DNA of 64,000 nt. It comes from Candidatus Bathyarchaeota archaeon (lineage in GTDB: Archaea; Thermoproteota; Bathyarchaeia; 40CM-2-53-6). Positions 1-64,000 of this stretch are shown piece after piece. The stretch is from the NCBI GenBank assembly GCA_963833125.1, contig CAWHWX010000016.1, positions 96,001-160,000 on the forward strand. Direction: 5' to 3'. Positions within the stretch are counted from its first letter, which is position 1, and the number at the start of each line of letters is the position of its first letter. The notes beneath the pieces were generated by a model. That model worked only from the letters and a program-made list of their open reading frames with translations. It did no database searches and was not told the origin of the DNA. A program made the position numbers and the translations under genes.

Positions 1-1
1 C

Positions 2-262
2 ACAACGGAACGTGCGGAGTTAGCGGCGGTCCTCAAGGCGCTCGAGAAATGTGATGCCGCTCTCCTGAGGAAGCATGGAGTCGTTGTTGTCGGAAGGACC
101 CCCGAAGAAGGGTTGGAGACCGCGATAGTGCTCGAGGACATTGCCAACATGGCCGTCCACTCAATGATTCTTGCGAAACCTAGGGAGTTCACCAGAAAGG
201 AACTATCCTACTTGAAGGTCTTCAAACGAACGAGGTATGGACAGCATCCTTCTGCAAAATGA
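2..262 (+). CDS. Class II aldolase/adducin family (L-ribulose-5-P 4-epimerase/fuculose aldolase-like), 3' part only
   Basis: Own translation of frame 2: ...CDAALLRKHGVVVVGRTPEEGLETAIVLEDIA...RYGQ..., stop TGA at 260-262. LLxxHG metal motif and C-terminal YGQ are typical. Start lies outside the window. Confidence 0.8.
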   Translation, partial: TTERAELAAVLKALEKCDAALLRKHGVVVVGRTPEEGLETAIVLEDIANMAVHSMILAKPREFTRKELSYLKVFKRTRYGQHPSAK

Positions 263-287
263 CCCTTACCCTAGGGCATGAGTCAGT

Positions 288-1851
288 TTGAGCAATGACT
301 ATCTGGCCGCAATAGACGCGGGAACGGGCAGCGGTAGGTGTGTAATCTTTGACTCGGAGGGCACACAAGTTGCGATTGCTTCGAGGGAGTGGTCGCATCC
401 TACGATCCCGGCGTATCCTGGAGCTTTTGTGTTTGACACCGTGCGCAATTGGAAGCTTATTTGCGAATCAATTCACGAGGCGATTGATAGGGCTAAGATT
501 CGGCCCGATGAAATTCGTGGCATAAGCGCGACCAGCATGCGTGAGGGCATGGTGCTCTATGATGAGGTTGGCAGTAGAAATCTGGGCCTGCCCGAACGTC
601 GATTCGCGCGCGAAGAACGAAGTTGTCCAGATGATTAAGAAGGGTCTCGCTAAGAAGATCTACTTCAAGGCTGGGGACTGGCTCGCGATTACCTCGCCTC
701 CAAGATTCCTTTGGATAAAGAAACACGAGCCAGAGATCTTCAAGAAAACTGCAAAGATGACTATGATTAGCGACTGGATTCTTTACAGGCTGACAGAGAA
801 ATTTGCTACCGATCCTTCGATTGGCTCAAGCTCAAATCTGTTTCAACTCGAAAAAAGGACTTGGTCGGACGAAATCATCGACTGGTGTTCCCTACCTAGA
901 AGTATATTTCCGGACGTAAAGGAACCGGGAACAGTGCTAGGAGATGTCACGGCTGAGGCCGCCGCCGAGACAGGTTTCAAACTGGGAACCCCTGTAGTCG
1001 TAGGTGGGGGCGACACTCAGCTCGGTCTTATCGGTATATCCGCCGTTCAACCCTATGATTCCGCCACAATTGGCGGAACGTTCTGGCAACAAACGGTTGT
1101 CACAGACAAACCGATCATAGACCCGAAGATTCGATTGCGCACTCTTTGCCACGCAGTTCAAGGAATGTGGATGACAGAGGGAATAGGGTTCCTATGTGGA
1201 TTGACAATGAGATGGTTTAGGGACGCGTTTTGCGAACGAGAAAAGGAAATTGCGGCTCGGGAAGGAGTTGATGCATACTCTTTGCTGGAAAAAGAGGCCG
1301 AAAAAGCGGGTGCCTGGTTCGAACGGTGTCATCCCAATTTTCTCAGACATAATGAATGCTAGAAGGTGGATTCATGCCTCCCCTTCCTTTGTGCAATTCG
1401 ACATCAACCGACCCGAGGCATCTGGCAAGAAAGAGTGCGTCAGGGCGATTGAAGAGAGCGCGGCTTATGTGGCGTTGGGCCATCTGCAAATATTGCAAGC
1501 TCTCACCCATAGAAAAATGAAACAAGTTGTATTCTGCGGGGGGCATCGAAAGGCTTCCTGTGGCCCCAAATATTATCAGACGTATTTGGTATCACGGTCA
1601 AGGTTCCGATAATCAAGGAATCTACGGCCCTAGGCGCGGCAATTTGCGCGGGAGTGGGCGTCGGGATATTTCGGAACCTGAAAGAGACTGCGAAGAGCAT
1701 GGTCAAATGGGACCGGACCTTCGAGCCCAATCAGACCACCCATAGAGAATACGTGAAATTTTACGGCCGATGGTGCAAAGTGTACAAGAAGTCGTTAGGG
1801 ATGGTTGAAGAAGGTCTGGTGCAGCCGATGTTCAGGGCCGCCGGAACATAG
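288..1851 (+). CDS. lsrK: Autoinducer-2 kinase-like FGGY kinase (frameshifted in the assembly)
   Basis: Joined fragments give LsrK-specific motifs: IDAGTGSGR, SATSMREGMVLYD, IWACPNVDSRA, TMISDW, GGGDTQLG, GGTFWQQ, GLTMRWFRDAFC, PGSNGVIPIFSD, WIHASPSF. Indels near 570, 1310 and 1545. Confidence 0.85.
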
Positions 1852-1960
1852 ATCGAAGATCCTAGAATGAAACTCATACGCGAACTTGAAATTGACTTGG
1901 AATACGAAGCGGAGAATGGCTAAAGAACTAGCCTGCAACTATTGACCAGCTGAGAAAGAA

Positions 1961-2980
1961 ATGGCGACCATAACCGAAGTACAAGAAGTACCGCAAAACG
2001 ACTACGCAAAGTACGGCCTAACGAAGGATCTCTTACGTGAAATGCTCAGGAAGATGCTCATTATCAGAAAGTTCGAGGAGAAAGTCGAGGAACTATTCAT
2101 TGTCAAAGGGTTATTGATAGGCCCATCTCACCTGTACCTAGGCCAAGAGGCGATAGCGACAGGCGCAATGATGGCGCTTCAGCCCAACGATTTAACGGTA
2201 ACCACATATCGCGGCCACGGACACGCTCTTGCCAAAGATGTTCCGTCCAACCTCTGCATGGCGGAACTTTTCGGAAAATCAACGGGTAACTGCAAAGGGC
2301 TAGGCGGCTCCATGCACGTTGCAATCTACCCCAAAACGGGTTCCATTTACGCCACGGCTATAGTTGGTAGCGGAATACCCATCACCGCCGGGGTTGGGCT
2401 AGGCCTCAAACAAAAGAAGACAAAGCAGATTGCCGCCACATTCTTCGGCGACGGTGCTTGCAATACTGGCGCGTTCCATGAGGGTGTAAACCTCATCGCC
2501 CTTTGGAAGCTACCGGTTCTACTATTCTGCGAGAACAATCAGTACGGAATGTCCACCAATGTCAAGATGTCAGTTTCAAGCCCAAGCATCGCTGAGAGAG
2601 CCCGCTCCTACGGAATGGAAACGACGGTTGTCAATGGAAATGATGTTGTAGCGGTATACGCCGCAACCAAATCCGCTGCTGAAAAGGCCCGCAGAGACTC
2701 CACCCCAACGTTCCTTGAATGCCTAACTTACAAGATGAAAGGTCACGGAGTCTATGACAAGGGAGAATATCGTCCCAAGGAAGAAGTCGCGAAATGGCTC
2801 GAACGCGATCCTATTCTTACATTCAAGAAACGGCTCCTAGACCAGAAGATCATGACAAAGGCAGAACTTGAACAACTCGACGCGACAACACAACAAGAAA
2901 TCGAGGACTCGGTTAAATTCGCCATGCAAGGTTCACCTTTACCTTTCGACGAGATCGGAAACTACGTTTACGCAAAGTGA
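1961..2980 (+). CDS. TPP-dependent 2-oxoacid/acetoin dehydrogenase E1 alpha
   Basis: HLYLGQEA, YRGHGH, GLGGSMH and the GDGA..N...ENN TPP motif. Confidence 0.9.
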   Translation: MATITEVQEVPQNDYAKYGLTKDLLREMLRKMLIIRKFEEKVEELFIVKGLLIGPSHLYLGQEAIATGAMMALQPNDLTVTTYRGHGHALAKDVPSNLCMAELFGKSTGNCKGLGGSMHVAIYPKTGSIYATAIVGSGIPITAGVGLGLKQKKTKQIAATFFGDGACNTGAFHEGVNLIALWKLPVLLFCENNQYGMSTNVKMSVSSPSIAERARSYGMETTVVNGNDVVAVYAATKSAAEKARRDSTPTFLECLTYKMKGHGVYDKGEYRPKEEVAKWLERDPILTFKKRLLDQKIMTKAELEQLDATTQQEIEDSVKFAMQGSPLPFDEIGNYVYAK

Positions 2981-2985
2981 TACCA

Positions 2986-3964
2986 ATGAAAGAACTCACT
3001 TATGCTGACGCACTCCGTGAAGCGCTGCGCGAAGAAATGATCCGTGATCCGAACGTGATACTTCTCGGGGAAGAAATCGGCGTCTTCAACGGGGTCTACA
3101 AGGTTACTAGAGGTTTGCTCGACGAATTCGGGCCTGAACGTGTTAGGGATACTCCAATCTCAGAAGCAGCCATCACTGGGGCGGCAGTGGGTTTGGCGTT
3201 GGCTGGCATGAGGCCCGTAGCCGAAATCATGTACATGGATTTCCTCCCCATATGCATGGATCAGTTGTCTACCCAAGCTGCAAAAATGCGCTTCATGAGT
3301 GGAGGCCAACTCCAGGTACCCATGGTCTTGAGAACCCAATACAGCCTCGGCCGACAACATGGATCACAGCACTCACAATTCACGCCCGCTTGGTTTCTGC
3401 AGGCACCAGGATTGAAGGTAGCATTGCCCGCTGATCCAAGCGACGCTAAAGGCCTACTGAAGTCAGCAATACGAGATCCCAACCCAGTCCTCTTCGTAGA
3501 GAGTGGCCTACTCTACCGAACCAAAGGACCAGTACCCGAAGAAGAATACCTAACCCCTCTCGGACAAGCAGCCGTGAAGAAGAAGGGGGACGATGTCACA
3601 ATTGTAGGAGTTTCAAGAATGGTTAATGAATCTCTCGCAGCCGCGAAAAAACTTGAAGATAATGGCGTCTCAGCTGAAGTCATAGATGTGAGAACAATCC
3701 AACCGCTCGACCTTGATACAATCGTCGAGTCAGTTAAACGAACTTCCAGGCTGGTTATCGCATCCGATGATGTAAAGAGAGGTGGCGTGGGAGCCGAGAT
3801 CTCAGCCTCAGTCACAGAGGCGGCCTTCGACTACTTAGACGCACCAATTACACGGGTCGCATGCCCGGACATGCCAATACCATTCTCACCCACCCCTCGA
3901 GCAGCAGTATATGCCCAACGCAGCGAGCGTAGTCCAAGCCGTCCAAACCATATTGGGCAAGTGA
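2986..3964 (+). CDS. 2-oxoacid/acetoin dehydrogenase E1 beta (one frameshift near 3892)
   Basis: DTPISE, RPVAEIMYMDF, QHSQ, DYLDAPI. The C-terminus LEQQYMPNAASVVQAVQTILGK* lies in another frame. Confidence 0.9.
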
Positions 3965-3970
3965 TTCATC

Positions 3971-5137
3971 TTGACGCAAGTTGTGATGCCGCGTCTCGAT
4001 CCTGGAATGCAATCAGGCAAGATAGTTGAATGGCTGAAGAAGGAGGGCGAGTTGGTTAGAAAAGGCGAGCCCATACTCGTCGTAGAAGGAGAGAAAACCA
4101 CATTCGAAGTTGAAGCTCCAGACAGCGGCCCCTTAACCAAAATTCTAGCGAGCATCGGGACAGATGTCCAAGTTGCCGAACCAATCGCAATCATCGGAGA
4201 AGCCGGATCGGCAACACCCCAATCAGTACCAAACGAGAAAACTGAGCAAGAGCGACCACAGCAACCTTCTGACTGTCCCTGCCTCCGGAACTCCGTCGGA
4301 TCGGGTAATTGCATCTCCCGCAGCACGGCGTTTAGCCCAAGAATACGGCCTCGACCTAACCTCCCTAAAGGGAACTGGCCCAGGTGGCCGAATAACGCGA
4401 GAAGATATCCTCGCAGCAAAACAAAGCACACCAGCATCGCAGTCTACCCAAATCCTCTCAAAGATGCCTCAACCCGCCGTTCTAAAGAGAACGAAACTCG
4501 CAGGGATCAGAAAGGCTGTAGCCGAAAGACTTTCGTTCAGTGCGCGAACAGTCGTCCCAGTCACGATTACCATCGAAGCAGACGCCACGAAACTATTGGC
4601 GATGAAAGAGCAGAGCCACGTTGGGTTCTCAGCTCTCGGAGTAAAAGCAGCTGCAAAAGCATTGGGTGACCATACCGATGTTAACTCAACAATAGAAGGC
4701 GACGAAATTACAAATTACTCTGACGTAAACGTCGCCGTAGCCATACACACCGAACAAGGCCTAGTTGCACCTGTAATCAGGAATGCAAACAAACTATCTC
4801 TGAAGGAGATTAGCTCAACGATTGAAGAGCTCGCCAAGAAAGCTGCCGAGAATCGCCTAACAATTGAGAACTTGACTGGCGGAACATTCACGGTAACCAA
4901 CCTCGGCGCATTCGACGTCGAATCGTTCGCACCCGTCATCAACCCTCCTCAATGCGCAATTCTTGGTCTGGGCCGAATCGCCTACAAACCATTCGCCAAC
5001 GGAAGTCAGGTATCCGCGCTAGACCATCAACCCTACTAACACTAGTTTTCGATCATCGAATTATCGATGGTGTCCCGGCGGCTAAGTTCCTAAGGGACCT
5101 GAAACGTAATCTTGAGGAACCGGAAGGCCTGCTCTAA
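3971..5137 (+). CDS. Dihydrolipoamide acyltransferase E2 (frameshifts near 4250 and 5025)
   Basis: Lipoyl domain VEGEKTTFEV, subunit-binding domain ASPAARRLA...GTGPGGRITRED, GGTFTVTNLG, catalytic FDHRIIDG. Confidence 0.9.
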
Positions 5138-5177
5138 CTCCAACCTTCGATCGACGGATTATCGAGTATCTAGAAGC

Positions 5178-6237
5178 CTACTTTGTTGGCGGACGCAAGG
5201 CTATCTTCAATGCCTTTCCGCTTCCCATCAACTGAAGAGCTTCCTCAGCCCGATCAAGAGGCATCTCGTGGGAGATTAGCGGTTTTATGGATACCCGCCC
5301 CGACACGATCAATCGGAAGGCCCGTTCAACTGAGGAAGGTGTATGGTGGAACGCTCCTTGAACGTGCAATTCGCCATAGTGTATCCTCTCCGCTTCGAAT
5401 GAAGCCATCGTCCCTGACGGGCATCCGCCAAAGAGGAGGATTGTCCCGCCCTTTCGTGCTAGACCCGGAGCCGCGTCCCAAGTTTCACGTCGGCCGACCG
5501 CTTCCACGACCATATCAGCTCCTCTCCCGTCAGTTAGCTCACGGACCCTTGCTACGAGATCCTCAGTTGACGAGTTTATCGTTACATCCACTCCAACTCC
5601 CTTAGCCTCCTTCAACCGGTCTTCCACGAGATCACACAATGCCACCTGACGTGCACCGTTGAGCCGCGCGAGTTGGGCATGTAACAGACCTATCGGGCCA
5701 CCACCGATGATTACGACAGTTGCTCCGGCAGGTAGGTCCTTAGTAAGGTCCCACCGTGAACGACGCAAGCCAAAGGTTCTAGACTGGCCACAGTCTCGAG
5801 TGGCACGCCCTCCGGCACCTGAAATGTATTCTGCCGAACTATTTTTTCTGGAACTCGAATATATTCAGCGTACGTCCCTGGCCAAGTGAACCCAATTATG
5901 CTGTCATTCAAATGCTCGCACAGATTCGGTTGGTGCAAGAGGCAGTAGAAGCATCGATTGCAAGGGGCTGCGTTCGCAGCAACCACTTTCATCCCAACGC
6001 TAAAGTTTGTGACCTCTTTGCCGAGGGCGGAAACGGTTCCGGCGAATTCATGTCCCATTATCTGGGGCGGTTTTGCGAGTAGGTGCCCGCGTTTGTACAT
6101 CTTAACATCTGTGCCGCATGTCAAAGCGACGGCGCTTTTCACAATCAATTCTCCCGGTTCAGGTTCAGGCACAGAGACTGTTCCACTTTGAGATTACCGG
6201 GTTCGTAGAACCTAACTGCGAGCATTGTGTTTGCCAT
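5178..6237 (-). CDS. Zn-dependent MDR alcohol/polyol dehydrogenase (frameshifted)
   Basis: CGTD, GHE, CxxCxxC...C, EPLAC, GGGPIG. Start MANTMLAVRFYEPG at 6237. Confidence 0.85.
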
Positions 6238-6308
6238 GAATTGATTCTTAACCTCCTCTGGTTAGTTGATATTTAGCTCCGCTGCAACTGACTGGGCTTC
6301 GCAGTCTC

Positions 6309-7332
6309 TCATTCGTTCTCAACCATTATCTTAACCGCTTCCCCCGCATTCTCCAAGGCGAAGCGGCTATTGTTCGAGCGAGCGGGAACCTGTCCGTAAT
6401 GACCTCTGATGGTCTAACTCGTTTACTCTCGATCAGTTGCATTGCCATTCGCATTTCAGTTTCGGATGTGGAGTAGCTCGACTGAAACCGTACTTCTCGG
6501 AGAAACATCTTACTCATATCCAGTGACATCGTCGTGCCTCGTGTTGGTGCGCCGAACAGAAGGACTGTTCCTCCTTTACGAACCGTGGCAAACGCTGATT
6601 CTAGCGCTTTCAAGTTGGCGGTTGCGACAATCGTGTAATCAACCCCGAGGCCTCCGGTTAATAGGGAAATTGTCTTAGGGGCGTCGTCGGTTGTTGGATC
6701 GAATGATAAATCGGCGCCTAACTTGGTCGCGAAATGTCTACGTTGCTTAATCACATCAATAGCGTATACGGGTCCGGCCCCGAAGCATTTCAGGAGTTGT
6801 ACATGAGTCAGACCAACTGGACCCAGACCATATATCGCGACACTGTTACCCACAGAAACGCCAACCTTACGAAGTGCTCGGATGCAACATGCTGTGGGCT
6901 CTGCCTGTGAGCCTTCCTCGAAACTCATGGAATCAGGCAACTTGTACACCGTTCCCCCGTTCACTAGCGCCTTTGGAACCCTGAAATATTCCGCGAACCG
7001 CAAGGATCGAGATTGCTTTTCGGATATTCTTCGCAAAGCGTTTCGAGGCCGTTCTTGCAAAAGTAGCAGTGGCGGCATGACACATGATGGTGTACGACGA
7101 CTCGGTCGCCGACAGCAAAGTCTTTGATTTGTGTTCCGGCTTTGTGTATTACTCCAGATACCTCATGTCCAAGGATGGGAGGAGTAATGTGTTCTCCATG
7201 AACCTTCTCCACATCAGTCCCGCAGATCCCACACGCTCGCATAGCCACGAGTATCTCGTCGGGATTAATCTCAGGCGTAGGGAGGTTCTGAATCTGAACC
7301 GTTCCATTCTCTTGGATGATTACGGCTTGCAC
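6309..7332 (-). CDS. Zn-dependent MDR dehydrogenase (L-iditol/threonine dehydrogenase-like; frameshifted)
   Basis: CGICGTD, LGHE, CRHCYFC...C, EPTACC, GLGPVG. C-terminus ...EAVKIMVENE*. Confidence 0.85.
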
Positions 7333-7490
7333 CGCTCAACCCTACCAAACATGTTCAAGACTCTAGGGCTGAGTCTTATGAAGTAGGGACATATTTCAGA
7401 GACTCGATTAGCGATTACTGGTATCGAGCAGCCCAAGTAGTTCCACAAGATTCAAGGGTTAGAGGGACAGGTTGCCGAACTCGTTGCGTC

Positions 7491-7583
7491 GGGCTCGTGG
7501 TCCAGCCTGGTTAAGACGTCGCCCTCACATCTCCTAGGTGAGACCGGCGAAGATCCCCGGTTCAAATCCGGGCGGGCCCACCA
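7491..7583 (+). tRNA. tRNA-Val(CAC) with canonical 37/38 intron (7530-7544) and encoded CCA
   Basis: Acceptor GGGCTCG/CGGGCCC; anticodon stem TCGCC/GGCGA; anticodon CAC at 7526-7528; T-arm CCCGG-TTCAAAT-CCGGG. Intron TCTCCTAGGTGAGAC forms a BHB motif (CTCA pairs with TGAG, 3-nt bulges CAT and ACC). Confidence 0.95.
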
Positions 7584-7705
7584 CCCCACCACTCAAACAT
7601 TTCATCTATCCTAGCCAGCCACGTCGCATTGTGTTCGCCGGATCGGGTAGCCTCTAAATATGAGCAGGCTATGAAACATGAGTAACCGGTCAAGAGGTAA
7701 AACCA

Positions 7706-7984
7706 TTGAAGTCTAACATGAAAATGCTTGTTTACGCCGTTGTGGCGGGTGTCGTACTCACTCTGTTAACCGGCCTAATTGGTAACACCCCCGAGATCGG
7801 GGGTCAGCCGTTGATGGGGGCGGTTTACTTCGGGTATCCATTCGCCTGGTTGGAGATGCTCGTCGTGGCTCCTCAGTATTTCCCATGGGTCGTCCGTCCC
7901 TTGCGATTAATCCTTGACATCGTCGTCTGGACGGTTGTAGTCTGGGTTATCCTCTTCGTCGTGTCGAAGGCTAAGAAGAAGTAA
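7706..7984 (+). CDS. Small membrane protein (2 TM segments, GYPFAW motif)
   Basis: Hydrophobic helices at both ends, GAGG upstream, Lys-rich C-terminus. Confidence 0.7.
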   Translation: MKSNMKMLVYAVVAGVVLTLLTGLIGNTPEIGGQPLMGAVYFGYPFAWLEMLVVAPQYFPWVVRPLRLILDIVVWTVVVWVILFVVSKAKKK

Positions 7985-8010
7985 CCGCCAAGCTATGGAT
8001 TCCTTGCAGT

Positions 8011-10677
8011 TCAGCTTAGCTTAAGCTCTGCAAAAACGTTCTCCTGTTCTCTCCGGATGGAGCAGCCAAGTTTTTCGCAGAGTCGGATCATCCTGAGATT
8101 CTCAGCCATCACTGTACCGTAGATCGATTCAATTCCCTTCTCCTTAGCGAATTCAATTAGCATATCGACTAACTTGACACCGAGACCCTTTCCCTGATAT
8201 TTGTCGGCAACCACGACTGCGAATTCTCCCCGTTTCTTATTGGGTTCGAGAATTAATCGGCTCACTCCGATCTCAAAAGTTCGGTTTCCTTCTCGGGTTT
8301 CGGCGATGATTGCCATCTCCCTGTCGTAGTCGATGTTGCAGAAACGGACGAGGGCCTCATGTGGGAGGTCCTTGATTATTTGGAAAAATCTGAATCGGCT
8401 CGTTTCCGTAGACAAGCCTCTTATGAATTCTAACTCTATGGGTTCGTCTTCCGGTTTTATGGGCCTTAGAGTAACTTCGGTCCCATCTTTCATTCTCCAG
8501 GGCATGACATATTTTGACGGGTAAGGAGTGATTACCAGATGGGGGTAGGGTTCGGTATGGTCGAGAGCGCGGGGATCAATAATCATCCTTGCGTCGAGAA
8601 CGGAGAATTCACCCTTGGAGGCGATGAGTGGGTTGATGTCCATCTCAGCGATTTCAGGGAAGTCAACGATTAGATTGGAGAAGCGTACCATGATCTCTTC
8701 GAGGGGTCGTATGTCGACAGGTTTCTTGTTCCGTAGACCTTTCGTAAGTGCTTTGAATATCTTTGTTTCTTCCATGATGCGATGTGCGAGAATCTGATTT
8801 AGCGGCGCGAGTCCGATCGATACATCGTTAATGAGTTCAACTCCTGTCCCGCCCATTCCAAATAGAATCACAGATCCAAAATCCTTGTCCTTTTTCGCGC
8901 CTAGGATGAGTTCGTAGTCGATCTCAGATGCCATTTTTTGCACATAGATACCGTCGATTTTAGCTTCAGGATACGCTTTGTGGGCTCTATCGATAATGGC
9001 CTTGTACGCATCCTTGACCGCTTGAGCTGACTCCATGCGGATAACGACTCCACCAATGTCCGTTTTGTGAAGAATGTCTTCAGACGAGATTTTCAACGCT
9101 ACTGGGTAACCAATGTCTAACGCGATCATTGCCGCTTGGTCTGCACTTTTACTCAACGCGCCCTTCGCTCTCGGGATTGCATAAGCATCGAGGAATCGGT
9201 CAACTTCAGATTGATTGAGGGCTTTTCGCGTCTTCGCTGCCTTGCGAATCAGTACTTTGAGATGGCTCTTTGGCGGAGAGAAGTCCACGCGTAATTCTTG
9301 TGGGGTTTGGTAGAGCTGATCGAGGTTTCTTCGGTATTGGTACATGTACGTGTAGGTCTTTATCGCTTCTTCAGGCGTTGAGTAAGTCGGTATGTCGTTT
9401 CGGTGGAATATTTCGCGACTTTCCCTAACGCTGCTCTCGCCCATCCAGACCGTAAGCATTGGCTTGCGTCTGTCCGCGGCGATTTTCGTAACGGCTTCGG
9501 CGAGCTGCGTGGGTTGAGTCGTTCCTTGGGGAGTGTAGATTACAAGGAGCCCATCAACATTCGGATCCGCAATGCAGGTCTTCACTGCGAGTTCATACCG
9601 AGAGACGTCAGCGTCCCCTAGTATGTCGAGTGGGTTTCCTCGGCTCCAGTATGGAGGAAGGGCTCCATTCAGTATTTTCATGGACTCGTCAGACAATTGC
9701 GCTAATTGGCCACCATGAGTGACAATTGAATCAGCTGCTAAGACCGCGGGTCCTCCGGCGTTGGTGACGATGGCTAAGTTCGGTCCCGCTGGCAGAAACC
9801 TTGAGTCTAGGACGGTGGCGCAATTGAAGAGGTCTCCAATCTCGTCGACCATCACAACGCCGGCTCTCTTGAAGGCGGCCTCGTAGACTGCGAAGTCACC
9901 CGCCAGTGCGCCTGTATGTGATGATGCTGCCTTTGCGCCCGCAGAGTTTCTTCCCGCCTTGATTACAATAATGGGTTTTGTGCGTGCAAAGCCTCTGGCC
10001 GAACTCATGAACTTCTTAGCATTTCCGACGCCTTCCATGTAGATGATGATGCTCCTAGTGTTTGGGTCCTCGCCAAGATAATCGATCATATCCCCATAAT
10101 CGATGTCTAGGGTCGATCCTAGCGAAGCAAAAATGCTGAAGCCTATGCCCGTGCTTACAGCCCAGTTGACTATCGCTGATCCCAATGCTCCGCTCTGTGA
10201 GATGAATGCAATTTGGCCAGGTTGAGGGTTGTCTCGGAGGAATGTGGCATTGAGGGCTACTTGTGGCCTCGCCACTCCCACACAGTTTGGTCCTAGAATC
10301 CGAATGTCGTGCATCGATTGAATTTGCTTAATCTCGCTCTCTAGTTTGGCGCCTTCAGCTCCGATCTCTCGGAACCCGGCCGAAATGATGACGGTGCCGT
10401 CCACGCCAGCTTTCGCGCACTCCGCTACTATGGACGGTACAGTCCTTGCCGGCGTAGCGATTACAGCCAGATCGACGTGTTCTGGTATCTTGGATATCGA
10501 TGGGTAACACTTCAATCCCAAGACGGTATCCTTGTTTATGTTCACTGGGTAGATTTTCCTGCGATCCTTCCCCAATAGTAGGTTTCTCGTCAGAGATTGA
10601 CCGATCGATCCCTCGCTCTCAGAAGCCCCGATTATAGCAACGACTTTGGGGTTCAGCATTTTCTCGATACTGGCCAT
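8011..10677 (-). CDS. ADP-forming acyl-CoA synthetase (alpha+beta)-GNAT fusion (Pat/PatZ-like)
   Basis: IIGAS, GPNCVG, SQSGA, SHTGALAG, TNAGG, NPLD, ATP-grasp GYPVALK...HKTDIGGV, DINP, C-terminal GNAT (QGKGLG). Confidence 0.9.
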   Translation of the reverse strand: MASIEKMLNPKVVAIIGASESEGSIGQSLTRNLLLGKDRRKIYPVNINKDTVLGLKCYPSISKIPEHVDLAVIATPARTVPSIVAECAKAGVDGTVIISAGFREIGAEGAKLESEIKQIQSMHDIRILGPNCVGVARPQVALNATFLRDNPQPGQIAFISQSGALGSAIVNWAVSTGIGFSIFASLGSTLDIDYGDMIDYLGEDPNTRSIIIYMEGVGNAKKFMSSARGFARTKPIIVIKAGRNSAGAKAASSHTGALAGDFAVYEAAFKRAGVVMVDEIGDLFNCATVLDSRFLPAGPNLAIVTNAGGPAVLAADSIVTHGGQLAQLSDESMKILNGALPPYWSRGNPLDILGDADVSRYELAVKTCIADPNVDGLLVIYTPQGTTQPTQLAEAVTKIAADRRKPMLTVWMGESSVRESREIFHRNDIPTYSTPEEAIKTYTYMYQYRRNLDQLYQTPQELRVDFSPPKSHLKVLIRKAAKTRKALNQSEVDRFLDAYAIPRAKGALSKSADQAAMIALDIGYPVALKISSEDILHKTDIGGVVIRMESAQAVKDAYKAIIDRAHKAYPEAKIDGIYVQKMASEIDYELILGAKKDKDFGSVILFGMGGTGVELINDVSIGLAPLNQILAHRIMEETKIFKALTKGLRNKKPVDIRPLEEIMVRFSNLIVDFPEIAEMDINPLIASKGEFSVLDARMIIDPRALDHTEPYPHLVITPYPSKYVMPWRMKDGTEVTLRPIKPEDEPIELEFIRGLSTETSRFRFFQIIKDLPHEALVRFCNIDYDREMAIIAETREGNRTFEIGVSRLILEPNKKRGEFAVVVADKYQGKGLGVKLVDMLIEFAKEKGIESIYGTVMAENLRMIRLCEKLGCSIRREQENVFAELKLS

Positions 10678-10817
10678 TGTCAACTCGTCTGATTCTGAGC
10701 TTACGGCTAGTGATAAACGGGTTATCGATGGTTCCTGACTATGACAATTTGAATTGGGGACGATTTGGAACCGAAACTTTCACACATAAGCGAATCCGTG
10801 CCTTTTCTGACATTTGG

Positions 10818-11804
10818 TTAGCGCATCAAAAATGCCAGTACGTATCCCAAGGTCAGCGTCGCTCCAAAGGTCATCTGGAGAAAGGCCGTGCCTCGAACAG
10901 CGCGGCTGAGCGGCTTGCCTTCCACTCCGGAAGCGACAAACCGAGTGAGCCGATACGCTTGTGGAATCGTTAGGAACGCTAAGAGGGTCGACAGAGGCGC
11001 AGAGTTAGTCGCAACAAGCCCTGCTAAGATGATATACGCTCCAGCGATCATCGCGTAAAAGACCAAACGGGAGAAAACCCTACCTCGCTCGATGCCCCAC
11101 GACCTACTTGCCAGTACTGCCCAAGTGATCCGATTTCGCTCCTTGTCTTGTACAATGTCTCGCAGGTTGTTAGCGTGTAGGATGGCCATTACTAGGAGCC
11201 CTACGGGGAGGGAGACAAGCAGGGGGGACCAAGCGAGGCTTCTAGCTTGAACATAGTAGCTGGCAACGACCATGACAGGACCCATGAAGATGAAAACCTC
11301 GAGCTCCCCAAGGCCCCGGTAGCCAAGCGAGACAGGTTTCGCTGTGTAGAACCAAGCTGCCAAAACACTCGTTAGTCCGAGAATTAGGATGATCCATCCA
11401 ACTTGCTTGACTATGTACAAACCGACTATGACACCGAAAGCAAAAGCTACTATTGCAGCCCAGAGCACCTGCCTCGGCCTGAGTTTTCCTTCAAGAATTA
11501 CGCCTGCGGGGCCCAAAGAGTCCGGTTTGTCAACCCCTTGCACATAGTCAAAATACTCGTTAGCCAAGTTTGTTCCTGCCTGCATGGCGACGGACCCGAA
11601 TAGGGTGAGCAGAAAGAGAAACCAGTCCGCATGTCCACCATACCACGCTATAGCGGAACCTACAAGCACGGGGACTATCGACGCTGGATAGGTGAATGGC
11701 CTGAGTGCAATGTACCAGACATGTAACGAATGCCTGTCATTCCGTTGCGGCACAGCCATAACACGTCTTAACCGCGAACCATTCGGGTGCCTGTAATTCA
11801 TCAT
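10818..11804 (-). CDS. menA: 1,4-dihydroxy-2-naphthoate prenyltransferase
   Basis: RPFTYPASIVPV, NLANEYFD..GVD, YRGLGE, ILHANNLRD; multi-TM protein; men cluster context. Start uncertain (could be about 11760). Confidence 0.9.
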   Translation of the reverse strand: MMNYRHPNGSRLRRVMAVPQRNDRHSLHVWYIALRPFTYPASIVPVLVGSAIAWYGGHADWFLFLLTLFGSVAMQAGTNLANEYFDYVQGVDKPDSLGPAGVILEGKLRPRQVLWAAIVAFAFGVIVGLYIVKQVGWIILILGLTSVLAAWFYTAKPVSLGYRGLGELEVFIFMGPVMVVASYYVQARSLAWSPLLVSLPVGLLVMAILHANNLRDIVQDKERNRITWAVLASRSWGIERGRVFSRLVFYAMIAGAYIILAGLVATNSAPLSTLLAFLTIPQAYRLTRFVASGVEGKPLSRAVRGTAFLQMTFGATLTLGYVLAFLMR

Positions 11805-11822
11805 GTCAGGTTGCTTGGTTAC

Positions 11823-12633
11823 TTACCAAGGAGGTTGATTTCGAAAGCGAGCGTAATTTGGTGCGCGCTTCTCAAGGAAGGCTTTCGTACCTTCCTTGCA
11901 TTCGTCACTCGAGTAGTAAAGCGCCGTAGCTCCGTGTGCGAGGTTTTGGATGCCGTAGACATGATCCGTGTCTGAGTTGAAGGCGTACTTCAGAAAGCGC
12001 AAAGCAGTCGGTGCACGCTGGAGAAGTTCCTTAGCCAAGGACATCACCTCGTTTTCGAGTTGATCAGGTGGAAACACAAAGTTGACGAGCCCCATGTCGA
12101 GAGCTTCTTGGGCAGAGTAACGACGGCACAAATACCAGATCTCTCGAGCTTTCTTTTCGCCAACAATGCGTGCGAGATAAATCGACCCGAAACCACCGTC
12201 GAAGCTACCGTATTTGGGTCCGATTTGTCCGAAGACCGTGCGAGTGGAGGCAACAGTCAGGTCACATAACACATGAAGGACGTGCCCCCCACCAATGGCG
12301 TACCCATCAACCATTGCAATGACGGGTTTCGGTATCTCTCGTATCAACCGGTGGAGGTGGGTAACTTGCAGTCTCGGAGTTCCCGGAATCGTCCTCGTAG
12401 CCGCCCTCACCGCGAATGCTAACGTCGCCCCCTGAACAGAAGTTACCATTTGTCCCGGTGAGAACAACAACTCCAACTTCCCGATCGTACCAAGCGTCTA
12501 AGAAAGCCTGTCGCATCTCATCTATCGTCAGCGGTCGAAAGGCATTGAGCACTTTAGGCCGGTTCATCCGAACGAACGCTACGCCGTCCTTCTTTTCGTA
12601 GAGTATGTCTTGGAACTCCATTTCAAATACCAC
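11823..12633 (-). CDS. menB: 1,4-dihydroxy-2-naphthoyl-CoA synthase (frameshift near 12390)
   Basis: [50 protein letters not shown]. Confidence 0.95.
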
Positions 12634-12677
12634 ATTTCCTAGTTTTAGTCAGCGCTTGCTTCTTAAGACGGTCGTTT

Positions 12678-13904
12678 TCAAACCAAGCCGAGCGATCTCA
12701 GGCGGGCAATCTCATTTCGGGAGTGGCCGAGCATTTCTTGGAGCACTTCATCGGTGTGTTCGCCTAGGTCGGGCGAAGGACCTTGGGGGCCTGAAGAAGC
12801 GCCGTCTACTTTGAAGGGGGTGTTGGCAACTTTCCAGTTTCCCAATCTCTTGTGGGGTATCTCTGCGATCATGCCTCGGTAAAGTACCTGAGAATCCTTG
12901 GCTACGGAGTCAATAGCGTTGACTGGACCGGATGGAATTTCAAGCCTAGAGAATTCTTCAAGCCAGGCTTGAGAAGTTTTCTTGCGCATAGCTTCTTCGA
13001 TCAAGGGCGCGAGAACATCGTAGTTCTGTACTCTAGATGGCGCGTCACTAAAGCGAGGATCTTTCGCGAGTTCAGGGTGCCCGATCGCGGAACAGAAGCG
13101 GTTCCAAGGCTCAGAGCTGTCGGAGATTAGCGCAACCACGATGTATCCGTCTTGTGTGGCAAATGATTGAAAAGGAACTGCGGCTGGGTGGCGTGATCCC
13201 AATGGCCCCGGCACCTTACCCGTGGCAAAGTACCTTGAAAACGCATTCTCCATCATAGTTACTTGACAATCTAACATTGAAATGTCGATATTTCGCCCCT
13301 GTCCGGTGCGTTCCCTTTCCCATAGGGCGACGAGTATTGCTAACGCAGCAAAGAGTCCGGCAACGCTGTCGCCAAGCGAGGCCCCGGGCCGCACAGGCCG
13401 CCCATTGGGTTCCCCGGTCACGCTCATCATGCCCCCCATCGCCTGAACAATGATGTCTAGAGCCGGATAGTGGGTGTAGGGGCCGCTTTGGCCGAAGCCT
13501 GAGATGGATGCGTAAATCAGGCGGGGATTCAGAGCCCTCACACTCGCATAGTCGAGCCCGAATCCCTTCATTGTTCCAGGCACGAAGTTCTCAACCAGAA
13601 CATCAGCGTGCTGGCACAGTTCCCGTGCCATCTTCTGTCCCTCCTCGCGGGAGAGATCTAGGGTGACGCTTTTTTTCCCTCGATTTACGCTCATGAAATA
13701 TGCGCTGTCTCCGCTTACTTGAGGACCCAAGCGCCGCGCTTCATCTCCCAAGCCTGGCCGCTCAACTTTGATCACCTTCGCGCCAAGGTCTGCGAGAAGC
13801 ATCGTGCAGAAGGGACCAGAAAGCAGGTGGCTGATTTCTAGGACCGTTATCCCAGCTAGAGGACTTAACGCAAGGCCTCTCGCGGGAGAGTCTCGATCGA
13901 TCAT
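12678..13904 (-). CDS. Family III (CaiB/BaiF/Frc) CoA-transferase
   Basis: GPFCTMLLADLGAKVIKVE, NRGKKS, ADVLVENF.PG, SISGFGQSGP, catalytic Asp in LGDSVAG, PDLGEHT. Confidence 0.93.
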   Translation of the reverse strand: MIDRDSPARGLALSPLAGITVLEISHLLSGPFCTMLLADLGAKVIKVERPGLGDEARRLGPQVSGDSAYFMSVNRGKKSVTLDLSREEGQKMARELCQHADVLVENFVPGTMKGFGLDYASVRALNPRLIYASISGFGQSGPYTHYPALDIIVQAMGGMMSVTGEPNGRPVRPGASLGDSVAGLFAALAILVALWERERTGQGRNIDISMLDCQVTMMENAFSRYFATGKVPGPLGSRHPAAVPFQSFATQDGYIVVALISDSSEPWNRFCSAIGHPELAKDPRFSDAPSRVQNYDVLAPLIEEAMRKKTSQAWLEEFSRLEIPSGPVNAIDSVAKDSQVLYRGMIAEIPHKRLGNWKVANTPFKVDGASSGPQGPSPDLGEHTDEVLQEMLGHSRNEIARLRSLGLV

Positions 13905-13988
13905 GAGGCACAAGATCAAGCTCAGCGAAATTATACTCTGCGGTTGGGCTGTTGCTCGCTGAGGCAGGTTCAGCGCTAGAGCGACTAA

Positions 13989-14800
13989 CTACCAGTGCGA
14001 TTCACGGAGGAAGTCGAGTACGACTCTGTTGAACTCTTGAGGCTTCTCTATGTGCGGGGCATGTCCTGCGCCTGCTATAATGGAAAGACGGCCGTTTCGT
14101 AGTTTACTGCACATCTCTTTTGCGATCGCGCTGAACTTGTGGTCGTATTCACCAGCAATGCAGAGGACCGAAATGTTAAGCTTGGAAAGCGATTTGTGGA
14201 AGGATGGTTGGACACCGGAGCCGGCCTGTGCGCAAAGAATTCGCGAGCCCCGTGGGATTGTTTGCGAGCCGTTGGTTTCTGATGTGTTCTTGGACTTTGC
14301 GGGGAAGCAGTTTTTGAGTGGCGAATATTGGTTGTTGCTCCCAGTATTTCGAGAATTTCTCAACGCCTGCTTTCGTGATTAGGCGTGCCAGCGCCTCATC
14401 GCGTTTCTTCCTGCGTGTCCTTTGTTTTGGTTCGATAATTCCTGGGGATGCGCCTTCAAGCACTAGGCACCCGCACTTGTTAGGCATTAACGCAGCCGCT
14501 GCGAGTGCGATTCGGCCTCCAATAGAGTATCCTAACCAGCAAGCACGAGAGACATCTGATTTGTCGAGGACTGCGGCAATATCGACGATGGAGCGTTGAA
14601 TACGATATCTCTTGGGATCATCGGGGGCATCTGAACCACCGTGCCCTAGCAAGTCGACTGTGATGATGGTGTATCCATTCTGTGCCTCTTGTACGAACTG
14701 ACTCCAAGTGGACATGGATCCTGCGAATCCGTGAAGTGCGACGATTGCTGGTCCCGAACCCGCGGACTTTGACATTGAGGTTGATTTCGTTGACCAGCAC
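13989..14800 (-). CDS. menH: SHCHC synthase, alpha/beta hydrolase (frameshifts near 14765 and 14225)
   Basis: LHGF, DLLGHG, GYSIGGR.A, R..RD..LA, W..QPIF.TQ, GEYDHKF, AGHAPH.E. Confidence 0.9.
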
Positions 14801-14804
14801 GCCT

Positions 14805-16599
14805 TCAGGTCCGCTCCGTGAGCGTGCTCTCCGCCGCCTCTGTCGAAAGGGACCAAATGCGACGATGAAGCTCAACGTTTCGGTCTCTGTCAGTTTGCAA
14901 TTCCACTACAGCTGTGCCTTTGGATCCGATGTTCCGTGAAACGGCGGTGTGGAATTCTTCCCATGATGTAACCTTGGAATAGGTTAGACCGTAAAGGGAG
15001 GCCGCTGCTTGGAAGGTAAGGCCGTGTGGAGTTGCGAAGTACTTTTCGAAGTAGTCCTCGTACTCTCGCTGGGCAAGAAAAGAGAAAATGCCCCCGCCGT
15101 CATTGTTTGCTAATACGATTGTTGTGTTAGGGTTGTATTTCTTTGCTGCCAGCAGGCCATTCATGTCTTGATAGAACGAAAGGTCGCCGACTACGAGTAC
15201 TGTTGGCTCTTGGGTAACTACGCTGGCTCCTAGGGCGGTTGAGATCACACCATCTATTCCGCTTGCTCCTCGATTGGACAAGAATCGAATCTCTTGAGAG
15301 GTTGACGGATAGAATGAGTCAAGGTCACGCACCGGCATGCTGTTGCCAGCAAACAGCGTCGCTTTGTTCGGAACGAAAGTCGCTAAATTGGTGAAAATCT
15401 TCCCTTCGAACATCTCTTCGATCTTGCTCATCTGGTCATGAATAACCTGGCGAGTTCTCTCAGCAACTCGCATCCACAGTCCGGACCATTCTCCCTTAGG
15501 GCGAGTCGCGGTCTCAGCGGCAAGTTCTCTTGCGAATTGATTGGGGTCCGTCTGAACCATGTCGGTAGCAGTATGCATTGGGTCTTGCCAGTTCCCTTCT
15601 TGGATTAGTATTTGGCGGGCTCGGTGATTTTGCTCAATGTAGTTTTGTAATGCTTTAGACGTGGGTGTCGCACCGAACCGCAGGATAATTTCAGGTTCCA
15701 ATTCCCGAACCATTTTCGTGGAGCGTAGGAAATCGTCGTAGCAGTCAACGTTCAGTCCTCGGTCGTGTATGCCGCATCGAACTTGAGATAGGGGGTCGGC
15801 TAGTATTGGGAAACCTAGGCGGTTGGCTAACGTCGAGACTGCATGTGGGAAGCCTAAATCATCTTGTGGGCCGCAGACAATTATTCCATTCCTCAGAGAC
15901 TGTATCTCACTTCCCAACTCCTTGACTTTCTCTATGTTGGTGGAACGTCGCCCGTTCTGCACATCGGTGTAAGGTCTGCCCTTCTTTCGACCTTCCCAAG
16001 CGTCTTGGACTTCGACGGAAGTTTGCTCAGGGATATCCGAGGGAACGATTTTGGGTACTAATGGTTCTCCGAACGGGAAGTTGATCTGCACAGGACCAGC
16101 GGGCGATTGAATCGCAGTGCTCAATGCGCGGCATGTCATTTCACGCACATACCTCAGCAAATCAAGCTTCATTTCTGGACTAGCCATGTTGACGGACCAT
16201 TTTGTGTGCCCTCCGTACATCCGGGTCTGGTCGATTGTTTGATTCGCACCCCATTCCCACAACTCTGGAGGACGGTCCGCTGTCAAAATCAGGATTGGCA
16301 CATGTGAATAGCACGCCTCGACCACAGCGGGAAAGAAGTTAGCCGCTGCTGTACCAGACGTGCTGACGATGGCGACCGGCTGGTTAAGGGCGCGGCTCAT
16401 CCCAAGCGCGAAATACGCTGCTGAACGCTCATCAGAATGGAGCCCAGACTTTGATGAGCTGCTGCTGCGCCAGGCTCATCACCAAGGGCGTTGATCGCGA
16501 ACCGGGGCAGATGCATGCATGTCGCAGCCCCGAACGGGCCAGTTCATCAACAAATGCTTCGGAGAAAGCGTAGTTGCGATTCGGTGGGAGCGGCATCAT
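14805..16599 (-). CDS. menD: SEPHCHC synthase (TPP-dependent; frameshift near 16443)
   Basis: Restored N-terminus ...FVDELARSG..ICPGSRSTPL...DERSAAYFALG, then TSGTAAAN, TADRP, GANQTIDQ, NSMPVRD, NRGASGIDG, GDLSF. ATG overlaps the menF stop (ATGA). Confidence 0.93.
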
Positions 16600-18047
16600 G
16601 CCACTCCCAAGGCGGTCAGGAGCGGCTTGAATTTTATCATGGTTTCCTGATCTTCACGGTCTGGGTCGGAGCCCGAAACAATCCCGGCCCCAGCGTACAG
16701 TAACGCCTCATTGCCGCGCAAGAGTGCACATCGGATTGCGATGGCAAATTCCCCGTTTCCATTCTTGTCAACCCATCCGACAGGTCCCGTGTACCAACCG
16801 CGATCAAACTTCTCAAGCCTCTCGATCATTTCAAGGGCTGGCTCGAGAGGCGTGCCACCTACAGCTGGCGTTGGATGTAAGCCACTCACAAAATCTAGGA
16901 CATTGGAACCTTTCTTTGGTCGACCCGTAAAACGGGTCGCTAGATGCTGAACGTTGCCAAGTCGCATCAAGTGGGGAGCGTCGTCCCACTGAAGTTTAGA
17001 GCAGAGCCTTCCCATTCGTTCAGAAATCCAGTTAACGACAACTTCGTGTTCCATTCGTTCCTTAACATTTCCTAACAGCCATTCCGAAAGCTGTGAGTCC
17101 TCGTTCTCCGAAGTGCCGCGGGGAGCCGAACCTGCTAAACAGGTCGAACTCACTTCTTCTCCATGAATGCTCACCAACTCCTCAGGTGAAGCCCCCACAA
17201 AAGATGTCCCTCGACGACAGAAAGCGAATACGCGACATTCAGGATAATTAGCTGCGAGGCTTCGGAGGACGGCTTCTGGAGGTATTGGTATTCCAGCGCG
17301 TAACTTGAGGGTACGTGCCAAAGTGACTTTGGTTAGCCTTCCATCTTTGACTTCGTCCAGAGCCTGTTCCACACTTCGCCGCCAAAGATCATCAGCCGAT
17401 TGAGATTTTATTGAAGCCGACACAGGTTTAGATGAGTCACCAGGCGAGTCGAAAAGCTCGGCAGCTTGAAGCGTCAGATCCTTTAGTACAGAATCAACGT
17501 CCGTGCGTCCGTTAACGACGACATTGACGGTCAACCAGCGCCGACCGTTCGGTTGGGATGTGATCATCCATCGGGGCAGTGTCAGGAGGCCATCGTGAAA
17601 ATCTTCCCAAAGTCCATCAGCAGGCGGTCGTGGGTTGAATCGGAATCCTCCCATGAAAACCGGTCCGGGACCGCCGTTTTCCTCAACAATCGCCGGGCTC
17701 ATCGTGTCCTGGAGTAAGGTAGCGGCTTGTTGGAATCTCCGAGGGCCCTCAACGACTAGGTCAGCAGCATTACCCGCACCTACTATCCAAGATTCGTCAG
17801 CGGGGAGGGCCCAATAATTCCTAGTATTATCAACTCGCGCTGCAGCGGAAAAGACATGCACCGGATCAATTTCATGTGCAAGGTGCTGGGTGAGCGATAC
17901 AAGTACCGGTCTGTTCACTTCGGTTGAGCGTCGTTTTCCATCAGAAATGAGCCCCAGCACTCTGTCCAAGGAAATCCTATAGGGACGTTGAGGTAAGCGA
18001 TCCATCGCACTGTCTTGCGACCGTATCCCTATGGATCTCTCTCGCAT
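16596..18047 (-). CDS. menF: Isochorismate synthase
   Basis: KVTLAR, FVGASPE, LAGS, KERMEH, LHPTPAVGG, RGWYTGPVGW, AIRC, AGAGIV.GS. Start uncertain. Confidence 0.92.
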   Translation of the reverse strand: MRERSIGIRSQDSAMDRLPQRPYRISLDRVLGLISDGKRRSTEVNRPVLVSLTQHLAHEIDPVHVFSAAARVDNTRNYWALPADESWIVGAGNAADLVVEGPRRFQQAATLLQDTMSPAIVEENGGPGPVFMGGFRFNPRPPADGLWEDFHDGLLTLPRWMITSQPNGRRWLTVNVVVNGRTDVDSVLKDLTLQAAELFDSPGDSSKPVSASIKSQSADDLWRRSVEQALDEVKDGRLTKVTLARTLKLRAGIPIPPEAVLRSLAANYPECRVFAFCRRGTSFVGASPEELVSIHGEEVSSTCLAGSAPRGTSENEDSQLSEWLLGNVKERMEHEVVVNWISERMGRLCSKLQWDDAPHLMRLGNVQHLATRFTGRPKKGSNVLDFVSGLHPTPAVGGTPLEPALEMIERLEKFDRGWYTGPVGWVDKNGNGEFAIAIRCALLRGNEALLYAGAGIVSGSDPDREDQETMIKFKPLLTALGVA

Positions 18048-18285
18048 TCTCTCTCGCTTCCTCTTCTTCCCGAAGACAGCCTTTGTCGCTCATAATTTCT
18101 CAGACAGAAGAACCTATCCTAATTCTAAGCTCCAATGACCAACTGCGCAAAGTAGGCACGGTATCGTTGATAAAAGGAGAACTGCAAATAGATGGGGACA
18201 TATGGCGTTACTTAGCCAGAACGCCGTTGGATTCATTTGATGGAGTACGAAAGGCATCATTTAGGCTAGACGGGAGGTTGGCAAA

Positions 18286-19434
18286 ATGAATTCTCCGCAA
18301 CTGACGCCTATCGACTCCCTAGAGTTGCGCATTATCCGGTTGCCGCTTGTTGCTCCGTTCGAGAGCAGTACTAGCGTAGAAACCGTCAAGGAGGCTCTGC
18401 TCGTGCTCGTTGAAAAGGAAGGGGTTGTTGGTTATGGGGAATGCGTTGCTGGGACTGGGCCTTGGTATAGCGAAGAAACGATAGAGTCTGCGGGATACGT
18501 CATAAAGCAATTCCTAGCGCCATTACTCTTTTCAAATGCTTTCACGAATCCTGCACAGTTTCTTGATGGCACTCGACGATTAAGGGGGAACAATATGGCA
18601 GTAGCTTCGGTCGAGATGGCACTTTGGGATCTCATGGGAAAATTAAAGCGACAACCGCTTTCCAAGCTACTGGAAGGTTCCAAGACAGAGGTTGAAGTTG
18701 GAGTAAGCGTAGGGATTCAACCCTCAATTGAAAAACTGGTCGATAAGGTCGCATTGCGTGTTGCAGAAGGATACAAGCGAATAAAGACAAAAATTAAGCC
18801 AGGGTTCGATCTCGAACCCGTGAGAGCTATCAGGAAACGCTTTCCTGATATTCCTCTCCAAGTGGACGCGAACTCGGCCTACACCCTTGAGGATTTGCCT
18901 CTACTGAAACAACTTGACGGGTTCAACCTGTTATTGATTGAGCAGCCACTGGCGCCTGACGATATCATTGATCATTCAAAATTGCAAAAGCACCTTTCGA
19001 CACCGGTTTGCCTTGACGAGAGCATACGTAGCATGGACGACGCGAGGCAGGCGATAGAAATTGATGCGTGCAGGGTGATAAATATCAAACCCGGACGGCT
19101 GAGAGGTCTGAAATGTTCGAGACAATTGCATGATTTCTGTATGGCACGGAAAATTCCAGTATGGTGCGGGGGAATGCTTGAAACTGGCATTGGTAGAGCG
19201 TTTAATGTCGCGTTAGCTTCCTTGCCGGGATTTACTCTTCCAGGTGACACGTCCGCTAGCAGACTGTATTTCAAGAAGGACATAATCACCAAAGAGTTCG
19301 AACTAACTGAGAACGGAACGCTTGAGGTACCGCGTGAACCTGGAATAGGGGTTCAAGTGGACACGAAGTTTCTTGAATCACAGACAATTTCGGAGGAAAG
19401 GATACTGCCACGAGCAATCGGTTTCAAACCGTAA
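18286..19434 (+). CDS. menC: o-Succinylbenzoate synthase (Firmicute-like OSBS/NSAR enolase subgroup)
   Basis: KRIKTKIKPG, DANSAY, IEQP, LDES, NIKPGR, WCGGMLETGIGRA, LPGDTSAS. GGAGG upstream; divergent from menF. Confidence 0.85.
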   Translation: MNSPQLTPIDSLELRIIRLPLVAPFESSTSVETVKEALLVLVEKEGVVGYGECVAGTGPWYSEETIESAGYVIKQFLAPLLFSNAFTNPAQFLDGTRRLRGNNMAVASVEMALWDLMGKLKRQPLSKLLEGSKTEVEVGVSVGIQPSIEKLVDKVALRVAEGYKRIKTKIKPGFDLEPVRAIRKRFPDIPLQVDANSAYTLEDLPLLKQLDGFNLLLIEQPLAPDDIIDHSKLQKHLSTPVCLDESIRSMDDARQAIEIDACRVINIKPGRLRGLKCSRQLHDFCMARKIPVWCGGMLETGIGRAFNVALASLPGFTLPGDTSASRLYFKKDIITKEFELTENGTLEVPREPGIGVQVDTKFLESQTISEERILPRAIGFKP

Positions 19435-19486
19435 AGTCGATCTAAGCAATCCCGCTCGAGTAAAGGCTCAGATCAAAAGTCGACGT

Positions 19487-19738
19487 TTACTGGGTAGGCG
19501 TTATCATGCCGTTACGCGGTAATTTTACCTGAAGAATTCCAGAGTAGTTAACGGCTTGCCCGTTGTCCACTTTAACGTAGTCACCTTTCTGAATTGGTTT
19601 TGCGAGGTTTCTGTAATTGTATCTGACGAACGTTCTACCACTTTCATCATCAAGTACAAGCATGAACTGGTTCATGTCGAAGATCTTTCCTTCTAAATGG
19701 ATGTTCCTCATCCCGTTGCGTATCTCTTCAATTCTCAA
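19487..19738 (-). CDS. Small single OB-fold protein (crenarchaeal SSB-like, shortened)
   Basis: MRIEEIRNGMRNIHLEGKI...LDDESG...KGDYVKVDNG...YSGILQV resembles the SSB OB pattern. Confidence 0.65.
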   Translation of the reverse strand: MRIEEIRNGMRNIHLEGKIFDMNQFMLVLDDESGRTFVRYNYRNLAKPIQKGDYVKVDNGQAVNYSGILQVKLPRNGMITPTQ

Positions 19739-20092
19739 TCTACATGTTCCTCCCGCATTCACAAACGGTTAAGGAGCCTAGAGGCTTACCCGCCATCGAC
19801 AGGTTCCGTTGACCTGCCAACATGAAAAACTACCTTTCAGTTCTCCCACCGCGTTTCGTATATGCCACACATAATAAGCGGAGGAGAATGTAACCTTCTC
19901 GGTTTCGTCTCGGGAACTAGATTTTGATCGCATATCCAATCATTGTCGAACTAGCCAATGCGATAGAGGTTTGATAGCGGAATGTAGTATAGCTTTATTT
20001 ACGTTCGGTCGCTTCCTAAGCGTCGGTACGCTGCGATTGTACTTCGGTACTATGGTACGCGTAACTAAAGCATAGAGTGGTGTTAGTTGAGT

Positions 20093-20236
20093 ATGAGTCA
20101 AGAAGGATATGGCGGCCGAACTATGTACAAGGTTACATGTTCTGACTGCGGTGCTGAGACTGAAGTGCCGTTCAAGCCTACGCAAGGCCGACCAGTCTAT
20201 TGTAGAGCCTGCTACCAGAAACACAGACGATACTAG
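20093..20236 (+). CDS. CxxC-x17-CxxC zinc-ribbon small protein (47 aa, not in ORF track)
   Basis: Own translation: MSQEGYGGRTMYKVTCSDCGAETEVPFKPTQGRPVYCRACYQKHRRY*, with the hallmark VPFKP..GRPVYC..C. Confidence 0.92.
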   Translation: MSQEGYGGRTMYKVTCSDCGAETEVPFKPTQGRPVYCRACYQKHRRY

Positions 20237-20260
20237 TCAATTTCTGGTATAATCCCATTA

Positions 20261-20292
20261 GTTTCCTTTTCTTATCTTTCTGTTCTTCCTTG
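20261..20292 (+). terminator. T-rich archaeal terminator after the CxxC-x17-CxxC gene
   Basis: gtttccttttcttatctttctgttcttcctt about 25 nt after the stop. Confidence 0.55.
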
Positions 20293-20375
20293 TACGTCGT
20301 AACTTAGTTCGTTGCCGTTAGAGTCTAGATTGCAATTGTTGAAATTCCCGGCTGTCGATTGTTACTGGGTTACAA

Positions 20376-20969
20376 ATGGAATTTGAGAAAGTAGTTCTGA
20401 AGCGAAGAATGGTCAGAAACTTCCAACCAAAACCTGTACCAAAGGAGATCGTTGACAAAATTCTAACGCTAGCTCTGCATGCGCCGAGCGCCGGATTCAG
20501 TCAAGGCTGGGCGTACATTGTGGTCCGAGATGAGAAGTTAAGGAAACAAATTGGAGAGCTACAGGGGGAGACGGACTTCTATGCTACTCGGCGGTTCCAC
20601 AGGTTCGTGTCAGAGGCCCCCTTGCTAATCGTAGCTTGCGCGAGCGAGAAGATCTACCACGAACGGTACAGAGAGCCAGACAAATTGAACGAAGATGGAA
20701 CTGAGATCGAATGGCCAACTCCATACTGGTACTTCGACATTGGCGCTGCATGTATGCTAATCTTCCTCGCAGCCGTCAACGAGGGCTACGCCTCTGCCTT
20801 CACGGGAGTATTCCGAGTCCAGGAAATGAACAAGCTGCTTGGAATTCCAGATGACTTTCATCCCGTTGGAGTAATCTCGATTGGACTTCGGGCGAAGGAT
20901 GTTACGTCCCCATCACTCAAGCGTGGTCGGAAGTCGTTTGAACAGACTGTACACTACGAACACTGGTAG
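20376..20969 (+). CDS. Nitroreductase family protein
   Basis: RRMVRNF, APSAGFSQGW, D.GAA..LAAVNEG. Confidence 0.9.
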   Translation: MEFEKVVLKRRMVRNFQPKPVPKEIVDKILTLALHAPSAGFSQGWAYIVVRDEKLRKQIGELQGETDFYATRRFHRFVSEAPLLIVACASEKIYHERYREPDKLNEDGTEIEWPTPYWYFDIGAACMLIFLAAVNEGYASAFTGVFRVQEMNKLLGIPDDFHPVGVISIGLRAKDVTSPSLKRGRKSFEQTVHYEHW

Positions 20970-21102
20970 GGCAAACTTGGGCTTTTGGCACTAGTCGCCC
21001 TGACTTCCGGTCTCTGCATACGCAGAATGATCTTGAATCGTGTTTTCGCCTTGCGTCACCCCTTTTAATATTCCGATGATATTCATCGACGTGTGAGTCA
21101 AG

Positions 21103-22089
21103 TTGAATTATCGTCGTTCTCGGCAGCGCCGGTTTGAAGCTCAGTGAGTTATCGCTTGGTGCTTGGGTTACGTACGGGGGCCAGGTTGGTGAAGAGGCGG
21201 CTCTGAAGTGTATGTCAACGGCCTATGAGGCAGGGGTTAACTTCTTCGACAACGCTGAAGCATATGCGGGAGGGAACGCAGAAATCGTCATGGGTAACGT
21301 GCTGAAGAAGACTAAATGGCCTCGAGAGAGCTTTGTGGTGTCGAGCAAAGTCTTCTGGGGTGGCGAAGGGCCCAACGACCGAGGGTTATCCGCGTAAACA
21401 CATTTACGAAGCGTGCCGCCGGTCCTTGAAGCGGTTGCAGCTCGATTATCTCGACCTCTTCTTTTGCCATCGTCCCGATCCCACTACACCGATCGAAGAG
21501 ACGGTACGTGCGATGGACGATTTGGTTCACCAGGGCTTGGTGCTCTATTGGGGGACCTCGGAATGGAGCGCGGCCGATTTAATGCGCACTCATGGGATAT
21601 CACGAGAGCTTGGTCTTACTCCACCGCAAATGGAGCAGCCACAATACAACATGCTACACCGAGAAAGGGTTGAGAAAGAGTACTTGCCCCTGTACCGGGA
21701 AATCGGGTTGGGCACAACGATCTGGAGCCCACTAGCGTCAGGGCTTCTTACTGGGAAGTACAACAAGGGCATACCGCAGGGCACTCGGGCTTCGCTCCAG
21801 GGTTACGAATGGTTGAAAGAGTACGTTCTCACGCCAGAGAATATTGAAAAAGTCAAGAAGTTAGAACCGATCGCTGAAGTCGATGAATTGCACTTTGGCT
21901 CAACTGGCTTTGGCCTGGTGCCTCAAGAACCCGAACGTAAGCACCGTAATCACCGGCGCGACCCGTCCAGAACAGGTCACTGAGAACATGAAGGCTGATG
22001 GAGTGGTTGAGAAACTCAGCTCAGACGTTATCGAGGGGATCGATGGCGTTCTCGGGAACAAGCCAGACCTTCGAAGAAGACTAGTTTGA
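21103..22089 (+). CDS. Aldo/keto reductase (Kv-beta-like subfamily; several frameshifts)
   Basis: [50 protein letters not shown]. Confidence 0.9.
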
Positions 22090-22662
22090 CCCAGATATCG
22101 AATCCAGAAGCCCACGAAGCTTCTTGAAATCCTCCTCCATAACTTTCCTCAATTGGAATGTGTAGAGGGCCGCGGCAGGATGGTACATGGGAAAGAAGGT
22201 GAGGTGTCCGACCTCAAACGGTATCCCATGCAGATCTGTTACGGATTTTTCAGAATCCATTAACGAGTGAATTGCGGAATTCCCCATCGGGCAGATAATC
22301 CGAGGAGTAATCAATCTGATCTGACGGTCTAGGTATGGCCTACATGCTGTGGACTCATCTTTTCTTGGAGGCCTATTATTCGGAGGCCTACACTTGACGA
22401 TATTCGTAATGTAGACGTCCTCCCGCCTCAAACCCACCGATCCTAAGAGTTCGGTCAACAGTTTTCCCGCAGCCCCGACGAAGGGTCGGCCTTGAACGTC
22501 CTCTTGTTCGCCCGGCGCTTCTCCCACGAAAATGATCCTCGAGCTTTCCAAGCCTTCGCCTGGAACAGCGTTTCTTCTAGTCTCGCAGAGTCTGCATTTG
22601 GTACAGGCGACTACTTCGCTTGAAACCTTGGCAATTGAATCCTGGGATTCCGTCGATATCAA
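22081..22662 (-). CDS. Family 4 uracil-DNA glycosylase (4Fe-4S)
   Basis: [36 protein letters not shown]. Confidence 0.93.
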
Positions 22663-22765
22663 CTCTACAATGGACTCGAATCAGGGTGTTATCGATGTTG
22701 GCAACGCACGGTATATATTGCACTTTTCCGTCTCAGAGGGAGAATTCATCTCAAGTGGTTCATCG

Positions 22766-22930
22766 ATGCCTATCACTGATGTCGTGAAGAAGCAACTCGC
22801 ACAGAAGGTCAGGTTGCATTACAAGGTTTGCAGGGACTGTGGGGCGCGGAACCCAGAAGCGTCGAACAGGTGCAGAAAATGCCACGGTCACAACCTGCGC
22901 ACGAAGAAGCGCCAACTCGGAGCGAAGTAA
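22766..22930 (+). CDS. rpl40e: 50S ribosomal protein L40e
   Basis: MPITDVVKKQLAQ...KVCRDCGARNP....CRKCH..NLRTKK. TATATATT box about 55 nt upstream. Confidence 0.95.
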   Translation: MPITDVVKKQLAQKVRLHYKVCRDCGARNPEASNRCRKCHGHNLRTKKRQLGAK

Positions 22931-22969
22931 CTCTCTCACTTCAGTTCAATCGCGAGAAACTACACGCGG

Positions 22970-23541
22970 TTACATAGGCTTCAGCCAATCATCTTTCAAC
23001 AATCCAAAGTAATCTTGGTCAATGAAGTGACCACGGAAGAATACGCGCTGGCGAAGACGCCCTTCATATGTGAAACCCAACTTCAGTAAGAGTCCTCTAG
23101 AGGACTCATTTCCTGCCAACGGATTTGCTTCAGCACGATGGAAACCAAGCTCAGCAAACCCGTAACTCAGAATTGCTGAAACTGATTCCGCCATAATGCC
23201 CCGACGCCAATATCCGCGATGGAGTTCATACCCAACTTCGGCACAACGAAGATCAGGACTGAAATTCCAGAAAGTACACGAACCTATAACCCGATCTTCT
23301 CCTACGAGCGTAATGCACCAGAAGATGCATTCGCGATGATCATAAGAAACGTTTGTAATCGTTGAATCCAAGCAAGCGTATCGTCGAGTGACCGATGAGG
23401 CTCTTGCCCATAGCAGCGCGTAACCTCCTGATCAGACTTGACACCAAAGAATGCTTCCGCATCGGATGGCTGAATTTGACGAAGGCATAATCGGTTTGTG
23501 GTGAGAACTGGAAAGCGGGTATAAGCTAAATCAAGACTCAT
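22970..23541 (-). CDS. RimJ/RimL-like GNAT acetyltransferase (frameshift near 23350)
   Basis: FPVLTTNRLCLR, AEVGYEL..YWRRGIM, N..S..LL.KLGF..EG.LR. Confidence 0.85.
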
Positions 23542-23796
23542 CAGATCGCCTGCCTAACATGGGTTCTCGAGTCATGTAACTGAAAGCACAAGAGTCGTGT
23601 CCAGGCTAAAGAAATTCATGGGTTCTTGTGTGGGGAGGCGGTCAAAACCTTTAACGGAAATGAGACCGCTTGCTTTCGTCAAGGAACTTGATGAGATGTA
23701 GTTGAACCGATCTGACGATGCAAACATTCACGCAAGAGAGTTTGTGGTGAATAGGCGTTACCAGAATTTTGCGGAGGGAATAGGGTGGGAGTGAGG

Positions 23797-24099
23797 CTAA
23801 GAGATTCCCATCTGGGCCTTAGCTTCTTCACTCATCTTGTCCGGGCTCCATGGTGGGTCCCAGACTAGTTCTACCTTAGCATCTTTCACGCCGTTCATCG
23901 CTTTGATTTTGGATTTTACCTCTTCCGCTATCATGCCGCCCATCATACAGCCGGGAGCTGTTAGCGTCATTTTGATGCCAATGTTTCCATCATCGTTGAG
24001 GTCGATTCCATATACTAGTCCGAGGTCCCAGATGTTGATTGGGATTTCCGGGTCGTAGCAGTCTTTGAGCACTGTTATTACTTCATCTTTAGTGATCAT
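23797..24099 (-). CDS. DUF59 / Fe-S cluster assembly factor (SufT-like)
   Basis: DPEIPINIWDLGLVY, MTLTAPGC, WDPPWSP. Confidence 0.9.
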   Translation of the reverse strand: MITKDEVITVLKDCYDPEIPINIWDLGLVYGIDLNDDGNIGIKMTLTAPGCMMGGMIAEEVKSKIKAMNGVKDAKVELVWDPPWSPDKMSEEAKAQMGIS

Positions 24100-24170
24100 T
24101 CTATTAATCACCTCTCGTCAAGATGGGACTAGTCGCGTTTCGCTTCCCTATTAATCTTAGTCTGATCCAT

Positions 24171-25337
24171 TCAGCTTGCCTTCTGTTCAGACCATGCAAT
24201 CGGCATAGCCCCGGGTATTGGCTCAAGGAGACTCGTAGCGTTCACTCTGATGGCTCTGGTGACATCTTCGAACAGCGGGTTGCTGTAATCTTCTATCTTA
24301 CCCTCGTCCGCTAACCTTGCGATATCAGGGTCTATTGGGATCGCCCCAAGGAAGGGAATCCCAGCTTTTTTGGCTGCCTCAGGGGCCTTGCTTCTGCCGA
24401 AGATCTCTGTCTTCTCGCCGCAGTGTGGACATATTACGTAGCTCATGTTCTCAATTAGGCCTAGAATCTTCACCGCGTTCAGCTGTTCGCTCAAGGTCTT
24501 GGCCATGTTGATCGCCTTCGCCACCACCATCAGCGCCAAATCCTGAGGTGTCGTAACGACAATTACTCCCTGCAAGGGTAGCGACTGAAAAACCGTCAGC
24601 GGGGCATCAGACGTTCCCGGCGGCAAATCCGTCAGGAGGAAGTGTAATTCTCCCCATTCAATGTCTTGGAACATCTGGCGGATCACGCTGTTGATGATTG
24701 GGCCACGCACGATCACCGGCATTTGGGGTTCTTCGAGAATCAAATTCATCGAAACAACTTTGATGCCAGTCCGCGTAACTGCGGGCAGCACATGCTTGTC
24801 CGCCGTAACGAAGAGTGGGCCCTTCAACCCGAACATCTTAGCTATGCTCGGTCCTGTGATGTCGGCGTCAAGGATGCCTACCTTGTAACCAAGCCTAGTT
24901 AATTGGACCGCTAGGAATGCGGTAACGAATGATTTCCCTACGCCGCCTTTTCCGGACATTATTGCAAGTACGTTTCGGATGCCCTTTCGCTCAAGGCGGT
25001 TGATTCCGGGCGGCATCGTGGAACCGGGCTTCTGTGCTTGGGCCGCCGCCATCTGACCTTGTATCTTGGTGCGTAGCTGTCCGAGTTCTTCCTTGGTCAT
25101 GACGGTGGTCTCGACGTTAACCGTCTTGACGCCTGGGAGTTTGGTCACCGCATTTTCAACGTCTGTCGATATTGTCTTTGAGAGCGGGCATCCGCCAACG
25201 GTAAGTGCGATGAGAACTTTGACCCGGTCTCCTTGAATCTCTACATCCTTGACCATTTGTAAGTTGACTATGGAAATGTGAAGTTCTGGGTCTATGACAT
25301 CCTTCAGCGATCCCATTACTTGGTCCTTTGAAACCAC
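24171..25337 (-). CDS. Mrp/NBP35 Fe-S carrier ATPase with N-terminal DUF59
   Basis: DPEL..IV, SGKGGVGKS, DADITGPS, DLPPGTSD, ENMS..CPHCG. Confidence 0.92.
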   Translation of the reverse strand: MVSKDQVMGSLKDVIDPELHISIVNLQMVKDVEIQGDRVKVLIALTVGGCPLSKTISTDVENAVTKLPGVKTVNVETTVMTKEELGQLRTKIQGQMAAAQAQKPGSTMPPGINRLERKGIRNVLAIMSGKGGVGKSFVTAFLAVQLTRLGYKVGILDADITGPSIAKMFGLKGPLFVTADKHVLPAVTRTGIKVVSMNLILEEPQMPVIVRGPIINSVIRQMFQDIEWGELHFLLTDLPPGTSDAPLTVFQSLPLQGVIVVTTPQDLALMVVAKAINMAKTLSEQLNAVKILGLIENMSYVICPHCGEKTEIFGRSKAPEAAKKAGIPFLGAIPIDPDIARLADEGKIEDYSNPLFEDVTRAIRVNATSLLEPIPGAMPIAWSEQKAS

Positions 25338-25483
25338 GACTATATTCCTCAGAATCCCTTTTCATCATCAGCGAGGAGCGGGCGGATAATAACCGTTGTT
25401 GATTCTTCCGCTCCCTGAATCTTGTCTGTCGGTAACGAGTCCCAACATCGTGGGACCCGCCCAGATTTCCATGTCAGCGGAGA

Positions 25484-26026
25484 TTAGATGTATCCTGCCT
25501 CTCGTAGAATGTCTCTGTGGCCACGGCCAACCTTGATTTGCCGAACGTCCTTGGGTTTAACAAACCGCATTTCGCTCCACCATGGTCTAAGTCTGGGCAG
25601 TTCTTTGGTCCTCATCTCGTAGACAAAACAGATGTCCCAATGCTTGCCCACGTTCCCTTTCTTCAGCCTAGACGCTGGCCGGAGATGCGATTGCACCATG
25701 ACGAAGTTAGGCTTGCCCTTCAGGCCAACCCACTCTCGTGCGATCCTAACTGCCGCATTGCCAGGGGACTCCCACATTTTCAGATGGGTCGCTGGTAAGA
25801 TCCAAGTTCCTTCTTTCTCGAGCTCTGCGGCGTGTCTCTTTGGGAAGCCTCCTTGGGTCGGCCAGGCATCATGAGCATGCGGACGCCCTAGTAGAATCCA
25901 TTCGCCGCGTTGACAGATTACGAACGCTGAAAGGCAGACGCCCGAGTCTGGGACATGAATTAGCCATGAAGGGTCGTTCGGTCCAAGTCGAGCCCAACGC
26001 TTCGTTATCGGAGCGGGTGTTGTCAA
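25484..26026 (-). CDS. Nudix-fold protein with degenerate Nudix box
   Basis: ILLGRP...WILPATHL..WESP..AAVRIAREWVG, HWDICFVY. Confidence 0.7.
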   Translation of the reverse strand: MTTPAPITKRWARLGPNDPSWLIHVPDSGVCLSAFVICQRGEWILLGRPHAHDAWPTQGGFPKRHAAELEKEGTWILPATHLKMWESPGNAAVRIAREWVGLKGKPNFVMVQSHLRPASRLKKGNVGKHWDICFVYEMRTKELPRLRPWWSEMRFVKPKDVRQIKVGRGHRDILREAGYI

Positions 26027-26154
26027 TCCTTCGTCATCCTCATTCTGCGATCTGAGTTCAAGATTGATGTAACGTAGCTCAGTATTTTCACAGAAATAAG
26101 TTACGTTACTTGGACTTCCCATGTTTAATAGATTGAAAAACATTTGGCCACATT

Positions 26155-26541
26155 ATGAATCCCGTAGTCCATTTTGAAATACCCGCAGAGGATAGGAAGC
26201 GCATGGCCAAGTTTTATGGGAGCGTATTTGGTTGGCAGACTCAACAGCTTGGCCCCGAGATGGGAGAGTTCGTTCTCGTTACGACCACCGAATCCGAGAA
26301 CAACATGCCAAAGAAACCAGGCACAATCAATGGTGGCTTTTACCAGAAAACAGGAGATGTAGCCCAAACTACCACTGTGACTATTCAGGTAGATGACGTA
26401 AAAGAGCACATGAAAAAGATTCAAGCAGCGGGCGGCAAATTGTCTGGTGAACCGATGGAGATACCCGGTGTCGGCTGGTTTGTTTCATTCTTTGATACCG
26501 AAGGCAATAGAGTAAACATCATCCAGCCCACTGGCCACTGA
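26155..26541 (+). CDS. VOC/glyoxalase family protein
   Basis: VVHFEIPAED, FY..VFGW, GTINGG, DTEGN. Confidence 0.92.
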   Translation: MNPVVHFEIPAEDRKRMAKFYGSVFGWQTQQLGPEMGEFVLVTTTESENNMPKKPGTINGGFYQKTGDVAQTTTVTIQVDDVKEHMKKIQAAGGKLSGEPMEIPGVGWFVSFFDTEGNRVNIIQPTGH

Positions 26542-26583
26542 GAATATCGACTAGCCCACTTAATCTCAGCTACCCTCAAGTGA

Positions 26584-27897
26584 TCAAGGTAGCAGTCTTT
26601 CCGGGGTTCTTGGAAAGAGCGTTGTTTCCCGGATATTCTCCTTTCCAAGCAACGCCATCGTGAACCTCTCGATTCCGAGACAGAAGCCACCGTGCGGCGG
26701 GACTCCGAACTTGAACGGGTCGGTGAACCACTTCATCCCTTCCGCGTTGATATTCTGCTCTGTTACTTGTGACATGAGTTTGTCGTAGCGGTGTTCTCGC
26801 TGTCCTCCCGACGATTGCTCTATGCCTCCATATACGAAGTCGACGCTTCGCGCCCACTGCGGCTCCTCGTCGACCCGCATTACGTAGAAGGGTTTGACTT
26901 TGGATGGGTATCGGTTGACGAAGAACGCATTCGTCTTATGTTTCTCCTGAACATGTTTTGTAAGTATGCTCTCGCCTTCCTTTCCAACCTCATTGCCGTA
27001 AGGAATCTTCTTCCCGTACTCTTCAAGGATTTCGTAAATCTGAGGGTAACGCATCTCAGGAAACGGCGTCTTTGGGAGTTTCACTTCAACCTTCAACAAT
27101 GCTAGTTCGCGTGAACAGTCCCTTTCAACCTTCTTCAATGCTGCGACTGCAACTTCCTCCTCAACTCTCATCATGTCCGTTTCGTCGTTCATGAAGCCGA
27201 ATTCAACGGCCATGCCTCTATGCTCGCAGAGATGTTGCGTTGTGTGGGATAGCTCCGCTCTCCAATTGGGTCCGAGGTCGTAGATCTTGTCGAGGCCAGC
27301 TGCGATGCACAACTGCCTATGCAATTGAGGATCTTGGCGCAAGAATGCTTCTTTTCCGAAGTAGTCAGTTTTGAAAACCTCAGCCCCACCCTCCGACGTG
27401 CCGCCAAGCAAGCATGGAGTGAAGACTTGGAGGTAGGCATTTTGCTTCAGGTATTCTATCATTCCCTCTACTAGTTTAGATTGAATTTGGAATATTGCGA
27501 AGTTCTCGGGTCTCCTGAGGTCAATGACCCGCCAGTCTAGGCGAACATCAAGGTTCGATTCAATCTTTCCTGACATATCGAGGGGCGCCGCTGCTTGCGC
27601 TTTGACTATTACCTCAATTTTTGAGGGTGTAATCTCCGAGCCTATCTTTGCTATCCGTTGTTGAACAGGAGTACCTTCAACGACGATTACATCCTCCTTG
27701 CTCAATTTCTCTGTAGCCTGGATCAATTCGGGTGGGGCACTCGATTTTGAGATTGTGACCTGTGCAACTCCGCCCCTATCCCTTAGCCAGATGAATCTTA
27801 TCCGTGCAAGTTCCTTGATGTCATGTACCCAGCCCGCTAGAACGACTGTTCCTTTCGTGTTCTCGATCTCGTTTGTGTAGTGCGTGCGTTTGAGCAA
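26584..27897 (-). CDS. aspS: Aspartyl-tRNA synthetase (archaeal type, divergent active site)
   Basis: OB domain AGWVH..LRDRGG..Q, EGGAEVF, WRAE, SGGQREH, PPHGGFCLGIER, FPR. Confidence 0.85.
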   Translation of the reverse strand: MLKRTHYTNEIENTKGTVVLAGWVHDIKELARIRFIWLRDRGGVAQVTISKSSAPPELIQATEKLSKEDVIVVEGTPVQQRIAKIGSEITPSKIEVIVKAQAAAPLDMSGKIESNLDVRLDWRVIDLRRPENFAIFQIQSKLVEGMIEYLKQNAYLQVFTPCLLGGTSEGGAEVFKTDYFGKEAFLRQDPQLHRQLCIAAGLDKIYDLGPNWRAELSHTTQHLCEHRGMAVEFGFMNDETDMMRVEEEVAVAALKKVERDCSRELALLKVEVKLPKTPFPEMRYPQIYEILEEYGKKIPYGNEVGKEGESILTKHVQEKHKTNAFFVNRYPSKVKPFYVMRVDEEPQWARSVDFVYGGIEQSSGGQREHRYDKLMSQVTEQNINAEGMKWFTDPFKFGVPPHGGFCLGIERFTMALLGKENIRETTLFPRTPERLLP

Positions 27898-27940
27898 TAG
27901 AGACTACCCTTCTGAATGCAGTCTCTACTGGTAATACTTG

Positions 27941-28822
27941 TTAATTTAGGATAAGCTTTGGTCGTTTGATGAGTTTTGCAATTTCGCCGGGTTTGAGTGC
28001 GATCCTAACCCCAGCTGCCCTGAGTGCTTCTATCTTGGTCTCAGCGGTTCCGGCCTTACCTGTGATTATTGCACCTGCGTGACCCATTCTTTTTCCTGCT
28101 GGAGCTCCACGCCCGGCGATGTAGGCTACGATGGGTTTGGGATACTTTGTTTTCTTGACATAATCCGCCGCCGTCTCCTCGGCGTTACCGCCGATTTCGC
28201 CAATCATCGCGATGGCTTTTGTTGCAGGGTCCTTCCTGAACATTGTGAATACATCGACAAAACTCATGCCGACTACGGGGTCCCCGCCGACTCCGAGACA
28301 TGTTGATTGGCCCAAGCCGGCGTTGGTGAGGCTTGCTGCAATTTCGTAGGTTAGGGTTCCGCTTCTGGATACTAATCCTACCTCTCCGGGTTTGAAGATG
28401 TGGCTAGGCATGATGCCTAGTTTGCATTGGGCTGGTGTTATGATTCCGGGAGTATTGGGACCGATGATCGTTGTCCCCTTTCGTCGTGCAATTTCCATGA
28501 TCTGGATTTCGTCTTTAACCGGGATTCCTTCGGTGATGACCACGACTGGGTTTAAGTTGGCAGCTATCGCCTCAAGCACTGCATCTTTAGCATGAGGTGC
28601 CGGCACGAAGATGATTGACGCATCTGCTTTCACCTTTTCAAGTGCTTCTTGCGCAGTATCAAACACAGGAACGGTGTGAACTTTTTGGCCGCTTCGTCCG
28701 GGGGTGACTCCGGCGACGATCTTTGTCCCGTATTCGAGCATTAGTTTGGTGTGGAATTGTCCTTGTGAACCGGTTATGCCCCAGACAATTGCCTTTGTTT
28801 TGCGCCCTACCAGAATTGCCAT
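27941..28822 (-). CDS. sucD: Succinyl-CoA synthetase alpha subunit
   Basis: GITG..G.FHT, IGPNTPG, SRSGTLTYE, GEIGG, MGHAGA. Confidence 0.95.
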   Translation of the reverse strand: MAILVGRKTKAIVWGITGSQGQFHTKLMLEYGTKIVAGVTPGRSGQKVHTVPVFDTAQEALEKVKADASIIFVPAPHAKDAVLEAIAANLNPVVVITEGIPVKDEIQIMEIARRKGTTIIGPNTPGIITPAQCKLGIMPSHIFKPGEVGLVSRSGTLTYEIAASLTNAGLGQSTCLGVGGDPVVGMSFVDVFTMFRKDPATKAIAMIGEIGGNAEETAADYVKKTKYPKPIVAYIAGRGAPAGKRMGHAGAIITGKAGTAETKIEALRAAGVRIALKPGEIAKLIKRPKLILN

Positions 28823-28823
28823 G

Positions 28824-29969
28824 TTAGGATGCACCCGAAGTTAGGGAGACGGCTTTCTCTGCTGCTTCTTCCATACTGTTCAAGGATGGGATGTGAGCCG
28901 CTGCAAGAATCTTCTGTCCTTCTTTTTCGTTTGTGCCAACGAGTCTTATGACCATGGGTATCGTTATGCCCATTTTCTTCTGAATGTCTAGAATGGCTCG
29001 GGCTACATCGTCGCAACGCGTGATTCCTCCCATGATGTTGATGAGAAGAACCTTCACTCTCGGGTTCGCAAGGACGATCTCCAGTGCGGCCGCAATTCTC
29101 TCTTCACTGGCACCTCCTCCTACATCGCAGAAGTTGGCGGGTTTTCCTTTGTAGTCAATGATCATATCCAAGGTGGCCATTACGAGACCCGCTCCATTTC
29201 CGATTATTCCTACACTTCCTTCTAGTTCAACGAACGCCAGCCCTTTCTCTCGTGCCTTGATTTCGAGGTCAGTCATGTCTGGCTCCATAGTCTTTGAACG
29301 CTCCTGGAATTTCTTCTGTCTGAATAGTGAGTTGTCGTCTACGAGTATTCTGAGGTCTGCGGCAATGATATCGCCCGCTTTTGTTTCGATCAGGGGGTTT
29401 GATTCGATAAGTTCCCCGTCGTATTGCAGCAAGATCTGGTAGAGTTTACCGATAATACTCGCGACTTTGGCCATCTGGCCCCCGGAATAGCCAAGTTGCT
29501 TTGCAACGGTTCTGGCTTCGAATTCCTGTAAACCCAATAGCGGATCAATTCTGTACCGGATGATCTTCTCGGGGTGAGACGAGGCAACCTCCTCGATATC
29601 GACTCCTCCCTCTGGTGAGCAGAGGATTGTGTAACATTTGGATCCTCGATCCACAACTATACTCACATAACGCTCGTATTTGCTCTCAAGTTGTTCCTCT
29701 ACCAGAACTTTTGCAACCTTCTCTCCCTTCACAGTCATGGTAAGGATCGATCGTGCAACTCGTTCTGCTTCTTCAGGACTAGAAGCCGGTTTGATTGCTC
29801 CAGCCTTACCGCGGCCGGCCACGAGGACTTGCGCCTTAATCATCGATGGTCGTCCTAGTTTTGTATAAGCGTCTTTTGCCTCGGCTGAGGTTGATGCGAT
29901 AAATCCGGTTGGAACGGGCAGGCCGTATTGGCGCGCGATCTCCTTGGCCTCATATTCAAACAGCTTCAA
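28824..29969 (-). CDS. sucC: Succinyl-CoA synthetase beta subunit
   Basis: MKLFEYEAK, KAQV..GRGKAG, GNGAGLVMATLD, PANFCDVGGGA, GGITRCD. Confidence 0.95.
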   Translation of the reverse strand: MKLFEYEAKEIARQYGLPVPTGFIASTSAEAKDAYTKLGRPSMIKAQVLVAGRGKAGAIKPASSPEEAERVARSILTMTVKGEKVAKVLVEEQLESKYERYVSIVVDRGSKCYTILCSPEGGVDIEEVASSHPEKIIRYRIDPLLGLQEFEARTVAKQLGYSGGQMAKVASIIGKLYQILLQYDGELIESNPLIETKAGDIIAADLRILVDDNSLFRQKKFQERSKTMEPDMTDLEIKAREKGLAFVELEGSVGIIGNGAGLVMATLDMIIDYKGKPANFCDVGGGASEERIAAALEIVLANPRVKVLLINIMGGITRCDDVARAILDIQKKMGITIPMVIRLVGTNEKEGQKILAAAHIPSLNSMEEAAEKAVSLTSGAS

Positions 29970-30196
29970 CTTCGATCACCGCCCCAGACGATATGTCGCC
30001 CTAGACTGAGGGTTTGGTAATAAAATAGACTCAGGTTTTTCAGCCTTGACTAGAAACCCGTTTTGTTAGTCAATCATGGTTTTCATGACCAAATTGTTCA
30101 AATAGGTTGCGCGGTGTCGTGATGTGAGATGACGCTGGTTTCGCAAACGCGGAGCTGGCTGACGAACTGTAGGATTCAGATAATAGTTGAGAGTGA

Positions 30197-30715
30197 ATGG
30201 TAAAGACGATTCTGGATGCATTTTGCGTGAAGTCGGGCATCCTCTGCCGTAGATGTGAGGAGAAGCTTGAGAAAGGGCAGATCACCGACTTAGATCTCAA
30301 GGTTATCCAGCGAATGGTGGAACTGGAGAAGGAGCATCCAGTTCTTCAGGACGTTACTTACCATCGCTCCGTTGAGGCCGATGGAACGATGGCTGTTCTT
30401 GTGGATCGGAAGGATATTCCGAGATTGCTTGGAGGTGGGGCGAAGATCGTCAAAGACCTTGGCGACACTTTCGGCAAGCGCGTTAAGTTGATCAGCTATG
30501 GTGGTGACGACCGTGAGTTCCTCGAGGATCTCTTTAGCCCGCTTTCAATTCTCACAATAAATACGATCTGGATTCCAGACGGTAGCACCGAGACTAAAGT
30601 TATTCTCACCGGACGACAGCCCCGCAGGATGCCGGTGGACGTCGATATAGTGAAGGCGATGGCTCAAGAACTCAAGGGTATGACCCTTAGGGTTGAATTC
30701 GAGCGCGACTACTAG
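30197..30715 (+). CDS. Archaeal NusA-like KH protein with N-terminal Cys motif
   Basis: FCVKSGILCRRCE, KH-like LLGGGAKIVK. Confidence 0.75.
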   Translation: MVKTILDAFCVKSGILCRRCEEKLEKGQITDLDLKVIQRMVELEKEHPVLQDVTYHRSVEADGTMAVLVDRKDIPRLLGGGAKIVKDLGDTFGKRVKLISYGGDDREFLEDLFSPLSILTINTIWIPDGSTETKVILTGRQPRRMPVDVDIVKAMAQELKGMTLRVEFERDY

Positions 30716-32052
30716 TCGGCTATTTGGAATATCTTCCCTCTCGAGGGAGTTTCGATCTTCGCCGTGTCTGCGAGGTACTTGGCGTATAGGCCTGGGTATT
30801 CGGTGTGAATGGGGAATAGCCTACGAGGTTTGACTCTTTCGATACTCTTCTTCAGCTCGCTGGGCATGATGTGGCCTGAGCAATGTATGTGATACATTGG
30901 TAGACCAAAATGGTCTAGCCAATTCCTTAGCCTCTCGAACTCGAACTCTTGCTCCTCGTTGAAGGGTTCGGATGTTGAGAGTACAAATATGCTTCCCGCA
31001 TTCGGCCTGATGTCGACTAGTTCTTTGAAGTCAGGCATCGAGAAAGCTACAACAAACTTTCCCTGATCTCTTCGTAATTCTTCGCTATCGATTGTTCTGG
31101 ATTTCTCCATGACCTTTTCTTCCCAGTCGTAATACCTCTTTTTCGCTCTCCTGAATACCGCGATGTTGTCATCTCTTTCAAGTGGATTGGGTAGGTTCAG
31201 GTTTGAGTCTGTGGATAGTTGATTGAGGAGGTACGCCTGTTTCATCGAGATTGCAAGCACCCTATCATTTTCCTTGACCACTTCGAAGAAGCTGCGAATT
31301 CTATCTACGTCGACATTCGAGAAGTTGGCCAGGGCCAAGTTCTTTGTGTTTGAAACCAACTGGTTTAGTTTCGACTTTACTTCGCCTTCGCTGGTTACTT
31401 CGCCGCCGAGGATGTTAGTTCCTTCAGCGAGAAGGATTCTGGGCTCAGACTTGGCGGCGAGATCGAGAAAGTCGCCGGTCAGTTGTGGTTTTGTTCCATG
31501 CAATCTTAAGTCGGCTGTGTAAGCGACGGTTCCTTGCGAGGTTCTTACGATGAAACCGTAAGCCCCGGGGATGGAGTGGTCTACGTGGCAGGGGGTTACT
31601 TCAATGGTGCCAATTTTAACCGTCCTGCCGGTTCTGAATGTTTCAAAGTGAATCCCTCGAATGTCTGACTCGAAATGCCTAACCCTTGTTGCAGCTACTG
31701 ATTCCAATATTTGTGCACACGTTTCGCCGCAGTAAATTGGGATTTCTCGTTTCAGGAATGAGATGTAGCCCCAGTGGTCGCCGTGGGCATGGGAGAGGAA
31801 TACTGCGTTGATGGACGGTTGAGATTCTTCGAATGCGTAAATTCCCTTTATGTCTGGTAATATCCCGAACTCAAGCAAATCCCTCTCATCGCCAGGGGAC
31901 AGAATTGGGTCAACGAAGAATCGTCGTCGGTCGGCGTAGCTCATTCCGAAATCAAGCATAATTCGAGAACCTTTGTCCTCGACAAGAATCTTGTTTCCAC
32001 CGATCTCGCCCACGCCGCCGTAGAAAGTTACGCCAGTTGGGCCGCTTGGCAT
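30712..32052 (-). CDS. MBL-fold beta-CASP hydrolase (RNase J-like)
   Basis: GGVGEIGGNK, LDFG, SHAHGDH, VDHSIPGA, YTADLR, EGT, HCSGH, PIHTE. Confidence 0.88.
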   Translation of the reverse strand: MPSGPTGVTFYGGVGEIGGNKILVEDKGSRIMLDFGMSYADRRRFFVDPILSPGDERDLLEFGILPDIKGIYAFEESQPSINAVFLSHAHGDHWGYISFLKREIPIYCGETCAQILESVAATRVRHFESDIRGIHFETFRTGRTVKIGTIEVTPCHVDHSIPGAYGFIVRTSQGTVAYTADLRLHGTKPQLTGDFLDLAAKSEPRILLAEGTNILGGEVTSEGEVKSKLNQLVSNTKNLALANFSNVDVDRIRSFFEVVKENDRVLAISMKQAYLLNQLSTDSNLNLPNPLERDDNIAVFRRAKKRYYDWEEKVMEKSRTIDSEELRRDQGKFVVAFSMPDFKELVDIRPNAGSIFVLSTSEPFNEEQEFEFERLRNWLDHFGLPMYHIHCSGHIMPSELKKSIERVKPRRLFPIHTEYPGLYAKYLADTAKIETPSRGKIFQIAD

Positions 32053-32173
32053 CCATGAACACCATGAGGCTGAGGGACGGAGCCTACTTAAAACAACTGA
32101 ATGCTTGATGAGATTAAGCTTCACGAAGGGTTATGAACCTCTACCCTTCGCATGCTTTGGGTTCGTGGTATCG

Positions 32174-32910
32174 TTGGTTAGGGCGGTCTTTCTCGACCTC
32201 GGGGACACGCTGGTTCATCTAAACCGCCCTTGGGAAGATGTCTTCAACGCAAACCTCCAACAACTCTACAATTATCTCGTCAGGCAAGGTTTGACAGTGG
32301 ATTCGCAGAAATTCGCTGAGAATTTTGTCAAGCAATTTGACATTGCCTCAGACCAATCGAACCTACGTAAAATCGAGATTCCGATGGAGGAAATAATCTC
32401 AAAAGCCATCAGAAAATCCGGTTTACAACATCATGGGATGGACCTGCCGACGAATGCGATGATTGAATTCTTCAAGCCGGAAATAGAGGCTTGGCAGGTC
32501 TACCCTGATACGATCGAAACCCTAACCGCACTCGAGAGAGTAGGTTATGCGATGGGTGTAGTATCGAACACGAAGAGTGACTACGCTGTGCGGCGATATT
32601 ACAGCGACGTAACCTAGACAGATTCTTCAAGACTATCCTGAGTTCCGCGGCGCTGAGGATAAGGAAGCCACGTCCGGAAATCTTCACACAAGCTTTGATG
32701 TGTCTAGGTGTGAATGCGTCTGATTCGATTTTTGTAGGGGACTCAATGGAAGCGGACGTAGCAGGTTCAAAGCACGTGGGGATGCGTTCGATTCACCTAC
32801 TTCGCAAACCAATTGAGGGCGTACATCCAGTCAACCCAGATGCAAGAGTCAAAAGCCTTTCAGAAGCTCTCGGTGTCATTACGAACTGGAACAATGGTTT
32901 CGCAGACTAG
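32174..32910 (+). CDS. HAD-superfamily hydrolase (frameshift near 32600)
   Basis: DLGDTL, VSN, RKPRPEIF, FVGDSMEADVAG. Confidence 0.88.
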
Positions 32911-32960
32911 CCGCTCGAACACCGAATCTTCAGGCGCCGGCAGACCGATGTCCAAAAGGA

Positions 32961-33440
32961 TTACGGAGAGAACCAGTCTGATATTTTTCGGTCTTTACGT
33001 TCCTCAGCATTGCCCAATATGCGCCTAAACTGCCGTTCCACAACAGCCCTGTTATCTTTAGCTGCTAGTCTTCGTTGGGGTTTCAGAAGTGGATGGAATC
33101 TGACCCCCACGTGGGACCAGACACCGAAACCGTTTTGTTTGAAGTTGCCGAAATATGGGCTCGAGGTTGCGCGATTCCGGTCAGCGACGAGCACAACATA
33201 GTTGAACGCCTTCGCGTAGCAGCGGCACTGGTCCAGACCGCGCCTTATCGAGTCCTTCCGAGACTTGTATTCAAAAGCCCAGTAATCCTGGCCTTTGAGA
33301 GCCGCGACATCCACCCAACAATGCTTAGCGTCAGGACAGTATACCTCCTTCGGATGCACCTTGAATCCCTCGGCTTGCAGGAAAGAGATCAACTGTCTTC
33401 GTGCTGCCGGGTACTTTGGGTGTTGGGTTGTCATGGTCAT
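32961..33440 (-). CDS. Predicted PD-(D/E)XK nuclease-fold protein
   Basis: E...VDVAA.....AFEYK followed by a Q..Y motif (GLDQCRCY). Confidence 0.6.
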   Translation of the reverse strand: MTMTTQHPKYPAARRQLISFLQAEGFKVHPKEVYCPDAKHCWVDVAALKGQDYWAFEYKSRKDSIRRGLDQCRCYAKAFNYVVLVADRNRATSSPYFGNFKQNGFGVWSHVGVRFHPLLKPQRRLAAKDNRAVVERQFRRILGNAEERKDRKISDWFSP

Positions 33441-33694
33441 GTTTTCTCAGCACCGATTGTAGAGGTTTTTCGATGCTTTTTGGTGGTTGTCTGAGTATAT
33501 GAGTCGTGCATTTGTCAATCTTCGCGCCTAGGTTAGTACGCCTACTTCGTTTGTCAGCATGGTCACAAATTCTTGAGAACCAGTTTTGCCCCGTTTAGCT
33601 TCATCAGTGTGGGAATTCGTGGAGGCGTGGATTTAACTCAAAGTAGGAATTGAGAGTGAGAGAGTTTAGTAAAAGAAACCTGGGGAGTTCGGTG

Positions 33695-34454
33695 ATGCAA
33701 GCGTTGGGTTTAATAGCGGTTGCAATCCTAACCGCACCGCTTCTCGCCGCTCTCGCAAACTTTCGCTTTCTTCTATATCCTCTTTTGCCGAAACTAAACC
33801 CATTGACGACCGCGATGCGCCTCGACCTTGAAGGTAATGCTCTCTTCATCTCAGACCTACACCTAAGATATGGTCAGCCGTTCGTGTACTCCGCTGCATT
33901 TCAGGTACTTCTGAAAGACCGCCAAGTTTCAAATTTAATTGTTGATGGTGACCTATTCGATTCACCCGAAGACGAGGAAGATTCTGGACAAAGATACGTT
34001 TCCTTCGATTGGCGATCTACTGGGTTTGGATGGTTTACCTGTGAAAGCGTTCTTTGTCGATGGGTCACCACCACATGACCCACCCCCAGAAGAGTGCGCA
34101 AATTTGGATATGTCACCTCTCGTCCCTGTAGGACGATGTGCAGTCCTAAGCTTCAATGGTATGCGGGTGGTGGCTTATCATGGCCACGATCTAAGTTTGA
34201 AAGGAGCAGTAGGTCATGGTTGGGACAGATTCATTTCGAAACTGAGTTTGGAGAGGGCCTGGAAGATCTTAGCCGGCGTTCCTAGCCAGGACTGGGTAAT
34301 TTTCGGTCACACTCATATTCCAGGAATCGACGCGAAACACAGGGTTGCGAACTGTGGGGGATGGCAATCTAAAGGATTCTTGGTTTATCCGGCACGGACA
34401 GGCATTTACCTTTCATCGAAAACTGATTCGCTAGAAGTGGTCAAGTTTGGGTGA
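33695..34454 (+). CDS. Membrane-anchored calcineurin-like metallophosphoesterase (frameshift near 33975)
   Basis: N-terminal TM, ISDLH, GDLFD, PHD, YHGH, FGHTH, NCGGW. Confidence 0.8.
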
Positions 34455-34458
34455 GAGA

Positions 34459-34908
34459 ATGGTCCTCCCGAGAAATTTCAGCTGGCTGGTAGAATCGAAA
34501 CTTGCGGGTTGTGCTAGGCCAGAGCTTGAGGCTGAGCTGAACGGGCTGAGAAGTAAAGGAGTCAAAGCCATAATCTCTTTGACTGGAACACGACTCTACC
34601 CTGAACCCGTCAACCGCTTGGGCTTTGAATACCTTCACTCTCATGTCTCTGGAGCCCCTTCGACTGTTCAACTTCACGAAATCATTCAATTCATTGAGGA
34701 ACAGAACGCTAAAACGAAACCTGTGGTTGTGCATTGCGCCGAGGGTATGGGACGAACAGGGACGGTTTTAGCAGCTTACTTGGTCTACAAGGGGCTGAGC
34801 GTGGATGACGCTATCAATAAAGTGAGGGAACAGCGCCCGGGTTCGATCCAGAATTTGGAGCAAGAGAACGCAATTCGAATATTCGAAAGAACTTTGAGAC
34901 CGAAATGA
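34459..34908 (+). CDS. Dual-specificity (PTP-fold) phosphatase, DUSP23/CDC14-like
   Basis: NFSW, VHCAEGMGRTG (CX5R), R..RPGSIQ. Confidence 0.92.
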   Translation: MVLPRNFSWLVESKLAGCARPELEAELNGLRSKGVKAIISLTGTRLYPEPVNRLGFEYLHSHVSGAPSTVQLHEIIQFIEEQNAKTKPVVVHCAEGMGRTGTVLAAYLVYKGLSVDDAINKVREQRPGSIQNLEQENAIRIFERTLRPK

Positions 34909-34998
34909 ACACTTGAAAAAGAAATTATTTTTCGAGATAACCTGTCGAAGCTTAAATAGAACGCGGACGTGATTCACGCGTTCCAAGTAGTGGCCTAA

Positions 34999-36501
34999 AT
35001 GTCACAACCCCCAGCATACGCACAAACTCCAGCATACGGCCGAGCCTCACAACAAGTTGCACTCAAACAGATCGACAAGTATGTCTGGGAAATTCCAAAA
35101 GACTCTCAACCAGGAATGACGGTACCCGGCAGAATATACGCCGACGACGCACTCATCGGAAAGATGCGAACAGACGCCACACTCCAACAATGCGCCAACG
35201 TCGCAACCCTCCCAGGCCTATACAAATGGGCCATCACAATGCCAGACGGACACGAAGGATACGGGTTTCCGATAGGCGGAGTCGCTGCAAGCGACTACGA
35301 CGAAGGCGTCGTAAGCCCCGGAGGAATCGGTTATGACATAAATTGCGGCGTCAGACTGATCCGAACTAACCTGATGGAGGCGGATGTTCGACCGTTCTTG
35401 GGTAAACTGTTGGATACTATGTTTGTGAATGTTCCGTCGGGTTTGGGAAGTCGTGGGAAGGTTGGAAGGCTTTCACAGGGAGATTTGGAGAAGGTTACGT
35501 GCGAGGGGGTGGAATGGGCCGTTGACCATGGGTACGGTTGGGCTGAGGACCAGAAACACTGTGAAGAGAGTGGTTGTATGGAGACGGCTAACCCGGACAA
35601 GGTTTCGGGGGTTGCAAAGCAACGTGGTGCACCCCAACTCGGAAGCTTGGGGAGCGGGAACCATTTTCTTGAGATCGAGAAAGTCGACAAGATCTTCGAC
35701 CAGCCGGTAGCAGAGAAACTTGGGATTCGGAAAGAAGGCCAAATCCTAGTTTTGGTTCACACCGGTAGCAGGGGGTTCGGATACCAGGTTTGCAGCGATT
35801 ACCTCAGGGTTATGGAACACGCAATTCAGAAATACGGAATCAAGCTGCCCGATAGACAGTTGGCCTGCGCCCCCGCCAAGAGCAATGAGGTTGAAGACTA
35901 CATCGGCGCCATGTCTTGTGCGGCAAATTTCGCTTGGTCAAACAGACAGATGATAACCCACTGGACGAGGGAGTCGTTCGAGAAGACGTTTGGAAAATCG
36001 TCCGACCAGCTCGATATGGGTTTGATCTATGACGTAGCCCACAACATAGCGAAAATTGAGGAACATGCGGTTGATGGGGGAAGGAAGAAAGTTTACGTTC
36101 ACAGGAAGGGCGCGACAAGGGCGTTCCCGCCAGGGCATCAGGCAATACCGCCAGAGTACCGTGACATTGGGCAACCGGTCCTCATCCCCGGAAGCATGGG
36201 CACAGCATCGTGGGTTCTGATCGGGGCACCGAAGTCAATGGAACTCAGTTTCGGAACAACCGCCCACGGGGCGGGGAGGTTCATGAGCCGCACGGCGGCC
36301 AAGAGAAGGAACCCTGCGCGAGCCGTCGAAGATTTGCTCTCTAAGAAGGGGATTATGATCAGAGCGGAAAACATTGGGACCGTGAGCGAGGAGGCCCCCG
36401 AAGCCTACAAGGACGTCGATAGTGTAGCGGAAGTCAGCCACCAACTTGGCATCGCAACCAAAGTCGCCCGCCTAACTCCTATCGGAGTAACCAAAGGTTA
36501 G
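34999..36501 (+). CDS. rtcB: RNA-splicing ligase RtcB
   Basis: MPDGHEGYGFPIGG, GYDINCG (no intein), GSGNHFLE, HTGSRG, DVAHN, HRKGAT, PGSMG, HGAGR. Confidence 0.97.
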   Translation: MSQPPAYAQTPAYGRASQQVALKQIDKYVWEIPKDSQPGMTVPGRIYADDALIGKMRTDATLQQCANVATLPGLYKWAITMPDGHEGYGFPIGGVAASDYDEGVVSPGGIGYDINCGVRLIRTNLMEADVRPFLGKLLDTMFVNVPSGLGSRGKVGRLSQGDLEKVTCEGVEWAVDHGYGWAEDQKHCEESGCMETANPDKVSGVAKQRGAPQLGSLGSGNHFLEIEKVDKIFDQPVAEKLGIRKEGQILVLVHTGSRGFGYQVCSDYLRVMEHAIQKYGIKLPDRQLACAPAKSNEVEDYIGAMSCAANFAWSNRQMITHWTRESFEKTFGKSSDQLDMGLIYDVAHNIAKIEEHAVDGGRKKVYVHRKGATRAFPPGHQAIPPEYRDIGQPVLIPGSMGTASWVLIGAPKSMELSFGTTAHGAGRFMSRTAAKRRNPARAVEDLLSKKGIMIRAENIGTVSEEAPEAYKDVDSVAEVSHQLGIATKVARLTPIGVTKG

Positions 36502-37043
36502 TCCTCGAAGAAGCTTAGCGCTGAACCAGCGTTACGTTTCTTCAAATGCTCAGGAACCTCGCCTTTCGCCATCATTTCCTTGCCACGTCTTAGAATTGGA
36601 TTCTTAGGGCTAAGGGCGAGGGACTTTTTGATCGATTCCGTTGAGGCAATGGCATCCATGTTGAGATATTGGGCCCATGCTAGATTATACCATGCGTATT
36701 CATTCGCCGGGTTAACCCTCGTAGCCTGTTGGAGCACCGCCACCGCTTCGTTCGCCCTTGCGAGATCTATTAATGCCCATCCTTTGCTTGTGAGTGCCAT
36801 ATCGTCGTTAGGGTTTAGCAATAATGCCCGTTCGGCAAACTCCAGAGCCAGCCGTGAGTAGTCCCACTTTTTGTGGAGATTCGCTAGTTTGTTGAGCGAG
36901 TAGGCTTTGAGTGCGATGGCGCGGCTGTTTTCGGGAGATGATTTGATTATGCCATTCAGTTTCAGAATGGCTTCTTCTGTCCTATTCCTACCATAGATCA
37001 GATCGAAAACTTCATCCAGAAGATCTTTGGTGACCAAGAGCAA
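36498..37043 (-). CDS. TPR-repeat protein
   Basis: Repeated 34-aa-like helix pairs (AL.LNP.., AWYNLA). Confidence 0.8.
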   Translation of the reverse strand: MLLVTKDLLDEVFDLIYGRNRTEEAILKLNGIIKSSPENSRAIALKAYSLNKLANLHKKWDYSRLALEFAERALLLNPNDDMALTSKGWALIDLARANEAVAVLQQATRVNPANEYAWYNLAWAQYLNMDAIASTESIKKSLALSPKNPILRRGKEMMAKGEVPEHLKKRNAGSALSFFED

Positions 37044-37262
37044 TCCTACGCGAAAACTAATCAGTTGTTCAGGATATTTGAAGAGTAACAGTTTTCCGGT
37101 TCAAAGCTATCTCCTGCTTTTGTTAGTTTCACACAGATCTTCAGAACCTAAGGTCACCTGTCCTTAGGCAAAAACGCAATAAGGTGCAGAGAGCGTCCTC
37201 TATTGATGAAGCTGAGGTGTAGCAATGGCTCGCTCGATCGAGGCCTCATTGAAGGTTGAGTG

Positions 37263-37985
37263 ATGAGCAATGCTTTAGCTCCCGCGATGCGAGAGCTTTT
37301 GAATATTCGAGAAGCTGATCCACACATTCTGGGATTGTACGTGGGGCCTCCTGGGAGTGGGAGGTCGGTGTTATGTAAGCAGATTGCGTATGAGACTCTC
37401 AAGGAGGGACGCCGAGTGATTTACATGTCGACCGAGCGTTCGTCCGCGGAAATATTCGAGCGCATGCAGGAGCATGGATGGAACGTCGAAGGATACCTTC
37501 GATCGAGCCTGAGATTAGTGGATATGTACTCATGGTTGGAGGACGGGAACCAAGCCTACGCCGAAACTCAGTATGGAAGCAGACTTTGCCCATTGAATTT
37601 GACTGATTTACAATTAGCCATTGGGAAACTGTACGAGGAGTTGGGCGCAGGATGGAGTCTCGTAATCTTCGATTCACTGTCGACGTTCGTCAGTACTGTT
37701 GGCGAAGAGAGAGCGCTTAGACTTATCCCGTCCGTCATTGCTAAAGTTAGACAACATGGGTCCGCGGTCGTATCCTTGACCTCGGGCATCCACGCCAACT
37801 CGACACTCGGCCAACTCTACTCTCTATTCGACCTAATTGTGGAGATGAAAATTGAAGCGGGAGAACATTTGGAGCGAATGCTCAGAATAACAAAATACAA
37901 CCTTGGGAGTCACCCCGATAAATGGATCCCCTTCCAGATTCTGGATCAAGGAATAATGTTACAAACTGGTCGCGGAAACAAGTGA
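37263..37985 (+). CDS. KaiC/RAD55-family RecA-fold ATPase with atypical Walker A
   Basis: GPPGSGRS, YMSTE, VIFDSLS, D..VEM, R.LRITK. Confidence 0.85.
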   Translation: MSNALAPAMRELLNIREADPHILGLYVGPPGSGRSVLCKQIAYETLKEGRRVIYMSTERSSAEIFERMQEHGWNVEGYLRSSLRLVDMYSWLEDGNQAYAETQYGSRLCPLNLTDLQLAIGKLYEELGAGWSLVIFDSLSTFVSTVGEERALRLIPSVIAKVRQHGSAVVSLTSGIHANSTLGQLYSLFDLIVEMKIEAGEHLERMLRITKYNLGSHPDKWIPFQILDQGIMLQTGRGNK

Positions 37986-38153
37986 GTTGATGGTTACACG
38001 GGATGGAATTATATTTTATTTTTTTGCTCTAACGGCGGCGTTTTGTGACAATTCTACGGATGTAGAACAAAATTGAGCGTTAAACGGTCCTTTGAATCTG
38101 GTTTTCTATTCTTTCCACTTACGTTTTAGTAAGCTGCGGCCCACCGGCCGCGC

Positions 38154-38321
38154 ATGCAAGCAAAGAGGTTTAACGTTCCTCAGCGCCTTGGTGCAGAAAT
38201 AAGGGGCGGCCCACTCTCGCCAAACGAAGGGAAGGGACCGGTAGGGATCTGCACGTGTAACGGCAACCTCCGCCAACCCCAGAGACGAAACGAGATTCTT
38301 GTATGTGCCCGATGCGGCTGA
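38154..38321 (+). CDS. Putative 55-aa Zn-finger microprotein (not in ORF track)
   Basis: Own translation: MQAKRFNVPQRLGAEIRGGPLSPNEGKGPVGICTCNGNLRQPQRRNEILVCARCG*, with a CxC-x15-CxxCG pattern. Confidence 0.5.
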   Translation: MQAKRFNVPQRLGAEIRGGPLSPNEGKGPVGICTCNGNLRQPQRRNEILVCARCG

Positions 38322-38436
38322 CGGATTATCGATTAATCAACCAGTTTTGGTGGCCTTCTCGCTCTCAAGACCCGCGCAAGCAACGTATAAGTTCCAATAT
38401 CCGGTTTATCTAAGTTAACTGTGGAGGATTTGTCGG

Positions 38437-38811
38437 TTGGATGTTGAGAAGTTCGCCGCGGAGGCCTTTCGACGTGATAAGGGCATTCGATATGTTGGAA
38501 TCGTGGACAATCAGTTTCACATCCTCCTCTCTAAGATACGCGAGGGAGTAGTGAGTGTAGCGCCCTCGGAGGATGAACGCAATTTCATCCAAGTAATGCC
38601 ACCCATCATCGTCGATGCAGCGGAAAAGCTCCAGCCAATATTAGGCAAATTGGAGTCTGTAACGATGAGATATGAGAAGCTTCTTCTTGTATTCTTCAGG
38701 GTCAGGAGAGTCGTTGTAGCACTTACTTACGCCCCAGACGTCACGACGCCGTTCATTAGTGCATCTTCAGAACTAATGCGAATGCTCGGAACAACCTACC
38801 TCGGCGAATAA
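38437..38811 (+). CDS. Roadblock/profilin-like fold small protein
   Basis: IRYVGIVD...REG...GKLESVTMRYEKLLLVFF pattern, resembling TACK Roadblock-like families (recollection, not searched). Confidence 0.6.
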   Translation: MDVEKFAAEAFRRDKGIRYVGIVDNQFHILLSKIREGVVSVAPSEDERNFIQVMPPIIVDAAEKLQPILGKLESVTMRYEKLLLVFFRVRRVVVALTYAPDVTTPFISASSELMRMLGTTYLGE

Positions 38812-38829
38812 ACTCGCCGCTTCAAGAGA

Positions 38830-39015
38830 CTAGGGGTTATTGTTAGCGGGTAGGCTTCGAAATCCGAAGTTTCGCGCCTGCACATGTGAAGGGGTCATTC
38901 TGCAAACCAGTACGTCGAACTTGCCAAACTTGCGGGGCAGTTTTGAGGCGACCAGATACACCAATTCTGACGGGCTATCAAATTTATCATAACTACATTC
39001 GTCCACACGAAGCAC
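38830..39015 (-). CDS. Hypothetical small protein
   Basis: 61-aa ORF filling an intergenic gap, no recognised motif. Confidence 0.3.
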   Translation of the reverse strand: MLRVDECSYDKFDSPSELVYLVASKLPRKFGKFDVLVCRMTPSHVQARNFGFRSLPANNNP

Positions 39016-39103
39016 CTAGATGAAAAGACTCCCGAAGTCGCGGGAATCCAAGTCGGAGGAAAAGACGGATGACGCTAATTCAGAACGCAAAAAGTAACTC
39101 AGT

Positions 39104-39361
39104 CTAGTTCGGGTTCTCTGTTTTCCGAGGAGTTCTCCAAAATCGGAGGTTGTCCGTTCTTCGTGAGTACCTCCACCAGTACTCCAATTGGATCGTGAGG
39201 ACGAAGAGAGTGAGGACGGTTATCAGGGTGGTTACCTCAGTGAAGTTGGCGATGAATGTTTGCAGGTTTCGTGAGGCAGCGTAGAATGTGACGGCATCTA
39301 TGATGGCGACCACGGAGAGAACGCGCAGGAACAGGCGTTCTTTGCTCGTTAGACCTTTCAT
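39104..39361 (-). CDS. Small membrane protein (2 TM segments)
   Basis: Two hydrophobic segments and a basic tail; 3 nt from the upstream gene. Confidence 0.55.
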   Translation of the reverse strand: MKGLTSKERLFLRVLSVVAIIDAVTFYAASRNLQTFIANFTEVTTLITVLTLFVLTIQLEYWWRYSRRTDNLRFWRTPRKTENPN

Positions 39362-39364
39362 CGT

Positions 39365-39628
39365 TCAAGCCTTCCTCCGGCTTCTTCGCATGTCAACACA
39401 TATGCCGAGAACCAGTGTGATCAGCACTATAGCAATCACAAACTCGGGCAGAGTCAATGTAATTCTTCCTCCCGCAAATTTCGAATTCCAAGTCCATCCA
39501 TGAACTGCGTACACAACAAGCGTGGAAAGACAAGCAACAAAAGTCAATCCGACACAATACTTTACAATACGCTTGGCGTACGTCGAGAGCCATTTGTCCA
39601 GCCGCTCACTTCTGTCATCACATTTCAC
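39365..39628 (-). CDS. Small membrane protein (2 TM segments)
   Basis: Two hydrophobic segments; GGTG upstream. Confidence 0.55.
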   Translation of the reverse strand: MKCDDRSERLDKWLSTYAKRIVKYCVGLTFVACLSTLVVYAVHGWTWNSKFAGGRITLTLPEFVIAIVLITLVLGICVDMRRSRRKA

Positions 39629-39778
39629 CCACCATCAATGTGCCGCAGTCTCGTTCTTACTGGTTTCCCTGTTTTTCACGAATCGAAACATGGTTCCGTG
39701 TGCAAACGGCTAGAAACGGTAAGATCGAATCCCACCAAACGAAAGTAAACATCCCTAAGCACCAAACGACAATGACGA

Positions 39779-39825
39779 GTTACCTTACGTAACAATATTT
39801 ATATCGAACTGTTACTAAAGGTAAC
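39779..39825 (+). promoter_or_regulatory. hsp20 promoter: TATA box (39798-39804) flanked by two GTTAC-N5-GTAAC palindromes
   Basis: GTTAC-CTTAC-GTAAC at 39779-39793, TTTATAT, GTTAC-TAAAG-GTAAC at 39811-39825; SD GAGGTGA before the ATG. Confidence 0.75.
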
Positions 39826-39855
39826 AAACTAGCCTATCAGAGGTGAAGTAAGAAA

Positions 39856-40464
39856 ATGTCTTCAGACGAATTCCTTCCCGAATGGTTTAGGTCCCGAAGA
39901 GGCAGGCAGTCCCCTTTCGGTTGGATGGACCGCTGGTTCGGCGACGTCGATGAGATGTTCGGAAACATGTTCCAGGACATGCTCAAGGGCATGCCAAAGG
40001 ACATGATGACAGAGAGAAAGCTACCTGACGGTTCAACCGTGAAGCAATACGGCCCATTCGTCTACGGGTACTCTATGTCCATCGGACCCGACGGAAAACC
40101 CAACGTACAAGAATTCGGCAACGTAAAACCATCCCGACGCCCAGGCGCATTCGGCATCCAACAACCAGCCTTAGAACCAAAAGAAACACGTGAACCCCTA
40201 GTCGACGTCATCAACGAACAAGCACAAGTGCGCGTAGTGGCAGAACTACCCGGCGTCGAGAAATCAGACATCAAGACTAGCATCAACGAGGACCAATTGA
40301 CGATCAAGGTGGATTCATCGACCCAGAAGTATTACAAGGAAGTCAAACTGCCAACAGGCGTTGACCCCGACAGCTCCAAAGCCTCATACAACAACGGCGT
40401 CCTAGAAATCACTCTACGCAAATTGCAACCTAGACCCAAGGGTAAAGAAATTAAAATCGACTAA
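39856..40464 (+). CDS. hsp20: Archaeal small heat-shock protein Hsp20
   Basis: GPFVYGYSM.IGPDGKP..EFGNV, REPLVDV, ELPGV, A.YNNGVLEI. Confidence 0.95.
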   Translation: MSSDEFLPEWFRSRRGRQSPFGWMDRWFGDVDEMFGNMFQDMLKGMPKDMMTERKLPDGSTVKQYGPFVYGYSMSIGPDGKPNVQEFGNVKPSRRPGAFGIQQPALEPKETREPLVDVINEQAQVRVVAELPGVEKSDIKTSINEDQLTIKVDSSTQKYYKEVKLPTGVDPDSSKASYNNGVLEITLRKLQPRPKGKEIKID

Positions 40465-40481
40465 ACCTAAAACTCCCTCCG

Positions 40482-40500
40482 CCTTTCTTTTTTCCTTTCT
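40482..40500 (+). terminator. T-rich terminator after hsp20
   Basis: cctttcttttttcctttct. Confidence 0.55.
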
Positions 40501-40514
40501 AATCACGAATTCAC

Positions 40515-40977
40515 CTAGAGCTTAGCGAGGGCGGATTTGACTTCGTCAAAGTTCGGTTGTGTTCCTGGATCCTCAGATATCCACCTGTAACGCACCGTCC
40601 CAGTGGGATCCAGTACGAACACGGATCTTTTCGCTGCCGTATACCCTTTCATTCCGACGAAATCGTTGTGAAAGATGTTCAGTTTCTTAATAGTCTCCCT
40701 CATGTAATCGCTGAGTATCGGAAACTGCAGCTTGTTCGCGTCCGCGAAAGCCTTATTCGTGAACGGATCGTTCACGCTAACCGCAACAACCTGCCCCGGC
40801 AAGCTTGCCAGAGAATCCCTGAATGTGCACATTTCTTTGGTACATACCGCCCGTGAACGCTCCTGGGAAGAACGCCAGGACAATCTTCTTTCCTTGAAAC
40901 TCTTTCAATGATCTTTGCTTCCGGTCTTGATCAGGAAGTTGGAAGTCTAACATCTTTTGACCTACTTCGACTGACAA
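40515..40977 (-). CDS. Peroxiredoxin (AhpC/TSA, Bcp-like; frameshift near 40850)
   Basis: FFPGAFT..CTKEMC.FRD, LSDY, KRSVFV. Confidence 0.9.
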
Positions 40978-41064
40978 ACCTGATTCCTCCTGCGATGGTT
41001 TTTCGGGCTCCCAATTAACCGTTTCTCATCGAGCTTCAACCGATTACGTACAGGACTTTCGCGG

Positions 41065-41373
41065 TCAGGGTGGTTCGGTTTGGCCTGGGGCAGGTAGGCC
41101 TTTGAAGTTCTTGTCGAGCTTAGCCACTAAATGCCATGGAAGAAGCATTGGGTTCTGAATCGTGCCGGTAACCTGAATCCCCTTAGCCGTTAAGCTCTCG
41201 ATGAGAACGGCGAGGCATCCGCAGATTGGTGCCAAGTAGTCTTTGTGCGGGCCTGACGCTAGAGCCTCAAGATTTACGAATCGGACCGTTTGAGGTTTAG
41301 CCTTCTCGATCTCGTCGGCCATTACCTTAATGACTTTCTTTTCAACGATATCAAAAACTTGGCCGGTCAACAT
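41065..41373 (-). CDS. Hypothetical protein
   Basis: 102-aa ORF with protein-like composition and an ICGC motif. Confidence 0.5.
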   Translation of the reverse strand: MLTGQVFDIVEKKVIKVMADEIEKAKPQTVRFVNLEALASGPHKDYLAPICGCLAVLIESLTAKGIQVTGTIQNPMLLPWHLVAKLDKNFKGLPAPGQTEPP

Positions 41374-41580
41374 TTGATGGAGTTCACCGGTCGGTTGGGG
41401 AGCCTCCAGAGTTCAATGGTTCGAGTTTCTTGTTCAAATCGTTACCGTCAATTACGTACTCCTGCGCTGTCGACACGACCGTTACAACTCCGAAGCGATG
41501 CACGCTTGACACTCTTGGCCATCGTTATAGATGTTGTCAAATAACTCAGGCATTAATCTAAGCGCTAGGGCCGTGTCTCG

Positions 41581-42165
41581 ATGAGATTCCTAGTTAGGCT
41601 ATCCAACGATAAAAGACTCACACCAAAAGACGCGAAAGTGTTGACGCTGCAGTCTTACGCCGCGGTGAAGGAATTTCGCGGAGATGTTGGGAATCTTCGA
41701 GTGAGCAGTTCAGCTATCGAACTGGATCTCCTCCTAGATTCAAAGGCAAATTTGCCTGAGGCAACCCAGTCTCTTGAGAAAAAGCTAGGGCCATTACTTA
41801 CTCTACGGGAGCTTGACCTCTCGAGTCCTCAAATCGAACCGGGGGAAGCGATTCGGGAAGGGCTTGAGATGTTCAATGAAGAGCGGTTCTGGGAAAGCCA
41901 CGAGGCGCTGGAGTCGGCGTGGAGGAAGGCGTCCGGGGCTGAGAAGGAGATACTGCAAGGCATAATCCTGGTCGCCGCCGCATTAGTGCATTTACAAAAG
42001 GACGAAATCGCCGTTACTCTCAGCGTGATGGGCCGAGCCTATGATAAGCTGACCAGCTATCATTCAGAACACTTCAACATCAACATCGACAGTTTACGCG
42101 ACGATATCTCAAGAATGATCTCAACAGGTCGTCCAGAGTTTCTCAAGATTAACGGCAACCACTAG
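41581..42165 (+). CDS. DUF309 domain protein with N-terminal extension
   Basis: FNEERFWESHEALESAW...LQGII..AA.VH. Confidence 0.85.
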   Translation: MRFLVRLSNDKRLTPKDAKVLTLQSYAAVKEFRGDVGNLRVSSSAIELDLLLDSKANLPEATQSLEKKLGPLLTLRELDLSSPQIEPGEAIREGLEMFNEERFWESHEALESAWRKASGAEKEILQGIILVAAALVHLQKDEIAVTLSVMGRAYDKLTSYHSEHFNINIDSLRDDISRMISTGRPEFLKINGNH

Positions 42166-42689
42166 CGCAATTGCGCTGCGCCTTGGAGGCCGGCTATTGT
42201 CTTCGCATCTTGTATCTCTCCTGACCGGATCTTGTCTAGAGCAGCCTCGAATGGAAAACTTTCAACGGTAATCTTCTCATCCTCCTCCATTCGCGTATGA
42301 GTCTTCGTCAAGCCTTTGGCTAAGTAGATGTGAATCTTCTCGGTGCTGTAGCCGGGCGCTACGAAGCATTCCAGCACCTTAGTAATAGTCTGGCAGGTGT
42401 ACCCGGTTTCTTCCTCTAACTCTCGTTTCGCACAATTCTCAGGCTCCTCACCAGGCTCCAATGTCCCGGCGGGGATTTCAAGCAGCTCAGCGGAGACCGC
42501 ATATCGGTATTGTCGGATGAGTAGCACTTCATCTCGCGTGAGAAGCGGAACTATCGCAGCAGCCCCTCTATGTTCAACAACTTCACGGCTCGTAACTTGC
42601 CCGTTTTCGATCTTGACTTCGTCAACACGCAGGTTGAGGATTCTGCCCTCGTAGACACGTTTCGATGTGATGCGCTGTTCCAACTTCAT
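42162..42689 (-). CDS. Nudix hydrolase (ADP-ribose pyrophosphatase-like)
   Basis: EIPAGTLEPGEEPENCAKRELEEETG, QYRY, IQDAKT. Confidence 0.92.
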   Translation of the reverse strand: MKLEQRITSKRVYEGRILNLRVDEVKIENGQVTSREVVEHRGAAAIVPLLTRDEVLLIRQYRYAVSAELLEIPAGTLEPGEEPENCAKRELEEETGYTCQTITKVLECFVAPGYSTEKIHIYLAKGLTKTHTRMEEDEKITVESFPFEAALDKIRSGEIQDAKTIAGLQGAAQLR

Positions 42690-42800
42690 CGTTTACAGCT
42701 CGGAGCGTTCATCGATAAGAGATGTTCGATTAACTCTCGTCTATCCAGTTGGTACTGTTTTTATTGAGAGTTATCTACTCATGTCGCGTAAGGATTTAGA

Positions 42801-44610
42801 ATGACAGAGAAATTTGTTCCCGACACATCCATAATCATTGACGGCAAGGTTCCGTCAATCATAGAGAAAGAGGGGTTAACCGATGTGGAAATTGTCATCC
42901 CCCGTGCAGTCTTAGATGAACTGCAAGCTCAAGCATCGAAAGGCCGCGAAACAGGTTTCATTGGGTTGAAGGAAATCAAGAAGTTACGAATCCTATGCGA
43001 GAGTAAAGGCATCAAACTCACATTATTGGGCGAGCGACCCGGCTACAATGACATTATGCTTGCAAGAAGCGGACGTCTGGACGCGCTAATCACCGATGTC
43101 GCGAAAACTGAGAATGGAACCCTACTGACCGCGGATTACGTGCAGGCCTTAGCCGCCGAAGCGGCAGGCGTCAAGGTGAAGCATATCCCAGGCGAGGTCA
43201 AACTAACTGGCCTAGCGTTCGAGAAATTCTTCACCCCAGACACATCGAGCATCCACCTGAAAGAAGGGACCAAGCCATTAGCCAAGAGGGGGTTACCGGG
43301 TAAATTCGAGCTAGTAACCCTATCCGAGAATCTTACCTCCGTTGAAGAAGTCGAACAGATAATACGCGAAGTCACCGAGGCTGCGCGTGTAAGCGATGAA
43401 GGCTTCGTTGAAATCAACCACGGCGGGGCCATGGTGATTCAACTCGGCCGTTTCAGGGTTGCCATAACCCGCCCGCCACTATCAGATGGATTAGAAGTCA
43501 CCATCGTCCGACCAGTAATCAGCCTCACCCTGCAAGACTACAAGCTATCACCGAAGCTAATGGAGCGCCTAGCCACACGCGCAGAAGGCATCCTTATCTC
43601 AGGCCCTCCCGGCTCCGGGAAAACAACGTTCGCGTCATCCCTAGCAGAGTTCTATTGGAAACAGAACAAGATAGTCAAGACGCTGGAATCTCCGAGAGAC
43701 CTGCAGGTTGGGCCCGAGATTACCCAATACGGTCCGTTGGAAGGTGATTTCGAGAAGACCGCAGAAATCCTACTGCTCGTCCGGCCTGATTACACAGTTT
43801 TCGATGAAGTGAGGAAAAGCAAGGACTTCATGATATTCGCGGACATGCGGCTTGCCGGGGTAGGCATGATCGGCGTCGTTCATGCGAGTAAAGCTATCGA
43901 CGCAATCCAACGGTTCATTGGACGAGTTGAGTTAGGCATGATCCCCCACATAATCGACACGATAATCTTCATCCAATATGGGGAGGTAAGAAACCTATTC
44001 ACGCTTGAATCTGACGGTAAAAGTTCCTACTGGAATGACGGAAGCTGATCTCGCTAGGCCAGTGGTTGAAGTAAACGACTTCGAAACCGGCAACCTGCAA
44101 TTCGAGATCTACACCTTCGGCGAAGAGAACGTGATTATTCCAGTCAGCGAAATCAAGCATACGACCAGCGGAGCCCGGAAGTTGGCTGAAGAGAGGATAA
44201 CACAGGAGATCAGACGGTTCGATCCGAACGCTGAGGTAACACTAGTATCCGACAACCGAGCCGTCGTGCGAGTCGACAACGACATCGTTCCCATACTCAT
44301 CGGCAAGAAGGGCGTAACGGTCACGAAGCTTGAAGAAAAGCTCGGCGTGAAGATTGACGTGGAACCCCTGGCTCCGAGTTCATCTGGAAAGGAAACACGG
44401 TACGAGATTAGGGAAGTTGGCAATCGAATCGACCTCGTCTTCGACGAAGACATAACCGGAACAGTCGCTAACGTTTACGTGGGCGACCAGTACCTCTTCT
44501 CAGCAACCGTAGGGAAGAAGGGCCAAATCAGGGTATCAAAGAAATCAGACCTAGGCCGTAGCCTCCTCCGTGCCCTAGTTTCGAAGCAGAGAATTCGAGT
44601 TCTAACCTAA
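42801..44610 (+). CDS. PINA-type ATPase (PIN + VirB11/PilT-like ATPase + KH; frameshift near 44005)
   Basis: VPDTSIIIDG, GPPGSGKTTF, ESPRDL, RPDYTVFDEVR, EIYTFGEE, C-terminal KH LIGKKG. Confidence 0.92.
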
Positions 44611-44615
44611 CAATC

Positions 44616-45869
44616 CTACGGGGGTTGAAGTTTCAGATCTGTGCCTGAGAGTTTCCGTACGAAGTTTTCTATTTCCCGCAAGAGCGAGTTAATCTGTTCT
44701 CCTGAATGTTTCTCGGTTTCGATCGCCCGTTCGAGTTCCGCTCTTAATTCCTCCTGTGAGGTGCGGTTTTCCTTACCTTTCTTGCGTAAGTCTGCGAGCC
44801 GTTGCACTAGCGCCTTGGTTTCTTGGTCGGAGAGAATTTGGTCGTAGGTCAATTTTGCTTTCTTTGCACTCTCATGAGTGGTAGACAACGAGTTTCCGGA
44901 AGTCACCTGTTCCGATCTTTCTACGACTTTCTTAGCCTCGCGTTGCTTGAGGGCTAGTTTACCTGAAGAGACCGCGGCGGATAGAGCTGACATTACCGAT
45001 TTCAAACGCGGGTACTCATCTGTTTCCGCAAGGAAAGTTGTGAATGGCTTTTTGATGTACTCTTTTAGGGTTTCGCGAACTTCGACAGTAAGCGGGTAGT
45101 CGCCGCGCTCTGAAATTGATATGAGCTTTTTGAGGGGGCGGCCGAGTCTACTGAAACCAGTTCGAATTAACTCGCCCCTGAGTTTCCTTAGCTCGGAGTC
45201 GATTTCAATGAACCTTGTTACCTTTGGGTTCCCTCGGACATTTTCAGCTTGGAGCCTCAATGATTCATCTAAGCGGTTTGTTTCCTCCAGCTTTTCCTCA
45301 AGGGATTTTCTTTGAGACACTGCTAGGTCTTCGGATGCTTTCATTTTGTTCAGAGAATTGATTTTTTCATCAACATCTTCAAGGGATCGAAGGAGAGTTC
45401 CGCGGCCCATGAGGAAGCTGTGGAGTTCGTCACTGAGCCTGCGGAGCTTGTCAATGTTCCCGCCTAACGTCATCATGTCTATGATGTAGTAGGGCCTGAT
45501 TTGACGCAACCATTCCTCTCTGGTTCTGGCAGCCTCGGATGCTAATTTTGACGTGTCCCGTTGTAGGTTTCTCAGGCTAGTCGAGTCGTTTAGAGTTGGG
45601 ACGTTGAAATCTTTACACATATCCGGTAAGATGCTAGTGAGTCTTGCGACCGCTTTAGAAGCCCTATATTGAGCTCTATTGTCCCGTTTTGTCTCCATGT
45701 CCTGCTCTGCTTTTCGAATGAGTTGATCGCAAAAGCCCTTAAGCGAATCAACCCCCCGTTTGATCTCTGAAACCAGTTTGTCTCGTTCTCGCTCTGCCTG
45801 GGAAAGGTTTGAACCTAACGACTTTCTTAGCCAATCCTGAAGTTTCGAGACTGCGACCTGGTTGGTCAT
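44616..45869 (-). CDS. Coiled-coil protein of unknown function
   Basis: Helical, K/E/R/L-rich ORF of about 417 aa. Confidence 0.75.
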   Translation of the reverse strand: MTNQVAVSKLQDWLRKSLGSNLSQAERERDKLVSEIKRGVDSLKGFCDQLIRKAEQDMETKRDNRAQYRASKAVARLTSILPDMCKDFNVPTLNDSTSLRNLQRDTSKLASEAARTREEWLRQIRPYYIIDMMTLGGNIDKLRRLSDELHSFLMGRGTLLRSLEDVDEKINSLNKMKASEDLAVSQRKSLEEKLEETNRLDESLRLQAENVRGNPKVTRFIEIDSELRKLRGELIRTGFSRLGRPLKKLISISERGDYPLTVEVRETLKEYIKKPFTTFLAETDEYPRLKSVMSALSAAVSSGKLALKQREAKKVVERSEQVTSGNSLSTTHESAKKAKLTYDQILSDQETKALVQRLADLRKKGKENRTSQEELRAELERAIETEKHSGEQINSLLREIENFVRKLSGTDLKLQPP

Positions 45870-45943
45870 CGGGGACACGAGATGCATTCCATTGGCATCA
45901 ATGCGTGCTAAAGAACCTACGGCACGGCCTTCTAGTCTTGCCC

Positions 45944-47662
45944 TTAGCGGGCTTCTTCTCTCAGAGTAATCAAGATCGTTTCAACAGTCTCCTCAGCTCG
46001 ATCTATGCGCTTCGTGAGGTCGTTAACCATCGCATCGTATGTCTCCCTAGTCGATTTTCCAGATCGATACTGAGCTCTCACCTGGTTCAGACTGCCTCTA
46101 CAAACTTGGATTTCAGCTTCGGCACGGTCTATTCGGCGGATCAATTCGTCATAGTGTTGACTGATCGCTCTAATCTCCGCCTTGACAGCCATGAGCGACC
46201 TGTTGATCTCATCGAGCCTCAATTCCATTACTTTGGTTCTCCTTCTAAACTCATGCTTGACCATTCCACCCCTCGCGACTTCTTCCTCCATCGCAACGAG
46301 CTCCCTTGAGAGGGAAATCCTCTCGTCGTACAGCCCCACGAATTCTCTGAGTTTCTCGACGGGTATGGGAATCGCGAGTTCCGGTCCTCGTCTAACTCTG
46401 ACTGTCAAAACTACTGCGGCAAGTGCCACTTCAAGCCCCAGTAACCAAGGCAAATATCCGAATGCAGCCCAGAATGGAATGAACCTGAAGAATACTCCAA
46501 GTGTAACATTGCTGGAAACCGTGACTCCTTGAAGTTGGATTTGTCTTCGGATGGGGTCGTAGTGGATTGGGGCAGCGACAGGGTTTGTTGGTGGAAGTTG
46601 AACGTTGTCAATCCTGATGCCGCTAGGTGCCATGATTTTGATCGTGGCATTATCAAACACGAAATCTTCACGATTGTTGAGCATCGGAAGGGTGAGGTTA
46701 TAGTCTCCCCACCAATTCACTTGTTTGAGGTATTCAGACTGGGGGAGGTTATATGAGAGGCTGAAGGTGAAGTTCTCTCCACCCCTGACCCCTTGGCCGT
46801 ACCTAGGCGATACGCTTACTTGGTAAGGTGGAGCAGGGTTCTGCGGCGTCGTCCACATTGCACCAACAACATCGTACGCCATAACATTAGTTGCGCCGTC
46901 AGGAAGGGTAATCGTTAGGCTAGTGACTGGAATCGCATAGTTATGCAAGTTGTAAGTATCACGAACGCTCAATGTACCCGTACTGCCGATCTTGATATCC
47001 CTCTCCACGGATGCGACGTCCACAAGGTATTGACTAACAGTCAGGTAAGGCCCAATGAAAGTCTCCGCAGAATACGCTTTCCAGGGTTTGTACTGTTTAA
47101 CCAGGGCGGGTTGGCCTGCAATAGTCTTTTGAGCGTAAGTTGAATTTTGAGCAACTGCGAAACTGGATCCCACGGCTCCCAGGAGCGTAACGTTGGCTAC
47201 TCTTGCATCTTGTGTAAGAACCGGAGCGGCTGAGAAATTGTATAGAAGTCCATTCGGGGCGGTTGTTATGACGTGAGCTACGATGGAGTAAACGGTGAAT
47301 CGATAAGTCGAGTTAGCCGGAAGCTGGTTGGCGAAATGAACCCGTAGCCAATAGAAGCCACTCGTCCCGTTCACATTCGAATCCACTACGAGGGTTTTTC
47401 CTAGGCTGTCCGTCGCATCAACATAGTATACATCGCCCTTGAAAATGCTAAGCACACCAAAGTCCAGGTAGGTGGCAGGTGTCGTCCCTGAGTTGTGCAC
47501 AGTGTAATTGTCGACCATGTGCACTATGCCATACACCCCGATGGACGCGGTTCTAGAGATGTCTACTGTCAATTGAGCAGGTGGGGTCTGGGCATGGGTT
47601 GGGACGGCAGCCATGAGCGCGAGGACCAAGACTAGGGTAACGACTATGAACTTCGTCTTCAA
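45944..47662 (-). CDS. Ribophorin I (RPN1/OST1)-like type I membrane protein
   Basis: Signal peptide; duplicated beta-rich lumenal domains (SVERDIKI...LSVRDTYNLHN, LPDGA.NV.AYD.VG, PRY....FSLSYNLP); TM segment; helical cytosolic tail. Confidence 0.7.
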   Translation of the reverse strand: MKTKFIVVTLVLVLALMAAVPTHAQTPPAQLTVDISRTASIGVYGIVHMVDNYTVHNSGTTPATYLDFGVLSIFKGDVYYVDATDSLGKTLVVDSNVNGTSGFYWLRVHFANQLPANSTYRFTVYSIVAHVITTAPNGLLYNFSAAPVLTQDARVANVTLLGAVGSSFAVAQNSTYAQKTIAGQPALVKQYKPWKAYSAETFIGPYLTVSQYLVDVASVERDIKIGSTGTLSVRDTYNLHNYAIPVTSLTITLPDGATNVMAYDVVGAMWTTPQNPAPPYQVSVSPRYGQGVRGGENFTFSLSYNLPQSEYLKQVNWWGDYNLTLPMLNNREDFVFDNATIKIMAPSGIRIDNVQLPPTNPVAAPIHYDPIRRQIQLQGVTVSSNVTLGVFFRFIPFWAAFGYLPWLLGLEVALAAVVLTVRVRRGPELAIPIPVEKLREFVGLYDERISLSRELVAMEEEVARGGMVKHEFRRRTKVMELRLDEINRSLMAVKAEIRAISQHYDELIRRIDRAEAEIQVCRGSLNQVRAQYRSGKSTRETYDAMVNDLTKRIDRAEETVETILITLREEAR

Positions 47663-47756
47663 CCTCAGCTTGCCTCGCTTTCATCGGGTTAAGGATACTC
47701 GAACATCGCCGTGATTGGGAAGTTCACTATTTATTCGTTCTGTTGAGGGCCTGGAA

Positions 47757-48523
47757 TCAATTTTGCAGCAGAGAAGAATGCCAATCATCAGGTACGCCTC
47801 TCATCTTCCTTGCAGGGACTCCCACAAAGATCGTTCGAGGCGGAACGTCAGTGTTTACCATCGCTTGCGACCCAATCACAGCTCCCTCTCCGACCACTAC
47901 TCCTGGAAAGAGGAGCGCAGTTTCGCGCCAATGCTTGCCCCTTTTTTGACCGTGGGGCCGATCAATTTGTACGGTTTCTGGGTAACGAATTTGTCGTTGG
48001 TGAAGACACAGCATGGGCCTAGGAATACCCCGTCTTCGATTGTTGAGTAGGTGCAGACGTAGACTCCAGTCTGAACTGAAACCCGACTACCTATCTTCGT
48101 GCTTCCGTCCACGACAACGTTAGTGCCCACCTTCGTGCCCGCTCCGATAGTGACGTTCTCTCTAACCATTGCGTTATGGCCAAAGGAAACGTTGTTGCCT
48201 GCAGTCACATTGGAGTAGATTGTAGCGCCGGATCGGACTATGCATTTCTCGCCGAGTAAGGTGGGTTTCTTTCTGGTCTTGTGAGACTGTGTTAACTGAT
48301 TGAGTTCGTTGGCTGCGGGGAATCCGATGACACAGTTCGGCCCGATATAGCTCTGCCTCCCGATCTTGATTGGTCCGTACAGAATTGCATTCGCATCTAT
48401 GTGAACCCCTTCACCCGTCCGCACAACACCAAACAGTCGAGCGCTCCTCTCAACGTAGGTCCCCTGCCCAAGCGCGCGTTTGTTCTCTACAAATGCAGAC
48501 GGCGCAATTTTTGTTGATCTCAA
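47757..48523 (-). CDS. Hexapeptide-repeat acyltransferase (frameshift near 47920)
   Basis: Left-handed beta-helix repeats, GPCCVFTND, GVPAR. Confidence 0.88.
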
Positions 48524-48663
48524 TGATCTCCAGCCGTGGCTACACTGACCCACGCGTGGTTAATGTGATTTGTTGACAATCGGGACGACAATTGCCTCCG
48601 AGAAGCAACCATAACCGAATAATATCTACCGATTTTGTTAGTGGCATTGATGAGGTAGCCAAA

Positions 48664-50052
48664 GTGTCTGCGGTCCATCCATACATTCCCAACAGCGACC
48701 GAGAAATCCAACGTAAAATGCTCGACGATATTGGCGTCAAATCCATCGACGAGCTCTTCAACGATATTCCGGCTGCGTTAAAGTCCAAATCGGAGTTACC
48801 AATCATGTCCAAACTCTCTGAGATGGAAACAAGACGATACGTCGAAGGTTTGCTCTCGAAGAATCAATCTACCCGTGACATTCTATCATTCCTGGGTGCG
48901 GGCGTCTGGCCTCACCACGTCCCTGCGGCAATTGATGCAATAATCAGTCGAGGAGAATTTCTCACTTCCTATACGCCCTACCAGCCTGAGGTCTCCCAGG
49001 GCATGCTCCAATCCATGTTCGAATACCAGAGTCTAATCTGCGACCTTACAGCAATGGACTACGCGAACAGTTCCCTTTACGATTGGTCCACAGCCCTAGG
49101 TGAAGCCGCGAGGATGACATCACGCGCAACCACCCGAGACGAATTCATTGTCCCTCACTTCATACACCCGGAACGCCTCCAAACACTCAAAACATTCTGC
49201 GACCCAGCGGACATCAAAATTGTCGAAGTCTCTCAAGATCCCGGGACAGGGTCCGTTGAACTGTCTGAGTTGAGAGCGAAACTCTCAGATCGAACCGCTG
49301 GGGTTTACGTCGAATCGCCCTCCTTTCTAGGATTCGTAGATGAGTCCTGTGATGACATCGCTCACCTATCCCACGACCGTGGCGCACTGTTTGTGGTCGG
49401 CTGTGAACCCATCTCACTCGGCGCGCTGAAACCGCCAGGCGATTTAGGTGCCGATATTGTTGTTGGAGAAGGACAGCCTCTCGGCAATCACATGAACTTT
49501 GGCGGGCCCCTCCTCGGCATCTTTGCATGCAAGGGTCAGAGTCTACTGAGGCAGATGCCGGGACGCATTATTGGAAAAACTACGACCCAAGATGGTAAAC
49601 AGGACGCATATTGCATGGCGTTACAGACGCGAGAACAGCACATCAGACGAGGAAAAGCAACATCCAACATATGCACGAACGAGGCGTTGCTCGCTCTAGC
49701 TGCGGCCATGTACCTATCACTACTAGGACCCGCTGGAATCACAGAACTCAGCGCGACTATCATCGAAAGAACAAACTATGCAATCGAGAAGATACGAAAG
49801 CTGCCAGGAGTCAAGGCACCCGTATTCAACGCCTTCCATTTCATGGAGTTCACCATAGACTTTCGTGATTCCGGAAAGAAAGTTCGTGAAATTAACGAGT
49901 CACTCTTAGAAGCCGGAATCCAGGGAGGACTTGATCTAAGCACATACTTCCCCGAATTGGGGCAAACCGCACTCTACTGCTTCACCGAGATTCACACACC
50001 TCACGACATCGACATGCTAACTGACGAACTTCGAGTCATTTTGGGGGAATGA
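48664..50052 (+). CDS. gcvPA: Glycine dehydrogenase subunit 1
   Basis: FLGAG, EFLTSYTPYQPEVSQG, NSSLYD, GEGQPLG, TREQHIRR.KATSNICTN. Confidence 0.95.
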   Translation: MSAVHPYIPNSDREIQRKMLDDIGVKSIDELFNDIPAALKSKSELPIMSKLSEMETRRYVEGLLSKNQSTRDILSFLGAGVWPHHVPAAIDAIISRGEFLTSYTPYQPEVSQGMLQSMFEYQSLICDLTAMDYANSSLYDWSTALGEAARMTSRATTRDEFIVPHFIHPERLQTLKTFCDPADIKIVEVSQDPGTGSVELSELRAKLSDRTAGVYVESPSFLGFVDESCDDIAHLSHDRGALFVVGCEPISLGALKPPGDLGADIVVGEGQPLGNHMNFGGPLLGIFACKGQSLLRQMPGRIIGKTTTQDGKQDAYCMALQTREQHIRRGKATSNICTNEALLALAAAMYLSLLGPAGITELSATIIERTNYAIEKIRKLPGVKAPVFNAFHFMEFTIDFRDSGKKVREINESLLEAGIQGGLDLSTYFPELGQTALYCFTEIHTPHDIDMLTDELRVILGE

Positions 50053-51554
50053 AACAAATGGTATACTCTCAAGCCCGATGGGACGAACCGCCGATCAAGT
50101 CACTTTCCGGGCACGGGAAAATCGGTTTCCACAAACAAGCGTCAGACCCATCTCCCGCACTGACCACCATTCCTAGAAAACTGAGGCGTTCGGCTCCGCC
50201 ACCTCTTCCCGAACTTTCGGAAATTGAGGTAATTCGTCACTACACCCGTCTCTCACAAGAGAATTTCGGGGTCGACCTTGGTCTGTATCCGCTCGGGAGC
50301 TGTACGATGAAGTATAATCCGAAAGTCTGTGACCTTCTCGCTGCCTCACATAAGATGCAGGAACTTCATCCGTACCAGGATCAGAAAACTGTGCAGGGCA
50401 TTCTTCAACTACTTTACGAAGCCGCAGATTCTCTCGCTAAAATCGTGGGCGTTCAGAAAATGACTCTGCAACCCGCAGCTGGCGCTCACGGGGAGTACAC
50501 AGGTCTCATGCTGATGAGAGCCTATCATCGAGATATGAAAGATCTGAAGCGTGACGAGATAATTGTTCCAGATTCGGCGCACGGAACTAACCCCGCAAGC
50601 GCAGCTATGGCGGGTTACAAGGTTATCGAAGTGCCTTCCAACTCACGCGGCTGTGTGGACACTGAGGCATTGAAAGGTGCAGTCGGGCCCAAAACTGCGG
50701 GCCTAATGATAACAAACCCCAACACGCTTGGCATTTTTGAACGTGAAATTCTGGAAGTGACTCGCATCGTCCGCGAGGCAGGGGGATTGCTGTACTATGA
50801 TGGTGCTAACCTTAACGCCATTATGGGTAAAGCGAAGCCGGGGGACATGGGTTTCGACATAGTCCACCTTAACCTTCACAAGACATTCGCTACTCCTCAT
50901 GGAGGAGGGGGCCCAGGTGCCGGGCCAATCGGTGTGATGAGCAGACTCGCAGACTACCTGCCAATCCCGATGGTCGAATTTGACGGCTCGAAGTACTTTC
51001 TAGATTACAACAGGCCGAAGAGCATAGGAAGGGTGAGGGCATTTTATGGGAGCGCCGCAGTAGTGCTTCGTGCTTATGCTTACATCCTCTTGCATGGCAA
51101 GGAAGGGTTAGTCACGGCCTCTGAGGTGGCTGTTCTAAACGCTAACTACCTGTCGCAGAAACTCCGACGGGTCAAAGGTTTCTCTCTGCCGTATGCAGAG
51201 GGCGTCCCTAGGAAACATGAGTTCGTGTTGTCAGCTTCGAGGCTAGCGAAGGAGACAGGGGTTACCGCATTACAGGTTGGGAAGAGACTCCTCGACTTCG
51301 GTATTCACCCTCCCACCGTCTATTTCCCGCTCATCGTAGAAGAGGCGATGATGGCGGAACCCACCGAAACCGTGAGCAAACTAGAACTTGACGCGATGGT
51401 GACGCTGTTCGAAAAGATAAGCAACGAAGCCTACTCAAACTCTGACCAGCCGAAGACGAGCCCGCATGCAACCAGCGTCACGAGAATCGACGAGGCCAAA
51501 GCGAATCGGCCAAAGACGATGGAGTTAACGTGGGCGCCGCACCCAAGAGAATAG
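50049..51554 (+). CDS. gcvPB: Glycine dehydrogenase subunit 2
   Basis: PLGSCTMKYNP, AHGTNPASA, PLP lysine in HLNLHKTFATPHGGGGPG. Confidence 0.95.
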   Translation: MKQMVYSQARWDEPPIKSLSGHGKIGFHKQASDPSPALTTIPRKLRRSAPPPLPELSEIEVIRHYTRLSQENFGVDLGLYPLGSCTMKYNPKVCDLLAASHKMQELHPYQDQKTVQGILQLLYEAADSLAKIVGVQKMTLQPAAGAHGEYTGLMLMRAYHRDMKDLKRDEIIVPDSAHGTNPASAAMAGYKVIEVPSNSRGCVDTEALKGAVGPKTAGLMITNPNTLGIFEREILEVTRIVREAGGLLYYDGANLNAIMGKAKPGDMGFDIVHLNLHKTFATPHGGGGPGAGPIGVMSRLADYLPIPMVEFDGSKYFLDYNRPKSIGRVRAFYGSAAVVLRAYAYILLHGKEGLVTASEVAVLNANYLSQKLRRVKGFSLPYAEGVPRKHEFVLSASRLAKETGVTALQVGKRLLDFGIHPPTVYFPLIVEEAMMAEPTETVSKLELDAMVTLFEKISNEAYSNSDQPKTSPHATSVTRIDEAKANRPKTMELTWAPHPRE

Positions 51555-51589
51555 TCAGCAGCTTAGACCTAGGCAGGTTGGAATTGAGT

Positions 51590-51877
51590 TTGAAGATAAA
51601 TGTGCGACTTTTCGCCGCCGTCAGAGAGCTGGTCGGGGCGCATGAAGAGACGCTTGAACTTCCCGAAGGTGGCACAGTGGAGAATCTGCTAGATCTACTG
51701 GTCCAAAGGCATGGCAAACCTTTCAGAGACTACATTTACAACGAGAAAAACGGTGAATTGCGTCGGTCCATTCAGATTCTCGTGGGGGACAAGCCAACCT
51801 CGGCACTTAACGGACTATCCACGGTGTTAACTGATGGGTGCATCTTGGCGATAATTCCACCAGTTGGAGGAGGATAG
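51590..51877 (+). CDS. MoaD/ThiS/SAMP ubiquitin-like protein
   Basis: VRLFAAVRE...IIPPVGGG C-terminal di-glycine. Confidence 0.9.
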   Translation: MKINVRLFAAVRELVGAHEETLELPEGGTVENLLDLLVQRHGKPFRDYIYNEKNGELRRSIQILVGDKPTSALNGLSTVLTDGCILAIIPPVGGG

Positions 51878-52263
51878 TCAAGATAATTCGCGCAAATAGT
51901 CACTCGTATTACAATTAGCCAGACAGCGTTCAGTGTATTTTTGCTGTTTCTTCGAAAGATAACGCAGCGAATAGCCCGAAAAAGTGTTCTGTCTTCTCTT
52001 TCCTCAGGCTGTGAAGCTGCAATCACACGCCTTCTCGCAAATATGTCTCGATGACTTCGCAGTTCAGATTCGAACTAGAGCCACGAAGGTGCGAATTTGG
52101 AATCTAACAGCCCCACAGCAAATCGCCTCAGTAGAGGAATTCAACAATTTGAACTTCGGCCACGAAGGAAATTGCATCTTGAAATGTGGGAGATGGAGCC
52201 TGAGGCTGGGGAAGATGAAAGAGTAGATGTCGACTTAGGTCTTGACCAGGTTGAGGATATGGA

Positions 52264-52892
52264 TTAGCGGAATTTGTAGCTGAGTTTTCGCATCTTGTTC
52301 CTGATAGAAGTAGCACGTCCTTCTGCTCTAACTTTTCCGGACCTTATCCCGTCAAGTATGTCCTTTACCTCTCTGGACTTTGCATCGACTATGGTGTAAG
52401 CGTCTCCGATCGTTTGAGGAATGTGGGAATCACTGCTTCCCACCTGGGGAACTTTGAATTTGACGGAGTCTCTTGCGCAAGCCAGTTTGAAACATAGAAT
52501 GAGAGGGCATCGGCGTTCACGGTTTCAACCGCGTCCGGCCTGGTCTTCAAACGAGAGATTTTGACACACTTACTGACTGGGTCATATGGGTGAGGGACTA
52601 TGGCCACGCCGTCCTGATCATGTATCCTTTGAATTGTATCATCAGCTGATAGCCCAGGTTGTATCATTTCCCTTATGCCCAAGGCAATAATGTGCCCATC
52701 TCTCGAACTGATTTCCACTCCTGGTAAAATTATGGCATTGTCAAACTTGACCGGATCAAAGACGTTATGTTCCGTCACCGCCACGCCGTCTAGCCCTTTA
52801 CTCTTGATGATCGCAGGCAAGTCCTCGCGTTTTGTGTGGGCGTCGGAGGATCTAACTGTGTGAACGTGCAGGTCCAGTTTTAGTAAAGGCAT
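52264..52892 (-). CDS. PHP-domain phosphoesterase (frameshift near 52470)
   Basis: DLHVHT..SD, VTEHN, PGVEIS, PHPY, GSSDSH in the shifted frame. Confidence 0.88.
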
Positions 52893-52904
52893 CGAAGAGC
52901 CTCA

Positions 52905-54545
52905 TTATGATTTAGAAGTGCTGATCTTATGGAATAAGGGGACGGGTTTGCCAATCTTATGCCCTGCTTCAACCTGAAGTTTGCCTGCATCCCACCAATT
53001 GTCCTTGACGTTCGTATCTAGGTTGAGCTGTTCGCGGATTCCTTTGGCAGTTTCTGGTAAGAACGGTGAAATTAGAGTCGCGATGCTGCCGACTAGTTGA
53101 GTTGCAAAGTAGAGTGTGGTCGCTGTCTTGATAGGGTCTGTTTTGATGAGGTGCCATGGCTCTCGTTCGCTTAGGTACTGGTTCCCAGCCCTTGCCAATT
53201 CTATTATTTGAGCTAGGCCTCCTCTTAACTGAAAATCATCGAGAAGAGATGCGATCTTCGATGGGGCTTCTTCAATCTTCTTCTTAATCGCCTCATCTTT
53301 CTCGTCGAGGGTATCAGGTTTGGGGACTACACCCTCGAATTGGTTATTCACAAATGTGAGCGTGCGGTGAACGAAATTTCCGAGTACATCATTCAGCTCG
53401 GAGTTAACGTGTGTTTCAAAGTCACGCCAGGTAAAATTAGCATCTCGGGCTTCCGGCCTTATTGCGATGAGTACATACCGCCAGTACTCGGCGGGCGCTA
53501 CCTTCAGCGCTTCGTCCATCCACACACCTATTTTGTTGCTTTTTGAGAATTTCTTGCCGTCAAATAGTATGAATTCGGTCGACGACACCTGCCAGGGCAG
53601 AACGTAAAGTTCGTGCGTTGCGAGTAGAAGCGCGGGGAAGATTATCACGTGGAACGGAATGTTATCCTTTCCAATGAAATGCACATTCCTCGTTCCTTGC
53701 GAGAACCAGTAATCCTTCCAAGCTTCCGGTTTACCAGATTTCTCCGCCCACTCTATAGAGGCAGACACGTAACCAAGCACGGCTTCTAACCAAACATAGA
53801 TTGTTTTTCCTTCAGCACCGGGGAAGGGGGCTGGGATCCCCCACTTATTATCACGTGTCAATGCACGGGGTTTCAATCCTTCCTCGAGCCATCTCAACGA
53901 AAAGTTTCGTGCGTTCTCTGGTAACTGTTTGTTCTCTTTGACGGCGGTGTATAGCTTGTCCCGGAACTTTGGTAGGTCGAAAAACCAGTGGGTTGACGAT
54001 TTTATCGTCGGCGTATTACCGCAGAACACACATCGCGGCTTTACCAGTTCAAGCGGGTCTAGAACTCGGCCACAAGAGTCGCATTGGTCTCCTCTCGCGT
54101 TTTCGTAGCCACAGTGTGGGCAAGTTCCCTCTACGAATCGGTCGGGGAGAAATCTTTGGTCGGTTTCGCAATAAGGTAGGTTGACATTTTGAGTGTAGAT
54201 GTATCCGTTCTCGTACACCTTCCTATACAATTCCTGAGTATAGCGAATGTGCACTGGATTTTCGGTTCGGGTATAGTTGTCTAATCGAATGTTGTATGCT
54301 TCTAGAAGTTGGAGGATCTGATTGTGTATTTGATCCGTCAATTGTTTCGGCGGAACACCCTTCCTGATTGCCTCAACCTCGATTGGTGTCCCATGCTCAT
54401 CCGAACCGGTGACGGCTATGACTTCGTCGCCTTTGAGGCGTAGGTATCTTGCGTACACGTCAGCGCTTAGCAGGTGAATGAATGTGCCTAGGTGGGGAAC
54501 GGAATTAACGTAGGGCCAAGCAGAATTGACTATCCATCGTGTCAA
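52905..54545 (-). CDS. metG: Methionyl-tRNA synthetase (short form without C-terminal tRNA-binding domain)
   Basis: PYVN..HLGT, DEHGTPI, Zn-knuckle CPHC..CDSC, YVWLEA, GKDNIPFH, KFSKS. Confidence 0.96.
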   Translation of the reverse strand: MTRWIVNSAWPYVNSVPHLGTFIHLLSADVYARYLRLKGDEVIAVTGSDEHGTPIEVEAIRKGVPPKQLTDQIHNQILQLLEAYNIRLDNYTRTENPVHIRYTQELYRKVYENGYIYTQNVNLPYCETDQRFLPDRFVEGTCPHCGYENARGDQCDSCGRVLDPLELVKPRCVFCGNTPTIKSSTHWFFDLPKFRDKLYTAVKENKQLPENARNFSLRWLEEGLKPRALTRDNKWGIPAPFPGAEGKTIYVWLEAVLGYVSASIEWAEKSGKPEAWKDYWFSQGTRNVHFIGKDNIPFHVIIFPALLLATHELYVLPWQVSSTEFILFDGKKFSKSNKIGVWMDEALKVAPAEYWRYVLIAIRPEARDANFTWRDFETHVNSELNDVLGNFVHRTLTFVNNQFEGVVPKPDTLDEKDEAIKKKIEEAPSKIASLLDDFQLRGGLAQIIELARAGNQYLSEREPWHLIKTDPIKTATTLYFATQLVGSIATLISPFLPETAKGIREQLNLDTNVKDNWWDAGKLQVEAGHKIGKPVPLFHKISTSKS

Positions 54546-54737
54546 TCGTTCTCGTCTCCATTCGGGGCAATTGCATGCCAAGGAAGGATGTTTGGTCCTC
54601 TACTGCCCGTCGGATTGTTGGCGGTTAGTTTCTGCCCCTCCAAATGCATTCCCAACATTTGCGCATATCCACATTAACGTTTTCATCAAGGGGAATCAAC
54701 AAATATGGCTCTTCATATGGTTCCCTAGGAATTAATC

Positions 54738-55148
54738 TTGAGCACGGATTATGCGAAACTCCTGGATAGAGCGTATTCGAATCTTCCGAAGGCGGTAGGT
54801 ACTGGGGAGAGGTTCGAGATTCCGAGGGTTGTCGGAATCAGGATGGGGCGACGGACCATCATCCAGAATTTTGGCGATATAAGCAGTAAGATTAACCGTG
54901 ACCCACATCACCTGCTAAAGTTTCTTTCTAGGGAGTTGGCTACTGCAGCGTCCTTGGATGGTGCCAGAGCTATCTTCCAGGGGAGGTTCGACGTGCAAAC
55001 TGTCACGAGGCTCCTCAACATTTATGCTAAGAGATTCGTAATCTGCCCAATTTGCAATAGGCCGGATACCAAGGTTGAGAAGGAGGGGCGTTTCCTATTC
55101 CTTCGTTGCGAGGCCTGTGGCGCTAGGTCTTCCATACTGCCCTTCTAG
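54738..55148 (+). CDS. eif2b: Translation initiation factor aIF-2 beta
   Basis: ERFEIP, TIIQNF, RELAT, CPIC.RPDT, CEACGA. Confidence 0.95.
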   Translation: MSTDYAKLLDRAYSNLPKAVGTGERFEIPRVVGIRMGRRTIIQNFGDISSKINRDPHHLLKFLSRELATAASLDGARAIFQGRFDVQTVTRLLNIYAKRFVICPICNRPDTKVEKEGRFLFLRCEACGARSSILPF

Positions 55149-55150
55149 GA

Positions 55151-55459
55151 GTGTCTCCTCTGACTGAGGTCTTCGTTAGGATCTTCAAAGACGCGAAGCA
55201 CACCTTGGTTGCGGCGTGTGATTCAGAACTTCTCGGCGAGACTTTCCGAGAAGGAAAACTGAAACTCGAAGTCAAACCAGATTTCTACGGAGGAAGCCGC
55301 ACAACTATCGGCGAAGCTCTAGCGGCCATAGATACTGCCGACATCGCGAACCTTGTCGGAGAAACCATTGTGCAAGCTGCAGTTCAGCAAAGCCTCGTTG
55401 ATCCAACCGCAATCCTCCATATCAGCGGCGTCCCGCATGTGCAGATCGTCAAAATGTGA
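55151..55459 (+). CDS. DUF424 family protein
   Basis: LVAACD.ELLG, FYGG, ANLVG, GVPHVQ. Confidence 0.88.
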   Translation: MSPLTEVFVRIFKDAKHTLVAACDSELLGETFREGKLKLEVKPDFYGGSRTTIGEALAAIDTADIANLVGETIVQAAVQQSLVDPTAILHISGVPHVQIVKM

Positions 55460-55573
55460 CGCAAGTTTCACGATTGAATGGGCGCTACTGAGCCAAAGTA
55501 AGGTTCCAGAACGCTCGATTAATATGCTTATTTAGTGTCCTGAGTTATTAGCAGAATAAAATCGGTGGAATGT

Positions 55574-55879
55574 GTGGGCAAGAAAAAGGTCCTGAGCGAA
55601 GGAGATCTCAGGGAAATGGTCATGCCTGGTGAGGGGCAGATGTTTGGTGTCGTAACTCAGATGCTAGGTTATGACCGACTAATGGTGAAATGTGCGGACG
55701 GTCACGAGAGAGTGTGCCGTATTAGGGGTAAAATGAAGCGTCGGGTGTGGATTAAGGTCGGAGATACCGTACTTGTGGCGCCTTGGGACTTCCAAGTAGA
55801 CACAAGGGGCGACATTCTCTGGCGATATACGGAAAGCCAGGCCAACTGGCTCCGCAACCAAGGGCGCATCCTCGCTTAG
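55574..55879 (+). CDS. eif1a: Translation initiation factor aIF-1A
   Basis: RVCRIRGKMKRRVWIKVGD.VLVAPWDFQ..RGDI.WRY. Confidence 0.96.
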   Translation: MGKKKVLSEGDLREMVMPGEGQMFGVVTQMLGYDRLMVKCADGHERVCRIRGKMKRRVWIKVGDTVLVAPWDFQVDTRGDILWRYTESQANWLRNQGRILA

Positions 55880-55896
55880 ATTCCCAGGTGTCTTAG

Positions 55897-56695
55897 ATGG
55901 AATCGTTGGCTGAGCGAAAGCTACGGAGAAAGGTCGTCCATTATGAAACAAAGCGGTTGATGAGGGATAAGCGCAGCGAGGAAATGGAATCCCTCGAACA
56001 AGTGTTCGACCGGTCCACGCTCATGATCGTCTACCGCCTAATGAATCCGCGGTTACATCAAAAACATCAATGGCGTAGTCCGCTCTGGAAAGGAGTCCCG
56101 GCTATACTGGGGTGTCGGCAGACGAAGAAAGCTAGTGGCGATCAAGATCTTCTTGACTACTTCAGCCGAATTCTTGAAAGGCAGAATGATGTACATCCAA
56201 GGGGATGAAAGGTTCAAGAGCACGAGAAGAGACACCCGTTCATTAGTCAACCTATGGGCGTTGAAGGAATTCCGGAACCTTCAGCAAGCGGCCCAAGTGG
56301 GTATACGCGTCCCAACCCCATTGAAAGTTGAAGGGAACGTACTGCTGATGGAATTCATTGGCAAAAACGGAGAGCCCGCACCATTGCTAAGAGAAAGCCC
56401 CTTAGATCATCCCGCTCGAGTGTACGACAAGATAGCCGAAGCCATCAAGACCCTTTACCAAAAAGCACACCTGGTTCACGGCGACCTGAGTGAGTACAAC
56501 ATAATGATTGTCGATCGTAGCCCAATAATCTTCGATTTCGCTCAGGCGGTAACGATTGAGCATCCTATGGCGCAAAGTTTTCTCGAAAGAGATCTGCTTC
56601 GAATGAACGGATATTTCTCAAAGATTGGCGTAATCGTACCTCCGATCGAACGGTTAACGAAATGGGTGACAGGCGAAGATGTCGACAAGAATTAG
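55897..56695 (+). CDS. rio1: RIO1 serine kinase (frameshift near 56050)
   Basis: VFDRST, SGKES, AIKIF, KEFRNL, LMEFIG, HGDLSEYN, DFAQAV. Confidence 0.93.
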
Positions 56696-57251
56696 CACGA
56701 CGATTCCGAGCGAGCGTATGGGCGTCCTAATTGGAAGAGACGGGTCGACAAAAGCAAGCATTGAGAACACCTTCAAGGTGAGGCTTCTCGTTCAAAGTGA
56801 AAGCGGCGTGGTCGAGATCGTTCCACGCGAAGACTCGGATGATCCAACAACCATTCTGCGGGCCCGAGATGTAGTCATCGCTATTGCGAGAGGCTTTTCA
56901 CCAGAACGCGCGCTTACGCTAGCCGACGACGACATCGTTCTGGACATTATCGATCTGCGGGAGACTTTCGGGAAAAATGACCGGGACATCTCGCGTCTGA
57001 AAGGGCGCGTCATAGGTCGCGAGGGAAAGATTCGCAGACTACTGGAGGAGATGACGGACGCGAAAGTATCGGTCTACGGACATACGATCTCTATGATCGG
57101 GGACTACGAGACGGTCACTGCTGCAAGAGAAGCAATAGAACTCCTACTGAAAGGCAAACAGCATTCCACCGTGTACAAATTGCTTAGAAAGATAAAGAGC
57201 GAAAGCAAAAAGAGAGAAACCCTTGAGCTGTGGCAAAAGCCACCCACTTAA
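56679..57251 (+). CDS. Dim2/Pno1 KH-domain rRNA-processing protein
   Basis: GVLIG..G, AIARGFSPE, KGRVIG..GK, G..H..VY. Confidence 0.93.
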   Translation: MSTRISTTIPSERMGVLIGRDGSTKASIENTFKVRLLVQSESGVVEIVPREDSDDPTTILRARDVVIAIARGFSPERALTLADDDIVLDIIDLRETFGKNDRDISRLKGRVIGREGKIRRLLEEMTDAKVSVYGHTISMIGDYETVTAAREAIELLLKGKQHSTVYKLLRKIKSESKKRETLELWQKPPT

Positions 57252-57308
57252 CATGCGTCACCCATCATCAGCTTTATTCTACACGTACGCAAAGGTAGTC
57301 GAACCCTA

Positions 57309-58859
57309 ATGGCGCTTCAAGAAGTATTCCAGGAAATCTCAGCGGCAGACTTCTTCTACAGAAACCGGGACATCGCAGGGTTCACAAACCCAACTCGAGC
57401 TATCTACTCAACTATCCGTGAACTAGTTGAGAACTCTCTTGATGCGTGCGAAACAAAGCAGATCCCGCCCGAAATATACCTGCGAATTTCACATGAATCA
57501 GGCGCTACCGATGGGCCTGGCATTTACCGCGTCCACATCGAAGACAATGGAATTGGCATACCACATGACATAATTCCATCCGCGTTCGGTCAGGTACTTT
57601 TCGGCTCAAAGTACAAACTTCGGCAGACCCGAGGCACTTTCGGCTTGGGCGGAAAGATGGCGATTCTCTACGGCCAAATCACAACTCACGGCGCGGCCAC
57701 AATCATGTCGAGCACCGGACCGACGAAGATCCATCAATACGACTTGATGATTGACATCCAAAAGAACAAACCCGTCGTTCTGAAACATAAGACGCATCCG
57801 AATGAAAATAGGTGGCATGGAGCCGTAATCGAATTCTCAACCGAGGCAGATTATACCCGTGCAATGTCAAAGATTCTAGATTACCTAATGGCGACGGCGA
57901 TCGTCGCCCCATACGCCACTTTGACTTACGTCGACCCAAGGGGGAGGCTGTACAGGTTCGATCGAGTTACAACTCAGATGCCGAAACCACCTGAAGAAAC
58001 CCTGCCCCATCCACACGGGGTTGACGTTGAAACAATGAATCGCCTAATCGAACTAACAACTCAACGAACGCTCGTAGGTTTCATGAGAACCCACTTCCAT
58101 AGGGTTGGGAGAACAATCGCCACCTCCTTCCTCCTACAAGTAAACTTACCGACGAGGAAGAATCCAAAAAAACTGGCACCCGAAGAAATAGTCACTCTAG
58201 TCAACGGGATGAAGAATTACAAGTTCTTGGCTCCTGACGCTAGCTGTCTTTCCCCCCTTGGCGAGGAATTGTTGGAAGCTGGAATCAGGAAGGAGCTGTC
58301 TCCTGAATTCGTAGCTGTGTACCAGCGGAAACCCTCCGCATACTCGGGTTTCCCATTCATCGTAGAAGTTGGGGTAGCTTATGGCGGACAGATTGAGGCC
58401 GGTGGAGGAATCAAACTCTTCAGATTCGCCAACAAGATTCCTCTGCTCTTTGATGAGGCGAGCGACGTTTCATGGAAGGTGGTCAACACGGAAGTCGATT
58501 GGAAGCATTACAAGGCTACTTCCGAGATGCCGATTGCGGTTTTCGTTCACATCTGTTCCACTAAAGTCCCATACAAGAGCGTTGGCAAGGAATTCATCGC
58601 GGACAGGCCTGATGTTGAGCGCGAGATACTAAACGCGTTGCGTGAGGTCGCTCGCCAGCTGTCATTATTCCTATCGAAGAAGATCAACATCGCCCACGAT
58701 AAGCATAGGCTTGACGTATTCCAAAAGTACCTGCCCAAGATTGCTTCGTTCTCTACCAAGCTTGCTGGAAAGAGCAAGCAACCCGATGTATCACCGTTAC
58801 TGAGGAGTGTGTTGAGATTTGAAAAGGAAGACAGCGAAGAAGACATCGAAGACGCCTAG
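57309..58859 (+). CDS. top6B: DNA topoisomerase VI subunit B
   Basis: RELVENSLDA, EDNGIG, RGTFGLG, RFANKIPL, STKVPY. Confidence 0.97.
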   Translation: MALQEVFQEISAADFFYRNRDIAGFTNPTRAIYSTIRELVENSLDACETKQIPPEIYLRISHESGATDGPGIYRVHIEDNGIGIPHDIIPSAFGQVLFGSKYKLRQTRGTFGLGGKMAILYGQITTHGAATIMSSTGPTKIHQYDLMIDIQKNKPVVLKHKTHPNENRWHGAVIEFSTEADYTRAMSKILDYLMATAIVAPYATLTYVDPRGRLYRFDRVTTQMPKPPEETLPHPHGVDVETMNRLIELTTQRTLVGFMRTHFHRVGRTIATSFLLQVNLPTRKNPKKLAPEEIVTLVNGMKNYKFLAPDASCLSPLGEELLEAGIRKELSPEFVAVYQRKPSAYSGFPFIVEVGVAYGGQIEAGGGIKLFRFANKIPLLFDEASDVSWKVVNTEVDWKHYKATSEMPIAVFVHICSTKVPYKSVGKEFIADRPDVEREILNALREVARQLSLFLSKKINIAHDKHRLDVFQKYLPKIASFSTKLAGKSKQPDVSPLLRSVLRFEKEDSEEDIEDA

Positions 58860-59928
58860 CCGAATCGAAGAGAAGAAGCGCGTAGTGCTGAATACACTAA
58901 AGGATCTTGGTGAACAAGTTTACGCGCAACTCTCAGAGAAGCAATGGCCCTCAATCCGCATGCCCAGCCGATCGATCAACAACATCCACTATGATCAACA
59001 GACTCGACAATACATTCTCGGCGATCACTACGTAAAACGTAGTGCACGCAACATCAGGCATGTCCGGCCATTAACCCAGCTTGTCTGGACTGGTTCGTTC
59101 GTCGACCAACTCACCAGCGAAGGAAAAACATCAACCCTTCGAGACGTTTTCTATTCGGCACAAGCGTATGAGATGAGCTTCACTGATCAGGCTGAAAGCG
59201 ACGACATAATCACTGATCTAGAAACCGTAATTGGCCACTCTAGGGAGGATTTCAACGTCTTCCCCGAGGAACGAAGCGCAATATTCGGCGACCTAACAAT
59301 CCGATATACCGTGCGAGGTTACGAGGGCAAGGAGCTCAACCTTGCGTCCCATCCCGACGGGATGATGATAGGCCCAGCCCTTACGAACGCGGAATTTGCT
59401 GATTGCAATGCTGATAAGATCATAGCCATCGAAAAAGGCGGTCTATTCACTCGTTTCATTGAAGAGAGGGTGCATGAGAAGTACAAAGCACTGCTAATTC
59501 ACACAGCGGGCCAAGCTCCGCGTGCAACTCGGTCGCTCATCAGGCGAATGAACAAAGAGCTGAAACTTCCTTGTTACATATTCTGTGACGCAGATCCTTG
59601 GGGAATGCACATTGCTAACGTAATAATCTCAGGCTCCGCGAATGCCGCGCACCTTCGAGATCTAAACACACCAGACGCGAAATGGTGCGGAGTTTGGGCC
59701 TCGGATATCGTCGATTACAAACTCCCAAGCGATCCATTAACTGATCTTGACATAAAACGCCTCTATGAGCTTGACAAAGATCCACGATACGATGGGAAGC
59801 TTTGGAAGAAGGAGATCCAGTCTTTCCTGAAATACAAACGCAAGGCAGAGCAGGAGGCCTTCAGCCGTTACGGCCTCGCCTACATAGTTGACAAGTATCT
59901 ACCCGCGAAATTGAAGGAGATGAGTTGA
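58819..59928 (+). CDS. top6A: DNA topoisomerase VI subunit A
   Basis: STLRDVFY catalytic Tyr, AIEK, TOPRIM DADPWG, KAEQEA. Confidence 0.97.
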   Translation: MKRKTAKKTSKTPSRIEEKKRVVLNTLKDLGEQVYAQLSEKQWPSIRMPSRSINNIHYDQQTRQYILGDHYVKRSARNIRHVRPLTQLVWTGSFVDQLTSEGKTSTLRDVFYSAQAYEMSFTDQAESDDIITDLETVIGHSREDFNVFPEERSAIFGDLTIRYTVRGYEGKELNLASHPDGMMIGPALTNAEFADCNADKIIAIEKGGLFTRFIEERVHEKYKALLIHTAGQAPRATRSLIRRMNKELKLPCYIFCDADPWGMHIANVIISGSANAAHLRDLNTPDAKWCGVWASDIVDYKLPSDPLTDLDIKRLYELDKDPRYDGKLWKKEIQSFLKYKRKAEQEAFSRYGLAYIVDKYLPAKLKEMS

Positions 59929-59936
59929 AAACTCAT

Positions 59937-60969
59937 CTAAGGCCGATCAGCGTTCGCTGAAACCAATTCACCTTCGTCGGAGATTGCATACCTCTCCCAG
60001 GCAGTGGAATGTTTCGCTCCAACCATCTTAAGAACCCGAAGCGAGAGCGCCATCCCTTGGTCCTCCTCATCCACTTTAAGCTCGATAACACCGTCTACGA
60101 TGTCCTGTGCGGAGGCAACGATGGCTGGGTGAAACGCTTTCCTATTCATGGTGACTAGGCAAAGACATTTCGCCTGTCGTGTCCTCGCCACGAGGACGCG
60201 CAAGAATTCGATCGCTGAATGGCCACCTCTCTTGCGTATCAAAGTGTTGAAGGAATCGACTACAATAAGGGAAACCTCACTACGCGACATCACATCTGAT
60301 ATTGCAATGCTAATGGCTGACAGGTTTTCTGGATCTACTGCATTCTGCTCTTCACTTTCCACACCGACCGTCTTAGAGTAGCAATCGACAAACACGAGGC
60401 TCGACCAGTCTACGTTTCCCTGGCTGGCATGTGTGTGAACGGTCTGGCGAATGTTGGGCGGGAAGTTATCCAAGGTAATGTATACTACGGTTTTTCCAGA
60501 TTCGATTTGGTGACCGACCAAGTGCGCCAAAAGATTTTCTGGCTCCAGCCCCTGGATCGCTGAGTAAGACGATAGTGCAAGTGGAAGGCAATCCGCCGGG
60601 AAGCAACTTGTCTATAATCTCCACGCCTGTATTGATCTTAGGAACCAGTTTTGCCTTGGTGCCGACCGATCCCTCGGGGGCAATTATTTCTCCTAGCGCG
60701 AGTTGCTTTGAAATGGCATCTTGTATTTCCTTATCGCGGTCCATTCCAAACGAATAAACTTCAACCTTCTTCAGAATTCCAAGTTCCACTAGATCCTCGA
60801 GTTCTCGCTGAACTTCAACGGGGTTCCGGCCGACCTTCTTTGCCAATCCCTCCGGCGTCTCAGATAGGTTCGCATTGTTATGGAAGAGCGTAAGAAGGTC
60901 TGCTTTCACATCAGTATCTAGCAAACGTTCGAAGAGTTTCATCGGGCGTTTTGCTATGGTCCGTTCCAC
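59937..60969 (-). CDS. Winged-helix + KaiC/RAD55-like ATPase fusion with degenerate Walker A (frameshift near 60540)
   Basis: N-terminal wHTH (TPEGLAKKVGR..VQRELEDLVELGIL), TG...DKLL.GG.P, SDPGAG, VVDSF, DGVIEL, LRVLKM. Confidence 0.82.
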
Positions 60970-61105
60970 CTGAGGGGTAGATAATCGTACTATCGATAAC
61001 GGGAAAGGTTTCCGGATCGTACTTTAAAGTGGGTGACGGGTTGGATGATCGAGGAGACACGTTTCAGGCTAAACTCTATCAAGAAAAGTTGCACTTCTGA
61101 GTAAC

Positions 61106-61852
61106 TTATGTATCCTTCGCGTTGAGCCCGGAATGTTGGCCCCATTTACGAAATGACCGGAATATGCCGAGGGCGAGGATCGTCGAAAGTGCGACTATGA
61201 TTATTCTTTCTTCTGGATATAGGAAGAATATCAGGCGCCATATGTCTGCGAACTTCGTTGGAGTAAGCCCTCCTACAAACCCAACTACGAATTCGAACAG
61301 AAGGCCTCCCACAAGGTGTTGGGCCATCGTTCCTACAAACGCCAAGATTCCAATTGCTACGATCCCCACGAACCCACCTTTCCTAGACCAGGCGGGTATT
61401 CGCGACGCCGCAGGAGATAGCAGAACTAGAAGCGCAATTATGTGAAGCCAAACGTAGGGGATGTGATCGTACCCATACAGCAGGCTGTACGGACTTGCAA
61501 GAAATGCAACGAGGATGATAATGTAGCTTGCTTGGGCTATTCTGTGCCTCCCAGCCAATAGAAGTCCAGCGATGAATACGTTCGCTACGCCGGGAAGAAA
61601 ATCTAAACCCAGAAAGACGGGGGGTCTTATGGGATAAGCGATTATCGTTCCGACCAGAACTGAGATTGTGCCGCTCCAAAGCCCTGCGATCAGGGCAATC
61701 GAGGTTAATAGAAAATCTCCCGCCGTAAACTGTCCTGAGACCCCAATCATCGAAAACGTGGGCACGACACGTAGGATAAAGTAAACAATTGCTAATACGG
61801 CCGCCAAAGTGATTTGTCGAGTTCTCGTCGTACGCGGCTTAGGCACTTTCAC
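61106..61852 (-). CDS. ECF transporter S-component-like membrane protein
   Basis: Multi-TM protein, GxF..GD, GL..G, GTMAQHLVGG, YPEER. Confidence 0.65.
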   Translation of the reverse strand: MKVPKPRTTRTRQITLAAVLAIVYFILRVVPTFSMIGVSGQFTAGDFLLTSIALIAGLWSGTISVLVGTIIAYPIRPPVFLGLDFLPGVANVFIAGLLLAGRHRIAQASYIIILVAFLASPYSLLYGYDHIPYVWLHIIALLVLLSPAASRIPAWSRKGGFVGIVAIGILAFVGTMAQHLVGGLLFEFVVGFVGGLTPTKFADIWRLIFFLYPEERIIIVALSTILALGIFRSFRKWGQHSGLNAKDT

Positions 61853-61864
61853 AAACGCAACCCA

Positions 61865-62731
61865 CTAGGCGAAGGACTTTACTGCCTCCGCAAATGCTTC
61901 GTAAGCTTTGCGGTCCGCATCGCGCGCAAACGAAGCTATGAAATAGTCAGTGTGTTCGCTTGTCATTGACCGCAACTGTCTCTTCATTTCGTCGATGATC
62001 GTAAGATTGCTCGAAGCCTGGTCCGTTCCGTCTACTTTTCCAGCCCACGATTTGACCAGGTCAGCGTAAGCGCGACCAACCTCATTACATTTTGCAATGA
62101 GATACTTCTCTCGTGCATCTAATTCCTTCTTGTCCACCCCCCAAGAGTTCCATCCGTCAGCAAGCTCGGCAACAACATCCAAAATCATTTTGTGCTTTCC
62201 ACCAATCCAAATCGGTGGCCCCGCTTCTTGTTTCGGTTTCGGCAAGCTCAGTGCATTCAATATCTCAATTGTCTTTCCTTTCACTGAGACCTTCTCCCCG
62301 GTCCACATGGCTCTCAAAATAAGGATCGTATCCCTCAAGCGATCTATTCTCTGGTCGAGGGGTGGAAAGGGATAACCATGAGTTTGCATTTCATGGGCAC
62401 TCAATCTATCGCCCGTTCCTAGTCCAACAATTAGCCTTCCGCCGCTAATGCAGTCTACTGTGCTTGTCATCTTTGCGAGTAATGCAGGATTTCGTAGGTT
62501 TACATTGGTAACTAAGCTACCAACCCTAATCTTCGACGTTCGTGCCGCGACCGCGGAGAGTAGAGTCCAACATTCCAATGCTCTACCCGAGCGAAGCCAG
62601 TATGGCGAGAGGTGGTCATACGCCCAAACACTATCGTACCCGAGGCTTTCGCATTCCTTCGCGATCTCTATGAGATGTTCCGGATCGGGAATATCCTGAG
62701 GAAGCTGGCAACCGAATTTAGGGCGCGGCAA
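61865..62731 (-). CDS. LLM-class flavin/F420-dependent oxidoreductase
   Basis: GYDSVW..DH, RNPALLAK, SGGRL.VGLG.G, PPIWIGG, ADGWN. Confidence 0.9.
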   Translation of the reverse strand: MPRPKFGCQLPQDIPDPEHLIEIAKECESLGYDSVWAYDHLSPYWLRSGRALECWTLLSAVAARTSKIRVGSLVTNVNLRNPALLAKMTSTVDCISGGRLIVGLGTGDRLSAHEMQTHGYPFPPLDQRIDRLRDTILILRAMWTGEKVSVKGKTIEILNALSLPKPKQEAGPPIWIGGKHKMILDVVAELADGWNSWGVDKKELDAREKYLIAKCNEVGRAYADLVKSWAGKVDGTDQASSNLTIIDEMKRQLRSMTSEHTDYFIASFARDADRKAYEAFAEAVKSFA

Positions 62732-62772
62732 ACGAAGCGCCTATGTAGACTGGTTGGATGCCTGTTTCGGGT

Positions 62773-64000
62773 TTATCTGTTCTGTGTGCCACGTCGCTTT
62801 GGCGTGTAGATCGTAAATACCCCTTTCCACATCGCGTCGTACGCTCTACTCATAGTTTCTGTGAACCGGTTGCTGTTTGTCCAAAATCCAACATCGGCTC
62901 CGACATCTGGGCTGTTGTCGTCTGGTAGCCTTTCGTAGAGCATTAGCTCTCGTTGATTGACGATAGCCATTCCTGTCGGTCCAAGTGATTCAGAGTAGCG
63001 TAACTCGGAAACTGGGACTAGTTTCCTGGCTCCTTCTGTGTTCTCGCTTGTGATCGGCGCTATTATCCGGATCTTTGCCCGCGTCCCTTTGCCTCTTTCA
63101 ACTGAATGAAATGGAAATCTGCGAGAGCTTGTATGCCCCTCATTGTTGTCCAGATCTCCACGCTCTTGTCCGCCGATTCGATCATTTGGTTGAGCTTTCC
63201 GTTAACTTCGTTTCGTCCTTTGAAAATTCTGAGTTCATCGGGAGGTATGCCTTTCCGCAACGCTTCGATGCGGGCTTCGGATGGCGTTGCAGATGTCCAC
63301 ATTTCGTCAAAGTAGGCTTGGAGGTTACGGACGAAGGCACGGCTATTGATCCAGAGAGCGACTTCCTCCTCCATTCTGGGGGATTCATCAGCCGTGCTTA
63401 TCTCAAATAGAGCCTCGCTGTCGTCGATAATCGACACTCTCGGAATTGGTTTCGCTTTTAGGTCTAAGTGTCGGATCTCAACGTGTTGTCGGAGTTTCTC
63501 AACGATTTCCAGGTTCGGTTGAACGATCGATGTGATCACTCTAACGCGTAGTCCCTCTTTCACGGCGTGGCTTAGCATGTCAAAGAGCCCTGCAGTATCG
63601 GCCCTAACCATCTCGGATGGGGAGAGGACTGTCATGACTGATTTCTGGGCCCCCGAGCATATCCCCTGCAGTCTCTGCTCAATCCGAAGTCTACCCTCGA
63701 CCACTTGAAACCGCTCCACTTCGTGCGTAACCGGTTCCACACGGACAACGTCAAATTGGCGGCGCAGTGCTTCCCCTCGCTGCTCGAGAATCCTCAACCT
63801 TGCCTTTCGTTCCTCGATGAGAATGCTCAAGCACCTGTCAAAGGGCACAGATTGCAATCGTACAGGCCTCTCCAGAGTTGCCTCCACGAGCGCACGTCTC
63901 TGAAGGTTCCTTATGGTTCGATATGTCTCGGTCCGGTTGATCATGACGGCACGCGCGACTTCGCTAGCCTTGGACGGGCCGGTCTTCGCCAAGAAAACCA
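62773..64000 (-). CDS. TrmB-family regulator with two tandem PLD-like sensor domains (5' end outside window; frameshift near 63070)
   Basis: HTH KASEVAR..INRTETYR, domain 1 IIDDSEAL..LWINS..FDEMW, domain 2 IVNQRELM..FWTNS..YDAMW. Confidence 0.85.

Follow-up and report, generated by a model that had tools for sequence, protein, structure and literature searches.

Menaquinone synthesis and the missing activation step

A stretch of 64,000 nucleotides (the window), positions 96001-160000 of contig C16 of the source genome (G000), carries a menaquinone (men) cluster in which a CoA-transferase gene stands where a gene for MenE, the AMP-forming o-succinylbenzoate (OSB)-CoA ligase, might be expected. 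How is OSB activated in this organism? An earlier note on this DNA proposed that the transferase replaces MenE, or MenE and MenI together, in an ATP-saving variant of the pathway. We examined the locus, its relatives and the ligases and thioesterases of related genomes.

The men cluster in the window

The men locus at 10818-19434 has the order menF-menD-menH-[CoA-transferase]-menB-menA on one strand, with menC divergent (Table 1). The gaps between successive genes are 18-134 nt, and the divergent spacer between menC and menF is 238 nt. Profile searches found the whole classical set of menF, menD, menH, menC, menB and menA in the window. MenF, MenD, MenC and MenA scored above their cut-offs, and MenB and MenH were each recovered as two frameshifted pieces; both are intact in the same-genus genome G229. 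No PF00501 match was found anywhere on contig C16, and the only PF03061 (hot-dog) match on this contig lies at 304904-305119, outside the window. These family profile matches bear out the earlier description of a men cluster with a CoA-transferase at the missing step and no MenE or hot-dog gene in the window.

Table 1. Genes of the men locus and its downstream neighbour (positions in the window).
Gene (product)	Position	Strand	Evidence
menC (o-succinylbenzoate synthase)	18286..19434	+	TIGR01928 354.9 bits, cut-off 200.65; MR_MLE domains
menF (isochorismate synthase)	16596..18047	-	TIGR00543 326.9 bits, cut-off 224.75
menD (SEPHCHC synthase)	14805..c.16599	-	TIGR00173 389.4 bits, cut-off 244.2; profile from position 57
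menH (SHCHC synthase)	13989..14856	-	two frames 14176-14856, 13989-14363; TIGR03695 171.9 + 68.5 bits
CoA_transf_3 protein, men-linked clade	12678..13904	-	PF02515 433.5 bits, profile 1-366 of 366
menB (DHNA-CoA synthase)	11823..12633	-	two frames 12307-12633, 11823-12476; TIGR01929 90.8 + 257.1 bits
menA (DHNA polyprenyltransferase)	10818..11804	-	TIGR00751 171.5 bits, cut-off 102.15
Pat-like 890-aa protein	8011..10683	-	Pfam: NDP-forming acyl-CoA synthetase-like domains + C-terminal GNAT

One 1-nt insertion each, overlooked in the earlier note, disrupts menD (near 16442), menH (near 14227) and menB (near 12376-12386), and a fourth lies at 14768, near the menH start. The N-terminal c. 50 residues of MenD fall in another frame, and the ORF lacks positions 1-56 of the TIGR00173 profile. 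The insertions are not present in G229, and Logan contigs of public DNA runs were without them in 4/4 (14227), 4/4 (16442), 2/2 (14768) and 1/1 (12376) covering runs. Because they are missing from the same-genus genome and from the contigs of four public runs, the insertions are probably assembly errors. The CoA-transferase gene showed no indel in the public contigs. In some runs the contigs left parts of the locus uncovered, and no RNA run was listed for positions 11800-16600.

The Pat-like gene lies 134 nt downstream of menA. It adjoins the men cluster in the window, in G229 and at locus L015 (there on the other side and on the opposite strand), and it was absent at the other nine men-linked loci of the homologue survey. 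The Pat-like protein is a men neighbour within this genus only and is probably outside the pathway. It was rejected as a general ADP-forming OSB ligase, since it stands beside only 3 of 19 clusters. As for RNA genes, one tRNA was reported in the window by Rfam and none by ARAGORN.

Family and catalytic residue of the CoA-transferase

The transferase ORF encodes 413 amino acids, and its sole Pfam match, to PF02515, spans residues 21-389. The Pfam scan found neither an AMP-binding PF00501 domain nor a 4HBT or 4HBT_2 hot-dog domain in it; the protein may be an analogue of MenE, and it is not a member of the MenE family. Family III CoA-transferases are typified by a catalytic Asp on which an acyl-aspartyl anhydride is formed, and by an interlocked homodimer whose active site lies at the subunit interface. 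The LGDSVAG motif described earlier is present and carries the catalytic Asp179 (counted from the ATG at 13904), which is invariant in 107/107 aligned homologues. Asp179 aligns with the Asp of the SUGCT MTD motif and, by offset count, would be equivalent to Asp212, the catalytic residue of SUGCT (PMC10871334).

The transferase scores under every NCBIfam equivalog cut-off. It belongs to none of the families of NF052585 (succinate-glutarate CoA-transferase; 346.3 bits vs. a cut-off of 750), NF008511 (YfdE, CoA:oxalate; 318.6 vs. 522 bits) and TIGR03253 (Frc, formyl-CoA transferase; 281.4 vs. 504.2 bits). The residue after the catalytic Asp, Ser180, is conserved in 22/22 members of the men-linked clade described below, and this position is Ile, Leu or Val in 81/85 other homologues. 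Leu177, Asn361, Phe364 and Pro373 are also each found in 22/22 clade members. Paralogues of the CoA-transferase family occur at five places in the source genome.

Conserved position and co-occurrence with men genes

Of the best 80 homologue loci surveyed, 10 show the transferase flanked by menH/menC on one side and menB-menA on the other, and the gap to menB is 26-264 nt in the nine of these that reach menB. Nine further copies in men clusters came from G229 and from an order sample of 151 genomes, giving 19 men-cluster transferases, always upstream of menB. The survey of CaiB homologues in men clusters that had been suggested for this locus thus found adjacency to menB kept in 19 clusters. 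The order varies in other respects: menC can be divergent or lie between menH and the transferase, and menA may be followed by a thioesterase, menG/ubiE or Pat. At locus L155, a 436-aa ORF between menH and menB was discarded as spurious (no family match); the real gene there, menC, lies on the opposite strand, next to a short relic of the transferase.

In a 55-row tree, the 19 men-cluster copies form a single clade with L025, L029 and L030 (SH-aLRT 100, branch length 0.38), and 16 of 17 transferases from MenB-negative genomes fall outside it. This tree, the second of two, omitted the duplicate loci L114, L115, L117, L120, L124, L126 and L127 and most of the distant homologues that the first had included. 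Order-sample hits without a locus (G657, G778, G752, G698, G723; second copies in G002, G663, G719, G776) are unplaced in the tree.

The class sample comprised 301 genomes. MenB was over its cut-off there only in G229, G300 and G294, in addition to the source genome with its split gene. Transferases of at least 77% identity were found only in G000, G229 and G300, with all remaining hits at 48% or below, and in G294 an incomplete copy next to menB sits at the end of a contig. G133 was rejected as a bearer of the pathway: it has a MenB-like protein (302.8 bits), but no MenD, no MenE and a transferase of only 36% identity, and is probably not a men genome. MenB at E<=1e-85 was found in 0/401 genomes of the phylum sample (completeness >=90%), and the classical pathway was not found there.

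MenD was present in 16/151 order-sample genomes, and 13 of these 16 have a clade transferase within the men cluster and no MenE-like ligase. The other three are G670, with a MenE-like ligase after menA and no transferase; G673, in which only a relic of the transferase is left in an otherwise intact cluster without any MenE-like gene in the genome; and one unclassified genome. Transferase hits at E<=1e-120 occurred in 36/151 genomes. G631 and G633 have no MenD, but they retain menB-menA and, unlinked to it, a clade transferase. In the genome of L030 (G632, 1.4 Mb), a clade transferase is present and MenB was not found. Nine MenB-positive, MenD-negative genomes have menB-menA with neither a shown clade transferase nor MenE. 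Judged by these sequence comparisons, the transferase is tied to the men pathway and is probably not a passenger. The 19 loci are not 19 independent events, since all transferase-type clusters belong to one class (Dehalococcoidia) and may share one ancestral cluster.

Search for MenE and other ligases

The genome-wide search with the MenE model, which the earlier note had called for, returned nothing over the cut-off: the best TIGR01923 score in the source genome (87.8% complete, 7% contamination) was 105.5 bits against 330.15. No MenE above the cut-off was found in any transferase-bearing genome searched. The model is imperfect: of seven control genomes with MenB, only four gave a score above the cut-off. 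Nearly all genomes compared are MAGs.

At E<=1e-82, the MenE model matched in 18/151 genomes, among the 16 MenD-positive ones only in G670 and in 0/13 of the transferase-type genomes. G670 is also the sole MenD-positive genome with an intact cluster but no transferase hit at E<=1e-120. Its order is menF-menD-menH-menB-menA, followed by a 459-aa ligase. The best NCBIfam model of this ligase is MenE (TIGR01923 301.7 bits, NF002966 289.1 bits, vs. 239.0 bits for the long-chain ligase model), and its score is below the MenE cut-off. The expected anti-correlation was seen within the same order between the transferase and the one MenE-like gene located in a men cluster.

A PF00501 census was made in three transferase-bearing genomes. 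G001, whose 2.19-Mb record bears the title chromosome 1, yielded two genes, an acetate-CoA ligase (885.6 bits, cut-off 729) and an 835-aa multidomain protein. G002 and G004 have one gene each, with an ORF length and a MenE-model score like those of the G001 acetate-CoA ligase. G229 (96% complete, three contigs) has no MenE over the cut-off. The genomes of genus g1, including the source genome, encode a FadD-like ligase (232.7 bits with the MenE model in G229, fragmented in G000), which is a possible alternative OSB ligase. AMP-ligases of 198-282 bits in G003, G005, G631, G633 and G634 were rejected as MenE, since none passes a MenE model. Their best models are generic acyl-CoA ligase families, chiefly those of long-chain-fatty-acid ligases, with a malonyl-CoA synthase in one case and PRK06187 over its cut-off in three; they could be promiscuous enzymes. 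Subunits of NDP-forming acyl-CoA synthetases (ACD beta-type ATP-grasp_5) were present in 5/5 genomes checked.

Thioesterases

Hot-dog thioesterases (PF03061) were found in 5/5 genomes checked. In 7 of 18 transferase-type clusters such a gene comes immediately after menA, and these seven fall into two distinct parts of the clade. The other 11 clusters, including that of the window, have no thioesterase after menA. The source genome has a homologue of the cluster thioesterase at C14:24450-24887 (33% identical). The thioesterases in these genomes and clusters favour hydrolysis of DHNA-CoA over an obligatory transfer of CoA from DHNA-CoA to OSB, and they lend no support to the view that MenI is absent or has been replaced.

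Proposed role of the transferase and alternatives

We propose that the gene at 12678-13904 probably encodes a family III acyl-CoA:o-succinylbenzoate CoA-transferase that replaces MenE in this Dehalococcoidia lineage. The observations behind this proposal are the gene content, the adjacency, the dedicated clade with its signature, the co-occurrence with men genes and the lack of a MenE-like ligase. We infer the substrate, donor and regiochemistry, and by family resemblance the donor would most likely be succinyl-CoA. An Asp-dependent, SUGCT/YfdE-like transferase would move CoA from a common acyl-CoA to the aliphatic carboxyl of OSB, and the OSB-CoA would pass to MenB, encoded immediately downstream. 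A separate hot-dog thioesterase, whose gene belongs to the cluster in some lineages and lies outside it in others, would free DHNA from its CoA ester, and MenA would prenylate the DHNA. The first half of the earlier claim, the replacement of MenE, gains from gene context, clade and anti-correlation, and the second half, the replacement of MenI, does not. The ATP saving holds on paper, but it is unlikely as a selective reason because quinone synthesis is a tiny flux. In the open literature we found no published account in which a CoA-transferase works on OSB or DHNA-CoA during menaquinone synthesis, in agreement with the supposition that the variant is undescribed.

The transferase might instead take CoA from DHNA-CoA and give it to OSB, so that both MenE and MenI would be replaced and CoA would be catalytic after priming. 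Several family III enzymes (Frc, CaiB, BbsEF) hand CoA from the product ester of a pathway to its substrate, and all three are among the PDB relatives of the transferase; its gene stands right before menB, and the 11 clusters without a thioesterase after menA fit such a cycle. However, the other seven clusters carry the thioesterase in two separate parts of the clade, PF03061 genes occur in all five genomes, the source genome has its own homologue, and a priming donor would still be required. We consider this cycle unlikely, and we judge equally doubtful its closed form (DHNA-CoA + OSB -> DHNA + OSB-CoA) in the thioesterase-less clusters, such as those of the window's genus. It is quite improbable that the transferase works at the exit of the pathway, moving CoA from DHNA-CoA to succinate or acetate as a thioester-conserving substitute for MenI, with OSB activated by an unrecognised ADP-forming ACD-type or promiscuous AMP-forming ligase. 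The ACD beta-type genes in all five genomes, the Pat/ACD-like gene after menA in the window and G229, and the FadD-like ligases of genus g1 could supply that ligase. The ACD genes are not near men clusters, though, the Pat-like gene is confined to 3/19 clusters, and G002 and G004 each have a single, acetate-CoA-ligase-like AMP-binding enzyme. A second exit enzyme would also be redundant in the 7/18 clusters with a thioesterase.

A dicarboxylate CoA-transferase of ordinary metabolism could have been trapped in the ancestral operon and inherited with it. The confinement of the clusters to one class, the fact that operons may carry unrelated genes, the many family paralogues (five places in the source genome; hits in 36/151 genomes) and the loss of the transferase from the otherwise retained G673 cluster are compatible with this. 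We nevertheless give it a low probability: the position was held through several cluster rearrangements, the active-site signature is specific to the clade, and the clade was not found in genomes without men genes, save that of L030. An unlinked copy is retained alongside menB-menA in G631 and G633, and the pathway would otherwise be without a CoA-activation step. An ordinary MenE could also have been missed in incomplete MAGs or as a divergent ligase under the cut-off. The source genome is incomplete and full of frameshifts, and the model did not pass in all controls. This is very improbable, given the exhaustive census of one or two PF00501 genes, none MenE-like, in G001, G002 and G004, the result from the nearly complete G229, and the lack of matches in all 13 transferase-type genomes at a threshold at which the G670 gene was detected.

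Significance

If the transferase does replace MenE, then not every classical menaquinone pathway uses MenE, and an OSB CoA-transferase would be a new enzyme function that needs a new EC entry. Pathway-calling tools that score the men pathway of widespread environmental Dehalococcoidia as incomplete would need correcting; some transferase-bearing Dehalococcoidia are labelled SAR202 or groundwater/sediment lineages. An aromatic biosynthetic substrate would be added to a subfamily known for small dicarboxylates, and the Asp-Ser signature with Leu177, Asn361, Phe364 and Pro373 offers an entry point for studying specificity. Antibacterial inhibitors have been aimed at MenE, so natural bypasses of MenE are worth knowing. 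Should the closed cycle operate, CoA would serve catalytically in making the naphthoate ring, nothing would be spent in ATP or thioester once the cycle was primed, and neither MenE nor MenI would be needed.

Comparison with known systems

SUGCT (succinyl-CoA:glutarate or succinate-hydroxymethylglutarate CoA-transferase; PDB 9br6, 9br7) is the best solved relative of the transferase; 9br6 gives 291.9 bits in an alignment that covers residues 13-408 and pairs the catalytic Asp residues. SUGCT belongs to family III. It passes CoA from succinyl-CoA to dicarboxylates of C3-C8, and in its large open active site an aromatic carboxylic acid is bound next to the catalytic Asp (PMC10871334). This dicarboxylate range and the binding of an aromatic carboxylate make OSB activation chemically plausible. 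SUGCT differs in having Leu instead of Ser after the catalytic Asp, as well as at other clade residues, and it acts in lysine/glutarate metabolism, whereas the window transferase lies in a menaquinone operon.

YfdE (acetyl-CoA:oxalate; PDB 4hl6) shares the family and the Asp mechanism and scores 288.2 bits with the window transferase. The same applies to Frc/YfdW (formyl-CoA:oxalate), whose Frc-type entries score 194-284 bits with matches on the N-terminal half only. No oxalyl-CoA decarboxylase was found among the scanned men-cluster genes. BbsEF (succinyl-CoA:(R)-benzylsuccinate; PDB 9fn0) is a distant relative, with 157.6 and 146.6 bits. It is a catabolic family III heteromer of two subunits, which activates an aryl-substituted succinate from succinyl-CoA, and in its chemistry it would come closest to the OSB activation proposed here.

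MenE, of the ANL superfamily, would share with the transferase its product and its place in the pathway and in the operon, as seen in G670, where a cluster of this kind contains the MenE-like gene. Its fold and mechanism are unrelated: the transferase would use neither ATP nor an adenylate and would draw its energy from the donor thioester. Non-orthologous replacements have been predicted from gene context in the men pathway before, with MenJ for MenI and MenY for MenH (PMC4746308). That work proposes replacements for MenI and MenH only and lists menE as a pathway gene, not replaced. The proposed replacement of MenE would be the same kind of finding, a hole in the pathway filled by an unrelated family.

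The men gene cluster and its source genome

The features discussed here are listed in the table. The source genome (G000) is a 3.07-Mb MAG of 39 contigs with a completeness of 87.8% and a contamination of 7%, and its relatives carry the labels Dehalococcoidia or Chloroflexota. The earlier note described a men cluster with neither MenE, the AMP-forming o-succinylbenzoate (OSB)-CoA ligase, nor a hot-dog gene in the window, and the contig-wide profile searches agreed: PF00501 had no match on contig C16 of G000, and the sole hot-dog match on C16 falls outside the window. The LGDSVAG motif it had reported is present in the transferase. The transferase reached no cut-off of the NCBIfam equivalogs, the best being succinate-glutarate CoA-transferase (346.3 bits, cut-off 750).

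Features of the men region and of related loci (window positions unless a contig is named)
Feature	Position	Strand	Remarks
menF	16596-18047	-	ORF and family match
menD	14805-c.16599	-	ORF and family match; interrupted
menH	13989-14856	-	ORF and family match; interrupted
Family III CoA-transferase	12678-13904	-	PF02515 end to end, 433.5 bits
menB	11823-12633	-	ORF and family match; interrupted
menA	10818-11804	-	ORF and family match
menC	18286-19434	+	divergent from menF
Pat-like 890-aa gene	8011-10683	-	134 nt downstream of menA, same strand
tRNA, 90 nt	7491-7580	+	Rfam 50.8 bits; absent from ARAGORN output
Homologue of the cluster thioesterase, G000	C14:24450-24887		33% identity; unrelated neighbourhood
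Other single-base frameshift sites, G000	C9:74300-76050; C18:172400-174100; C23:13900-15300; C26; C38		
835-aa multidomain protein, G001	C1:1414282-1416789 (L101 282-2789)		AMP-binding domain at residues c.44-525
Transferase relic, G673	C25 (L155 10617-10934)		between menC and menB

The Pat-type protein combines NDP-forming acyl-CoA synthetase-like domains with a GNAT domain and has 90.5% identity in G229, a relative of the same genus. At locus L015 (CAZHKA010000024.1) the Pat-type gene lies on the opposite side of the men cluster. The men cluster proteins of L015 have 59-89% identity to those of the window, and its genome is identical in coordinates and scores to G300, itself placed in the genus of the window's Dehalococcoidia-like MAG. 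Its record bears the title 'uncultured Candidatus Bathyarchaeia archaeon', a taxonomic label that looks wrong.

The menD, menH and menB genes are each interrupted in the window, which has extra single bases relative to G229 near 16442, 14766, 14227 and 12386. Logan contigs from four DNA runs of three studies, 95-99% alike, have one base fewer at these sites. The insertions at 14227 and 16442 were each absent in 4/4 covering runs, that at 14768 in 2/2, and that at 12376 (12376-12386) in the one covering run. The transferase ORF showed no indel against the public contigs. Similar breaks occur elsewhere in G000, in several genes for AMP-ligases and in two paralogues of the CoA-transferase, and gene calls on this assembly will be fragmented owing to the frameshifts. 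We read the breaks in the men genes as assembly errors of the MAG, or at most as strain-private lesions. We do not take them as signs of a decaying men pathway; the relative and the public contigs lack the insertions.

Conserved place and clade of the transferase

Gene neighbourhoods, which the earlier note suggested surveying, were compared for the best 80 homologue loci on one-genome-per-species contigs. The homologue adjoins men genes in 10 of these 80 (L015-L020, L022-L024 and L026), and more such loci came from the order sample. In the 10 loci the transferase lies between menH (or menC) and menB-menA, and the Men proteins are 34-89% identical to those of the window; men genes are absent from the neighbourhoods of the remaining 70. 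The transferase stands 26-264 nt upstream of menB in all nine loci that reach menB, and in L016, L019, L020, L022 and L026 the stretch from menH to the transferase contains menC, encoded on the other strand. After menA, Pat occurs in the window's genus only, menG/ubiE in L017 and L018, and a thioesterase in other clusters. G229 (three contigs, 96% complete) has the exact gene order of the window with every gene intact.

In a first tree of 83 homologues, the 11 men-linked copies fell within one 14-row clade (SH-aLRT 100). In a second tree of 55 rows, with copies from the order-level sample added, one clade held all 19 men-cluster copies together with L025, L029 and L030 (SH-aLRT 100, branch length 0.38). 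Of the 17 copies belonging to MenB-negative genomes, 16 lay outside it, as did three of the five unlinked copies whose genomes are MenB-positive. The residue next to the catalytic Asp on its C-terminal side is Ser in all 22 clade members; in the 85 other homologues it is Ile, Leu or Val in 81 and Ser in two. Leu177, Asn361, Phe364 and Pro373 are likewise each found in 22/22 members. The transferase-type clusters possibly have a single evolutionary origin.

Co-occurrence with the men pathway

In the class sample of 301 genomes, the only ones with MenB over its cut-off were three members of the window's genus, G229, G300 and G294, besides G000, where the gene is split. A transferase with at least 77% identity was limited to G000, G229 and G300; in G294 a partial copy lies next to menB where the contig ends. 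A further 21 class-sample genomes had transferase matches (E ≤ 1e-112) with identities of at most 48%, and the remaining nine sampled genomes of the window's genus had neither MenB over cut-off nor a transferase match at that threshold. Among the 401 genomes of high completeness in the phylum sample, none had MenB at E ≤ 1e-85. In the phylum and class samples, the classical men pathway is thus rare and, where found, of the transferase type.

The order sample comprised 151 genomes around G001, with MenB in 23 (E ≤ 1e-85), MenD over cut-off in 16 and the transferase in 36 (E ≤ 1e-120). A clade transferase lies inside the men cluster in 13 of the 16 MenD-positive genomes (G001, G002, G641, G650, G663, G676, G699, G720, G735, G741, G750, G763 and G776); the contig of G741 stops after the transferase and that of G676 breaks within menB. 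The MenD-positive G670 had no transferase match at E ≤ 1e-120. G673 has an otherwise intact men cluster in which deletion has left only a short remnant of the transferase (SVNRGKRNITLD), and no MenE-like gene was found in this genome. The contig of G668 shows menF-menD-menH and menC, and nothing further.

Nine MenB-positive genomes of the order sample, G634 included, have the menB-menA pair only, with MenD not found. G631 and G633, also without MenD, keep menB-menA and an unlinked clade transferase elsewhere in the genome, indicating that the enzyme is retained alongside the pathway's lower half. Such menB-menA-only genomes total 11; loci of the pairs include L153 (G647), L154 (G738), L156 (G703), L107 (G633), L108 (G631) and L109 (G634). 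Salvage of OSB from other organisms would fit these genomes, an idea put forward for gut bacteria in a passage of PMC4746308.

Search for MenE

The best match to the MenE profile TIGR01923 (cut-off 330.15 bits) in G000 scored 105.5 bits. No gene exceeded the cut-off in G001-G005 (0/5), in G229, G300, G294 and G133 (0/4; G300 and G003 have identical coordinates and scores and are apparently one genome), in G631-G635 (0/5), in G647, G670, G673, G703 and G738 (0/5) or in the order sample (0/151). The sensitivity of this profile is incomplete, with four control genomes over cut-off versus seven with MenB over cut-off, and further checks were therefore added. The PF00501 census gave two genes in G001, namely an acetate-CoA ligase (885.6 bits, cut-off 729) and the 835-aa protein, whose best model was a long-chain ligase. 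G002 and G004 have one gene each, resembling the acetate-CoA ligase of G001 in ORF length and MenE-model score; G229 has three, and G000 about four, fragmented. The 835-aa protein, which together with the acetate-CoA ligase makes up the ANL enzymes of G001, has a C-terminal extension of ~300 residues of no known family. Higher-scoring ligase candidates in other genomes were rejected as MenE: their best models were generic acyl-CoA ligases, mostly for long-chain fatty acids, and none passed a MenE model.

G670 has the cluster menF-menD-menH-menB-menA followed by a 459-aa ligase, and the transferase is absent. The top models of this ligase are MenE (TIGR01923 301.7, NF002966 289.1 and NF006539 200.9 bits), against 239.0 bits for the long-chain ligase model. 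The MenE model matched at E ≤ 1e-82 in 18 of the 151 order-sample genomes, 17 of them without MenD and the 18th being G670. Together these results indicate that, within one order, the transferase and the MenE-like gene stand in the same type of cluster and are mutually exclusive. The anti-correlation with menE proposed in the earlier note thus has one contrast case in G670, a single case that carries no statistic.

Alternative explanations

The premise that MenI, the hot-dog DHNA-CoA thioesterase, is missing did not hold, as hot-dog genes occurred in every genome checked (PF03061 in 5/5, PF13279 in 4/5). A 4HBT_2/YbgC-like thioesterase of ~138 aa directly follows menA in seven of the 18 clusters with a visible downstream side: L023 (G001), L024 (G004), L158 (G650), L162, L163, L164 and L166. 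Its occurrence favours release of DHNA by hydrolysis, and an obligatory loop from DHNA-CoA to OSB is unlikely at least in the thioesterase-bearing lineages. A transferase that passes CoA straight from DHNA-CoA to OSB, replacing both MenE and MenI, is accordingly an unlikely account overall, given these clusters and the hot-dog genes in all five genomes.

The favoured and more probable reading, of the enzyme as an acyl-CoA:OSB CoA-transferase in MenE's place, has its own weak points: the clusters may share one origin, the genome set is of MAG quality, a FadD-like ligase is present in the window's genus, and G673 has neither the transferase nor a MenE-like gene. A role on the exit side, with an unrecognised ligase activating OSB, is improbable; the FadD-like ligase would suit it, but the thioesterase in seven of 18 clusters would make a further exit enzyme superfluous there. 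We also consider it improbable that the transferase is a passenger gene: its reduction to a relic in G673 would fit one, but its constant place before menB and its separate clade speak against it. That MenE is present but was missed is very improbable, the imperfect profile notwithstanding, with no gene over its cut-off in the genomes searched.

Proposed mechanism and comparison with known systems

OSB is a succinyl-aryl ketone dicarboxylate. We propose that CoA would be transferred by a ping-pong mechanism through an anhydride at Asp179, with succinyl-CoA or another common acyl-CoA as the probable donor and the aliphatic carboxyl of OSB as the putative acceptor. MenB accepts only the CoA ester at this carboxyl. 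This route would save ATP compared with MenE. We regard the saving as a side effect of non-orthologous replacement and not its cause, because men is a trace cofactor pathway.

The nearest solved relatives of the transferase are SUGCT (291.9 bits), YfdE (288.2 bits), Frc-type enzymes (194-284 bits) and BbsEF (158 and 147 bits). According to passages of PMC10871334, SUGCT uses succinyl-CoA and C3-C8 dicarboxylates via a catalytic Asp, and its large open site binds losartan carboxylic acid next to this Asp. A full-text literature search, in the parts of the papers it returned, gave no report of a CoA-transferase at the MenE or MenI step, and passages of a comparative men study propose replacements for MenI and MenH only (PMC4746308). 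We rate what is new here as a variant of a known pathway, probably carried by a clade of new specificity within a known enzyme family.
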